From Auanema rhodensis (Eukaryota; Animalia; Nematoda): DNA of 64,000 bases. Where the stretch lies: positions 12,710,001 through 12,774,000 of the forward strand of contig OZ059900.1 in NCBI GenBank assembly GCA_964057225.1. Reading direction: 5' to 3'. The notes under the pieces are model-generated. The model did no database searches, had not been told where the DNA came from, and was given only the letters and a program-made list of their open reading frames with translations. Made by a program: the position numbers and the translations under genes. Positions within the stretch are counted from its first letter, which is position 1. Each line of letters opens with the position of its first letter. Below, in pieces: positions 1 to 64,000 of this stretch.

Positions 1-1522
1 TTGGTTAGCCATTGTTTCATTAACAAATTTAAAAATTCAAAATATTACAGATAATCGTTCAATATTTGTTAAGTCTACTGTACCAATCAAATTGATTGCA
101 ACCAATCAAGTAGTTAATGATTTTTCTGAGGACAAGTTTAGCATTCTTCCTGTAAGTTCGATATACTTTGCAAGTTATTAGATAAAGCCTTATCATGTTT
201 TTATTAAATTATAACACTGCAGATATGTGAACTGGGAACTAGTTACATTGTTGTTGCAGATGAATCTTCAAACTATAAAATGACGCCCCAAAACATTTTC
301 AGCGTTATTGCTACTGAAGATAACACTAATGTACCGGAATAGATCAAATTCATGAACAGAAATAAACAATTTCAGTTGACCATAACTGGTATCACATCTG
401 TTCCTCAAATTCTCAACAAAGGTCAAGTATTCACCTATTCTTCCATTCGGGCTCTTAGCGGATTCACCATTGTTGCAACAAAGAAGGTCGCTGTCATCAC
501 CGGAAGCGTTTGTGGTTATGGTATTTCGAATAAGGTTATATGTAGTCATCAGGTACTTTGAAAGCTAATCATAGCTAATAAGTATTTTACCGGTGTAGGC
601 TACGATGGTATATCCACTCGCTGATTGGGCCCTGAACTATCCGCATTACAAATTTAATTACGAAACGAATAGTGAAGTGTTAGTCTTTATTCAGGTTTGG
701 TTTGCCTCATATAGTCATAGATACTTGAATACTTCTCAGCAAAACGACACTACTATTACAATAAATGGAGAACAGGTCAATAAAGTTTATTCATCTGATG
801 AATATATTACTCTACAAAGTTCGTCAGGAATTTTTGTTACTGGTGATAAGCCCATTTATGCAGTTGTTGTACGTTTGTTAAAATACTGCTGTTGAATCGT
901 TCATATCTTAATTTGGCTAATTTTGTAGGTCGGAACAGTCAATTCAAATGATTATGGTGCTCCATTTTTAGCCAATTTGGTCAGTTCTTCTCAGTTCACG
1001 TCTAATCCCATCATATTTGCGTGAGTTTCTATCTTTAATTTAGTGTTAAAATTGATATATAAACGTTAAGAATAGGAATGAACAGTGATGAAGGTCTTAA
1101 CTTGAAGCATTTTGCTCGCATAGTTACAAAGATTAATTCTATTGGAAATATTGCAATTGACAGCTATATACCTAATGGCTTGTTGTATCGGCGGTTTGTT
1201 TTTAATAATAATATTGCATAATGGTATATTTGTCAGTATGGGAAAAAGCGATTATTATTTCATTGATGTACCTATTGTATCTGGCCAGCATAAGATTGCT
1301 GGAGTGCACGGCTCTGAAACATATGGGTGAGTATCTTCCTCTCATTACAACTAAAGACATTACGAATAGAAACTAATAGAGCGAACATTATAGATCTATT
1401 GTATATGCCTACGGAGATCGCAGATCGTATGCATTCAATCCGGGACTCAACTTAATCTGTTAGTTTCTAGCTTTGTTTATAAAAAATTATTTATTTATAT
1501 TTTAGCTGAAGGAAACTGCTGA
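1..1522 (+). CDS. IgGFc-binding (FCGBP N-terminal-like) domain protein; multi-exon, 5' truncated
   Basis: Spliced exons give ATKKVAVITGSVC, MVYPLADWALNY, TGDKPIYAVV and terminal GSIVYAYGDRRSYAFNPGLNLISEGNC* (stop 1520-1522), resembling FCGBP N-terminal domain motifs. Introns are short GT-AG. Confidence 0.6.
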
Positions 1523-2064
1523 AAATAAAAAGCAAAATGATGAAACCGATATTTTATATTTTGTGTCTAGACTCCCTGATATAAATAGAAAGTTGTTATC
1601 ACTTGAATAAATTATTTTTTAAAGCTATGATTATATATAATTTATATTAAGATGAATTAGCGATAAATGACAGACATTCACATCAAACAAGCAATCGTTA
1701 ATGCTGTCAATCAGATTTTGAGAAGCAATGAAGAAGCTAAGGCTTTATTTGACAAAGGTATTATCAGGTTTGTATTACACAGACTTGTTTCACTCACTAT
1801 TTAATAAAACAAGTTGAGCAAGACAAACATTCGCGTATTAGATAGTAATTATATCATCAATTTTTTTTCTGTTTTAGAACCTATGCGTTACTTTTATCTT
1901 TGCCTACCTAACATATAACAATTTTATCAAACTTTATATTTTTCTGAGCAAAACAAAAATTTGACAAATTTATGAATATACTTGATGAAGGTAATATATT
2001 GTTTTTTAAAGTTATAATAATTATACATAATAGGACAGTGCGTAAACATTCTTAAATATTAACT

Positions 2065-3060
<996 letters not shown>

Positions 3061-5591
3061 TATTACAGGAAATATAGGTAGATATGGAAATAGCAAACGA
3101 GATAGATCAACAGCTGTAAGTAATGAATTGCTGTCAAAGCAATCTGGCTTCTTTGCTATACATTGTTTACTGAACTGGGCGGAGATCGGTAATGGATGCC
3201 TAGTCCTCTCTCTTAGAAGATACGGTAAGTTCTTGCTCATCTCTCTTTTCAATTGTAGCATATCAAATTCGTGACTCTCGAAAGCTTCAATTTTATTTAC
3301 AATGAGATTCACATATATCAATTAAGAAAACAATTCGGTTGTTTTTCAAGAACACTGATAGTAACAATGAATCTAATCTTATATGCTAACTACATATTTA
3401 ATATTTTCATTTGCATGAATTTGTGAAATGAAATAAAGAAGCGAGTTTAGGTCTACAATATTGAAACAATCAAATTATAAACCAGGTTTCTTGAAAGGAA
3501 AAACAAGGGTCTTGGATTATTATAAACTTTTTATTAAGTTTAGGTGAACAAACATAGTATCATTACATTACAAAACAATATCTGAAATAGATTTGAGTAG
3601 CATGATCCACTCTATCACCGTGAGTCTTGAGATAGCTTTCATCTCATGTATTTAATTGAACTGAATGATAGCTAATATATCTTGTTTGTATACAAATATT
3701 TTTCCTTCTATATCTCTAATGTTGTCCCGAAATTTTATATTTCTTCAATTTAAACAATTGATGATTTTCGTAATGATGATCTTTCTGAATGTTGATTTTC
3801 TTGTCTTGTTGTTAGCTCTCAAATTCAATGATGTACTTATTTGATTACACATCAGTATCCTCGTTATTTAATCGCTTCGTATTCTCTATTTTATTTCTTC
3901 ATTTTTTTCTGGAACAATCAACGGAACGAATAGACTTCAAAATGATCACCAATTGATATCGAACAGTACTCAGTTGAATGATTAAGTGCTTTATAAAAAG
4001 AATTTTTTATACTATTATGTATATATTGTAATTTCATTTTCTCACAGTAAATTTATTAAATTTATCTGAATTTAAATTTCTATAATAAAACAAATTCGAA
4101 GCAGCAGTAATATGTAGTCTTATCTGTATTGTATAGAAGAGATATTAATACAAAGACGAGCAACCATATGAATTACCAAAATATTAAGCAATCCACATTA
4201 AAAGGTTTTATAAGCATTTACATACCATCTATCCCATCATTTGCTCTTTCTCAAATTTCTTCTAAGTCATCTCTTTCTATCACGTTTTTCCTATTTTCTT
4301 ATGCCCTATCGGTTTACTTCAACAACTTTGACGAAATTCTTCTTGGAGAATTAAATGTAAGAATGGGCAAACACAAATAATTGAGCCGCAAACATTTGAA
4401 TGGATTCTCGGATAGCTATCACATTGCAATTTGTCAGACCACTGATTTCTGTTCGATGCTTTCACTTTGTATATTGCGCAAAATAAAAGGGACATTATTT
4501 CATTTTATAAAAATGTTTAAATTTATTCAAGCTTTTAAGTGAAAATGTCTGCACTAATTAAGCTTTTTGATTCAGAGAAATTTGTTGTATTGCCACTGTT
4601 TATATTTATTTTCGTAGGATAAAATGTATTAGTTTCAATGAGCAAGCAGTATTAAAACAAAAACTTATTTAGCGACTTATTTGGATATCATCAATGAAAA
4701 GATAGGAATTTATCTCTTTTCTTATACAAAACAAGTGGTTAAGTACTTGAGCGATCGCATTGTCGGACATGTAGTAGGCTCTTGTCGGTTAATCTGTCAT
4801 ACTCTATGTCATTTGAAGCAAACGAAGAAAAATATAAAGAGCAAACGATCTTGTTGACCTCCATACTTTTCATTTTCTTTTCATCATCGGTTTTGTGTCA
4901 ACAAATGTTCTACTACCGCAATGCAATAAAGCTATGCTCTCTCTCATGTATCTGTGGCTGTTGAGCATTATGTATATATGCATATACATATATAAATATA
5001 TATGTCGCATAGCCCGCTAATCCGTGTCCATCAATTCATACTATCAATTTTCAGATTAATTTCGTATAAATAAACAAATATAAACATATATATTTTTTAA
5101 GGCACAAATTCTCATAGTAATTATGAAAATACCATTTTTTTTGGTTTATTAATTTCTTAAACAATGCAGATGTTGCTACTAATAAACAATTGTATTAGTT
5201 TTGCAGAACTGAACATAGTTCTGAAACTCTGTACCCAACAACAACGTTTCATGAAAAGACCTTGCTTTCTAGCAATAAACTTTTTAAAAAATGATCAAAA
5301 CTTATTAGTTTGCGAAAAGTGATAATGATGAATTTTATTCGAAGAATGAACAAATGTACTTTGAACAAATAGACTACAAAATAGTCATTAACTATTGATT
5401 AAGATTGATAGCAAAGATTGTCATGGTAAACAAAAAGCTCGAAAGGTAAATTGTTCTTATATTATGCTAGCTATCACATGCTATATATTCTAATATACTG
5501 TTTTTTCTCTAATTTATATATATTTTCTCACTATCTGCTCATACGTAACAATAGAAAATGCCATTGAATATATAGATTTATTCTCAGAAAG

Positions 5592-6675
5592 ATGGCTGAA
5601 TCATATATTGAGAGTAATATACAAAACAATGTGTTGTGGATTACTTTGAAAAGGGATAATCGCCTTAATTCTATTAACACTGTTGTGAGTATTCTTATTT
5701 ATGATTTGAATGTTAATGCAAAATTGTTGGCAGATGTATAACACATTGACTCAAACACTTCAAAACGCTAACGACAACGAAAAAATCACTTTAACTGTAA
5801 TCAAAGGTTTGTGGGTTAACTGATGCTGCGAAATGATATCATTTCATTTTCAGCGGAAGGAAGATATTATTCAGCTGGAAGTGACTTTTCTATGGATGAA
5901 ATGTGTAATTTGTATCAATTTCCGAATAACACAAATTTAAAATAATTATTTCATACTCAGGTCCGAATCGGATGAAACACCAGCGTACTATAACTTTGTG
6001 AATGCTATTATCGAGCATGAGAAACCTATTGTTGCACTAGTGCATGGCCCTGCTGTTGGCATCGCAGTTACTACTCTTGGATTATTTGATGCTGTGATTG
6101 CTTCTGATGCAGTATTAAATAATAAATAAAACAGCAAGTAAGATATTATAATAGGCAACATTTTGGTGTCCATTCACTTCACTTGGATTATGCCCCGAAG
6201 CAGCTAGTAGTTACACATTTATACAGAATATGGGATATACCAAAGTGATTTAAGTCTTTTTTCGGCAGATATTTGCAAATTTTCCAGGCTGCCAAGATGC
6301 TATTATTCGCCGAGAAACTGACTGCAACTGAGGCATTCAATGACGGATTAGTGTCCACGGTGGGATGAAAGAGGTCATTACTTTTATACTAAAGTTCATC
6401 TAGGTTATACCTGATAAAAACTTTCTACAAGAGTCCAGAAACTTGATTGACAAGTACAGTAAATTATCCAGAGAGGTAACACAGTAGAATTCGACAACTG
6501 CAATCAAATGCATGTTCAGAGTTTATTAGTTAGTAAATCTCTGCTCAGACAACACAGAAAAATTGAGAAACTGCGCGATATTAACGGTGCCGAGTTGAAT
6601 GCCTTACTCAAACAAATGAAAAGCAGCGAAACAATACACCGTTTACTACAAAAATTCGACAAGTCGAAATTGTAA
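5592..6675 (+). CDS. Peroxisomal delta3,delta2-enoyl-CoA isomerase (crotonase fold, ECI2-like, no ACBP domain)
   Basis: Motifs [30 protein letters not shown] and [18 protein letters not shown]-terminus ...FDKSKL* is a canonical PTS1. TTCTCAG acceptor lies just before the ATG. Confidence 0.88.
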
Positions 6676-6870
6676 TATTGAAAACGACATTAATGTATTA
6701 GTGTTCGCTTTTCATGAATATTATTGATTAATTTGTCTGAACAATAAAATTTTCTGTATTTTATTGTATGTATATGTCAATTTAAGTTATTTTAACAGTT
6801 TCAAGATTTTTTTTGTTATTGTAATTATAAATATAATTTTTATTTCTCTTCATTTTAAAATCAATCAGCT

Positions 6871-9800
6871 CTACTTAATACTAGGCAGAGGTTGCACTGA
6901 AATATGAAAAATGGTACTTAAATGTATCACATTCGATAAATCTTACCATTAGAGTTTTTGTAATTGTACTGCATACTCTCGCTATTCGAATTATCTTTCT
7001 TAGACTTATCAGATAATTGAGGCAGAGAAATATTGTCACTTTTTTTGTTTGCACCATTCAATTTGAGATCTCTACAACATTTTCAGTTAAACTTAAGAAT
7101 GGAATTTTAATAGTAGTGCTTTTCTAACTACTAAAAAACTGACTTTTTGGATGAAGAGGCTATTCGTGGAAGTAACATAGAGTTCCAAGATTCAGTTTGC
7201 GTCTTTATCCCGCGTAGAGAGTATAGATGATAATGGAAATGATTTTTCATAGCGTGATATTCTTTTTCTAACAGCTCTCGATCTTTTTCTACGTAAAAGA
7301 GATAATAGATATGTTTTTTTTAAGTTTAAACCTACCTTCCAAGCCACCTCTAATTAGTTTATCAGCAATAATTTCATACTTGTGGAGTTTGAGCATAGAA
7401 TTATCCGTCTTCTCCAACATTATAGATTTTAGAGCCAAATCATTTACGGCTGTCATTTCTTAAAAAAAAACTTATATAACTTAGATTTGTTGATTAAACA
7501 GATAAGTGCAAGTGTTCAACACTCCCAATAATAATGGATTTTTGCAATTGCCTAATTGAAATGTAGAACCTACTTTCTGCACGAATATTAGACATTCGAA
7601 CCACCAGTTCTATCAATTCTGTCTGTTCTCGAGTTTTTGAAAGAGCTCTCAAACGACTTTCTATCTGTTTACTGCTTTCGTGACCTTTGATCAGTGACTT
7701 TTCTATTAAACCTCGAGATTTATTCAAATCGCTTAATCTTTGTTGCTGAAATACTCATACTTATTACTATACTGCAAATAGATGAACAAGTTTTCTTGAC
7801 CAATACAAAGAGCTAGTTTGCATGAACCGCCAAACTTACACGTTCAGTCAATCGTAAAACAATTTCATTTTTTTATATAATATGAAACTAACAATTTTTT
7901 CGATCTCAGTTTTTAGTTTTTCTATGCTCTCTGCAGTACGGCCATCTCCTTGCTTTTCCCAAGCATCTACTATGCCTTTTTTTGCAGCCAGACCCATTTC
8001 TAGGCCATAAAATTCTTGGTTGTCGATACTCAAGCGATATCTTAAAAATTTTTGTTGTATAACAATATAACAAATATTGGAACCTTAATATATCTAACTT
8101 ATCCACTACATCCATAAATTGTGCTTTAAGTTGGTTGAATAAATTGGAAAATTCATATTTATTCTAAATATGAATTGAAATTGGAAAAATTAACTGTGTC
8201 AAGAAAAAAATAATGTTTTATGCATACTCTAGTCATTCTTTCGTTTTTTCTTCGACTTCCTTCAGTATTTGAAGCATTACTCTGCCATTTATCATTCGAT
8301 ATGTCATATTGTGAAACTGAATCATAAGTTATACAATTTCTGCGTATGTATGAATAGTTAAACTGATTTTCGGCAATACATCATTGCTCTCAAAAATAAA
8401 TAAACTAATATTCTATTTTAAATAATTTAAGTGCTGAAGATTAAAATTTTAAAAAAGCATGTTTGTTTAACCACATAAATACTATCTATTTCTTTTTAAA
8501 TTATCATTTGAATTACATTTTAGTTTCTGCTTCAATTCGTTATGTGTTTTTAAAACTAACATTGGGATGAAGAAGAAGCTTGCATCAATGGTGATCTAAT
8601 TCTATGCAACTTTGCAGCGTATGACATGTCGACAGACGCCGGGCGATAAAGATTTGTCTGAACATTTTTGGTTTTCACCATTTGTATGATTTTTTTTTGC
8701 AATTAAGTAAATTTACGTACTTTTAAAACGATAGTTTTAGCCCTTGCAGCATAAACAAGTGTGTTATATGTTTCTTCGAAATGACCACTTGCTTGTGTAA
8801 CATGAGCAATCATGCATGTCTTAGCATTACCGCCTGAGTTTAACATGAAATTTTCATTTTCAATGGAAAAAAATTCCAAACCTAGAGATTCTTTTAATAA
8901 TCTGGTCAACTTGCTGTCACGATAATTTACAAACTTTGATTTTGTTCCTATAACATGTTCTTTAGTTTTCTGAACTTTTTATTTTTATACCTGAACTTAA
9001 TGAATTAATAACATTGCCAAGTGCTAATAAAGACCGATTTATAGCGGCTCCTTCTTTTAAACGTAAGCCTCGATTCTACAACATGTAAGAAAATGTAAAC
9101 ACTAATTCAAAACTATTAAATCAACACAACCTTTGTATGAGTTGCTCGTTCTGAACCAGCTAAATCAATCATGAATAACTTAGAGTATAACTTCCGTTTT
9201 TTCATTAAATATACCTGAAATTTCTTCTTCGAAATTATTTATCAAATAATTAGCAGCTTGAAGGTTATTAATAAAAAATATTTTATAACAAAACCAATAT
9301 ATATATATATAGTCGTGTTTGCAGAGCCTTGGACATTTAAATTAAAAACACTTCAGAAACCTCTGCTGAACTACCAAGAAAAACAGGAAAATTCCGTTCA
9401 TATATCATGAATGAATTTTTTGTTTTTAAAAAAATAGAAAATACCAGTTATCAGTTTTTTAAATTTTGTTGGATCTTCAGGGAGAAAAAGTGTACAAGGT
9501 TCAGTAAACATGACTATATTTATATAAATGTATACATTTTCTGACAAATATTGAACTTGAGTAGTTAAATAGTGAACTCGACTTGAAAAAAATGGTTATT
9601 TCACTCTGTGTTGTACTATTCAAATTTTTTTCTTTTTGAATCAAATATAATTACCTGAAAAATTGCATGACTTCTGGATGATGTTATGTTGGCTTCAGTT
9701 GCCTCTTGTGTACGTCTCGAATTACCCTCTTGTAACAAATCCATTATCTAAAAACTCCACTTTGTTTTTTATATAAAAAGGATAGTACAGCGCTGAGTTT

Positions 9801-11494
9801 CATCACTCGAACGGATGACAATCCAATGACTTGTACATTTCCTTGCTCATCTTCCATCATTTCTAATGTTCCAGAGTTTGGGTTCAGTAAGTCACGAATA
9901 ACTTCGTTGTAAAGTTCCTGTATGTAAATATATTTTAGCTTATAGCTATTACATATATTGTGAATGTTAACTTGTTTTGAAAAAAAATGTTTGCATAAAT
10001 TATTTGTATTAATATAAGAAAACTTACAAGATAAGATATTGATACTTCGTAATCGGCTACGTTAATATTTTCAAACAAAGCTTGTGTTAAATGGGTCATC
10101 AATCCAGGCACTTCTTTGGTTCCTAGCATTGTATACGTTTTTCCAGATCCTTCAATTGTATTAGCTTACAGTTCAGTACGAATATATTCTATTTTTAAGC
10201 AAAACATTGTAAAAACATTATTTATAGGCTTCTGATCAATTTTGAATCAAAACCTTTCAAAAATGAAAGAAATCATTTCGATGTTTTTGAAAGCTATTAG
10301 AAACATTTCTTGCCTGTTGCACCATATGCAAACACTGTTGCGTTTGTTCCTTTCAGCACGGCTTCTATAATTGGTCCTGTTGTAGAAGCATGCACATCTT
10401 CCTGTTTAATAAAATATATTTTTTATTAAAATAAGATATTCGTTGCAAAAGTGAGAAATACTGATGCCACTAAAGTTACCTGAGTTGCTGAAGGACCGAA
10501 TGCGTAGTCAAATGTAAATTGACGCTCATGCTGGCGATTTTGTCGAAGGACATTTTTATCATACTTTTCTGGATCCACCAGTAGAAGTCTCTGAAAATTT
10601 CTATTTGATTAATTCAAATAACTTTAATTATATATGCCTTTGAATCTAACTGAAAGACACATTGGAAATATCGTTTTTGTTTCTCAGAGTTATTTAACGG
10701 ACGTATACGAACGGCAACCTGTAATAAAAGTAATATCATGGGTTTTTTTTTGCAGAATTTTCATTGTGGTTCTTTTTTATGCAACATTTTCTAAAAATGA
10801 TGCTAGAGACTTCTTTTTATTTTTTTAAGTGACGCAAGTCTATCGAAATTTTAAAGAAATGCAAAAATTGCACTAAACAAAAATCTTGATTTTACTTCTT
10901 AAAGATAGTAGAAGACATTAATTTTAAGTTATATGTATATTTAAAAGTTATAAGGAAATTTTATTGATCTTTTAGATTTTTTTCAATTTTTTGATTTCCG
11001 GAAAACTCAGTAACTTGAAAATTTGAAAGTGTCCCATCCGGTTAGTTCATGCACAGCATGTGTTCAAAAATTAAATGAAAGAGGCTTTTCTTTCTATTAT
11101 TTATAGTATAATAGTCCCACTTCGATTTTGTTGCGCAAATTTTGGAAGCTACTCCAGTGAAGTAACTTTCAGAATAAAACCTACGAATCATTTCATGAAT
11201 TACGAAATTATAAAACTTTTTCAGAATTATGCTTTTAATCAAATGGCAATAACGATTTTTTTCTATTTCAAGGAATTTTAATCGATAACAACAGAAATAG
11301 GCCCATTTACATTTTTTTAAAGATGAATTTTCACTATCGATAATGAAAAACATCTCATAACTGAACAAAATTTGAAAATTATGCCAAATTTAGATTTTCA
11401 AGCATAGTATGTTCTAAATTTAAAGAACCAACAATGAAGAACATTAATAATTGATAAGAGAACAACTCACAGTCAAGTTAGATGATGAAGACAT
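6871..11494 (-). CDS. klp-13: Kinesin-8 (KIF19/KIF18-like) motor, multi-exon
   Basis: MSSSSNLT|[23 protein letters not shown]-loop [52 protein letters not shown]; ends VQPLPSIK*. Confidence 0.88.
9308..9518. mobile_element. Putative MITE (~210 bp, Tc1/mariner-like) in a klp-13 intron
   Basis: 28-bp imperfect terminal inverted repeats: 9308-9335 TATAGTCGTGTTTGCAGAGCCTTGGACA versus the reverse complement of 9491-9518, TATAGTCATGTTTACTGAACCTTGTACA (23/28 match). TA at both ends; non-coding interior. Confidence 0.6.
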
Positions 11495-12892
11495 TTAAAT
11501 GATTCTTCGTTGTAAGTGATAACAGGATTTAGTCGTTTAGAAAAATTAGAATATGCATAAATAGAGTGAACCACAGTACTTTTCTTTCTCTGACTTCTCA
11601 CGATTATACTGCTTTTCGATCTTTATTCATGCACTCAAACGGCTTTTGTCTGATTGGCTTTATTCTCTCACACTTCTTTTTAACTCGAGGAACTATGATT
11701 TTCTAATGCTCTCTCTCTTTTAATAAGGACATTGGTTTCTATCTTCTCTTGCCAAAATGTTGTTCTGAATGGGAATAGCCAGGTGTTAGCAAGACTTCTC
11801 TTGTTATAAACTGCCTTCCTCCAATACGTTGACAACTTTATTACTGAATATGCATTGATTTTTCCGCACTCCCTTTCTGCTTAGTAACGGCGTAAATAGT
11901 TTTGAATTGCGCGCCAAACAACACGATTCGCAGAGCTATACATAAAACCTCATATTCTAGTGTTGTCTCTAGCTCATATATTCTGTTTTGCCACTTTTTT
12001 CATTTTCATTTTCTCGGTCATAGAACAAAATGGGCGTTGCTCCTGTTACTGCTGGGCTACAAATTCTTTCAATATATTTCGACAACTGGAAAAAATTAAA
12101 GCTTTCATACATTGTGACCAAATAAAATTAGAGTTATTAACATTTTTAAAAAAGTTCTCTGATGTTATCACTATTCGATGCAAATGCAAGAAAAGTGTGA
12201 TGTAGATTGTTTATTAAACGGCTTAAAAACAGCATAGATAAGTATAATGAGTGATCGTAATTAGCTGTTTGGTTCTCCAATATTAATTTCTGCTATATGT
12301 CGTTAACCGAAGCTTGTTTCAAAAAATAAATAAAAACTGCAACGAGAAAAATAAAAATGTTCATGCTGTATTTGGGCAAGCAGCTTTTTTAAACTATATA
12401 TTTCGTGCATTGAATTAACACACTAAACTTACGTTTTCTGTTTTCAGTAGTTTACTCAACACATTCTTTTTCGTTCACTTGATTCAATATTTTATTTTTT
12501 ATAATTTTGCGAAAATTCTCAATTTTTTCCATATTCTCTGATTTTACTATTCTAGTTTTGTTTTCTAATGCTTATTATTCACATGCTGACAACTGTATTG
12601 AATTTCTCTTCTCTTCTCTAGTTGCAATTTCGGTCTATGACACATGCATAGCAAAACTTTTTCACCTTTATTAAATTCATGAAATTTTTCTTCCTATAAA
12701 ATTTGTGAAATTTATATAATCATTATTTCTATTATGCATCCTATCGACACTTAGCACTATATTTTCACTTACTGCTCACTTTAATAGAAATCAAATAAAT
12801 TTGGAATTTACAATTCGCACCCGCTCCAGATATTTGGCAACATGATGACAGAAATATTAACTTGTGTGTTATCATTTAATATACTAAATATT

Positions 12893-12895
<3 letters not shown>

Positions 12896-12947
<52 letters not shown>

Positions 12948-12970
12948 ATGTGTATATATGTATATATGTG
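12896..12970. repeat. Compound (TA)n(TG)n microsatellite
   Basis: Directly visible dinucleotide runs. Confidence 0.95.
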
Positions 12971-15900
12971 TTCAAGTTTCCCTAACTTGATTGCTTCTGG
13001 CAGTTTGCTGCATTTTCTTGGAAGAAAACATTTTGCTGAGCTAGCTTAAGCAATGTTTTTCTTTTTTCTTTATTAAGCCATACGTTATGCATGTTCAAAA
13101 CAACGCAGTTGTATTTTTGTTGCAAGCGTCAAGCTTTACAATTTCTTCAAACTGCACGAGCAAATAATTGTTCTAAAACCACTTTTTTAACATTATGCAC
13201 ATATATATATTTTTTTTAAACAAAAAATATGTATATTATATAATATATATATTAAAATGTTGTTGCAGAGCTTTGATTGAAAAAAATAAAAATAAAAATA
13301 ATGATAATTTGTTGTATCTCATCCAAATACTTATAAATTTTTTTTGACTTTTAGTCCGTGCCATTAAAAAAGAAATAAAATGAATTCTCTTCTCTTTCAT
13401 TGATCGTTTTGCATGAATTTTAACAACTTAACTTTCTCTGAAGTTGCTCTCGAGCAAATTCGATTTCTTTGTTCGTCTCACAGACTAATCCACATTTCTA
13501 TTGCCATTCTTCGAATATGACCATTTCAAGTTCAATATTACGCGATTGTGTTCCTCTTGAGCATTCTAAGAGGTTCAATTATTGACACTACAATCGCTTT
13601 CTATTTCCCTCTCAACTTCCACTTGGGTGAACCATCGTTAAAACAATCTGTTGTCAAAACGAAAGTAAAAAAAATATTCATCTCGTTTTGTTTTCCCAGA
13701 AGTCGCTGGATTCTATTCAAAAATATCTTTAATCTCTATCTCATCCTTATGGGACTTTCTGATTTTTTGTTCGCTTTTTCATATTAGGTCACAGCATGTT
13801 ATAGATTTCAAAAAAAGTAACCACCCAAAGCTCTAACGATTTAGTTGATATTTTTTCTAGGCAAAGTTGCGGTTGTAAGATTCGACAACTGCTATTCTTG
13901 ACAATATGTTCATTATCTTCCTTCCTCTGCTGTGTGCGATCCCTACGAAGATCCACATATGACAAAAAAATTTTGTTGTTGTCGCTCATTCTTTCACTTT
14001 GCTTTCTCTCCGAGCTACAATTCTTTTCTCATTTCTTTCTCTCTGTTCTTTTTTTTTCTTTTTTTTTTCTAATGTTTGTATCATCCTCTATTTCTTATTA
14101 AGAAATGAATTTATTATCAATTATCACCTAAGATGTGCTTGTTTTTTTTATAATATTTGAGTTCTTTATTTCTATTAAAATTTTCCTTTTTTATTGTGTG
14201 AACTAAGGAATAATATTGAATTACATTCTATTCTATATCTAAAAATTTATAATAAAAGGAAACATTGAAAAATTGCATTGTAAATAAAATTAAAAATGTG
14301 TTAAAATAGTTTCTGCCAATTCACAAATAACATTTTATATAACTCTTTCAGAAATTTTACAAATCACTTTCATTCTATATACTACCATTTTGCTTTCAGT
14401 ATATATCGTCTATATCTCCAGCAAAGATGAACAATACCGTTTCGAGAGCATATATAATCGTGAAATGATTATGTGCGTCATTTATGAAAACATTCCTTCA
14501 TTCACAAGAATCTTTTCACTCTTGCGTTTTCAATTAAAGACGTTCAAAAATTAATTCATGTTATAATGCACTCATACAACAGAGATTACTTTTGTAGAGA
14601 ATATAGATTTTATATGTACTGCTAAATAAGCAAGTTAACAATTTTATTTTCTGAAAGCATATCCTGTTTTTTTAGCTTAACATTGTTTTCATCAATGTAA
14701 GTAAGACCTTTGATTGTACAACAAAGTTGGAGAAAAATCTCTCATATACCGAAAAAGCTGAAGATTTCTTGAAAAACTAATGAGCAAAAAAAACTGAAGC
14801 ATATATAAAATGTGTGTGCATAACGAAAAGGAGGCAATATGCGATACACAACCCGGACAACAATCTTTCAAAAACACAATTTTTCAAAAATAATAATGCA
14901 TTCGGGTTTTTTCTATTAAATTATAAATTTTTCTTTTTTTTTGTTTACTCATTTCATGGTTTTGCAAACACAGAATATATTAGTTCGAAGAATACAAAAT
15001 AATTCATGAGCTGTAATGACACAAAGAATATCAAGCACTATTAATAAAAAAATTCATTGGTTATTGAATCTTACATGTTTGAATTCAACTTGTTTCTATG
15101 AAATTGTTCAGCAATTTTTTTTATTGAAAAATGTTTGTTTTTTTTTGCAATTTCTTTAAACTTTTTTTAACATGCTAAGCTGTAATCATACATCTACAAA
15201 TAATTACTTTCGTCTGGTGTCAAAATCTATAGATAAGATCAGAAGTGAAAATTCATTAAATTCATTGCATTCATTATATATATTTTCTTTTATGATTTTC
15301 TCAGTATTCACATTATTGATACAAGTGTATATGCATAGTCTTAGTACACCCTTTTCGTTTTAGTCTTAATGTTAAGAAACAGTGTAATGCTTCCTTCCTA
15401 CTTTCTGAGAAATTTCCTTTCAACAACACTTGAAACTCAAAAAAAAACACTTCCAAAAAATCGGTTAATAAACAATTTATTGCATTCTTTTCATCTAGAA
15501 GAGTGCCCTGCTTGTATTATCACAGTTCAATCAATCTCTACATCTTAATATTTTTTTCATATGTGTTTCTCTCTCTTTCTCTCTCTCTCTTCTAAATGTA
15601 CACTCTTTTCAGCATTTGCGTTTGTTCTGTTGATCTCTATGTATCTCTGCAAACTAAGGAAGCAGATCGATTTGTTCATATTATTTGGCCTATTATTTTG
15701 ACCCTCTCAGAGTTAGAGCGTATTATTAAGCAATATTATTCATGCACATTAACTCAAATCATGTTTTCAAAAACAATTTTGTATATAGATATGTATAGCG
15801 TATTTTAGCGTTTCATCTAGTATAGATTCATAAAAGTATTTTTTTAACATTAAAAGTATTTTTGAATCGTGCTCTTGATCACAATCTTTTTTCATTTTGT

Positions 15901-17404
15901 CCTTCCGTTTGTTGAAGCATATCTTTGGAGTAGTTTCTAGCTTACATAATATAGAATGCCCGTGTTTCAGTGTTCTGCAATCGATTAGTTAATAGCGATA
16001 CTGCTCCAACACAATTTACGCGCGCTACCTCTCATTTATCGACATCGACCTTTTCTCAGCATCACTATTTCTCTGGACGCTCTCAATTCCTAATGTTTAT
16101 CTTGTGTTTGTCACATTCTTATTATACTGCATAGCCTTTATTCTCTTCTTAAGCAGTGTATTATCAGCAATATTTCTGAGCATTGCTTAATCTCTTTCAT
16201 CCATATTTTCACTGATATAATATTTTGCTCTGTTTTCTCTTCTTGCAATTTTATCACACTATCTATCTTTATTTCGGCCGCGAATGCCAATAATATAACC
16301 CTATACAGCATCTAGTCATAACGATTAAAAGAAGAAAAAAGAGCAAAGACCAATTTTTAACAAAAATAATAGCGTATTTAGTTGTGAAAGGGCCTAAATG
16401 CGTTCATGTGTATATGCGCGTACGTGGCCAACTCACCCTATTCTATGTCAGCTAGTCGATATCTGTGCTACATAGTTTAATATTCATCATGTCACTGTTG
16501 CATTTTCTCTTTCTTTGTTCTTTTTTAATCTTTATTTTGATAATATAAGCAAGAAATATAATATGTTCGATATTTTTTTAGAATTGAGCAGATTTTTTTA
16601 ATTTTGCATTAGATATCTAGTTTCAGTTTGTAAAAACACTATCCTACCACAATCGTTGCTCCGTTATACAGCGTTTGATCATTGTTCTGTACGAAAGAAA
16701 GACTCATTTTCAAATTTTTTGTTTGAAAAGTGATGATTTCAAAGGAAAAAACCAGTTAGATTGCTTTTTTTTACTTTCCGCGTTGTAGTCTTGTTATTGA
16801 TTCAATTTCTCTATCAATTCTGTTGTACTCTATTTTGTATTAAATTCTAAAATATAGAAAAAACAAGGAAAGAATATCTACCTTTTTCTTAAATGAAGAG
16901 TTGTTATAAAATTTGTTCTTCCTTTTATATGCATTGAGATGAGTTGAGTTAGTTAGGTGGTAAAATTTGAGAAAATATTATTTTATTTTTTTGTTTTACT
17001 TTAAATTGAATATATTTTTTCTCTGATTGCTTTTGCTTTGTTTTTTGTTACTCTTGTTTTTTATTTCCATTTCGTTTATTTATTTTTTAATTTTTAATTT
17101 CTTTTTTGATTTCAGCCTTTAATTGTTTGAGGGAAAAGCATTTTAGTCATAAAAGCTTAGCTTAAGTATGTTTCCTTATTTTGTCTTTTTGAAACAATCA
17201 GAGTTGACAACCGTTTTGTTTGCATTCTCTAGAATTTCAAGCAGAATGCATATGCTTGTAAAACGTATTCAAATTTTTTTCAAAAAATGTTTTATATTTT
17301 ATTTAAAAACTATATTTTCTTAACATTTTCAAAACTTATTACTTTTAATATGAGAATAAATTACCGAATATTTTGCAGCAAACTGTACAAGTTCACTCAT
17401 CAAG

Positions 17405-20400
17405 ATGTCGGGTGGCAATGAGGAAGCTCAGTTAGCTCAATGCCAAGCTTATGTGCAACGGCACAATATACAACAATTAGTGAAGGAAGCTATTGGTGAG
17501 CAAACACATTTTCCTCTTTTTTAACACTGAAAATCTCGAAAAAAAATTGATTTTTGTCATTAACTACTAAAAATAGTTTAGAATACTGAGAATTAACCTT
17601 TGTTCTAAAGATTCACTAAAAGATCTGCTTTTTTTCTAATTACAAATTCAGTTCAATTTTTTTTGTTATTAACTTCAATTGTATATTTTATGTTAAAATG
17701 TTTGAAAAATTATTATATTTTGCCTATATATGGATAAGATTATTTCAACTTTTCAGTTGCTCTCTGTATACACAAGCCTGACAATCCAGTTTTGTTTCTC
17801 AAAGATCATTTTGATAAATTGAACGAACAACGAAGTTCTAGTAGTATGGTAAGACCAAATTTATTCAAAAAATGTTTTAAAATATTGTGAAACCAGAAGA
17901 ACGTGGTGGTATATATGAGTAACCAGGCATCTTTTGAAAAGTTGGTGTTATAGATGAAAAACTCATTTATTTTTGATTCTCCAATATCAAAGTTTCTTAT
18001 TTTTAATTTGGAAACGTGTAAAATATTGCGGGAATTATTTTTAGTAGTCGGTATTCTTGAATATTTGGGTTGCTGTCGCCTAATCGAATCGTTTCACATC
18101 TTCAAACGCTTGTCTATTTTCCTCATTTCCCGATGTTGCTTTGAAATTCCCATTTTTCCCTAATTTAGAGCCAGCTTGTTTTCTCCAAGACAGAAAAAGC
18201 GCACTGCTAAAATTTTTCAAGCTTTTAGCTCAATTTTCAAGAAGCAAACTCTTATTGATTTTTTGAAATGAAAGGAGCCTAAATTATTTTGTCAAACATT
18301 CACATAATTCTCATAATTGAATAAACAAAATGATGATAGAAAACATGTCATGCTTGTTAAAAGAATATGATATATAATAACTACTAAAAAAGCTTTTTTT
18401 CATATACCGGGAAGATATCAGCTGAGTGCCCTCACTATTCCATTTTCTTTCTCTGCGCTAAAAAGGATTTGCTCACTTTGAATTCTTTTCTTTGTAGAAT
18501 TCCTCGTCTTTCCTTTCTTGGTTCATCGATATAACGCTTGCATATGCTATTCTGCATTCTTGCTCCAGTAGGCTTATTTTCTTTGTGCTAGTATATATGT
18601 ACATATGCATGTATATTTCCAACTTTTACTGTTACATATATAAGATGAAAGTTGTTTCATTCTATTAATTACCATTTCCTCAACCTTACGAAAAAAATTA
18701 GCAATTTTTTTGTTTTTTTTATATTAGTCTCGATTGTTTATTGTGCACGCTTTAAAACAAGAAGAAGGCCCCCATTCATTTCTCTTATTGATTTTTCTTT
18801 GGAACTAATTCATCTTTTTTATCAGTTTTCTTGGATATTTTTTTTCTTAGCATCAGCTGCTCAATTTTATAAATTTTTGATTTCTTGGCACATCTCTGAA
18901 CTGTATTATGTTTACTACTGATTTTATATTTTTTGATTACTCTCTGCTCTTCATTGTTTTACACTTGTAATTTTGGTATATTAGACTACTGGTGAACGAA
19001 AGAAACGATCAACAAATCATGTTAAGCGTGGGTTTCATTTTTAGTTTTTAACATTCATCAACATGAGACAATCCAAATATAAAAATTAATGTGTGAAATA
19101 AAAAAATAATTTAATGTGATTGAGCAAGACAAGTCTGAATTTTCAAAGTTCCAATCATGGCAATATTTTCTGTTTTTTATTTGTTATAAGGAAGAAGATT
19201 GGATTAAATTAATATTTTTCTGTGTTATGTAGACTAAGCGCGGGTATACGTGGCTTCACCATTGTTGCACCATCCTGATAATATCAGTAATAGCTTTCAT
19301 AATACACAATTTGAAACGATAAGAAACGCTATTTGACTGATTGCCCATCAATCAATTTCCTTTTTTTCGTCCTGTTTTCTGTTTTTAACAGTTAAATTAT
19401 GAAGAAATTAATATTATATATTTTTTCAAGACGAAGTCCTATTAGTCATTATATTTATTCGAATTTCTATTGGTTTCAATTTAATGGTTCCGCCAAATCA
19501 AAAATTAAAAGCAAGTGGTTCCAATATTTTGTTGTAATCGGAGAGTTATAAGGTTGAACAAACGTCAAACTTGTGTGCGCCATTCAGTTTGATCACTTCA
19601 AAGCTTTAAAACGAATTTATGAAGCGAAACGGATATGACATAGCTAGTTTGGAGCATAGTTTAAGAGAGAAAGAAGATATTAGATAAACTAGTTGAAAGG
19701 TTGGAATGCAATGAGAGCCGATTAGACATCATATTAATTGAATTTATACATTCGGATATATAATCGAATTTTCTACATAGTGTGGGATATTCAACAAATT
19801 TTATAGTTGGAAGGACTTATGTGTATATTATATTATTTTTTGAAAATATAATTAATCCTTGAACTGAACTGCACAGTTTTGTCTTATTTTTTTCAGTATT
19901 TTTTTTGTTGACTTAAAGTTAGTTCTTGCAATCATAATGAGAATTTATTATAGAAAAATTAAATTTTCATAAACTAGGTGGCAAATAGAAACTTACTTTA
20001 AGCTAGAGAAATTATAATAACTCTGTAAAGTCATGAATTCAGCTGAGTTCAATTATTTACCTATTGAGGTTTAGTACAGTTTACTGATATGTTTTTATTG
20101 ATTAATTTTTAACGTTTTGGTTCATAAAATATGCAGTGTTTTGTGTTCGTGCCATTGTTCGAGTTGCAACTGCTCATTCGAATACGTATACTCGTTCTAG
20201 TAACAAACACTGTGCACATGCCAGTTTTGATCAAGCTGCATGCGGTTTAGCGGTCTCTGACTGTCTGACTCTGCCCATAGTCTGCGTCTCTGACTCGGCC
20301 TGTGGCATTGCACTCATTGTCTGCCACTGCCGCAGTATCGATAGGTCGCGTGCTCTCTCGCTTGATATTTCTGCCTAACTATTTCCTCTGCGTCTCTTTC

Positions 20401-23400
20401 AATCATAGATATGTCTCATGTTATGCGAGATTCTATCTGTCTTAAAATATTTCCTATCCTCCATGTAGTCCTGTCTAAATGCGTTAGCCTCATTGAATTC
20501 AATCTCTCCGATAACACTCTCTGCCATCTCTATTTTTTTTACACACTTTTAATATAGATTAGAGTTTTATACAACAGTTTATGTACTTTTCTAACCTTTT
20601 AAAAATTTTTTTTGATTACTTAATATTGTTATCATAATATTTCAATTTTTTTTATCATAACTGGGACATTAACCCACTGCTATAGAATAATTATAATTAG
20701 AGCGTGTGCAACAGCTTTAAATTCAATATTTTTTGATATTAGTAATTGAACAGCTGACGCCATATATGTAAAAAACTTATTAAAAACCAAAATATTATTA
20801 AAATAATAGTTGTTAATATTATCTCTTTCTTTCAATTATTATTATTCTCATTATTGGAAGTGAGCGCTTCAGGAAGTGACCTTATCGTAATTTTCAATTA
20901 AGTTGCATTGATTTTGTTATTTACAATTTTCCCTCAACATATTTTGATCGTTGCTCTAAATATGATATTAATACTTTACTTATATCAATTTTTGTTCGTC
21001 TATATGAGTATATGGCAATGTTTGTATTAATTTTCTTGTCATTAGTCTCAAATTTAGTCGACGAAGCTAAATGATTGCACCTACTAAAAGTTACATAGAT
21101 ATTTATTTTGCAGCTAATTTTGTAATTGTTATTTTCTTAATTATTAGTTTGAAGCAATTTGTAATCACTATATTATCTGTTCAAAGTTTGAAGTTTGATC
21201 ATTTTATGCGCTAGTCGAACTCAAACTTCTATGAAAAGACTTATTTCTATTTGACTCAACTTCTTGCTCCATCTTCTTTCTTTACCCATACATTCTTTTA
21301 AGCAGATGACTCTCCCTTATTTCTGTTATATTTAGACGAACTCCGCCTATTTTCACCATCTGGAAAAGAGAAGCTCGTGGGACACGCTGCACAAGCGTAA
21401 CTCCATTTCCCCATCTCCCTTTCAGAAAATAGTCAAATCAGGGCAACTTCCTATTGACCATTTTTCTCTTTACAACTTCTCTCATACGAATAGTGGCCTA
21501 AATCTTTTTTGTTTAAATCATGGGACAACAATTTTCTAAAAAACGAAACCCTGGCTCAGTTTCTGGTTCAGCTCAAAAGACATGCAAGGTGACATATAAG
21601 AGTGGTATGCTCTTCAATGCTCAGATTCATTTATATGATTTTGAAAAGTGTACAGCAACAAAAATTTTAATTTTTTTAACATTTTTTTATTAAATTCTTT
21701 AGGAAGAAGCTAAGTCTAATTACACCCAAGATAACGCTGACGATGACGATATTATGATTGAACCACCAAAAAGAACTGGAGGCAGACGTACAGGAATTTC
21801 TGCTGAACCAATTCGAGAGGATGACACGCAAGAGTACAAAAAGGTACTTTATTAGCATCAACAAATGTTGTGTGCATAAATAATTTTTTTCTAGGTCATC
21901 ATACCCAAGGATGATTTAACCAGAAAGGCTTTGGAGACAGCCATGAAAAAAAATCTTTTGTTTGCCCATCTTGAGGTGAGTTGTCAATTGGCGTTTTAAT
22001 GGAAAAATATGAAGCTTCTCGCGTCAATCAATATTATCCCTACTAGAAATAACAAAGACCGCATATCTCTAAATTAATCCAATCAACTTTAAATTCTTAG
22101 AAAGTAGTGAGAGAGTATAGAAGATACATACTTATAAATAGGATTTGTCTAGGAAGAATAAGCTAAATCTTTTCATTTGCATAACATAAAAGAGCACAGA
22201 TGGAGCGGAAACAACTTTTCAATAGAATGAGTAAAGATCACATATAAAGTTTCTGTAGTGTAAATTGCTATTGATTATAAATTATTACTTAATGAGGTAT
22301 GAGAACTGGCATTTTCAAAATGTGAAAAGTATGGCGATGAGAAGTGAAATTAATTTTATATATGATGATTCTGTTCGTTCAATGAATAGTTCATATCATT
22401 ATAATAAATAAGGAAAAATATTTTGGAGTTATTCAGAACAATTATGCTAGAATATTATATAATCATTAAAGGAAGATGAGGCTAAAACCATGTTCGATGC
22501 CATGTTCCCCGTCGAGAAGAGTTCTGGTGAAACTCTTATTGAACAAGGTGAAGATGGAGATAACTTTTATGTCATCGATAAAGGAGTGAGATCATTAAAA
22601 AACAATTTGTTTTTTTTTATGTTCAAAGTTTAGATTGTGGATGTATTTGTCAATAAGGAGTACGTTCTCACTATAAACGAGGGTGGCTCATTTGGAGAGC
22701 TGGCTCTTATCTATGGAACTCCTCGCGCTGCTACCGTAATTGCAAAGGTAACCATAGGCTAAATCAATCTTGTCATCGAATATTTATTAGACTGATGTAA
22801 AATTGTGGGCTATTGATCGTCTATCCTATCGTCGTATTCTTATGGGCTCTGTGATGGAAAAGAGAAAGATGTATGATGAGTTTCTTTCGAAGGTTCAAAT
22901 ACTTGGTCAGTTCCCCGTAAAAGATCAGATAACTATTTTTTATTTTTCAGCTGATCTCGATAAATGGGAGCGTGCCAACGTTGCCGATGCTCTTGAAAGA
23001 TGTGATTTTGATCCTGGATGCCATGTCGTTGAACAGGTGTGAGGATAATATATGCACCCTTCTTTATATGATTTTGTAGGGACAACCAGGTGATGAATTC
23101 TTCATCATCCTTGAGGGCGAAGCGAATGTTTTGCAAAAGAGAAGTGATGATGCACCTTTCGATGTTGTTGGACATCTTTCTACTTCTGACTATTTCGGTA
23201 TGTTTTTACATTCAAAATTTGAAAACTTGAATATTCAAAAAGTAATTTTTATGATATGATTTTATTTATATTTCAAAAAATTGAAAAAGCGACAAATTCA
23301 AATTCATTTCGCTTTTATACATTCAGTCTCTAATCTTTAAAATTTTTGCCTAGAAGTTTTGCTTTCTCCAAACTGAGATCATGCGAATAATTAAAAAAAA

Positions 23401-23592
23401 TATATTTTTTCAATTTCAGGGGAGATCGCTCTATTGCTTGATCGTCCTCGAGCTGCTACTGTTGTTGCCAAAACTCATCTCAAGTGCATTAAACTTGATC
23501 GTGCTCGTTTTGAGCGAGTCATGGGGCCTGTCCGTGATATTCTCAAGCGAGATGTAGCTAATTATAATTCCTATGTTAAGTTGATGACATAA
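17405..23592 (+). CDS. kin-2: cAMP-dependent protein kinase regulatory subunit, type I
   Basis: [30 protein letters not shown] (D/D domain), pseudosubstrate RRTGISAE, two cNMP cassettes ([32 protein letters not shown]); ends YNSYVKLMT*. Confidence 0.97.
21520..21588 (+). CDS. kin-2: Alternative first coding exon of kin-2 (N-myristoylated isoform lacking the D/D domain)
   Basis: [23 protein letters not shown] followed by a phase-0 GTGAC donor, in frame with the exon starting at 21703. Has MGxxxS plus a basic patch. Confidence 0.8.
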
Positions 23593-25368
23593 GCCTCTCC
23601 GAAGCAGATCTAGCATCTCAGAACGATTTTTAACTAACCAATCTCATCGTTAATTATTGTGTTCGTCTTATAATCTTGGTTATTGTGATGCCTATGCTTG
23701 TTTCCTTGAAGTATTGCTGACTATAACTTAAATATTAAAGCTTTTAATTAAAATTAAAGAAAAATAAATAGAAGATTGGTTAACAGCTCTTTGAATTTTG
23801 AACACTTTACATATGAAAGAACGCATATAAAAATATAAGCTTTCCAAGAAAAAGAGAAATAAAGTATAACAATAAGTTATGAGAATAATACAAAAACTGA
23901 TATAGATCTCGAAAGGTGAACGGAATTTGATATTCAGTCCATTCTAACACAATGAATGCATTTATAAACTAGAAATTTCAGTGAAAAAAATGAATGAAGA
24001 ATAAAGTTATTAGAACTCTAGTACATAACAGTACAAGTTTTTCATCCGTGTTTTCAAAAAATGAGATAAAAATCTGATTTGTTTTACTATAAAAAAAATT
24101 TATAATTAGGAATATTTTATCAGTTTTATCCCGCTTGCTTGAATTGGGCAAAGAGTAGTTTTTTGTTGTAACAGTGAATAAGAAAAAAGTTTTTTTAAAC
24201 ATAATTGAAACACAAACAAAACCCAATGATTACAAAAAAGATAACACGGTGAACTTAAGAATTATAATATATTTGAAGTGAAGAGATCTTTGAGATCAAG
24301 TTGAATTTCGCGCTTATAAAATTTTTTAAAAACTCGTTTTCATTCTGACTATATCATATTCACATAAAACGTTTCCATACATAGTGTTCGAAAAAAAAAC
24401 CAAGGTTGATGTAAAGTTTCCACATATTGCAGAAGAGTAAGATAATTTCAGTGTTGAACATTTAAGATATGCTTAGTTTTTTCATATTAAATTTATACAT
24501 TATTTAAAAACTTTAAACTTAATTAGAAATAAAGTTCAAATCACTTTCGAATTTAGGAGATATTTTTTTTGAAATTTAAATGACAACATCTTTTGTTAAG
24601 AATTTCATTGTTACCCCAAATATGAAATGAAGATAAAAATTGTGAATAGATAGATAGTACTGATATGAAAAAAAAAAAGAATCGAAAAGCGGGAATTCTT
24701 GATTGTCGGTTGTGTAGAAAATACGATGACAATTCGGCTGGCTGATGCAACCTGCACTTGATATTTGTCATCTTTTGGTTTCTATTGACGCACAAAGATC
24801 GTGCACTTGACATCATCTGCCAATTCATTTGAAAGCTATAAAAGAACAGACAAGACAATTTAGGAAAATTCAAATATTGATCAAACTTGATATCTTTTCG
24901 ATATTTAAAGAATATTGTTCACAATTTGTTTTATATGCATAATTGTTTTAATTTATCATTTAATCTTCAATATTACTATTATATTTAATTTACATTCGTT
25001 TCACCAAGCTACACTATTGTATGATTTCTTTTTAGGTTTGATATGCGCATGAAAAACACGTGATTGAATAGATCGATAAGAAATGATATTGGTGAACGAC
25101 AAAAGCAAAACGAGTGTCTCATGTCACTTTTTCGCCGCTTTTTTCCACTTAATGTCTTCTTAACTAAAATTACCTGCGAAAATCAGTTGGAATATCTTAT
25201 TTCATTCGGTCGTACACTCAACAAAGCTTTCTATAAAATAGTTTTTGTTAGTTCATTATTTTTGGTGTTTGTTTTTTTATTATGACTTTGTTCTTAAATA
25301 TTTCCTAAAATAAAACATAGTTTGGTTGTTTTTTTAAAGGTGTGTTAGTGTACTACTGGACACTGTTC

Positions 25369-26898
25369 ATGCGCCCGAGTCAGATATTTTCTCCGGTTCC
25401 TTCGTCTTCTCAACAGGCAACCGAAAATGATCAGTATGGACACTACAGGTTCGACAAATAATCAATCTTTTTAAATTAGATATTAAATTTTAGGAATGGA
25501 GAATTAGACCTAGCTCAACAACACTTGCATTCAATACCTGCTCAATACCGTTTTTGTGAATCACAAGTGTTTTCTCCTCTTCTTGTTACACAAATCGATA
25601 TAAGCCATAATAACTTTATGCAGTTGGAAGGAATAGCAGAATTTCCAAATCTTCAAACGTGAGAAAGTCTAAAAGAAATTTTATTAAATAGAACTAACTG
25701 CTGCAAAGCCTATATATAAAGTAGGGCTGCTAAAAAATTTTTTATAGGCGCTTTTCATGTTATAATCTTTAATTTCAGTCTGGATGTATCGCATAATGGA
25801 TTAACATCATTTCCCGATGAAATATGCTCTTTGCGTCATCTTGTCTCTCTTGTAGCTCGGAACAATTTATTAGAAGATTTACCGAAATCGCTAGATCGTT
25901 TGCCAGCTTTAGAAGCACTTTATATATCGGGAAATCGATTTGAAGCTATTCCAAGCGTTTGCTTCACTCTTTTAAACTTAAGAATATTGCATATTGGTGG
26001 AAACCGAATCGAATATTTACCTAATAATATGGGATCTCTGAATAGGTTTGAAAGCATAAAAGAACTCCCAAGAATATTTTTCATTTCAGTTTGGAAATAC
26101 TATATTTAGGAGGAAATCAATTAAGAGAAATTCCTGCTTCGATTGGTCGTTTACGAAAGTTAACTGCACTGGCTTTAAGTGACAATCTATTGGAAACTAT
26201 TCCTACAACTTTAGGAGATCTGCAAAGTTTAGAAACTCTTGCAATCCACAACAACAATATTAGAGTAATTTTGAAATCTGTATTTGAAAACTAATTATTT
26301 CTTTTTGTAGACGTTGCCAACTGAAATCGTAAAATTACAAAATTTACAGCAATTGAGCTTGAGGAATAATCCTTTAGGTATGCTTTGATTAATTTTGGGA
26401 ATTCAATAATACTTTCTAGTTCATCAATTCGTACATGACATGGCTCTAGACCCTCCATCTCTCAAGGAAATTGCGGGCAGATATGTTAGAATGGCAATGA
26501 AAGATATATCCTTTAAAAACGTTTTACCCAGGTATGCATTACTTCAATTTATTTTAGTTATAATATATTATAAATTTTATAGAGAACTAGTGTGTTATTT
26601 AAACTCGGCAAATCAATGTGTCAATCCAAAATGTCAGGGTGTTTATTTTGAAGCTTGTGTCGAGCATGTGAAGTTTGTGGACTTTTGTGGAAAGTACAGA
26701 GTGCCTCTATTACAATTTCTCTGGTAAACATTTTTTTACGTATTTTCAATAATTCGAGTTTTTAGTTCAACGAAATGCTCATGGGATAGTCAAAACTATA
26801 ATAGTTCTGATTCTTCGTCATCATCATCTTCTGACTCTGAGGAAGAAAATGTGCCATCATCCTCACAAATGAAAATGAGAAAAATTTTACTCGGATAA
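25369..26898 (+). CDS. LRRC58 orthologue (LRRs, BC-box-like segment, Cys-rich C-terminus)
   Basis: LxxLxLxxN repeats, PPSLKEIAGRYV, CVNPKCQGVYFEACVEHVKFVDFCGKYRVPLLQFLCS, a Ser/acidic tail, and MRKILLG*; these are hallmarks of LRRC58. Confidence 0.88.
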
Positions 26899-27349
26899 CT
26901 GGAATAAATTCATATAGTATTATCAAGTTGTATAAGAATAAGTAATATTTGTACGGTCTATGAGATTTGTTTGCGTTTTCTAAGCTAATTAACAAAATAA
27001 CCTATTTCAAAATATTCTCTTTTAACTTTATTATTTTTCTTTGTTTTTTTATGTTTTATGTTCAAAAGACGGTTATTTTTTTGGATAGTTTTACTTCGCT
27101 GTACATAAAATATTTAGAAAAAACTATGAAAATATTTCTTGATAGAATGTTAGACACAGTTGCCATAGTCAAGCTAGCAAAAAAGTAAAGAAATTTATAA
27201 TTCAAACATCTATAAAAAACGTATAACGATCATCTTTTAAATCGCTATGGAATCCGTATCCAAGTATTTCTTGTTATTCAAAAAAATTGCAAATACCTCT
27301 CAAAGTAAGTAGTTGGAATTTCATTTCATCCATATTCCTTAGATTCGAA

Positions 27350-30300
27350 ATGAAGGAATGGTTCATTTTGCTGTTTGTTTCCCTAATCATCGGTAAGCGT
27401 CATTTGTGTATTTATGTATTTTGTATATCTGTGCACATTACGGTTAAGAGAATCACATTTTTAGGAGTGAAACCAGATTGTGCCTGCAATGGTTTAGTGA
27501 CAAACGTGGAACAACGTCAGGTTTTAACACTGATACGTGTTCTTTTCAAAAAACCGGAAAACATTTCAGAAAGCTTGCATCATAGTTTTAAAAAATTTTC
27601 AAAATGATGATGAAGCAGAACAGGCATGTAGATTGATAGGAGGACATTTAATTCATCCCGATATGTTAACTCCTAATGTTATAGATTATATTAACCAGGT
27701 AAACGAGAAAAGCGAAACTACTCATGTGATCGACTAAGCAAATTTAATTATGAAAACTATTGTCAAGAAAGATTATATATAATATTAATTAATTTTCCGA
27801 ACTCTGAACGTCCAGTATTAACTGGAATTTTGAGAGGGTATGGGAACAATGAAGCATCTGTACGTTGCCCTCTAAAGACAGACTCGCATCCAATCGACAA
27901 AGATTTAATATCTCAGCTGTTTATTGAGGTTATAACTTTTTATCTAAATTACATAAAATTTTCAAATTTATTTGCTTCGATAATCTTAATTATTCAAGTG
28001 GAAATCAGACACAACGCAACATTGTGCTTATATATTTAATAATAGTCTGACTTTGAGTCTAAATGAATGCAATATTCCTATGGACGCTGCTTGCGATATG
28101 AGTATTAATAATATTTTCATGTAATAGTTCGTTAGTTATTTTTTTAGAAATGGAACAGTCTGACCAATGCTCCTCTTTAATGTTATGTCCAGAAGAAACT
28201 AGTTTTTCAGAATTATCGACTAGTGATACATTAGTTTCAGAGTCGTTCACATCTTCAAACGATTTATTTTCCTATTCTACTTTATCGCCGTATAGTTTAA
28301 CTTTTTCAAAACCAACAGATTTACAAATCGGTGAAACATCTGAACAATCGAGCTTTGGCCCCGAAGCAACCCAATTTTATATGTCGACAGATACAAGCCA
28401 AATAATTGAAGAATCTACAGAAAGTAATACAAGCACATCTGCTAGTGATACTGAAGCTACGCTTAAAGGGGAAAGTATTGAAGAATCTACAAAAAGCAAT
28501 ATGAACTCATCTACTGGTGATACTGAAGCTACGCCTAAAGAGGAAAGTATTGAAGAATCTACAGAAAACAATATGAGCACATCTGGAACTGATACCGACG
28601 CTACGCCTTATTGGGAAAATATTAAAGAATCTACAGAAAACAATATGAGCACATCTGGAACTGATACCGACGCTACGACTTATTGGGAAAATATTGAAGA
28701 ATCTACAGAAAGCAATTCAAAGACGTCTGGAAGTGCTACCGAAGCTACGCCTAACGGGGAAAGTATTGAAGAATCTACATATATCAATACGATCACTTCA
28801 GGAAGTGATACCGAAGCTACTCCTAACAGAGAAAGTTTGGAAGAATCTACAGAAAGCAATACGAGCACATCTGGAAGTGTTACTGAACCTACGCTTAACG
28901 GGGAGAGTATTGAAGAATCTACAGAAAACAATATCAGCACATCTAGAAGTGATACCGAAGCTACGTCTTATTGGGAAAATATTGACGAATTTACAGAAAG
29001 CGATACAAAAACATCTAGAAGTGCTACCGAAACTACACCTTATTGGGAAAATATTAAAGAATCTACAGAAAGCAATATCAGCACATCGGGAAGAGATACT
29101 GAAACTACGCCTAATTGGGAAAATATTGAAGAATCTACAGAAAGCGATACAAAGACATCTAATAGTGCTACCGAAACTACACCTTATTGGGTAAATATTG
29201 AAGAATCTACGGAAAGCAATACGAGCACATCGCAAAGAGATAACGAAGCTATTCTTAACGGGGAAAGTGGTGAAGAAACTACAGAAGGCAATACAAACAC
29301 ATCTGAAGGTGCTACTGAATCTACTCCTGAGAGGGAAGGTGGTGAAGAAACTACAGAAAGTAATAAAAAAACATCTGGAGGTGTTAACGAAGCTACTCCT
29401 CAAGGGGAAAATATTGAAGAATCTACAGAAAGCAATACAAAGACATCTGAAAGTGCTACCGGAGCTACTCCTGAGAGGGAAGGTGGTGAAGAAACTACAG
29501 AAAGTAATAAAAAAACATCTGGAGGTGTTACCGAAGCTACTCCTCAAGGGGGAAAAATTGAAGAATCTACAGAAAGCAATACAAAGACATCTGAAAGTGC
29601 TACCGGAGCTACGCCTAACGGTAAAAGTATTGAAGAATCTACAGAAAGCCATACGAGCACATTCGAAAATGTTACTAGAGCTACGCCTCACGAGGAAAGC
29701 ATTGAAGAATCTACAGAAAGCTATACGAGCACATCTGGGAGTCACACCAAAACTACGCCTCACGGGGAGGGTATTCAAGAATCTACAAAAAGTAATACAA
29801 ACATTATTGGAAAAGTAACTGAAAAAACAAAGACAAGTAATTCTTTACCAACCACACTCTATGATATTTCAAACACCAACAATCCACATAGCTCTACAAA
29901 ATCAGAAAAGAATAAAGTCACAATCGATAATAATCAAGGAATTAACAGCAAATTAACAACATTAGAAACATATAAAACATCCTCAACATCATTGTTTACT
30001 TCAACTGAAACATCATTATTAATTACAACAACTGATAATTCAAAGAGTAATCATTCCAACAGAAGTATGCTTGATTTTTCTATAAAACATTGAGTTGTAA
30101 ATTTTCCAGAATGTACAAGTTTTGAATTTCATATTTTCGGTATATGTTTGGATTGGAGGTTTCTTCTACTGTTCTGTGTTCTTTTAATTGCTTTAAACTG
30201 TTTGTGTTGGCTTTTCACTATACTCGGATGTGGTGAAAAGAAAAAAAACGTATCTGAAGCACATTTGGAAACGTATGTTGTCCCTGTCATCCTAACATTT

Positions 30301-31791
30301 AAATTGATTTTCAGTGCGGTGAAAACTAATACTGGTAAATAAAGAAAAATGAAAAATTCTTTCTTATAATTTTGGGCTCACAGATCATCTGAGATTTCTT
30401 GAAAAAAATTGCTAATTTTCTGTATTTTAGGCAAAACTCGGAGAAATTCAATTTTTGTAATTGATCAAGAAATGATAGCTCCGTTACCAGGTAAGAAAAT
30501 TTTTAGATTTATTTTAAAATATTACGTTAAAATTATGCTGTTTAAACACAGTGCTTCCATCCCATTTACTACTTCCCCGCATATCGGATAACGCGGCGCT
30601 TGATATTCCACCGTCTGCTCCTACAATTGAACCAACTGTAGATGTAGCTACTCAAACTGATTTTGACTTCGTGTCGAAAGTAGCACCAAAAAAAAAAGTT
30701 TGTTAATGACATGAAGTTTTGAATACATATTCGAACGTTTTTCAGAGACCAGCTATTGAACCTGCCCTAGAAGACGATGTTTCATTGAATATTCCTTATT
30801 CACCTGAACGTGAATAAAATCCATTTTTTGAACTTTCTAAAAAATTATTTCCAGATGAAGTTGCTCCTATCGGTGACTTGCTAATGTTTGAGAAAAATAT
30901 CAATCCTCGAGCTGAAAGAAAAATTACCAATCCTCATGCTAAAAGTGAGAATATTAATATTTCAATCTTTTCAACTGATTTTTTAGCCTATTCTGGACCA
31001 GCAACAATGTTTCCGTTTGTTTAACATTACTAGTATTATCAATTTTGATTGTTTCACAGATCACCTCCTATAAATAAAAAAAACCCATCCACAAACAGAT
31101 TCCCATCACCACCCTCTGCGAGACCAGTGTTTTCACCAAGATCAGTAGAAAATGAAACTTTTGAGAGAAAACTGTGAAAAAAAATATGCATGTAATAACT
31201 TGAGCTTTCTATAATTTTCAGCAATTCATCAGACGAATCAAACAAAATAAGTACACCTAATTCGAACAATAAACACAAAGATAATATGAAAAATGAAGAT
31301 TCTGTTCCTCGAACTGCTGAGAAAAACAGACCTTTTCAAACTTCAATTAATTTTCCTTCACCTCCGAATTCAAGAAAACAGCTCCAATCATCACATCCAT
31401 CATTTGAAAATATGACTTCAAAGTTAGCACTAATGTAATAATAAATCATTTATATGTTTATCAGGATTGCACAGAAAGAAGATTTTTCTTTTGGTTCTCA
31501 AACAACAGCATCAAATTTGCGGCCTAAGTCGAATTTCTCAGCATTTTCTAATCAGCAGCCTTCGGATGTTCGTATGAAACGAGCAAAAGGCCGACTTGGA
31601 GGGGTAATATTAATGATACATTAATAAAACTCAATTATTCATTTCCCTAAATTAACTTTTTTTAAATATTGTTGAGAAATATTTTCCATTCTTTAATTTT
31701 ATAGGTAGTTAAAGCTGGAAATCCATCTGGAGAAGCTCCAACTGGGTGGAAGCCGTGGAAAATCAAGACTGATACTTTCGGTATTCCGTGA
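27350..31791 (+). CDS. Type I membrane protein: signal peptide, divergent C-type-lectin-like domain, S/T/E-rich mucin stalk, TM, Pro-rich cytoplasmic tail
   Basis: MKEWFILLFVSLIIG signal; EAEQACRLIGGHL...HCAYI...ECNIPMDAAC; 1.9-kb mucin exon 28148-30064; TM WRFLLLFCVLLIALNCLCWLFTILGC; ends GEAPTGWKPWKIKTDTFGIP*. Some 3' exon joins are uncertain. Confidence 0.7.
28408..29790 (+). repeat. Coding tandem repeat: 19 full 72-bp (24-aa) units plus a partial unit, consensus ~EESTESNTSTSGSDTEATPxxExI
   Basis: The GAAGAATCTACAG anchor recurs every 72 bp from 28408 to 29776 (1368 = 19x72). Confidence 0.95.
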
Positions 31792-33248
31792 ATAAAACTT
31801 CAAAATGTCTAAAGAGGATGAATTCTTGTTTGCGTTCTATTCAGCTTTTATGTATTTCATCAGTTAATATTATATTATTAATAAAATATGTATTTAGTCA
31901 TACAATAATCAAATAAGCTTAAATATAAATTCATATGCATGTGTATTAAAAAGAAAAAGGATTGTGTGTTTTCTGGTATTACTAGTTATCGTGAAAATAA
32001 CATTGGTGATATGTTTTGTGAAAAGAAGGATTAAAGATATTTGGAGAAACATGATAAAATATGCATTTACATTTCAACATGCTTTACTATTGCTTTCAGT
32101 CCATAATTTTGTTACAAGAAATGTATCTAAACAAACATTCATTTTAACTTTTTGCTTTTAAAACAAATAGATTAACATTAAGCTATTTTCAAATCTGAAG
32201 TTCATAAATACGAAAACTGTTTTTCTCGTTTGTTGTTGAGAGAAATATTTCAATTTAATTAATTCATAATGACTCAAATGTAGCTGCAAGACTGTTTTAA
32301 AAAGCATTGATAAAAAATTAACATCAAACACTTTGATTGATAGGTTTAATTACGGCTAAGTTTGTTTTTCGTTATATGATGTTATATCATTTCATTTCTC
32401 TGCGTCAACTGATCTACTTATAAGTAGAAAAATAATTTCATACACACTGATAAAAACCTTTTTAAAGTTGTCGTTTAATCTTTCTCATTTTTTTCAATAA
32501 ACTTCTCAGAAAACTTTAAGTAGATTCTAATAATCCGTGCTGAAATACATGACGAAACAGAATTAAGTATTCATCACGCAAGGTAGTTTATTCCGGGAAT
32601 TTTATGGTAATATCGCGTAGTGCATGTTAATTATCTGTCATCAATGCATTGCGAATAACGTAGAAATGAATTCAGCAAATCTTTCCAGTATATATCAAAA
32701 GCTTTTGTTCAACATTTTAACAAAATGTTTCTCTCCGTATTATTCAATTGTTTGTATGAAAATACAAAGTTGGGGCAAAAAATAAAAGCTATTATAGCAT
32801 ATTAAACAACGTCATGTCGTTGTTTATGTATTATTGGCCTTGGTTTGAAAAGAGTATTTGAGAGGCTGAAGATGTCATAAATCATTGCTTGTCAAAGTCT
32901 GGCTTTTAACTCATCAAATTATATAAGGTTAATTGAGCACAACGTCCTATTCATAAAGACCATAATAACTAAAGAGTCAAAAAAACCAAGTAATTAGTTT
33001 TTTGCAAGTTATAATTCTACCGAATATCAACTGAATGGAAATGTCTTACTGACATGAAGTTAGAATATTCCTCAAGATTGTTTGTTGATGCTCCCAAATT
33101 CAAATTTCCTATTTCTCAATTAATAATTATGTGACATTTGTAGACCCTAGTTTTCTCAAACTGATTTAGCAAGTATTTTAATAGTCCCCAACTGACTATA
33201 TGAGTAAGCAGAGCTATCCTGGGCGGAGCTCTGTGCGTGTGAGCCTCA

Positions 33249-33284
33249 TATATATAGAGCTCACACAAAAACTTTTGCTCATTT
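33249..33284 (+). promoter_or_regulatory. TATA box plus Initiator of flp-8
   Basis: TATATATA at 33249-33256, then TCATTT Inr with its A at 33281 (about 32 nt downstream), 9 nt before the ATG at 33290. Confidence 0.55.
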
Positions 33285-33289
33285 CAAAC

Positions 33290-34778
33290 ATGCAGGCTCT
33301 CATATCTGCATCACTGATCTTTCTTCTCATCAGTGTTGCATGGGGATGTCCTGATTTTCCAAACGAACCCACGCGTTCCTCAGTTATCCAACAAATTTGC
33401 AAACTACAGGTTATTCACTTTTCACTTATTTGCTTGAGAAGATAACGTGATGTGTTTTAGGATCAAGTAACCAATTTATATGAAAGTGTTCTACATCACT
33501 GGAATGATGAATCAGGTTAGATTTAGATTTTTCATCCAATTGCAAAACATTTCTCTTATAGAGCTTGTTGGATACCCAGATTCTTTATCAAATGTAGCAC
33601 CGACGTTGGTTAAAAGAAAAAATGAGTTTATACGTTTCGGAAAAAGATCAACAGATATGTAAGTTGCTTTTTTACAATATTATAAAATGAGAATGAATTA
33701 TTATGATATTGTAATTTTAAGGCCTTCAAAACGGAAAAATGAGTTTATTCGATTTGGTAAAAGAAAAAATGAATTCATTCGGTGAGTGAAGCACACATAG
33801 ACACACATGAACACACACATAAACACACATATACACTCACACGAACTCACACACTCACACACAGTCACACACACACACACACTCACACACAGACACAGAC
33901 ACACACACACACACACACATACACATAGACACACACAGACACAGACACACGCACCCACATACATACATATATACGTATATATATATATATATGTGTATGC
34001 GTATGTGCGTGTGTGTATATATATATATAAAGATAACAAAGATGAGTATGTATTGAAATTTCGAAAACTTTAAGCAGAATTTATTTATGTTGAGGCTATC
34101 CATAAAACGTTGAGAACTATTTACATTAGGAATGCATTAAAGCAACTTTAAAGTTCTGACATTTGAACAAATTTTTTTTCTCACAAAAACAAATCGTTAT
34201 TTTTGTTACAAGGCTGATTTGAGTACTATAACAATTCAAAAAGCTGACAAATAACATTTTTTATTTAGTTAGAAATAAAGATGCTCATACTCATCACTTT
34301 TTGAATGCACAATATCAACTGATCTGAAATTGACTTTAAATTTTCAGTTTTGGAAGATCTCTATCTCCATTCCAACAGGATGACGTAAATGGTACGTTTT
34401 TGAATATTCTATGAAGACAGTTGCTAGCTTGTGCATATGAAATGATAAACTGCATTTCTTGCTTCTTTTTCATGAGCTTCACAAACTATTGTTAGAATTT
34501 TCGACCTTTTCTCATTTTGTATTCATTTTTAAATGAAAGAAATACGAAAAACTAGCTATTCTCATCTTCGAAAATTTATTCGTAGCTTCTGAAAACTATA
34601 TAAGAACTTATTATCTGTCCAGAAAAAAATCATGCATGATTGCCCACAGGCATTCAACTCTTGACTTTTCTATGACCTTGGTTTTGTGTTTGTGTTTCAT
34701 AATTTTCTTAGTTACACATCATGCTTTGCATTTTCAGCTATGGTTAAGAGAAAGAACGAATTCATTCGCTTTGGTTAA
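33290..34778 (+). CDS. flp-8: FMRFamide-like neuropeptide precursor encoding 4 copies of KNEFIRFamide (AF1)
   Basis: Signal peptide MQALISASLIFLLISVAWG; 6 exons yield KR-KNEFIRF-G four times, with dibasic/monobasic cleavage sites and an amidation Gly. Confidence 0.95.
33792..34028. repeat. Imperfect (CA)n / (TA)n / (TG)n microsatellite in a flp-8 intron
   Basis: Directly visible; it explains the spurious HT- and VC-repeat ORFs. Confidence 0.95.
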
Positions 34779-36321
34779 TTTTTCACGTCAAATACTACGG
34801 TATCCCAGTGAAGTTAATTCTTGAATCGCAGAAATATTTTGCGAATCATTAATACGCTTTGTTAAAAAATGAAATATTTTTTTATTATATAGTAGATGAT
34901 GGGTTCTGTCGGTTTCATTGCTACTATTGTATTAATTTCGACCTTATATTTTTGATAAAGCATTGTTAATATTGCAGGAAAAACATGTGAATCATAAAAA
35001 TTAAACAAGACAGTCATTAAACCTTTATAATATTTCTGTTATAAAATAATGTTCATTTACTAATACGAAGCAAAAACAATTAAATGAAGTTTATCCAAAA
35101 AAAGTGTAAGATAGAACAAGTTATATTAAAGCATTATTCATCTGTTTTGCATTTTCTTGAAATCGAAAGTTGGATTTTGAATAGATTATCCAAAATATTG
35201 AATTACTTTGAGATTCATTTAAAAATAGAAACTTCCAAGTTTCTTAATCACTCATATAGCGTTTTATTCACAAATATGTATGTAGATACACATTTATATT
35301 TTTGCTTTGAATAGTGTTCTAATTGAAAAAAAGTAAAATAATTCATCTAAAAATATCAAAACTTTTCTTGAATATATTTTTCTCTCAATTTTTTTATACC
35401 CCGTATCAACGAATAAAAGCTTCCACCTTCCATATTTCGCTTATATTCCATGCTAATTGAAAAAAATTGAACCGATATTTTATACAGATTTATTTATTAT
35501 CAGATAATTGAGCGAATTCAGAAAATATGGATTACTGTAGTATTTGCCTATTAAATAGTTGATGGCACATAATATTAACAGATAAACTACACTAATAATA
35601 AGAGCAAAGAAGAAAAAACAAATGTTTCGACAAAATTGAAAAGATGTTCCATTATTTTAAAAATAGTTTGTTATGAAGAAATATCAATAAATTGAACAAG
35701 CCATGTATTGCCTTTTGACTTAAGATTTAACACGAAATTAGTAATGAGTAAGAGCCATTGGTGAATTGAAAAGCACAATACAAAATCAATTTGTGAGATA
35801 TGTACATAAATTGACAACACAGAACCGAAGTAACATGTAACATTTATAAGAATTTGTTGTTTGAGGAGCATTTATGACTTGTTATTGTTTAAACAGTTGA
35901 ACTGCGAGAATCACACCCACTGTAAGCTACCTTAACTGCCAACTCATAAAGGTTTGTCTGCAAAAAAGAGCGTTTAAATACTATAAAGTAAAGTTTTTTT
36001 TTCACAGCCATGAGTTAGTGTTAATGCATTTGTTATTATGTTAATGGAATGGTATGAGTAATAACTGTTTTTATCCTTAGAAAAAAAAAGATTTCTCTTA
36101 GGAAGGTGGTGAAATGAGAGCAGAGAACTGATATAAGCGAGACATGTGATGTAAACAGAGACATGTGCTGCAAAAATTGATAAAAGCTTGCGGAAGCGTG
36201 TACATACATGTTACGTTAGCACAGAAGATATAAACTCAAAAATAGTTCCAAAAAAAGGATAAGCATGCTTATGCTCAATTCATTCTGCTCACCTTTCTAC
36301 AAATAGTCAAAGACAAATGCA

Positions 36322-38911
36322 TCAGACTACAGCTTCACGGCTCATATAAACATTGTAGCCGCTTCTAGAAACTCGTACCTCACAATCATGATTATCATTT
36401 GGATTAGCATCAGTAGAATCAAATTCATCGAAATAAGTTCCATTAGCGTTTGTACTGAAATTGTATGTGTATGTGAGATATACAAAGTTTTTAATAAGTT
36501 CAGGAAAAATATATACTTACTTTTCTTTTGTTTTAGTTTCAGGAAAGTTATTAAATGGCTTTTTTGCTTCTAAATTAAAAAACATATTTGTTTGTCTGTG
36601 AACCAAATCTTACTTGTAAAGCATAATACACCCCTTTTCACGCAAATCGCTATGAAGCATACTGATATAACAGCAAAAGCTAAAAAGACCAAAAATGTGA
36701 TCCACCAACCAGACAGATGGGCACTCAGTGAAGAATTGGCACCTAATAAGTTATCCATGGGAATATTGATTCTAAACAAAAATATTTACATAATATATTC
36801 AATTGCCTAATTTTATACGTTTTTACACCAAACTGATTTTGCAGTTTGAGATAGATTTGACGATATTGATCTTCTTTGGTAAATGCCGTAACCAGCAGGC
36901 GGGCGAGATAACAATTAGGCACGGTATTATTTTGAGCAGTACTTTCAAATCTAAAGTTTCCCCATGATTGTCCAACCTTAAAAACATAGTGTTTATAATG
37001 TACTTTTGATTAAAATTAATTTTTTAATTCAATTATACCTGCAGATCGTTGTTATCAACGCTGAAGACAACCTCTCTTGGTGGACGCGGCATTGGATCAG
37101 CACAGTATCTAACAGTCAACACCATTTTGTTTGAATTAGGAATCTAAAATAAGTAGTTGCTTCTTCTTCTCGGTTTTATTTACATACTTGCTCAAAAGAA
37201 ATAGGGACGTCTGAAATTTCCGGAGGACCAATAGCTTGAATTGCTAGAATACTGCTACCAGGCAGATTTAGTCCAGGTGAGCATTCAGGCGATCCTTGGC
37301 TTACGTAAGAACAAGCAGAACACCAGTACGTTCCCGAATAAGAGAAGTTTGCTACGCGAAGTGAACAAATAGCATTTAATCTCTTGAAAAATGTTTGATT
37401 ATTATTCAGATATTTTCATTTTGCTTACAACTGCCGACGATCCTACCATATCAGCTGACACTTCTTCATACTGACCATCAAATCCTTGCGGACAAGAAGC
37501 TTCAACAACCTAAGTGATAAAATAAATTTGGCGATTTGCGTTATATCTGCTTACTTGGCCATTACTTTTGCGCAATCTCCAAAATACAACAGGTCTAGGA
37601 TTGCCTTGTACTTGACATCTCAAATTAATTTGCTGATTGATTTCTAATCTATTGCCAGCTTGGAATGGTGAAGAAGATTGTAGAGATGCGAAATTAGTTT
37701 GAAGCAAACGAGCAGGCGCTGTAAATAATAAAATATTTGCATTATTTAGAGTATTTTTTTTAGTTTAAAATAAAAATATTTCCATTTAAAAATACTTACA
37801 GTAGGGATCTATTTGAACTGAATGACTTGTTGGCATTTCCATTTCACTATATAGACCATTGTTAGCTTGGCATTGAATTGAGTGTCCGATCATTTCGGTA
37901 CCTATTGTGATTTGAGCCTCATTCACACTGAAAAGCGTTAATATGTTTTTTTTCATTGAAAGCAACTTTTAACCTGGTCGACTGCCCATTTTTCAACCAT
38001 CGATATGTTGTTGGTGGTGGATGAGATTGTATATTACATTTAAGTGTTTTACGTCTCTCAGCTTGCTGGCACTTGCCATCTGGTCCCAGTATACATTCTA
38101 CGTAAAATCTATAAAAAATTAGATTTGAAATGTGCTTAACGTCATAACGAATTCAAACCTAAAACCTTGATTGGCTATAAGAATTGGACTTTGACCAGTT
38201 ATATCAACAACATGCGGCTGATGCAGATATTGAACATCGATCACAGCTGGTTGAGAATCAACCGTGCCTAAACAGAAAATATTTTTGCATGTATGTTCGT
38301 TAGTTTTATTAAAATATTTTTGAATATATGTTCGTTAGTTTTATTAAAATATTTTTCCAAGCTAACCTCCGTTGACAGCTGCCTGGCAGATAACTGTTGC
38401 TCCAGTCCAATTCACGTTAGCAGCTACATTCTTGAGCATTACGCACTGAAGTTAACTTTAATAGACATCAAAAAAATAAAAATTACCGGGAAGCCAGCGT
38501 TACGAGTTAAATCTTGAGCTGAACTTAGAACACTAACAATGTCTGTTATATTTTTTTCTAAACAGTCAGTGCACACAAATCTAAGTTGACTCACTGGTGT
38601 CTCGGAGACCTATAATATACAAAATATGATTGAACGTAAATTTTATAAAGATTAATTATCAATTAAATAAATTGAAAACTAACACAATAAATGGCTTCTT
38701 TTGCTTGTGTTCCAAGCATAATCCATTTAATTTGCTTCAACTGTTGTGCGTTTGACACAGAAAATGGAGTATCTGTGATTTTTACTTGTACCGAGGGCAT
38801 AAGTAGTTGACCTAAACGGACAATTATAAATATTATACATTGCGAAAAATCAATAATGCTACCTGTAAGTAATGAAGGAAGTATTGTTAGGTAAATTAAT
38901 ACCAACAACAT
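36322..38911 (-). CDS. Immunoglobulin-superfamily type I membrane protein (nephrin/IGCM-like)
   Basis: Signal MLLVLIYLTILPSLLTG; Ig motifs LKCNIQSHPPPTTYRW, LRCQVQGNPRPVVFW and SGTYWCSAC; TM WWITFLVFLAFAVISVCFIAICV; tail ...YMSREAVV*. Confidence 0.8.
38292..38356. repeat. Intronic tandem duplication, 35-bp period, about 2 copies
   Basis: TATGTTCGTTAGTTTTATTAAAATATTTTT at 38292 and again at 38327. Confidence 0.85.
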
Positions 38912-40456
38912 TTTGCAAGCTTGGATTTGTTGGGACCTGAATTATTAAAACTAAGTTATAACTTTTAGCTAGAAGGAACAATATATTTGCAGAAAATGAG
39001 CAATTGTTATTTGGATCAAATTAAATTATTTTGAAATAAAAAAAAATAAGATTCACTGTAATGTATTCAAAACAGAAAAATATAGACAGTGTCTATTTGA
39101 TAAGAAAGAAAGGAGAAATAAAAAGCAGTGAGTGCGTGTATCTACCCATATATACGGAAAAGACGCCAAATATATTTAATGAAAGAAAAAGAGGATAAAA
39201 GGAGGTTCTGACATAGAGGTCATTGATGTTATGCAGAGATAGAATACAAATGACCCATGCACAAGGTGGCGTCACTTGAGAGAGTATGCAGGTTGAAGAG
39301 ACCTAAAATAGCGTATGGGGTCGTTTGCTTAGAGATTGTATACAACGATGAGAGTGGGACCACTTTAAAGAATGGTTAGCATACAGGATATATTGGGAAC
39401 TAATGAGAGGTGTAAGAGAAAGTAAGACGAGTGAGGTCATATTACAGTGAGATTGTACTATAAGCTTGAGAAAATAACGATAGAAAACAGGATGACTAAA
39501 CCATATCTAAAGCGCGCCATATTAAAGATCGATACTACAGAGGGGGATGTTGAGACTTTGCGATTATTACAGGAGAAATCGTTGAATAACTACTACAAAA
39601 ACTAAAATAAAACTCTAGAGCGTACCAATTGTTTGAGCAAAAATATTGGGCGGCAATGCCGCTATTCAAAAAATTTCAAGTACATTGCTAGTTGCAGTAA
39701 TCGATCTACATCTTTTTCTAGCAAACTACAACAATTAAATACAAGAGAAAAATGGATCTAAGGACAAGGCTGTTTTTTCCCAACTAATCAATAAATTGAA
39801 TATCTTTTATTAGTTTTAATTATTTACTGTGAGAATCAAGTAGTATTATCATAAATATTGTAATTTTATTGACTATCTTTTTATTTTAAATTGAAAAAGT
39901 GTATTTAAGTAATTTGAAAAAAAAACTCTTTTTCTTAGTTCACTTCTTTAAAAGTTGTTAACCGCCAACGCTCTCTTGGTTAAAAATATGAGAAGCTACA
40001 AAAGTATTGTATGATATAAATTGCTTCAAAAATCAAGTTTTTATCGAAAAATGTTGTTTATAAACATGTTACGATGAATAATACTTCCGTTTTGTTAGTG
40101 AAGTAGTTAATATTTTTCAGCAATGGTTTGGTTGTCTTAAATTATCTTGAATATGGAGATGCTATAGATTAAAAATTATTGGATATAAAAGGTGAGCTAA
40201 TTCGAGTATTCTTACCAACCGTTGTTAAGAACACAGTGCTTATCTTGCAAACGACATTTGATAACTATGTGAAAAAACGGAAACAAATAGTGACATAAAG
40301 ATATGCCATTCTCAATTTTAGAGTTAAACATATAAAAATGTCCTTTCATGTAATGTATGTAGTTTTTTCGTGTTATTCATAGTATTCCTAGAAATGTAAA
40401 TTCAGAAAAAGTTTCCAATTCTTTAAGGTTTTTTATTGGGAACATCATTCATAAAA

Positions 40457-42232
40457 TCACATTACAGCATCTTTCATAGCACTTCGCATATAGACCAGCC
40501 AGTAGATAGCGTTGTAAACTGAGTAGATAACTGAAAAGTGGATATACTGCAAAAATATTAAGAGAAAACTTACATGGAAAGCCAATCCTTGCCCAATAAT
40601 CTATATTTTCGCAAATATTAATATTTTTTGATTTCCCTGGCATTTCTTTAACGTTTTGCACTTTCCATCTGTGAAAAGTTTATTTCGAAATACGTTATAG
40701 TAATAAATTTGATCTAATTTTTTTAAAATAACTTACCTAACACTACCTATATTTGATGGCGCATTCATCCGTCCTTCGTCTCTAGTCAAGTAACCAATTG
40801 TTGCTAATTCAATTAGGGAAGCAAAAACAAAGGAGATTCCACTAAAAAAGAAAAACAATCACATTATAGTTAGACGGAGAAGCATTATACTGTTGATAGC
40901 CCCTAGGTTTTGAAACCCCTAATCAAAATGAGAAGAAAAAAAATTCAATTTAGACTTTGTGACAATAGTCGAAAGATTTGAAAAAAAATTCCAATTCCAA
41001 CTTTTTTTCTCAACATATATAAGAGTTTTTTTATGAAGCTAATCTAACAACCTTAACATCCACACATCGATTGCTTTTACATATGACACACGTGGAAGAT
41101 TTCGAATAATGCTGCCGAATTGAAAAGTCATTGCTAACAATGCATTAACTCCAATCATTGTACGTGCAGGTATAGCTCTTGGACCAAGATAAAATGGAAT
41201 CCAAGATATAAAGACTGTCATATATGTTGGAATAAAACCTTTAAATAACAAAAAATTATTCAATCAGTTTAAGCAAACAAAATATTCGACCTTGCAATAA
41301 ATACCAGCCGTAGCGGCGACGAAAAACAAAATTTACTGATAATTCATCCCAATAGCCTGCTGCATACAGCTAAAAACATAACAATACATCAAGCCTCATA
41401 AAAGTTCTTACTGTTTTATTAGCCGACACATTGTAGCGAACCATATTAAAATCAGGCAGCTCAATGTCTTTGAACTGTATGATTGGTACCGAGTTCCAAA
41501 CCATATGAACTTCATCCTGGAAATAAGTAATTTCATTTCATTTTTTGGAAATATTTACTTACTTTATTATAATTGAATGATTCGAAGGTTAATGTGCATT
41601 CTATTTGATCTATTGGAAATTTTGATAAATCCATAGTGCAAGGACCTGTACTTTTAATACGCCAATTTGACCAGATAGAGCCTAGATATTGTATATTTCC
41701 GAAAAATATTTAATAAGACGAACCATTAGGAAAAACCATTAAAAAAACATTTCGAAATGGTGAACTATGAATTTGAGCAGCTTTCGAGTTAACAAAACAT
41801 GTGTTTGGTGTCCAAATATTTTGTAAAACAGTCCAATCAAAAGATAAATTTCCCTGACAAGGATTCAATAAATTGTAAGCAAGACCGGGATCTGTCCAGT
41901 ATTCATTCATATACAAATCTGAAAATGCAGAATTACGATAGCACTTTTGTCTTTAAAAATCATATAATAGAATTTTATATGGTCTTACCTATTTCGAAAT
42001 CTTGAGTTAATTCGGAAACAGAAGTGACCTCTTGAACCCACATTTCTATTCTAACATTAACAGGAGTTGTTGGCAACTTGTGCTTATTATAATGTAAAGC
42101 AGTATCAAACAATAAATGATCAATTATTTCTGTGTCATTTGCACATCTTTGGAATATTGAACTAGTATAATTAGCGAAACATTGTTGTAAACTTATTTCT
42201 ATCAAAATCACAAGATGGAGATATTGTTTCAT
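40457..42232 (-). CDS. Cys-loop ligand-gated chloride channel subunit, ACC/LGC-46-49 (acetylcholine-gated) family
   Basis: Signal peptide, [38 protein letters not shown], Cys loop [15 protein letters not shown], anion-selective PAR in [34 protein letters not shown], and M4 [13 protein letters not shown]. Confidence 0.88.
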
Positions 42233-43291
42233 ATTCTGAAAAGGATGTCAAATTAGTTTATTCTTATTAATGTCTGACAATAAATTCGTCAAAAACTGAT
42301 TGTAGTACACGAAAAAAATGTTTCTTTTATTTTTAAAACAGAGTACCTAAACTCATAAATTCAAAAAAAAATAGATTAAAGATGTTTTCCTTTTAAAAAA
42401 ATTATTACTATTTCAATAGTGCTTTATTGATTTTAGTAAGAAGATGTTGTCATTTGAGGGTAGCCTTGATAATATTGATCCTCAGCGGCATAAAGAGAAA
42501 ACTTTTTTGTCACAACTAAGTTTACATAACGTTTAAAATGAAGTGTACATATGTAATCTAATTTAATTGTGCTAACAACATCACAAGAATAAGATATTTT
42601 TATAGCTATATGAAAAAATATTTAAATTTAACATTATGATTGTTTTCAATCTTTGCAAAATATTTCTTGAATTCACATTTTAAATTTGTATTTGTTAAAA
42701 TAGTAGCAAGTGATATACAGAAATAATTTTATATGAGTTGGTGAAATCAAATAAAAATTAAAACGCTTGAGAGAATAGCTGATAAAACAAAATGTATAAA
42801 ACGAGTACTGCTAGCTTCGAGTTGAAGTTGAAGAAGAAATTTTGCATTGAAGACTTTACAGAAAGTGGCGCAGCGACATAATTAAATCTATGGTTGCTCG
42901 AGAAACTTTGACGCGCGTCAGCGAAAAGAACGCAGGACAATAAGAGGTTCCGGAACCAAGAAGACACAAACCACTTTCAATTATTTCATGGTAATATCCT
43001 CAGCTTATAAGTTAGAACCGCTATACATGCTATATCTGACAGATGGGTTTTTTTGGCTTACTGAATTTAAAAAAATAGCTTTTTAATTTCAATGGAAATA
43101 TATTGCAAAGAAAATGTGATACTTCTTATCCTTAGATATGTTCAATATTTATGTAAAAAAATGAATTTAAAGAAATATTATGAATCCTTATAAACAATTA
43201 TACATAAAAACAATGTAACAAAATAATGAAACTCTTCAAACAAATCAATATTATGAGAATTCTTTATTTTTCACACTAAATTTTCATTTTT

Positions 43292-45951
43292 TTAAACAGA
43301 CCCTTTGCATGGACCATAACGATTATTGAAGGTTTGTTGCCTTAGAACACTTTGTAAAGTTCTCCACCGACAAAAAAGCATTTCTTTCATAGGTGAGCGC
43401 AAATCACTATTATACTTACAATAGATTGCTGGATTCAAGGCACTGAAATAAATAGTACTTGCTGAATCTTATAAATAATGGAAGATGCACCTGTTTGAAT
43501 AGCCAAGCCAGAGAGCAAGTGAATCAAGCCATGGCTCAATTTTTATGAAGAAGCAAGATTTTATTATAGCAAAACAAAAAAAAGGAAACCAGCAGATAAT
43601 AAATGTGCTCATAATTACCAATAGAGTTTTACGAGCTTTTGAACCATGTTTTTTTGTTCCATTGATCTTAAATTAGGGATAAAATAATAATAGGCGAAAA
43701 TAAGTGTTCGATTTTTAATTAATTCAAAATATTTATGAACTCTCTAAATTTAAATGTATACTAACCTTTTTTAGAGCAATTATTTGATTTTTGTTATTCA
43801 CGCATGTTTCTGCTATTTGCGTTGATCCTTGATCTAGCTGTAGGTTGGGTGAGCTAGATTTTGATAGAATTTTCACTTTATCTTCCCGTAAGTGCACATT
43901 AACTCGATTAAGATCGAGCCAATAATTTTCTTGACGTGCTACGCGTTTTGCCGATTTCCAAATCTTGATGTAAAGAACTACCATTATACATGTAGGTCCG
44001 TAGAATGCAATAATTGTTGCATAGATCTGATATGCAATATGTTGGGTAACCTAAAAAATAATTACTAGCATCTAATCACTAGCTTAATTTACCTGACACG
44101 TATTTGATTGACTGTAAACTGTATCAGGAATAATTGTTGTCATGATATGTGACGATATGCTTACGAACGCTGCTATAGTCCATACGATCAAAATATAAAG
44201 AAATATTCGGCAGTTAGTTCGTCGTGTAACATAATGTAATGGTCTAGAAATTACTAAATAACGATCGACGGATATGGCGCATATATTGACAATAGAAGCT
44301 GTGCATAGAAATAAGTCGGCAGTTAAATACAGTTTACACATGTATCTGAAATTTAAAATATTGTATTATATTCCAAACATATTTCGATTTATCAATAAAT
44401 TCTGTTTCATCAGATATAAAAAGTTGATTAAATGCTCGTTATTTATGTATAAATCCCTTTTATTTCTATATTTTTTTTCACAAACTCTTCTAACATGTGT
44501 CAAAAAAGCTTTTGCGAGAAAAGTCCAGCTATTTCTTTTTATTATAACTGCTTTCAGAATGCTATGTAAACGAATTTGAAATTGTGAGCGATATTGCTTT
44601 ATAGCAGTGTTTCTGCTATTTTGGTATCACAAAACATGATCAAGTCAAATTACGGAAAGCAACCATAAACACAAACAGAAAAAATCAGTGCTTGATACCA
44701 ACAACACAACTGTACACAACTCTTTTTTTTCTCTTTTTTTTTCTTTTTTTTTATCTTCTTCTTCTCTCGTTGTCTTTCTCTCTCTTCTTTTCACTCTCTT
44801 CTTCTCTATCTCTCTCTCTCTCCCTCTCTCTCTCAAGTTTTCTTTTTTTCTCTGAAAGTCTCTTGTTCTTTTTATCGTTTTATTCTCTCCCTTTCTCTCT
44901 ATACATATAGATTCTAAAAAGCAAAGTAATCGTGAACAGATGTCTGTCCCTAACTGAAAAAGTTCTCATAGTGTTTTACTCGCGTTTCAGGTTTACATCC
45001 AGAATATATCCCCTTTTTTTTCGTTTTTGTCTTTTTCTTTAATTATGCTATTCAGAGAAAATGACTGGAATAAACATATATCAATGCTATACTAAACAAG
45101 AAAACAATATGTTTTTTACTTCAATCGTAATTGTAATTTTCTTTGTAGTACTCTGAACTATTGAAAAATTTCAATACTTTTTCGTATGACGAATATCAAA
45201 CTAAAGATAAATACTTTTCCCAAATCTCGCTATTCTGCATAAGAATATTTCACTATGCTCACTTTCTCAGATTTTTATTTCACTTAAAGATGAAAATAAC
45301 AAAGATATTTATTATTATATTTTTCGAGCTTATCTCCTACATTCCTCATTATTTTTCAAGACACCTTCTTTCTTTTTAACGACCTCAAATTCAATACGGT
45401 AACAATAATGGAGTTTAACAAAGCTGTATTTTTTTAGATTTTTAAATGGATTATCTTAACTACTTTTGATTTTGAAAATAGCCTACTTACGGTCCTAATG
45501 GCCATTTCTCAAAAATGAGATCAATTAGAGCTAATGGCATGACGACTAATCCTACCAAAGCATCAGCAACGGCTAGAGAAACCAAAAGAAAATTTGCTGG
45601 TTGTTGTAGTTTTGGTACTTTGATTATAGCAATACAAACAAAAATATTTCCTATTACTGTCATCAGAATAATACTTGGTAAAACAATCGCTTCCAAGACC
45701 TGTAACCAATTTAATAAACGCTGGTAGAATAGAGTTAAAAAGGGAATATTGCTATTCAAACTCAAACGCAAAAATACTTATTTTCATTTTTTCGTAAATG
45801 CACTTTTAAAATGTGAAGATTCAAAACGTACTTTGATGAATATTGGATGTATTTTTTTCCATGAAGAATAATCGGCTGTTGACATGTCGATTTTGCTAGA
45901 TGTAGACCAAATATTTATAACGTAATCGGTATCAGAAAAAATGGGATCCAT
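43292..45951 (-). CDS. ser-7: Serotonin 5-HT7-like GPCR
   Basis: LAVAD, TM3 ADLFLCTASI...DRY, VSISSHI, YQIYATIIAFYGP, KIWKSAKR, WFPFF, LNPAIYCKYN, and C-tail TLQSVLRQQTFNNRYGP resembling nematode SER-7. Confidence 0.8.
44721..44860. repeat. Polypyrimidine/(CT)n low-complexity tract in a ser-7 intron
   Basis: Directly visible. Confidence 0.85.
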
Positions 45952-47008
45952 TTAGTGACCTTTCTAAGAAACAAATGGTAAAGTTGAAAAGTAAGACAAC
46001 CAGCTACCGCTGTTTTTTGTCTATAAACGAAGCTTCCGGGATGGTGAAAAGGCGGAGCCTATAAAAGCACTGCTGTCAAACTGGATTATAGGGTAGATAA
46101 AAAATAAAAAAATATATGTGATTGTATATATATATATATATACTTTGTAATCGTATAGTGTGAGAAAATGAAAAAAAGATTGACGTTTTTTTAAAAAAAA
46201 GTACATCCAAGTAACGTTGAGAGTTACTAGGCTACAGAAGAGGCATTAGTCTTAGATATAATTACCATATATTTTCTTTTTGTTTCATATTTTATATATC
46301 TACATGAATCTAGAAAATGACATAAAAAAGTTGACGTGCATAGAAAGAAGTAATGAAAGATATTTATTTGAGAAATAAGATGTATTATTCTTTTCGAAAA
46401 ATTTAAATAAGCATGTTTTATGCATAAACTAGAAGCTTGATCAAGAATTGAATTAAAACCAAATGAAAGATAATACTTTGACAGAATATCCTGCACTTAA
46501 ATTCACTCTCTTTCCCGTAATAGGACACCAAGCTCTCTCAGAGAATGGAAATGACAAACACCAATATTTCAAAAAATTCTTGAATTTTGAACCTCCCAAA
46601 AACGGAGAGATGAGCAATTGCTGAGTTCAGCTATTTGATTTTATTCTCAGTAAAATATTTTAACACCCAATCTGTTGAAAATCTAAGTTATAAGCAAAGA
46701 AAATAAAGAAACAGATAAAAAACAATTAAAGTATTATCTAAGATATCTAGCTGAGTATATATTTTATCTTACAAAGAGTAGAACCTGCATCGAAAATGAG
46801 AAAATTAATGTGGAATCTATTTGCCCATCCATCATCTTACCATATGTTGGAGCATTAAAATGTTCTTGCAAAACTTATATTTGCCTGAAATCCAGCATGA
46901 TCTTATTATTCTTGCAAAAATATAAACTGCATTGCTATTCGATTCTATTCAGTGATTTATCTGCATGTCAGTGGGTATTATTTTCATATAAAGCCTAACA
47001 GTATCAGA

Positions 47009-48675
47009 ATGGAGCTGAGTTGGCTTAATGGATTTGCCACAACTTTTAGCATTTTTTCTATAATTTTTGTAAGTTTTTTTTAAAACGCTAATTTAGATTA
47101 TAATCTTCTTTAACTATCGTTGAAAATTTGTAAAATACACTTAATTTAAGATAAGAATTTTAATAATATCTGACAGATATGATAACTATATATTTATAAA
47201 TAGATATAGATATAGATATCGATTATATATAATAAGTTTATTCCAAATTTTAATATTATAGATAATTATAATTGGTAATTGCATTGTTATCTGGACCATT
47301 TTGAAAGATCAGAGATTAAGGCAACAACACCAATATTGGATAGTAATCTCATTAGCGTTTGCTGATCTTTCTGTTGGATTAATTGTTATGCCAATGTCTT
47401 TGTTTTATGAGTTGTGCGAAAAGTGGATGTTAGGTTTGATTTTTTAAAGCTGTTCATCCTTTTTTTCAACTTAATACGTTTGAAAACGACTGGTTTAGGC
47501 CTAGTGCTTTGTGAAATTTGGTTAGCTCTTGATGTCTTATTTGTGACATCCTCCAATCTGCATATCTGTGCGATTGCTGTTCATAGATTCTGCTCAATGA
47601 AATTTCCAGTTACATACACAACAATGCCGCAAAATAAAGTGATGGCTGCAACAATTGGTGAGCTACACGCTGAATGATAATAGTTCTTTTTTTAAAATTT
47701 CAAATGAAAAAAAAATCGTATGTAAATATATTTCAGTGCTCTCATGGCTAGTTTCGGTTCTCATTTCCGTACCTCCTTTAATTGGATGGAGACATAAACA
47801 AAAATACCAAGAATGTGTGATAAGCTCCGAATTAGGTACTTTTTAAAAACATTTTTTCTTCAAACCGATAGCAGAGATAATATATATATATATATATTAA
47901 AGTTATTAAAAGTTATTCTAATTTTTCGAAATTGTGGATTAAATTATTTCAAATTTATGTACTTAGTTGTTTAATAAATTTATATATCTGTAAAAATATT
48001 TATTAAGTCGATTAAATGGCTTAATTGTTTTTAAATTTATAGAATTTATTATTTAAGGTTATGTATTGTATTCTGCTAGTGGTTCATTCTTCATACCAAT
48101 CGCTATTATTCTTTTTGTTTACTGGCGTATTCATCTTTTTACCGATCAGTATTCTAGAAGACGTTTGCGTGAAAGTTATCGATGTACACGAGTATTAGAG
48201 CAATCTCAACGCTATGGTATTAAAAACAAAAAAAAATTAACTTTTGCCATATTTCAGTAGGCGTAGAAAGCAATTGTCACCAACAACAGCTCACTCGCGA
48301 TAAATATCATCAGAAATTGAGAGCAAAAGAACGCCAGGCAACACTATTGATTGGAATTATTCTGGTTGGATTCATAGCACTCTGGCTTCCATTTTTTGTA
48401 AGCTTTCAACAAAAGCGAAATAAAACGTGGCTTTGGTATCATATTTTATTTTAAGACATGTTACGTAATTGGTGCTATGGGGTTCGCTTTACCAGAATTC
48501 ATCTTTCAGCCGATTTTTTGGCTTGGATATTGTGAGATCAAAACTTAGAAACTTTTGATTATTTATAAGCATTATTTCAGTTAATTCAGGAATAAATCCA
48601 GTAATCTATGCTGTATTTAGTCCAGACTTTCAGCAGGCTTTCAATCGTCAATTTAAAAATATCTTACCTTTATGA
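47009..48675 (+). CDS. octr-1: Octopamine (alpha2-adrenergic-like) GPCR, divergent, about 320 aa
   Basis: [70 protein letters not shown]. The DRY position reads HRF. Confidence 0.7.
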
Positions 48676-51224
48676 AAAGGAATATTTATTGTATTAGTTC
48701 ATAAAATGTTTCATCAGAAAACTACTTATATCATAATGCAAAATAAAGAAAACCTCCAGTTTTATTTGTAACAAGTTCTGTTATTACAAAGTTTTTTAAA
48801 TAGGAAAAGCTGTGTATATCATAATCAGTGCACTATATTTATGAATATTCGAATGATTGAAAGTATTCGCATAAACCCAAATGTAGAATTTAGCGTTCAT
48901 TGGTCATTGCGTGAAAACAGGTCTTAAACAGCAATACATTGAAGAAAGAAAAGCAATGACAAATATAAAAAGTTTCTTTCTCAGATTATTCAAAGATTTT
49001 CTCTTCTTTTTGATGTTAAAAGGCTTAAAACAAAATTTATTCAAGTTGGGGGGTGAAACATAAAGAGTGCACTATATTGTTTGCTTCAACATTTAAAATT
49101 GTTTCAAATTATGGTTTTAAAAAAGGTTGCAAGCAAAAAAATTTAAGTAGCATTAGTTTTTTTCCAAGATTGTCGTTCTTAATTTAATGAAAATAGTAAT
49201 AATTCTGAAAAAAAATCATAGATGAACATGATTTCAGAGTTTTATATTAGCAATGGTCAAGTGTTTAATTAGTTATTACAACCGTATCTCTACAAATTTG
49301 TGACAGTCTTTTGATTTCGGAAACGAAACTGGAACAAGACGTTGCGCAACAAACTCACTTTCTAATATTAAGATAGAAACAGGATTGGTTAGTGTTTTCG
49401 ACGAAAACGCAGATAAGCAAAAGCCTACACTTCGCACAAGTAAGCACTTTCACTGCCTTTAGATTGAACATAATCTTTCAATGCAGTGTCCATGTCTTGC
49501 CAACAACTTTGTTCTATTTACAATCAATCAGTTATTCTGTAATAATACAATCTCGGATGTTATTTTTCATATATTACTGTGATTATACTTTGCCGAATTC
49601 AAGCATTTTTATTGTTTTTTTTACTCCTTGTTTAGCTTATACATCTGTAATTGTTTTCGAGTATTTGATATTAGATAAAAGTAAAATCTAAAAGATGAAT
49701 AACTATCTTTCAACACTGCCAAACATCCATCAAGTGCATCTTCAATTACATGAGCATTCAATTGACATTATCTTGACAAGGCTATATATTGAATTCGCTT
49801 AACTCAATTTCGAAATGTACACCGAATTCAGTAGTTTTTCTTTCTGTCTCATTTTATTTTTCAAAACTTTTTAATCCAATTTGGTGTCAACATAATTATG
49901 AAAAACGTTACCATAGTTTGTTGATAAATGCATTCTGTTTGTCTTATTCGAAAAAACTCAACAATTACTTTTTTGAAACTCAACAACTCTCTTCTTTTAC
50001 ATAAAATGTCAAAAGTTTAGGTTATTAAAAATGTGTTAATATGATACATTACATGATAACAGGGTGTATTGAATTACATGTTCTTTAATTGCTTGACCTA
50101 TTCTTTTAATAAGCATAACAGAGATGATTTATTTATACATTATAATTGTTATAACAGTTTTAATATCTTATACTATGTGTTAATATTCTAAAATTTTTTT
50201 TTCATATTCGCAAAAGATCTGGTTTTTTTAGTGAAAAAAATATGCTTATATATATTTAAATTTATTTCACTGTCCATGCTTCTGCTATAGCCACAAAATA
50301 CTTAGAAGTAACTTGTTGTTTATTCCTTTCAACTTTGATAGCGTGACATTTTCTTGCATAAATTAAAAAGATGAAGTATGTTCAATACGAATGGATACTG
50401 TAACAGCATGAATGCTATAAATGCCTTTTATTATAAGCAATTATTATTATCTGCATGTAACAGCTGTCCATCATCTCGTCAGCACTAGCAGTTGGTCCTA
50501 TATTTTTTCTTTGAGTTTTTTTAATATTATGTATTAAGTATTATCAAATTTGTGTTTAATTTGAAATTCCTTTTCTTCAAAACTCTCATTCAAATTTCAA
50601 CTTTTGATTTCATGATACCTATCAGTGAGAATAGAGTAAAATGAACTCTTTTTTAAGCAGCCATTCAACAACTCTTGTTATTTAGCTGATTTAGAAAACG
50701 TTCATATTGCAACATTTTTTTTTGCTTCAGAAAAACTATGGAGAAGAATTTCAGATTTCTTATAGAAATGCATTATCAAGATAATTTTGTTTTTTCATTT
50801 AGGGGGAAGAAATACCTATCAATATCCGGAAATGTGCATGTCTCAACGTCTAAGTTATATATGTCAATATCCATTATCTTTTTGTTGAATTGCATGCATG
50901 AAACCATTAAGATCTCAAGCCATTAGACTGATTCTTTATACATTCGCAATACTTTTTACCTGAATAACGGATGTAGCACATTATGAGTATCCATTAGCCG
51001 TTTTCACTTATGATGATAATAATGACTTAGAAACGCAATTCTTGCCATCTTAGAAAGGGAGAGAGTTAGGCGAAATGACATCTGGACCTTTTAGCATATT
51101 TACCGGGCAGAGTGTATATTAGCTTGAAAAGATTATGCAAAACAGACGCTGGCAGGAAGGGATATAGTCAAAGAAAGCTATAACATATAAAGAGTTGTTA
51201 ATGCGGGCATAGTTAGATAGTCTA

Positions 51225-51335
51225 CACAAGAGAACAGTGAGAGAGAACGAGAGAAAGAGAAAGAAAGAGAAAAAGCAAAAAGAGTACTAATAAGAGAGAG
51301 AGAGAGAGAAAGAGAGGGAGGAGAAGAAAAAGAAT
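51225..51335. repeat. (GA)n purine-rich tract upstream of egl-13
   Basis: Directly visible; possible GAGA-type promoter element. Confidence 0.8.
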
Positions 51336-51985
51336 AATGTTGTGTAGAGAACCAAACTTATTATGAGAACGATCGGAGACTAGCACACTTAAAAAGGTGT
51401 AGATGTAGAAAAATAGAATCAACATTTTCTCGTATGTGCTACCGTAGTTCATAACAAACTCACATGCAAATGTAGTTTACTCGGGTTTTCTATGAAATCG
51501 TCTTTACTATAATTAACATATTTTATATTGTTAATACTACTGTTAAATCTCATTTAATGTGTTATATCTTTTTTATTTTCAAATCAGTATAGGATACATT
51601 ACAAATATTTTTGAGACGAATTGTCTCCTATTTGAAATATAGCAATTTGACTCGATGATATGTTATTGATATCTGCTCTCATAAAGAAATTTGAATCCAC
51701 CTTACATTATTTATTTTTCCAGTAGCATCTTTCTTACTTACTGATTTTAAACTAAATATTTCTTATGGCATTCTACTCTTTTCTTCCATATAACTTGAAG
51801 ATGCATTTTTATCAATTTGAAATATTATTTTCAACATAGCACAGTAATAACAATGATTTCAATGTTATAGAGATTCTCGTTATGCTGAAATAGTTTTATA
51901 GTACTGATTGATTTCAAATGCAACTTTTAGGTGACTAGTGCCCGTTTGCTTCTTTATCGTATTGTTACTTATTTCCTTCCAATTT

Positions 51986-54362
<2,377 letters not shown>

Positions 54363-57300
54363 TGTTATAATAAACGAGAAGCAGCTGGTACCAATTGCTG
54401 GTGGGAACGAAACATGACACACCGCAAGCTTTTCAAATTTGTGTAAAGAATTACCTAATTATATTTTACATATACCTAACCTCAAAAAAGTTGAAGTAGA
54501 ACACCTCCTCAAAAAAGTATTTCATTCCTTCATATTTAATCTCATTATTACATACTATTAATTATTATTATATAACGCTATTTATTTATATGAATTTGAG
54601 AGAAAACTGAATATTTCAATGTACTTCGTTAATTCAGCATTGTATAATGTATTTATAACAATAACAAAACGCACAATGTTAAAATTACCGCATAATATAT
54701 GAGAATCAATTAATTATAAGATATTGCAATATTACAACGAAATGAAATGAAATAAGGTGAAAAAAGTTTTGATTTTTAAAATAATTTCTAAAAGTAATTA
54801 GTTAAAATGAGACAGCAAAGAAAAAACAATAATCGTTCTTCAGTTGTTTGGAATATCACTCTTCAAAAAGAAAGAGTTCTTTCAATTCTTTGATCTATTT
54901 ATTTAAATCTAACTTAAACTATTTTTTGAACAAGAATAACGTATGAAATGAGTGTAATTCAAGCATTCTCAATGAATTTCATATTTCCATTCATTTCACT
55001 GATTTGAAAAGCATCCAAAAACGTTAGACACAGTAGGGAAAAATTATCTGGTACCAGAATGAAATCTGATACTACTGATAAAATTCTCTCACACTCCTGG
55101 AAGCAAATACAGCTAATCTTTTGTTTAAATTCCACTAAAAGATTTATTGATTTAAACTACGATTCTAATTATTTTTAACTAAAAATTTTAATATGCAGTT
55201 ATGTACTATGATCGTAATTGCAACATCACCGAATAATTGCAATTGTGAGCAATACTTTCTTGTGGTAGTATGAATTCGTACAGCAATTATCTAAATCAAG
55301 CTGATTCTTTAATCGTTTGTTTGTAATTAGCTGGATTTACGCATCCTTTTATTTGGAATATTATATGTAATGCTTCTCAATATTTCAAAAGGCACCAACT
55401 GCAATTTTCAGCTTTATTAAATTCCCTTTTCGGTTTTATCTCAGATACTTTCACTAAAGCTCAATTATTATTTTTATTTAATTGATACTTGGAGACAGTG
55501 AATGTTTCAATATTTTGATCACATTTATAACTCTTTGAAATATCTAGATAGATCGTTTTCATAGTTTTAGGTTGTTGAAACCATTGTGTATTAACCAGCT
55601 GATACATAGTTCATACTTGTCTTAACCGTTGTTGATAAGTAGTTTATTTTGAAACGTTTTTCTCAATCTCACGGTGAAAACAATTTTAGTATCTATACAA
55701 ATAAATATTAAGAATAACTGTCAGCAACATCAATGATTTGAATCTATATCCATTTTTTATATGTCTCTGTTGCGAAGTTAAAGTGATATTATTATTAATT
55801 TAGTTCGAGGATAAGTTTTTTAGTATTTCATTTGTTTAACGTTTCACTTCAACATGTATTTGAAATCAAAATTAAGTGCAAGTATAGAGTTGATAGATTT
55901 CAAGCTTTAAGTAACTCCATAAGATCTCAAGCGTCATCTACACAACAAAAAAAGCTTATACTGAAAGCATTAGTATTTTTCAGTGGCCATTCTTTACAAT
56001 TTGTCTCTCTCTTTGACCAATAATCTATCAATTCCGTTTTCTTCATGCTGGGCTGTGTTGTCGCAAATTGGGTTTCAATTGAAGATCAAAGACAGATGAA
56101 AATGATGTTAAGTTAGAATAGAGGACGTACAAGTGAGTAAGAAGTTGTGAGTAGCTTCATTTCATTTTGTGACTTATGTCGCCAGCTAATCTTAGATAAC
56201 CTTCCTTGTCTCTTCTTCTTTAAAAGTTATTGATTCCTAACTGGAATAGAGGCAACTTATTCTTTCACATTAGCCGAATTTTACGGATTTGATTTAAGTT
56301 ATGCTCTAATGGCAATTACCCAAATTATCTGTAAAAATATTGGGAGTGATCAAAAGCATTTTTTGATTCATACTATGCTCAGTACATTATAGCTATCACT
56401 TGTTTGATTTTGATATATTTTTTGAATTTTAGAATAAAGGTGTAAAAATGAACCTATCTCTCCAAATGCAAAGCATTCACTATTATGTAATTATGCAAAT
56501 TTAAGCTTCTATCATAGAAGCAGATTTCCATTTTTTGCACTCCCATTTGAAGAAATTTCTTGAACATAATTAAAAATCATTACAAAAATGAATGTTCAAA
56601 AGAGAATAACTTAATTATGGAAAAATAAGATTTTTTCAAATAGATAAACCAAATTCATTTATTTATTTCAACAGAATGATTTATGATAATATTATTAAAG
56701 AAACAAAATGTCACCTCTTATACTCTATTCACTAACTATTTCTATATATCAAAACGCCTTTCTTATCTTATATAAAGTTTTCAACTCCTACATATAAATT
56801 TTCGGTTCTGCATCTCTCCCGTACATAACATTTCGTCTCCACTTATTCTTCATCTTCATCTGCTTTCACATACCCGTCTAACCTCATCTACTCATCTTAA
56901 CCCCGTGGCATATCCTCCGGCCTTCCCACAATTGACATACCATGATCGTATTAGCTTCAATGTGATTTGCGCTGGGTGCTTCCTTCCAGTTCATCTGTTC
57001 GCCCTCAACACGTTGCAAAACTTAAATTTAGTCAATTTCTTTGTGTTCGCTATAACAAACTTTATTTTCTTATATGTTGTGTCTTAAACAATTTGCATGC
57101 TCAAGTGTTTCCAGTATCGACATTTGATATTCAGGCACATCAACTTGTGAAGGAAAATGAGCATAACAACCCATTTTGAAAACAGAGCAGGTCATTGATC
57201 GGAATTTCTTATAACTTGACATTGAGAGAAAATCCCTCACACAAAATACATTCTATATATATATATTTATATATATATAATTATTTATTTATATAGCATC

Positions 57301-57487
57301 TATATTTATATTTTCTCCAAAGTCATTTTTAAGAAAAAAGAAAACTGTACTGAATATTCTGATTATCCGCTTTCTTGCTTGCATTAACGGTTGAGGCTGC
57401 TTGCTTGTTTCTCACTTTAAGACAGATTCGTGCTTCCACACAAAGAAAAACAGAAAAGATAAAAATCAGGGAAAGATTGGCTATGCC

Positions 57488-60400
57488 ATGCCGACAACTT
57501 GCGGATTTCCGAATTGTAAATTTCGATCAAGGTATCGTGGGCAAGAAGATAATAGACACTTTTACCGTATTCCCAAACGACCTCATATATTACGTCAGAG
57601 CTGGCTACAAGCTATTGGAAGAACCGAAGAGACAGTTGTATCACAGGTGCAGTTTACCAGAAATTCTTTGGAAATCGTGTTTTTTAAACTGTGGCTTTTT
57701 GCTTATAGCTTTGCATGGCAGTTCAACTTTCTATTTCAATTAATATTTTTTTAAACATGAAGAGCCTATTTTCATTATATTATTGGCAGTTTTTATAGTT
57801 GAGAATATGTTCGGCTCATTTCATGGGAGGCGAAAAAAAAGAAGGAGATGTACCTGTTCCTGATCCAACAGTGCGAAATCATATTGAAGAAATACTATGC
57901 TGTTAATTTTATTTTTTAGATTGATAAACAAATAAACATCGAACTTCCACCAAAGGAAAGCAAAAACTCCGAAAGACGCCGAGCTAAATGTAGGTTATGA
58001 AAAATGTTCTGTTTAATTGTTTTCATAAGATAACATAAAATTCCGTTCTATTGATTAGCTTCGTTTCTCGAAAAACCTATATGCGTATTCAAAATAATTA
58101 GCCTAATCTATGGCAGCTGCTCTCCTATGTCTGATTTGCTGTTGCCTTTCCACCGCTTAATGCAGTACAATTAAAGCGCCATATTATTCTGAAGTTGATA
58201 TGCTTAGAGTAGTCTCAGTTATTCATGGATCTCGAGGTTGCTGCGAAAAGAGTGAACTCACATTGGATCTCAATGAAAGTGGAGCCATCCCTATGTAATA
58301 GGGGTCAATTCAATTGACGTTCATGATATTCATAGCACATAAAGTCATTTAGACAGCAATATCTTTCCAAGCAGTCTTCTTGAAAACACATTCACTCAAC
58401 GAAATTGGAGCGGTTGAGCAAATGAGTTTTGACATGAGACCGTTCAAAGAATGATTATAATAAAAATATCTCTCAGTTTTTTCCTCTCATACGAGTGAAC
58501 ATGCATGCAAAATAACAAATCGTATACAAATTAGAATTCAATCAAAAGGTACATAGATTTGTTTTTATATTCCAAATTTCATAACATATCTTCAAAAATA
58601 AGCCTAATTTAAATCTATTAGGATCAGATAAGATAATTTTTGATTTAATATCTCTATTCTTTAACACGAACTCAGAAATAAATTGTATATACTGCTTGCT
58701 TCAGAAGAATTGCAATATTTAATTATATATCTTTGTTTTCGAGTTGTGGTTAGAACAGGAAAATAACAAAAAAAAAGATTGAAGTTTTTATAGATGTTTC
58801 TTTGATTAAAGTATAAAACTTTTAAAATATAATCTTCATAATAATTATTACAATATGATATCATAGCTTACCGCATAGTAAAATAGTGTTTTTCGATTTC
58901 AATTAAAAAATTCTTTATTCTGCACTTTAACTACAAGAAATAATGATAAGCAATATTATTTTAGCTATATCGGACGTTTTGAATCGGTTAGCACGCAACA
59001 ACTACTATGTTCCTAGTTAGTTTTTTATCACTCTATGAACAAAAAATTAATAGATTTTCTCTAAAATTCTACGAATCTTGTTTATTTTACAGTTTTTTTT
59101 CAGATATGCCAAATATTCTTAAAAATTTGGGTGCATCTAAGAAACAACATAATAACTGTGGACCTCTGGTGAACATCGATGGTCTTGCCATAATAGCTGT
59201 AATTGGTGCAGAACAATCGATAGTTGAAGAATCTGTTCTTCAGAATTCACGAATAAAGTTCAATAAACAAACCGTAAGATATTCCATAGGAACAAAAATT
59301 TATAAAAATTTAAGTGGGGTCATTTGCGAGTTCAGGCGTTTAATTTTCAATCAGATATTGATATATCTGAAGAGGTAAACGATTATGCGTTGATTTACTT
59401 CATTTTAAATGTTAATATTCAAGGTTATTGAACAAACTTCGGCTATTATCTTAATCTCTGAGGGGCCATTTCGTCTCACACGTGAGACTATCCAAAAGTT
59501 CAAAAATCTTCAAATTGTGGTAAAAACAAATCAAAAATATGATAACATCGATGTGAGCGCTGCAACTGAAAAGGGTATGTTTTATCAGCTCTATGAAATA
59601 TATTCTGTACTCATAACGTTATTAATGGTTTCTATTTCACATTCTCATAGAATTTTAAAATTTCGAATCATACCATAAGATAAAAAAAAGTAATGAGAAG
59701 GATTTTAGGTATTCTTGTATCTACAGTATCAATAGATTCTACAAATGAAATAGCAGACACCACTATGACTATGATACTAGAGTTGAACCGTCGCGTAATG
59801 TATTTCAATAATAGAATGCAAAGAGGGGAGAAGGTAAACACTGTTTTAAAATCATAATTTTTCCTATCGTTGCGTATCTTTTTCTAATTATGTTCAAACA
59901 CTGTTATAGAAACCTTGGGTCTTGTGTATTTGTCAATAAACAGTACATCTTTTTAGGTTTTAACGTATGAACACCTGGGTAGAATAGGATATGGCATGAG
60001 ACCTTTGCAAGGACAACAACTTGGACTAATAGGCTTTAACAGAATTTCATTAGCTGTGGCCCAAAGAGCTAGATGTTTTGGAATAAACGTTGTGTATTGG
60101 GACCCGTATGAGAAGGATACAAAAGAAATAACTAGGTATTCACCAGTTACCATTATATGTTTATATTATTTTAAACGGATAGCCCTCATGTTTATTACAA
60201 CTTGGAATATTACAGAATATCTGTATTAACTGATTTGTTCGAGACATGTGATATAATATCTCTTCATTGCGGGCTTGATGCAGCAACTAAATTTATAATC
60301 AACAACAATAATCTCGAACATTGTAAGCTGGGTGCGATTATTATTAATACCAGCCACGGTCAACTGATAAATGAGGTAGCTTTTAAAACTATTTTAACAA

Positions 60401-62173
60401 TTCATATAAATGTGAACCTAAATTAATTTCTTCGTGTTTAAGTTTTAAAAAATTATATTAACTAATTTTTGAAAACCATTAAAAATCAATGGTTTAGAAA
60501 CATTTGAATAAATATATCGAAAATGGACGTATATTGGGAGCAGCCTTAGACGTTCACGAAAGCAAGTTGTTCGAGCTCGACTCACACAACAGTATGTTTC
60601 TATATAGTTATTATTTGATCTTATTCAATTGGAAAACATGAATATCTTCAATTTTTTATTCTTCTAGATCATTTCAATATTGGTAGAAATGTCATTCAAA
60701 CTCCTCAAATGGCCTGGTATACCGAAAGTGGCGCTAAAGAATTAAGGCGGTTAGCGGTAGAAGAAGTAAGGCTTAATTCAAATTAGAAAAATTAGTACAA
60801 GGTTTCGTTAGTTTCTGAAAAAGTTATAGTGTTGAATACTAACAATTTTTTCAAATAGTAGTTTTTCAAAATATCAACTAAATGTTTTGCAGGTAATTAA
60901 ATGTTTGCTTGGTGAGCCGCTCCAATATTGTATAAACCGACAAGATATAGAGCAAGCACTTTGCCCTTCGGTTCAAAACAGCAGCTCTGCATCTTCAGCC
61001 AATAGTCATAACCTAAATTTAGAACCGACACAGACTAACCTTATCGTGGCGCAGATTTGGCAACAGATTGCGTTTAACCAGCTAACTTCTGCTGCCAATA
61101 ATATACAATCTATAATCCCATCGCAAGGACCATCTGTACCGATACCGGCAAACGCGAACACACCAGCGTTAGGGTCACAGTTTAATCCTTTATTCTCTAA
61201 CTCTTTTCTCACTATGGAACAAATCCAGCAGGCTCAAATATTATGTAAGTTAATAAAAAGATGTTCATTACCAAGTCTTATAAAAAACATCCGATTTAAA
61301 TTATTGTCAAGGACTAAAAAGCTTATTGAAAAATGAAAACTCCAACTTCTAAGCTATAATATCTCATTATATTATTTTTTCAGTATTTTCTTGGAAATTC
61401 ACTTTTGAACAGACATAATATCATGTTTATCTAACTTACTTTCTTTAATCCCTGTTATTTTTATCATCATTCCAGATGCGCAAATATTTTTGCGGGAAAA
61501 TCAACGGGTTCAGCAAGAACAATCAAAGCGACAGCGTCAACTACAACATGCTCAGAAAACTAAATACGCTCGCGAAAACAAGAAAACTTTCACGGATTCG
61601 TTGGCAATGTTGACCACAATGAACACTAGCCTCAGTAACATTAACAAATTGGATTCCGCTCAAAGCATGTTAGCATCTCTGAGGTAAAAATTAAATGAGT
61701 ACTTGTATTGAGTTTTTAACACTTTTTAAGCTCACAAATAAGTCATCCGTCATCGACACCATCACCTATTACACAGCAACTTCCAAGTCCACCTATAAAT
61801 ACCAGTCAGGTTGGCTTAAAGCACAATAATACTCTAATTTTTATTTTTATGAAACCATTCAGAAAGACTCGATAAACCTGAGTGTAGAGCAATTACAAGA
61901 TATGCAGATGGAAATAACCAGTGACTGTAACGACATTAAATCAACCGAATCATCTTCAAATTGTCTTGCACCCACAGATCTTCAATCGATTCATGATGAC
62001 TCGTCCTCAAATCAATCAATGCCAGTATTTTTCAGACAGATCCTGACTGAAACACTCAATGCAGTTGCTGCAAAGGAAAAGTATAGCTCATCTCAGTATA
62101 TCATTCATCTTTAATAAATTTCAGTTCAACTGAAGGAGAACCGTCTAACGTCACTAACTACGACTCTTCTTAG
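57488..62173 (+). CDS. ctbp-1: THAP-domain CtBP co-repressor with a degenerate dehydrogenase-like domain
   Basis: THAP MPTTCGFPNCKFRSRYRGQEDNRHFYRIPKRP...LRICSAHF joins in phase 1 to the exon at 59104. D2-HDH motifs follow (YDNIDVSAATEKGI, CDIISLHC, IINTSHG, GAALDVHE, AWYTE), then a Q/S-rich tail. Confidence 0.9.
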
Positions 62174-63597
62174 AAAAAGATCAAATCAAACAATATTTGA
62201 GAAGAACTGAACATATAGCACAAGGATTGGTTGAACATATGTGGAACAACGCAGTTATAACTATTGAAAATCAATATCATACCATATATTCCACAAAGTA
62301 TAGCATTCAACAACAAATCTTACTGATCTTTTCCATGCAAATATGATATCGGTAAAACATTTTGAATTAATAGTAAAACAATTACTTTTTTACCTCAACT
62401 TTATTTTTCCAGTTGCTTTTTTTTCAATAAATAAAAGGGCAATAATGACTTGATTTAATTTTTAAGTTTTTATATTACTTTTACTGTTTAATATTGTATT
62501 TTTAATTGTATTGCTTATATTCCAGTTTTCAACCATCTTTTCTTTTATTTCCACATTTGGACCTACTTTTGTTTCATAACTGTATAAGATTTTTTTGATT
62601 CAAGTTGACTAGTGCATTTTTTTATTTATTCCTAAATTCTCATGTTTTTCGAATGATTCTTGAAGTATTTTTTTTTAAAAGTTCAACTGAATAATATACG
62701 TGTGGATCGCTCCAAAAACGTATATATATAGATGTTGTAGCATTTTAAAAAAATTGAAAATGCCTCTTTACTTATATTTTTTATAGAAAACCACGTATAC
62801 CTGAAAGCGTGTGCTATTAAATTGTCATAGTTTGCAAAAATTTTATTCAAGTTTACGCATACTTCAAAACATTTTTGCCAAACTGAGGAACTCTTTTCTC
62901 AATATTTGTTTCTGACATTAAATATTAAACTGGTAGAAAGGCTTAAAAAGCTCTACTAGCCTATGTAATATCTGTTTGATATTATTTCATATTTTTCTAA
63001 TTAAAACCAAAATTCGAAAATTTTCCAATTATTTATCAATTTTTTTTATTCCACGCTGTAATATGGTTTTCATATTTTTATTATTAACAACGTTGATATG
63101 TTCTCCAAGTATATATTCAATAAAAGATTGTGCGTTGTGAAATAAATTATAATATTACATAATATGAAGTTTATTATATGTTTTATTATTTTTGGCTAAG
63201 AAATTCCTAGAAAAAATGTAGATAATACTTGTACTATCGATTCTTAACATATTTCTGCAGTTCAAAATACAAAAGTTGTGCGGGTAACAAGACTCGCATG
63301 AGCAGATGAGTAAAAGGTCAAGCGCTGACCGCGTCGCGTCCGCCTGCATTGCGTTGTAATCAATGCGCGCACAGCACAGAGGCCTACCAACGCGTTATTT
63401 GAAAATCGACTAGTGTAATCATAATTTTTTTTTCGAATAGCATTAATTTCTTAATTTTTATATCCTTACGATGATTAGCACCATTGCTATATATAAATTT
63501 GATTTAAATATTTCTTTCAATGTCTTATCATTAGTTGTAATATGAGTTTTGAATAGGTAGTATTAGTTCAGTTCTTTTTCAGAATGCTTTTAAGTTT

Positions 63598-63978
63598 ATG
63601 CTAAAGATGGTATCTGCAATATATTTGAGCCTATTTATTGCCCAAAGTGCAATCCACTTAGTTCAATGTTATGAAAGTATTGATTTTGAATAATTTTGTT
63701 TAACAATATAAACTGTCTTTTAGGCGAGCATGAACCACCTATAATAACCGAACATCCCATAGATGTTATAGTATCAAAAGGTGCTCCCGCAACTCTAAAT
63801 TGCGCAGCTAAAGGCCAGAATATTACAATTTCTTGGTATGTTCTGTTTCCATAATTTTCATGTATTTGTTTTTTTCAGGTTTCGCAATGGTGAACAAGTA
63901 ATAACAAATAAAGATCAAGCCAATAGTCATAGAATATTACTTGATACTGGTTCTTTGTTCTTGCTTAAAACATACATA
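63598..63978 (+). CDS. sax-3: Roundabout receptor: signal peptide and Ig1, 3' truncated
   Basis: [24 protein letters not shown]|[29 protein letters not shown]...W|[30 protein letters not shown]. Confidence 0.9.
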
Positions 63979-64000
63979 GGTTTGCAAAAAAAAATTATGT

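What the first reader, a model, noticed from the sequence alone, without database searches (positions are those of the whole stretch)
59104..60950. CtBP appears to be a pseudo-enzyme: NAD(H) motif, catalytic His and PXDLS cleft eroded while the fused THAP stays conserved
Seen in sequence: the Rossmann motif reads GLIGFNRIS (60023-60049) rather than GxxGxGRxG, so the human CtBP1 G183 and G186 equivalents are N and S. The catalytic-His segment reads TPQMAW (60700-60717) rather than TPHxAW. RIGSG(F)DNID reads KTNQKYDNID. The N-terminal cleft (RPLVALLDGRDC...VAFCDAQSTQEIHE) is barely recognisable (AIIAVIGAEQSI...AFNFQSDIDISEE). Oligomerisation residues seem retained (RR in LNRRV, W in AWY). Recalled: C. 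elegans CTBP-1 keeps GxGxxG, the His and the cleft, and already shares NTSH, so that last change is not novel. The THAP domain here is almost identical to C. elegans. Inference: a redox-blind, DNA-tethered CtBP that targets chromatin through its own THAP domain rather than through PXDLS partners.
Basis: partly seen in the sequence, partly recalled or inferred. Interest (0 to 1): 0.8.

Follow-up and report, generated by a model that had tools for sequence, protein, structure and literature searches.

The report
Roundworm CtBP with an eroded core
A roundworm gene joins a well-conserved DNA-binding finger (THAP) to a CtBP co-repressor body that has lost its enzyme residues, a key cofactor-pocket glycine and its partner-docking groove, making it a natural test of which CtBP features are dispensable.

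Summary
Spliced RNA contigs from four runs match a 17-exon, 764-aa, in-frame THAP-CtBP gene (57488-62173, + strand) letter for letter.

- **NAD fingerprint:** it reads G-F-N-R-I-S, so human G183 and G186 are N and S.
- **Catalytic triad:** all three residues are replaced (R266H, E295K, H315Q).
- **Substrate loop and N-terminal groove:** the loop RIGSG reads KTNQK. The N-terminal PXDLS-groove segment keeps 10 of 50 residues, against 37-49 in the complete sequences of about 45 other nematode species.
- **Rate contrast:** the THAP part is 83-89% identical to other nematodes, a normal rate. The core is 33-42% identical, with a tree branch of 5.14 against a median of 0.069.
- **Descent:** six core introns are shared with C. 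remanei ctbp-1, so the core descends from ctbp-1.

- Loss of the catalytic His or Arg is common in nematodes and is not special here.
- G183N and the groove loss are unique among the nematodes sampled.
- The NAD-binding domain is otherwise well kept (32 of 38 ultra-conserved positions), so "redox-blind" is plausible but unproven.
- Oligomer residues are only partly kept.
- Parasitic flatworms hold a parallel class: conserved THAP with an eroded CtBP core.

I could not test whether a second, canonical ctbp exists in this genome. The scan has only a sibling note on this same window (s1-421196), none on other DNA.

The parts
57488..57646 (+). Exon 1: start codon and first part of the THAP zinc finger (C5, C10)
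   Evidence: Pfam THAP. 49/53 identical to PDB 2JM3, the C. elegans CTBP-1 THAP. RNA joint 57646>57799. The intron position is shared with C. remanei.
57799..57870 (+). Exon 2: second part of THAP (C-x2-H, PVPDP box)
   Evidence: RNA joints. Same 72-nt exon size and intron phase as C. remanei ctbp-1. Alignment.
57920..57989 (+). Exon 3: conserved linker (DKQI-IELPPKESK)
   Evidence: RNA joints. The linker is of the clade V type.
58965..59015 (+). Exon 4: 51-nt microexon that keeps THAP in frame with the core
   Evidence: Joint 57989>58965 is listed with side 51. Joint 59015>59104 is not listed but follows from the arithmetic of the 2817-nt contig: 72+70+51+170+60 = 423 nt between the mapped pieces. 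GT..AG borders.
59104..59273 (+). Exon 5: N-terminal strand and eroded PXDLS-groove segment. An ATG at 59106 directly follows a TTTTCAG acceptor.
   Evidence: No Pfam hit. Alignment to RPLVALLDGRDC...ILKDVAT keeps few residues.
59315..59374 (+). Exon 6: rest of the groove segment (WGHLRVQAFNFQSDIDISEE).
   Evidence: RNA joints 59273>59315 and 59374>59424. The 11-residue insert relative to all other CtBPs lies at the exon 5/6 border.
59424..59574 (+). Exon 7: substrate-binding domain. The substrate loop reads KTNQKYDNID instead of RIGSGFDNID.
   Evidence: Pfam 2-Hacid_dh, 27.8 bits. R97K, I98T, G99N, S100Q, G101K.
59709..59833 (+). Exon 8: helix carrying the retained R141 and R142 (LNRRV)
   Evidence: Alignment, site table. 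Same 125-nt exon as in C. remanei.
59957..60135 (+). Exon 9: Rossmann beta-alpha-beta.
   Evidence: Pfam 2-Hacid_dh_C, 35.9 bits. PDB alignment to CtBP1/2. 53/53 nematode sequences and 145/150 best family hits have Gly at the second position, and none has Asn.
60216..60375 (+). Exon 10: SLHCGL (H236 and C237 kept) and NTSHG (R266H)
   Evidence: Pfam 2-Hacid_dh_C, 49.3 bits. Alignment. Site table.
60498..60591 (+). Exon 11: GAALDVHESK (D290 kept, E295K)
   Evidence: Alignment. Site table.
60668..60765 (+). Exon 12: TPQMAW at 60700-60717 (H315Q, W318 kept)
   Evidence: PDB alignment to CtBP TPHTAW. Same 98-nt exon as in C. remanei.
60893..62173 (+). Exons 13-17 (60893-61244, 61476-61683, 61731-61809, 61863-62080, 62125-62173 with TAG): end of the core (CINRQD) and a lineage-specific, Q/N/S-rich C-terminal tail of about 270 residues
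   Evidence: All joints appear in the RNA contigs. The reading frame is open to 62173. No Pfam family above threshold.

Best explanation
This is a real, transcribed, intact descendant of the nematode ctbp-1 gene from a clade V (Rhabditina) worm.

The THAP DNA-binding domain has stayed under normal purifying selection. The dehydrogenase-like body has evolved roughly 70 times faster than in any other sampled CtBP.

**What the body has lost**
- The whole catalytic triad and the substrate loop, so it is certainly not an enzyme.
- The otherwise invariant N-terminal segment that forms the PXDLS-docking groove, so canonical recruitment by PXDLS transcription factors is very probably lost.
- The second and third glycine of the GxGxxG dinucleotide fingerprint. 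G183 is the site of the laboratory NADH-insensitive G183A mutant, so NAD(H) binding is probably weakened or lost.

**What it has kept**
- Most of the NAD-domain scaffold, which also makes the dimer interface.

**Inferred working mode**
The protein is brought to DNA by its own THAP finger. This mode is shown to exist for C. elegans CTBP-1a. The remaining body and the new C-terminal tail would serve as a scaffold or oligomerisation and effector part, not as a redox-sensing, partner-docked co-repressor.

**Shown here:** gene structure, expression, the substitutions, the rate contrast, and descent from ctbp-1.
**Inferred:** loss of NAD(H) and PXDLS binding, and THAP-only targeting.
**Unknown:** whether it is the species' only ctbp.
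For: - **Gene and expression.** RNA contigs give 16 GT..AG introns and zero mismatches. One 2817-nt contig spans THAP to the 3' UTR. The ORF is open for 764 codons.
- **Family.** Pfam THAP, 2-Hacid_dh and 2-Hacid_dh_C hit the separate exons.
- **Substitutions.** They are mapped on human CtBP numbering, with anchors D204, R266, H315 and W318 checked.
- **Ultra-conserved positions.** Of 101 positions at least 95% conserved in 38 other CtBPs, this protein keeps 54. Every other sequence tested keeps 91-99%.
- **Where the losses fall.** They concentrate in the substrate-binding/groove domain (22/63 kept) and not in the NAD domain (32/38 kept; Fisher p = 1.4e-6).
- **Rate contrast.** THAP plus linker is 83-89% identical to other nematodes, the same as C. 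remanei against them. The core is 33-42% identical, against 60-69% among distant nematodes. The core end branch is 5.14 against a median of 0.069. The THAP end branch is 0.08 against 0.024.
- **Descent.** Eight intron positions and phases are shared with C. remanei ctbp-1, six of them in the core.
- **Uniqueness.** G183 is Gly in 53/53 nematode sequences, and the N-terminal segment is 37-49/50 identical to vertebrate in the complete ones, against 10/50 here. An exhaustive phmmer of exon 9 over 1.84 billion representatives found no closer relative and no Asn at this site.
- **Literature.** The triad is H315/E295/R266 and the fingerprint is GXGXXG(17x)D; H315Q is the catalytic-dead laboratory mutant (PMC5536941). 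G183A is NADH-insensitive (PMC11822463). In C. elegans, CTBP-1a rescue needs THAP C5/C10 but not the groove alanine (bioRxiv 10.1101/2020.06.09.143248).
Against: - Nine of eleven recalled NAD-contact residues and 84% of ultra-conserved NAD-domain positions are kept. That is what one would expect if a nucleotide is still bound.
- No binding was measured or modelled.
- The alignment of the groove alanine (A52) is ambiguous: MAFFT gives Q, but a one-residue shift gives A-F matched to A-F.
- Changed conserved positions show no bias towards conservative replacement, so continued selection on the fold is argued only from the open frame, the splicing and the Pfam matches.
- No close relative is available, so no dN/dS test could be run.
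- A canonical second ctbp may exist. Flatworms seem to have a canonical CtBP plus a degenerate THAP form.
Confidence: 0.6

Rival explanations
1. It is the fast-evolving copy of a duplicated ctbp-1. A second, canonical, possibly THAP-less ctbp elsewhere in the genome carries the NAD(H)- and PXDLS-dependent co-repressor role. This copy has specialised on the THAP-dependent role, so its body was freed to drift (isoform subfunctionalisation).
For: - Asymmetric divergence after duplication is the commonest cause of such long branches (general knowledge).
- Neodermatan flatworms hold THAP proteins with the same eroded core. The CtBP survey reports flatworm CtBPs with an intact triad, which implies two genes there.
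- Another first-stage note claims a CtBP docking motif in a different gene of this genome (s1-421176, unchecked).
Against: - None of the roughly 45 nematode species in the searches showed two ctbp genes.
- No second copy or alternative canonical exons lie in this 64-kb window.
- First-stage notes on about 2080 windows of this genome mention no other ctbp; this is weak evidence.
- The adjacent egl-13-like gene shows no P-x-[DN]-L-[ST] motif in any + frame. A canonical partner groove in the same animal would be expected to keep that motif.
Confidence: 0.35
2. The body still binds NAD(H), or another nucleotide-like ligand such as acyl-CoA, through a non-canonical loop. It would then remain a ligand-regulated oligomer, and only catalysis and PXDLS docking are lost.
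For: - D204, R184, H236, C237, T264, D290 and W318 are all kept. The NAD domain keeps 32/38 ultra-conserved positions, against 22/63 in the other domain.
- The third fingerprint position tolerates Ala in Strongyloididae and C. briggsae.
Against: - The second fingerprint glycine is Gly in 53/53 nematode CtBPs and in 145/150 of the nearest family members, and is never Asn.
- Even G183A makes human CtBP1 NADH-insensitive.
- The conserved NAD-domain positions could equally be kept for the dimer interface.
Confidence: 0.3
3. It is a decaying, functionless gene remnant that happens still to be transcribed.
For: An extreme branch length and a shift towards AT-rich codon amino acids in the core (FYMINK 0.32 against 0.19-0.24 in orthologues).
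Against: - A 764-codon frame stays open across 17 exons in a 30% G+C genome.
- All splice sites are intact and used in four RNA samples.
- THAP is under normal constraint.
- The NAD-domain core is selectively kept.
Confidence: 0.03
4. Assembly, annotation or alignment artefact.
For: None found.
Against: RNA contigs of four samples are identical to the genome over all exons. The motifs align unambiguously to solved CtBP structures.
Confidence: 0.01

Closest known systems
C. elegans CTBP-1a (F49E10.5; THAP-CtBP, Nicholas et al. 2008; THAP structure PDB 2JM3)
   Same: Same architecture (THAP, linker, 2-hydroxyacid-dehydrogenase-like body, long tail). Eight shared intron positions with C. remanei ctbp-1. 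THAP exon 1 is 49/53 identical. R266 is already His.
   Different: C. elegans keeps GCGRVG, H315, the substrate loop and an N-terminal groove segment 48/50 identical to vertebrates. This protein has GFNRIS, Q315, KTNQK and 10/50. Core identity is only 35%.
THAP-CtBP-like proteins of parasitic flatworms (e.g. Echinococcus/Taenia 'Zinc finger C2CH type' / 'C-terminal-binding protein 1', Schistosoma THAP-type proteins)
   Same: The same syndrome. THAP is 72-82% identical to the nematode one. The body has lost the triad, and the groove segment is 6-12/50. The fingerprint is hit at the same places: cestodes have G183D and schistosomes G186S. Pfam often no longer detects the dehydrogenase domains.
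   Different: A different phylum, so the erosion is independent. The flatworm forms probably coexist with a canonical CtBP. No paper describing them was found.
Nematode CtBPs with a decayed catalytic triad (Strongyloididae, Panagrolaimidae, Heteroderidae, Bursaphelenchus, Aphelenchoides, C. bovis, C. auriculariae, Elegans-group Caenorhabditis)
   Same: They have lost one to three triad residues. Globodera and Heterodera share H315Q, and the Elegans group shares R266H. The literature notes only that nematodes lost one of the three (PMC9907507).
   Different: All of them keep G181, G183, D204 and the N-terminal groove segment (37-49/50). They are dead enzymes but canonical NAD-fingerprint, groove-bearing CtBPs.
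Human CtBP1 laboratory mutants G183A (NADH-insensitive), H315Q (catalytic-dead), A52E/V66R (PXDLS-groove-dead)
   Same: Natural substitutions fall at the same sites: G183N, H315Q and possibly A52Q.
   Different: The laboratory mutants are single changes in an otherwise canonical protein. Here 47 of 101 ultra-conserved positions differ.
Plant ANGUSTIFOLIA (CtBP homologue lacking catalytic residues)
   Same: A CtBP-like protein retained without the dehydrogenase triad (PMC9907507).
   Different: It is not an orthologue of animal CtBP, is cytoplasmic, has no THAP domain and shows no repression in animal assays.

Membership tests
Animal CtBP (C-terminal binding protein) | D-2-hydroxyacid-dehydrogenase-like body (Pfam 2-Hacid_dh + 2-Hacid_dh_C) | tested here: met
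   The exons hit PF00389 (27.8 bits) and PF02826 (35.9, 49.3 and 13.8 bits). A profile built from the other CtBP cores scores the protein at 260 bits.
Animal CtBP (C-terminal binding protein) | Descent from the ctbp gene (orthology or paralogy) | tested here: met
   Six core and two THAP intron positions and phases are shared with C. remanei ctbp-1. The tree places it inside clade V CtBPs with 97/96 support, though on a long branch.
Animal CtBP (C-terminal binding protein) | GxGxxG(17x)D NAD(H) fingerprint | tested here: not met
   It reads G-F-N-R-I-S, with D204 kept. All 53 other nematode sequences have G at 181 and 183.
Animal CtBP (C-terminal binding protein) | Arg-Glu-His catalytic triad (R266, E295, H315) | tested here: not met
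   It has H, K and Q. The triad is also incomplete in many accepted nematode CtBPs, so this feature is not strictly defining.
Animal CtBP (C-terminal binding protein) | Conserved N-terminal PXDLS-groove segment (RPLVALLDGRDC...VAFCDAQST.EIHEKVLNEA) | tested here: not met
   10/50 identical to vertebrate, against 37-49/50 in the complete sequences of other nematodes. It also carries an 11-residue insert.
Animal CtBP (C-terminal binding protein) | Actual binding of NAD(H) and of PXDLS peptides, and NAD-dependent oligomerisation | not testable with these tools
   This needs protein biochemistry. Folding of the joined protein was left out because no reference exists for it.
Animal CtBP (C-terminal binding protein) | Long C-terminal tail with the conserved central block | tested here: inconclusive
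   A tail of about 270 residues is present, with no alignable block except a possible FNP motif. Nematode tails are known to be lineage-specific.
THAP-domain CtBP subgroup (CTBP-1a type) | N-terminal C2CH THAP zinc finger fused in frame | tested here: met
   C5, C10 and C57-x2-H60 are present. Pfam THAP. 92% identical to 2JM3. The in-frame fusion is carried on a single RNA contig.

The most novel reading that the evidence does not exclude
This is the species' only ctbp. A free-living-type clade V nematode would then have dismantled the canonical CtBP mechanism (NAD(H) sensing and PXDLS docking) while keeping the THAP-tethered protein. In step, the neighbouring partner gene egl-13 would have lost its otherwise mouse-to-worm invariant PLNLS docking motif. 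That would be a natural knockout of the PXDLS co-repressor network, and it would show that the ancient THAP-CtBP form can work without it. Parasitic flatworms reached the same state independently.
Probability: 0.3. Interest if true: 0.75.

Novelty: new variant of a known kind. Interest (0 to 1): 0.55.

Why it matters
CtBP is the textbook example of a co-repressor built from an enzyme fold. It is thought to read the cell's NADH level and to be recruited through PXDLS motifs. The latest survey states that the core is highly conserved across Bilateria and that change is focused on the tail.

This case, together with the flatworm class found alongside it, shows that the core can be dismantled when a THAP DNA-binding finger is attached. 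It offers natural variants for asking which CtBP properties (catalysis, nucleotide binding, groove, oligomerisation) are needed for THAP-dependent repression.

The comparative by-product is also useful. Across about 45 nematode species the catalytic triad decays freely, while the NAD fingerprint and the groove stay invariant. This argues that nucleotide binding and docking, not catalysis, are what selection normally keeps.

Tried and rejected
- **Close relatives.** An exhaustive phmmer with exon 9 found none. The top two hits were misassembled sturgeon CtBPs with internal repeats. The window's own protein is not in the collections, so there is no protein id, no dN/dS test and no dating of the substitutions.
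- **Microsynteny.** C. remanei ctbp-1 has no SOX gene within 10 kb, so this is uninformative for orthology.
- **Possible canonical paralogue.** The Logan fragment P0003 (a canonical exon 9 followed by an intron) was checked. Its contig has 41% G+C against 30% here and no DNA match to the window. It comes from another worm.
- **Fold-preserving bias.** Hydrophobic and polar conserved positions are kept equally (27/50 against 27/51), and the mean BLOSUM62 score of the changes is about 0. This gives no support either way.
- **C-terminal tail.** Pfam gives only a sub-threshold HeLo match, taken as chance.
- **Swapped-in dehydrogenase.** The idea that a different dehydrogenase replaced the CtBP body is rejected by the shared introns.
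- **Scan notebook.** Searches for THAP, corepressor, dehydrogenase and pseudoenzyme found no second ctbp. This is weak negative evidence.
- **Handling of the joined protein.** It was built only inside scripts from window.fa, for local alignments and trees. It was never typed or sent to a search or folding tool.


Full report
**Gene and expression**

The region lies in a genome stretch of about 30% G+C. Reading it exon by exon gave a clean GT..AG model.

Four public runs of one study hold spliced contigs that lie on the locus with no differing letter. They carry 15 listed GT..AG joints, and one more joint was not shown. Depth is zero in the large intron. One 2817-nt contig runs from 57298 to 62440.

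The joints corrected the model in two places:
- Exon 6 begins at 59315, which adds WGHLRVQ.
- A 51-nt microexon (58965-59015) lies between the THAP linker and the first body exon at 59104.

The unlisted joint 59015>59104 follows from the contig's own arithmetic: 72+70+51+170+60 = 423 nt between its mapped pieces.

The result is 17 exons and a 764-codon open frame ending at TAG 62171-62173, with THAP in frame with the CtBP body. Sequence error, wrong exons and silence are therefore excluded.

**The observation**

Pfam finds THAP in exon 1, 2-Hacid_dh in exon 7 and 2-Hacid_dh_C in exons 9-11.

- phmmer against solved structures aligns GLIGFNRISLAVA to CtBP2 GLIGFGRTGQAVA.
- It aligns NVIQTPQMAWYTE to NLICTPHTAWYSE.
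- I used a vertebrate CtBP1 row as ruler. Its offset was checked at D204, R266, H315 and W318.
- On that ruler the protein has G183N, G186S, R266H, E295K and H315Q.
- The substrate loop has R97K, I98T, G99N, S100Q and G101K.
- Between residues 28 and 77 only 10 of 50 residues match, and there is an 11-residue insert.
- Kept residues are R141, R142, R184, D204, P205, H236, C237, T264, D290 and W318.
- R163, R171 and G210 (= CtBP2 G216) are replaced at their aligned columns, and L215 (= CtBP2 L221) falls in a 4-residue deletion. An Arg lies one residue away from each of R163 and R171.
- THAP exon 1 is 49/53 identical to the C. elegans CTBP-1 THAP structure 2JM3.

**Relatives**

An exhaustive phmmer of exon 9 over 1.84 billion cluster representatives found nothing closer than ordinary CtBPs (45 bits, 42-52% identity). 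The two higher scores were sturgeon misassemblies with repeated segments. The window's own protein is not in the collections.

A word search seeded with an alignment of two nematode CtBPs and the window's exons by reference returned named nematode CtBPs.

A search restricted to the THAP part of C. remanei CTBP-1 returned every THAP-CtBP regardless of the state of its body. It added clade I, II and IV nematodes. It also showed that the fusion exists in echinoderms, a hemichordate, an annelid, Macrostomum and parasitic flatworms.

**How unusual it is**

- Of 101 positions at least 95% conserved in 38 other CtBPs, this protein keeps 54. The other sequences tested keep 91-99%.
- THAP plus linker (residues 1-100) is 83-89% identical to Caenorhabditis, Mesorhabditis, Ascaris, Steinernema and Acrobeloides. 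That equals the distance of C. remanei to the same species.
- The core is 33-42% identical to any CtBP, against 60-69% among distant nematodes.
- In a maximum-likelihood tree of cores it sits inside the clade V group (97/96) on an end branch of 5.14 changes per site. The median is 0.069.
- On THAP alone its branch is 0.08 against a median of 0.024.
- A 36-taxon THAP-plus-linker tree makes it sister to C. remanei (97/93).
- The core's amino-acid make-up is shifted towards AT-rich codons, while THAP's is not.

**Descent of the body**

I derived the exact exon structure of C. remanei ctbp-1 from its locus and protein. Eight intron positions with the same phase are shared. Two are in THAP and six are in the body, at human positions 66, 114, 156, 219, 302 and 335.

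The body is therefore a diverged ctbp-1 body and not a different dehydrogenase fused to THAP. No second CtBP-like copy or alternative canonical exon lies in the 64-kb window.

**What is and is not special** (54 nematode rows, about 45 species)

- G181 and G183 are Gly in 53 of 53 sequences.
- G186 is Gly in 48 and Ala in 5 (Strongyloididae and C. briggsae).
- D204 is kept in 52.
- The groove segment is 37-49/50 identical to vertebrate wherever it is complete.

The triad, by contrast, decays freely:
- H315 is Arg in Panagrolaimidae, Bursaphelenchus, C. auriculariae and C. bovis.
- H315 is Asn in Strongyloididae, Gln in Globodera and Heterodera, and Gly in Aphelenchoides.
- R266 and E295 are lost in many lineages, including the Elegans group (H and V).

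The literature notes only that nematodes lost one triad residue, and that the nematode core is about 60% conserved (PMC9907507).

G183N, the substrate-loop change and the groove loss are unique among them. Among the 150 nearest family members to exon 9 in the whole library, 145 have Gly at the second fingerprint position and none has Asn.

**A parallel class**

Neodermatan flatworm THAP proteins keep a THAP domain 72-82% identical to the nematode one. Their bodies have lost the triad and the groove segment (6-12/50). The fingerprint is hit at the same sites: cestodes have G-L-D-x-I-G and schistosomes G-L-G-P-I-S. Pfam often sees only THAP.

The CtBP survey reports an intact triad in all non-nematode bilaterians it sampled. 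Flatworms therefore probably have a canonical CtBP as well. I found no paper describing the degenerate THAP class.

**Pattern of erosion and the NAD question**

The losses are not uniform. The substrate-binding/groove domain keeps 22 of 63 ultra-conserved positions. The NAD domain keeps 32 of 38 (Fisher p = 1.4e-6; domain borders recalled). Nine of eleven recalled NAD-contact residues are kept.

G183A alone makes human CtBP1 NADH-insensitive (PMC11822463), and H315Q is the standard catalytic-dead mutant with little effect on repression (PMC5536941).

My estimates are:
- Loss of catalysis is certain.
- Loss of canonical PXDLS docking is very likely, at about 0.75. The one caveat is that the key alanine can be aligned either to Q or, with a one-residue shift, to A.
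- Loss of NAD(H) binding is probable but open, at about 0.55.

**Mechanism**

In C. elegans, CTBP-1a rescue of SMDD axon defects needs the THAP zinc ligands C5 and C10. It is unaffected by the groove mutation A203E, and THAP alone achieves it partly (bioRxiv 10.1101/2020.06.09.143248). A THAP-dependent, groove-independent mode therefore exists in a relative.

The best reading is that this protein has been reduced to that mode. The retained NAD-domain scaffold and the new tail would serve as a scaffold or effector.

CTBP-1 also binds EGL-13 through EGL-13's PLNLS motif (PMC8816384). Here the upstream neighbour is an egl-13-like SOX gene with an HMG box at 53.6-54.1 kb. No + frame of 51.0-55.5 kb contains a P-x-[DN]-L-[ST] motif, or a looser version of it inside an open stretch. 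This agrees with the sibling first-stage note s1-421196 and argues mildly against a canonical partner groove in this animal. I could not align it to an EGL-13 orthologue.

**Limits**

- Whether a second, canonical ctbp exists elsewhere in the genome could not be tested. Only weak negatives come from the scan's notes.
- No sister-species sequence was available for selection tests.
- It was assembled only inside scripts from window.fa for local alignments and trees.

**Verdict**

This is a new, extreme variant of a known family, with an undescribed parallel in flatworms. Interest is moderate.

Noticed in passing
window 52500-54200 (+), HMG box ORF 53587-53883 and 53887-54135: The upstream neighbour is an egl-13-like SOX5/6 gene. 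No P-x-[DN]-L-[ST] motif occurs in any + frame of 51000-55500, although C. elegans EGL-13 has PLNLS there for CTBP-1 binding. A possible remnant, TPLLAN, lies near 53460. The gene model was not built and no orthologue was aligned.
   Followed up: partly
proteins P0272-P0290, P0320, P0008, P0163: The catalytic triad of nematode CtBPs has decayed repeatedly and independently (H315 to R, N, Q or G; R266 to H, S, D, E or A; E295 to many residues). The NAD fingerprint, D204 and the PXDLS-groove segment stay invariant. This goes well beyond the published remark that nematodes lost one triad residue.
   Followed up: partly
proteins P0281-P0319: The THAP-CtBP fusion is not nematode-specific. It also occurs in echinoderms (Acanthaster, Anneissia), a hemichordate (Glandiceps), an annelid (Lamellibrachia), Macrostomum and parasitic flatworms, with a strikingly conserved THAP start (MPTTCGFPNCKFRSRY). 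In Neodermata the attached CtBP body is eroded (cestodes G183D, schistosomes G186S).
   Followed up: partly
window 58965-59015 and 59104: A 51-nt microexon joins THAP to the body. The next exon starts AT-ATG directly after a TTTTCAG acceptor. That is a plausible trans-splice or alternative start for a THAP-less isoform like C. elegans CTBP-1b. The contigs cannot show this.
   Followed up: no
proteins P0001, P0002, P0159 (Acipenser sinensis, 'UNVERIFIED_CONTAM'): These database CtBP entries contain internally repeated segments (misassemblies). They top phmmer lists through summed multi-stretch scores.
   Followed up: yes
beyond the window's end (note s1-378930): A first-stage note reports a homogeneous satellite of more than 57 kb starting about 4 kb past this window. 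I did not look at it.
   Followed up: no
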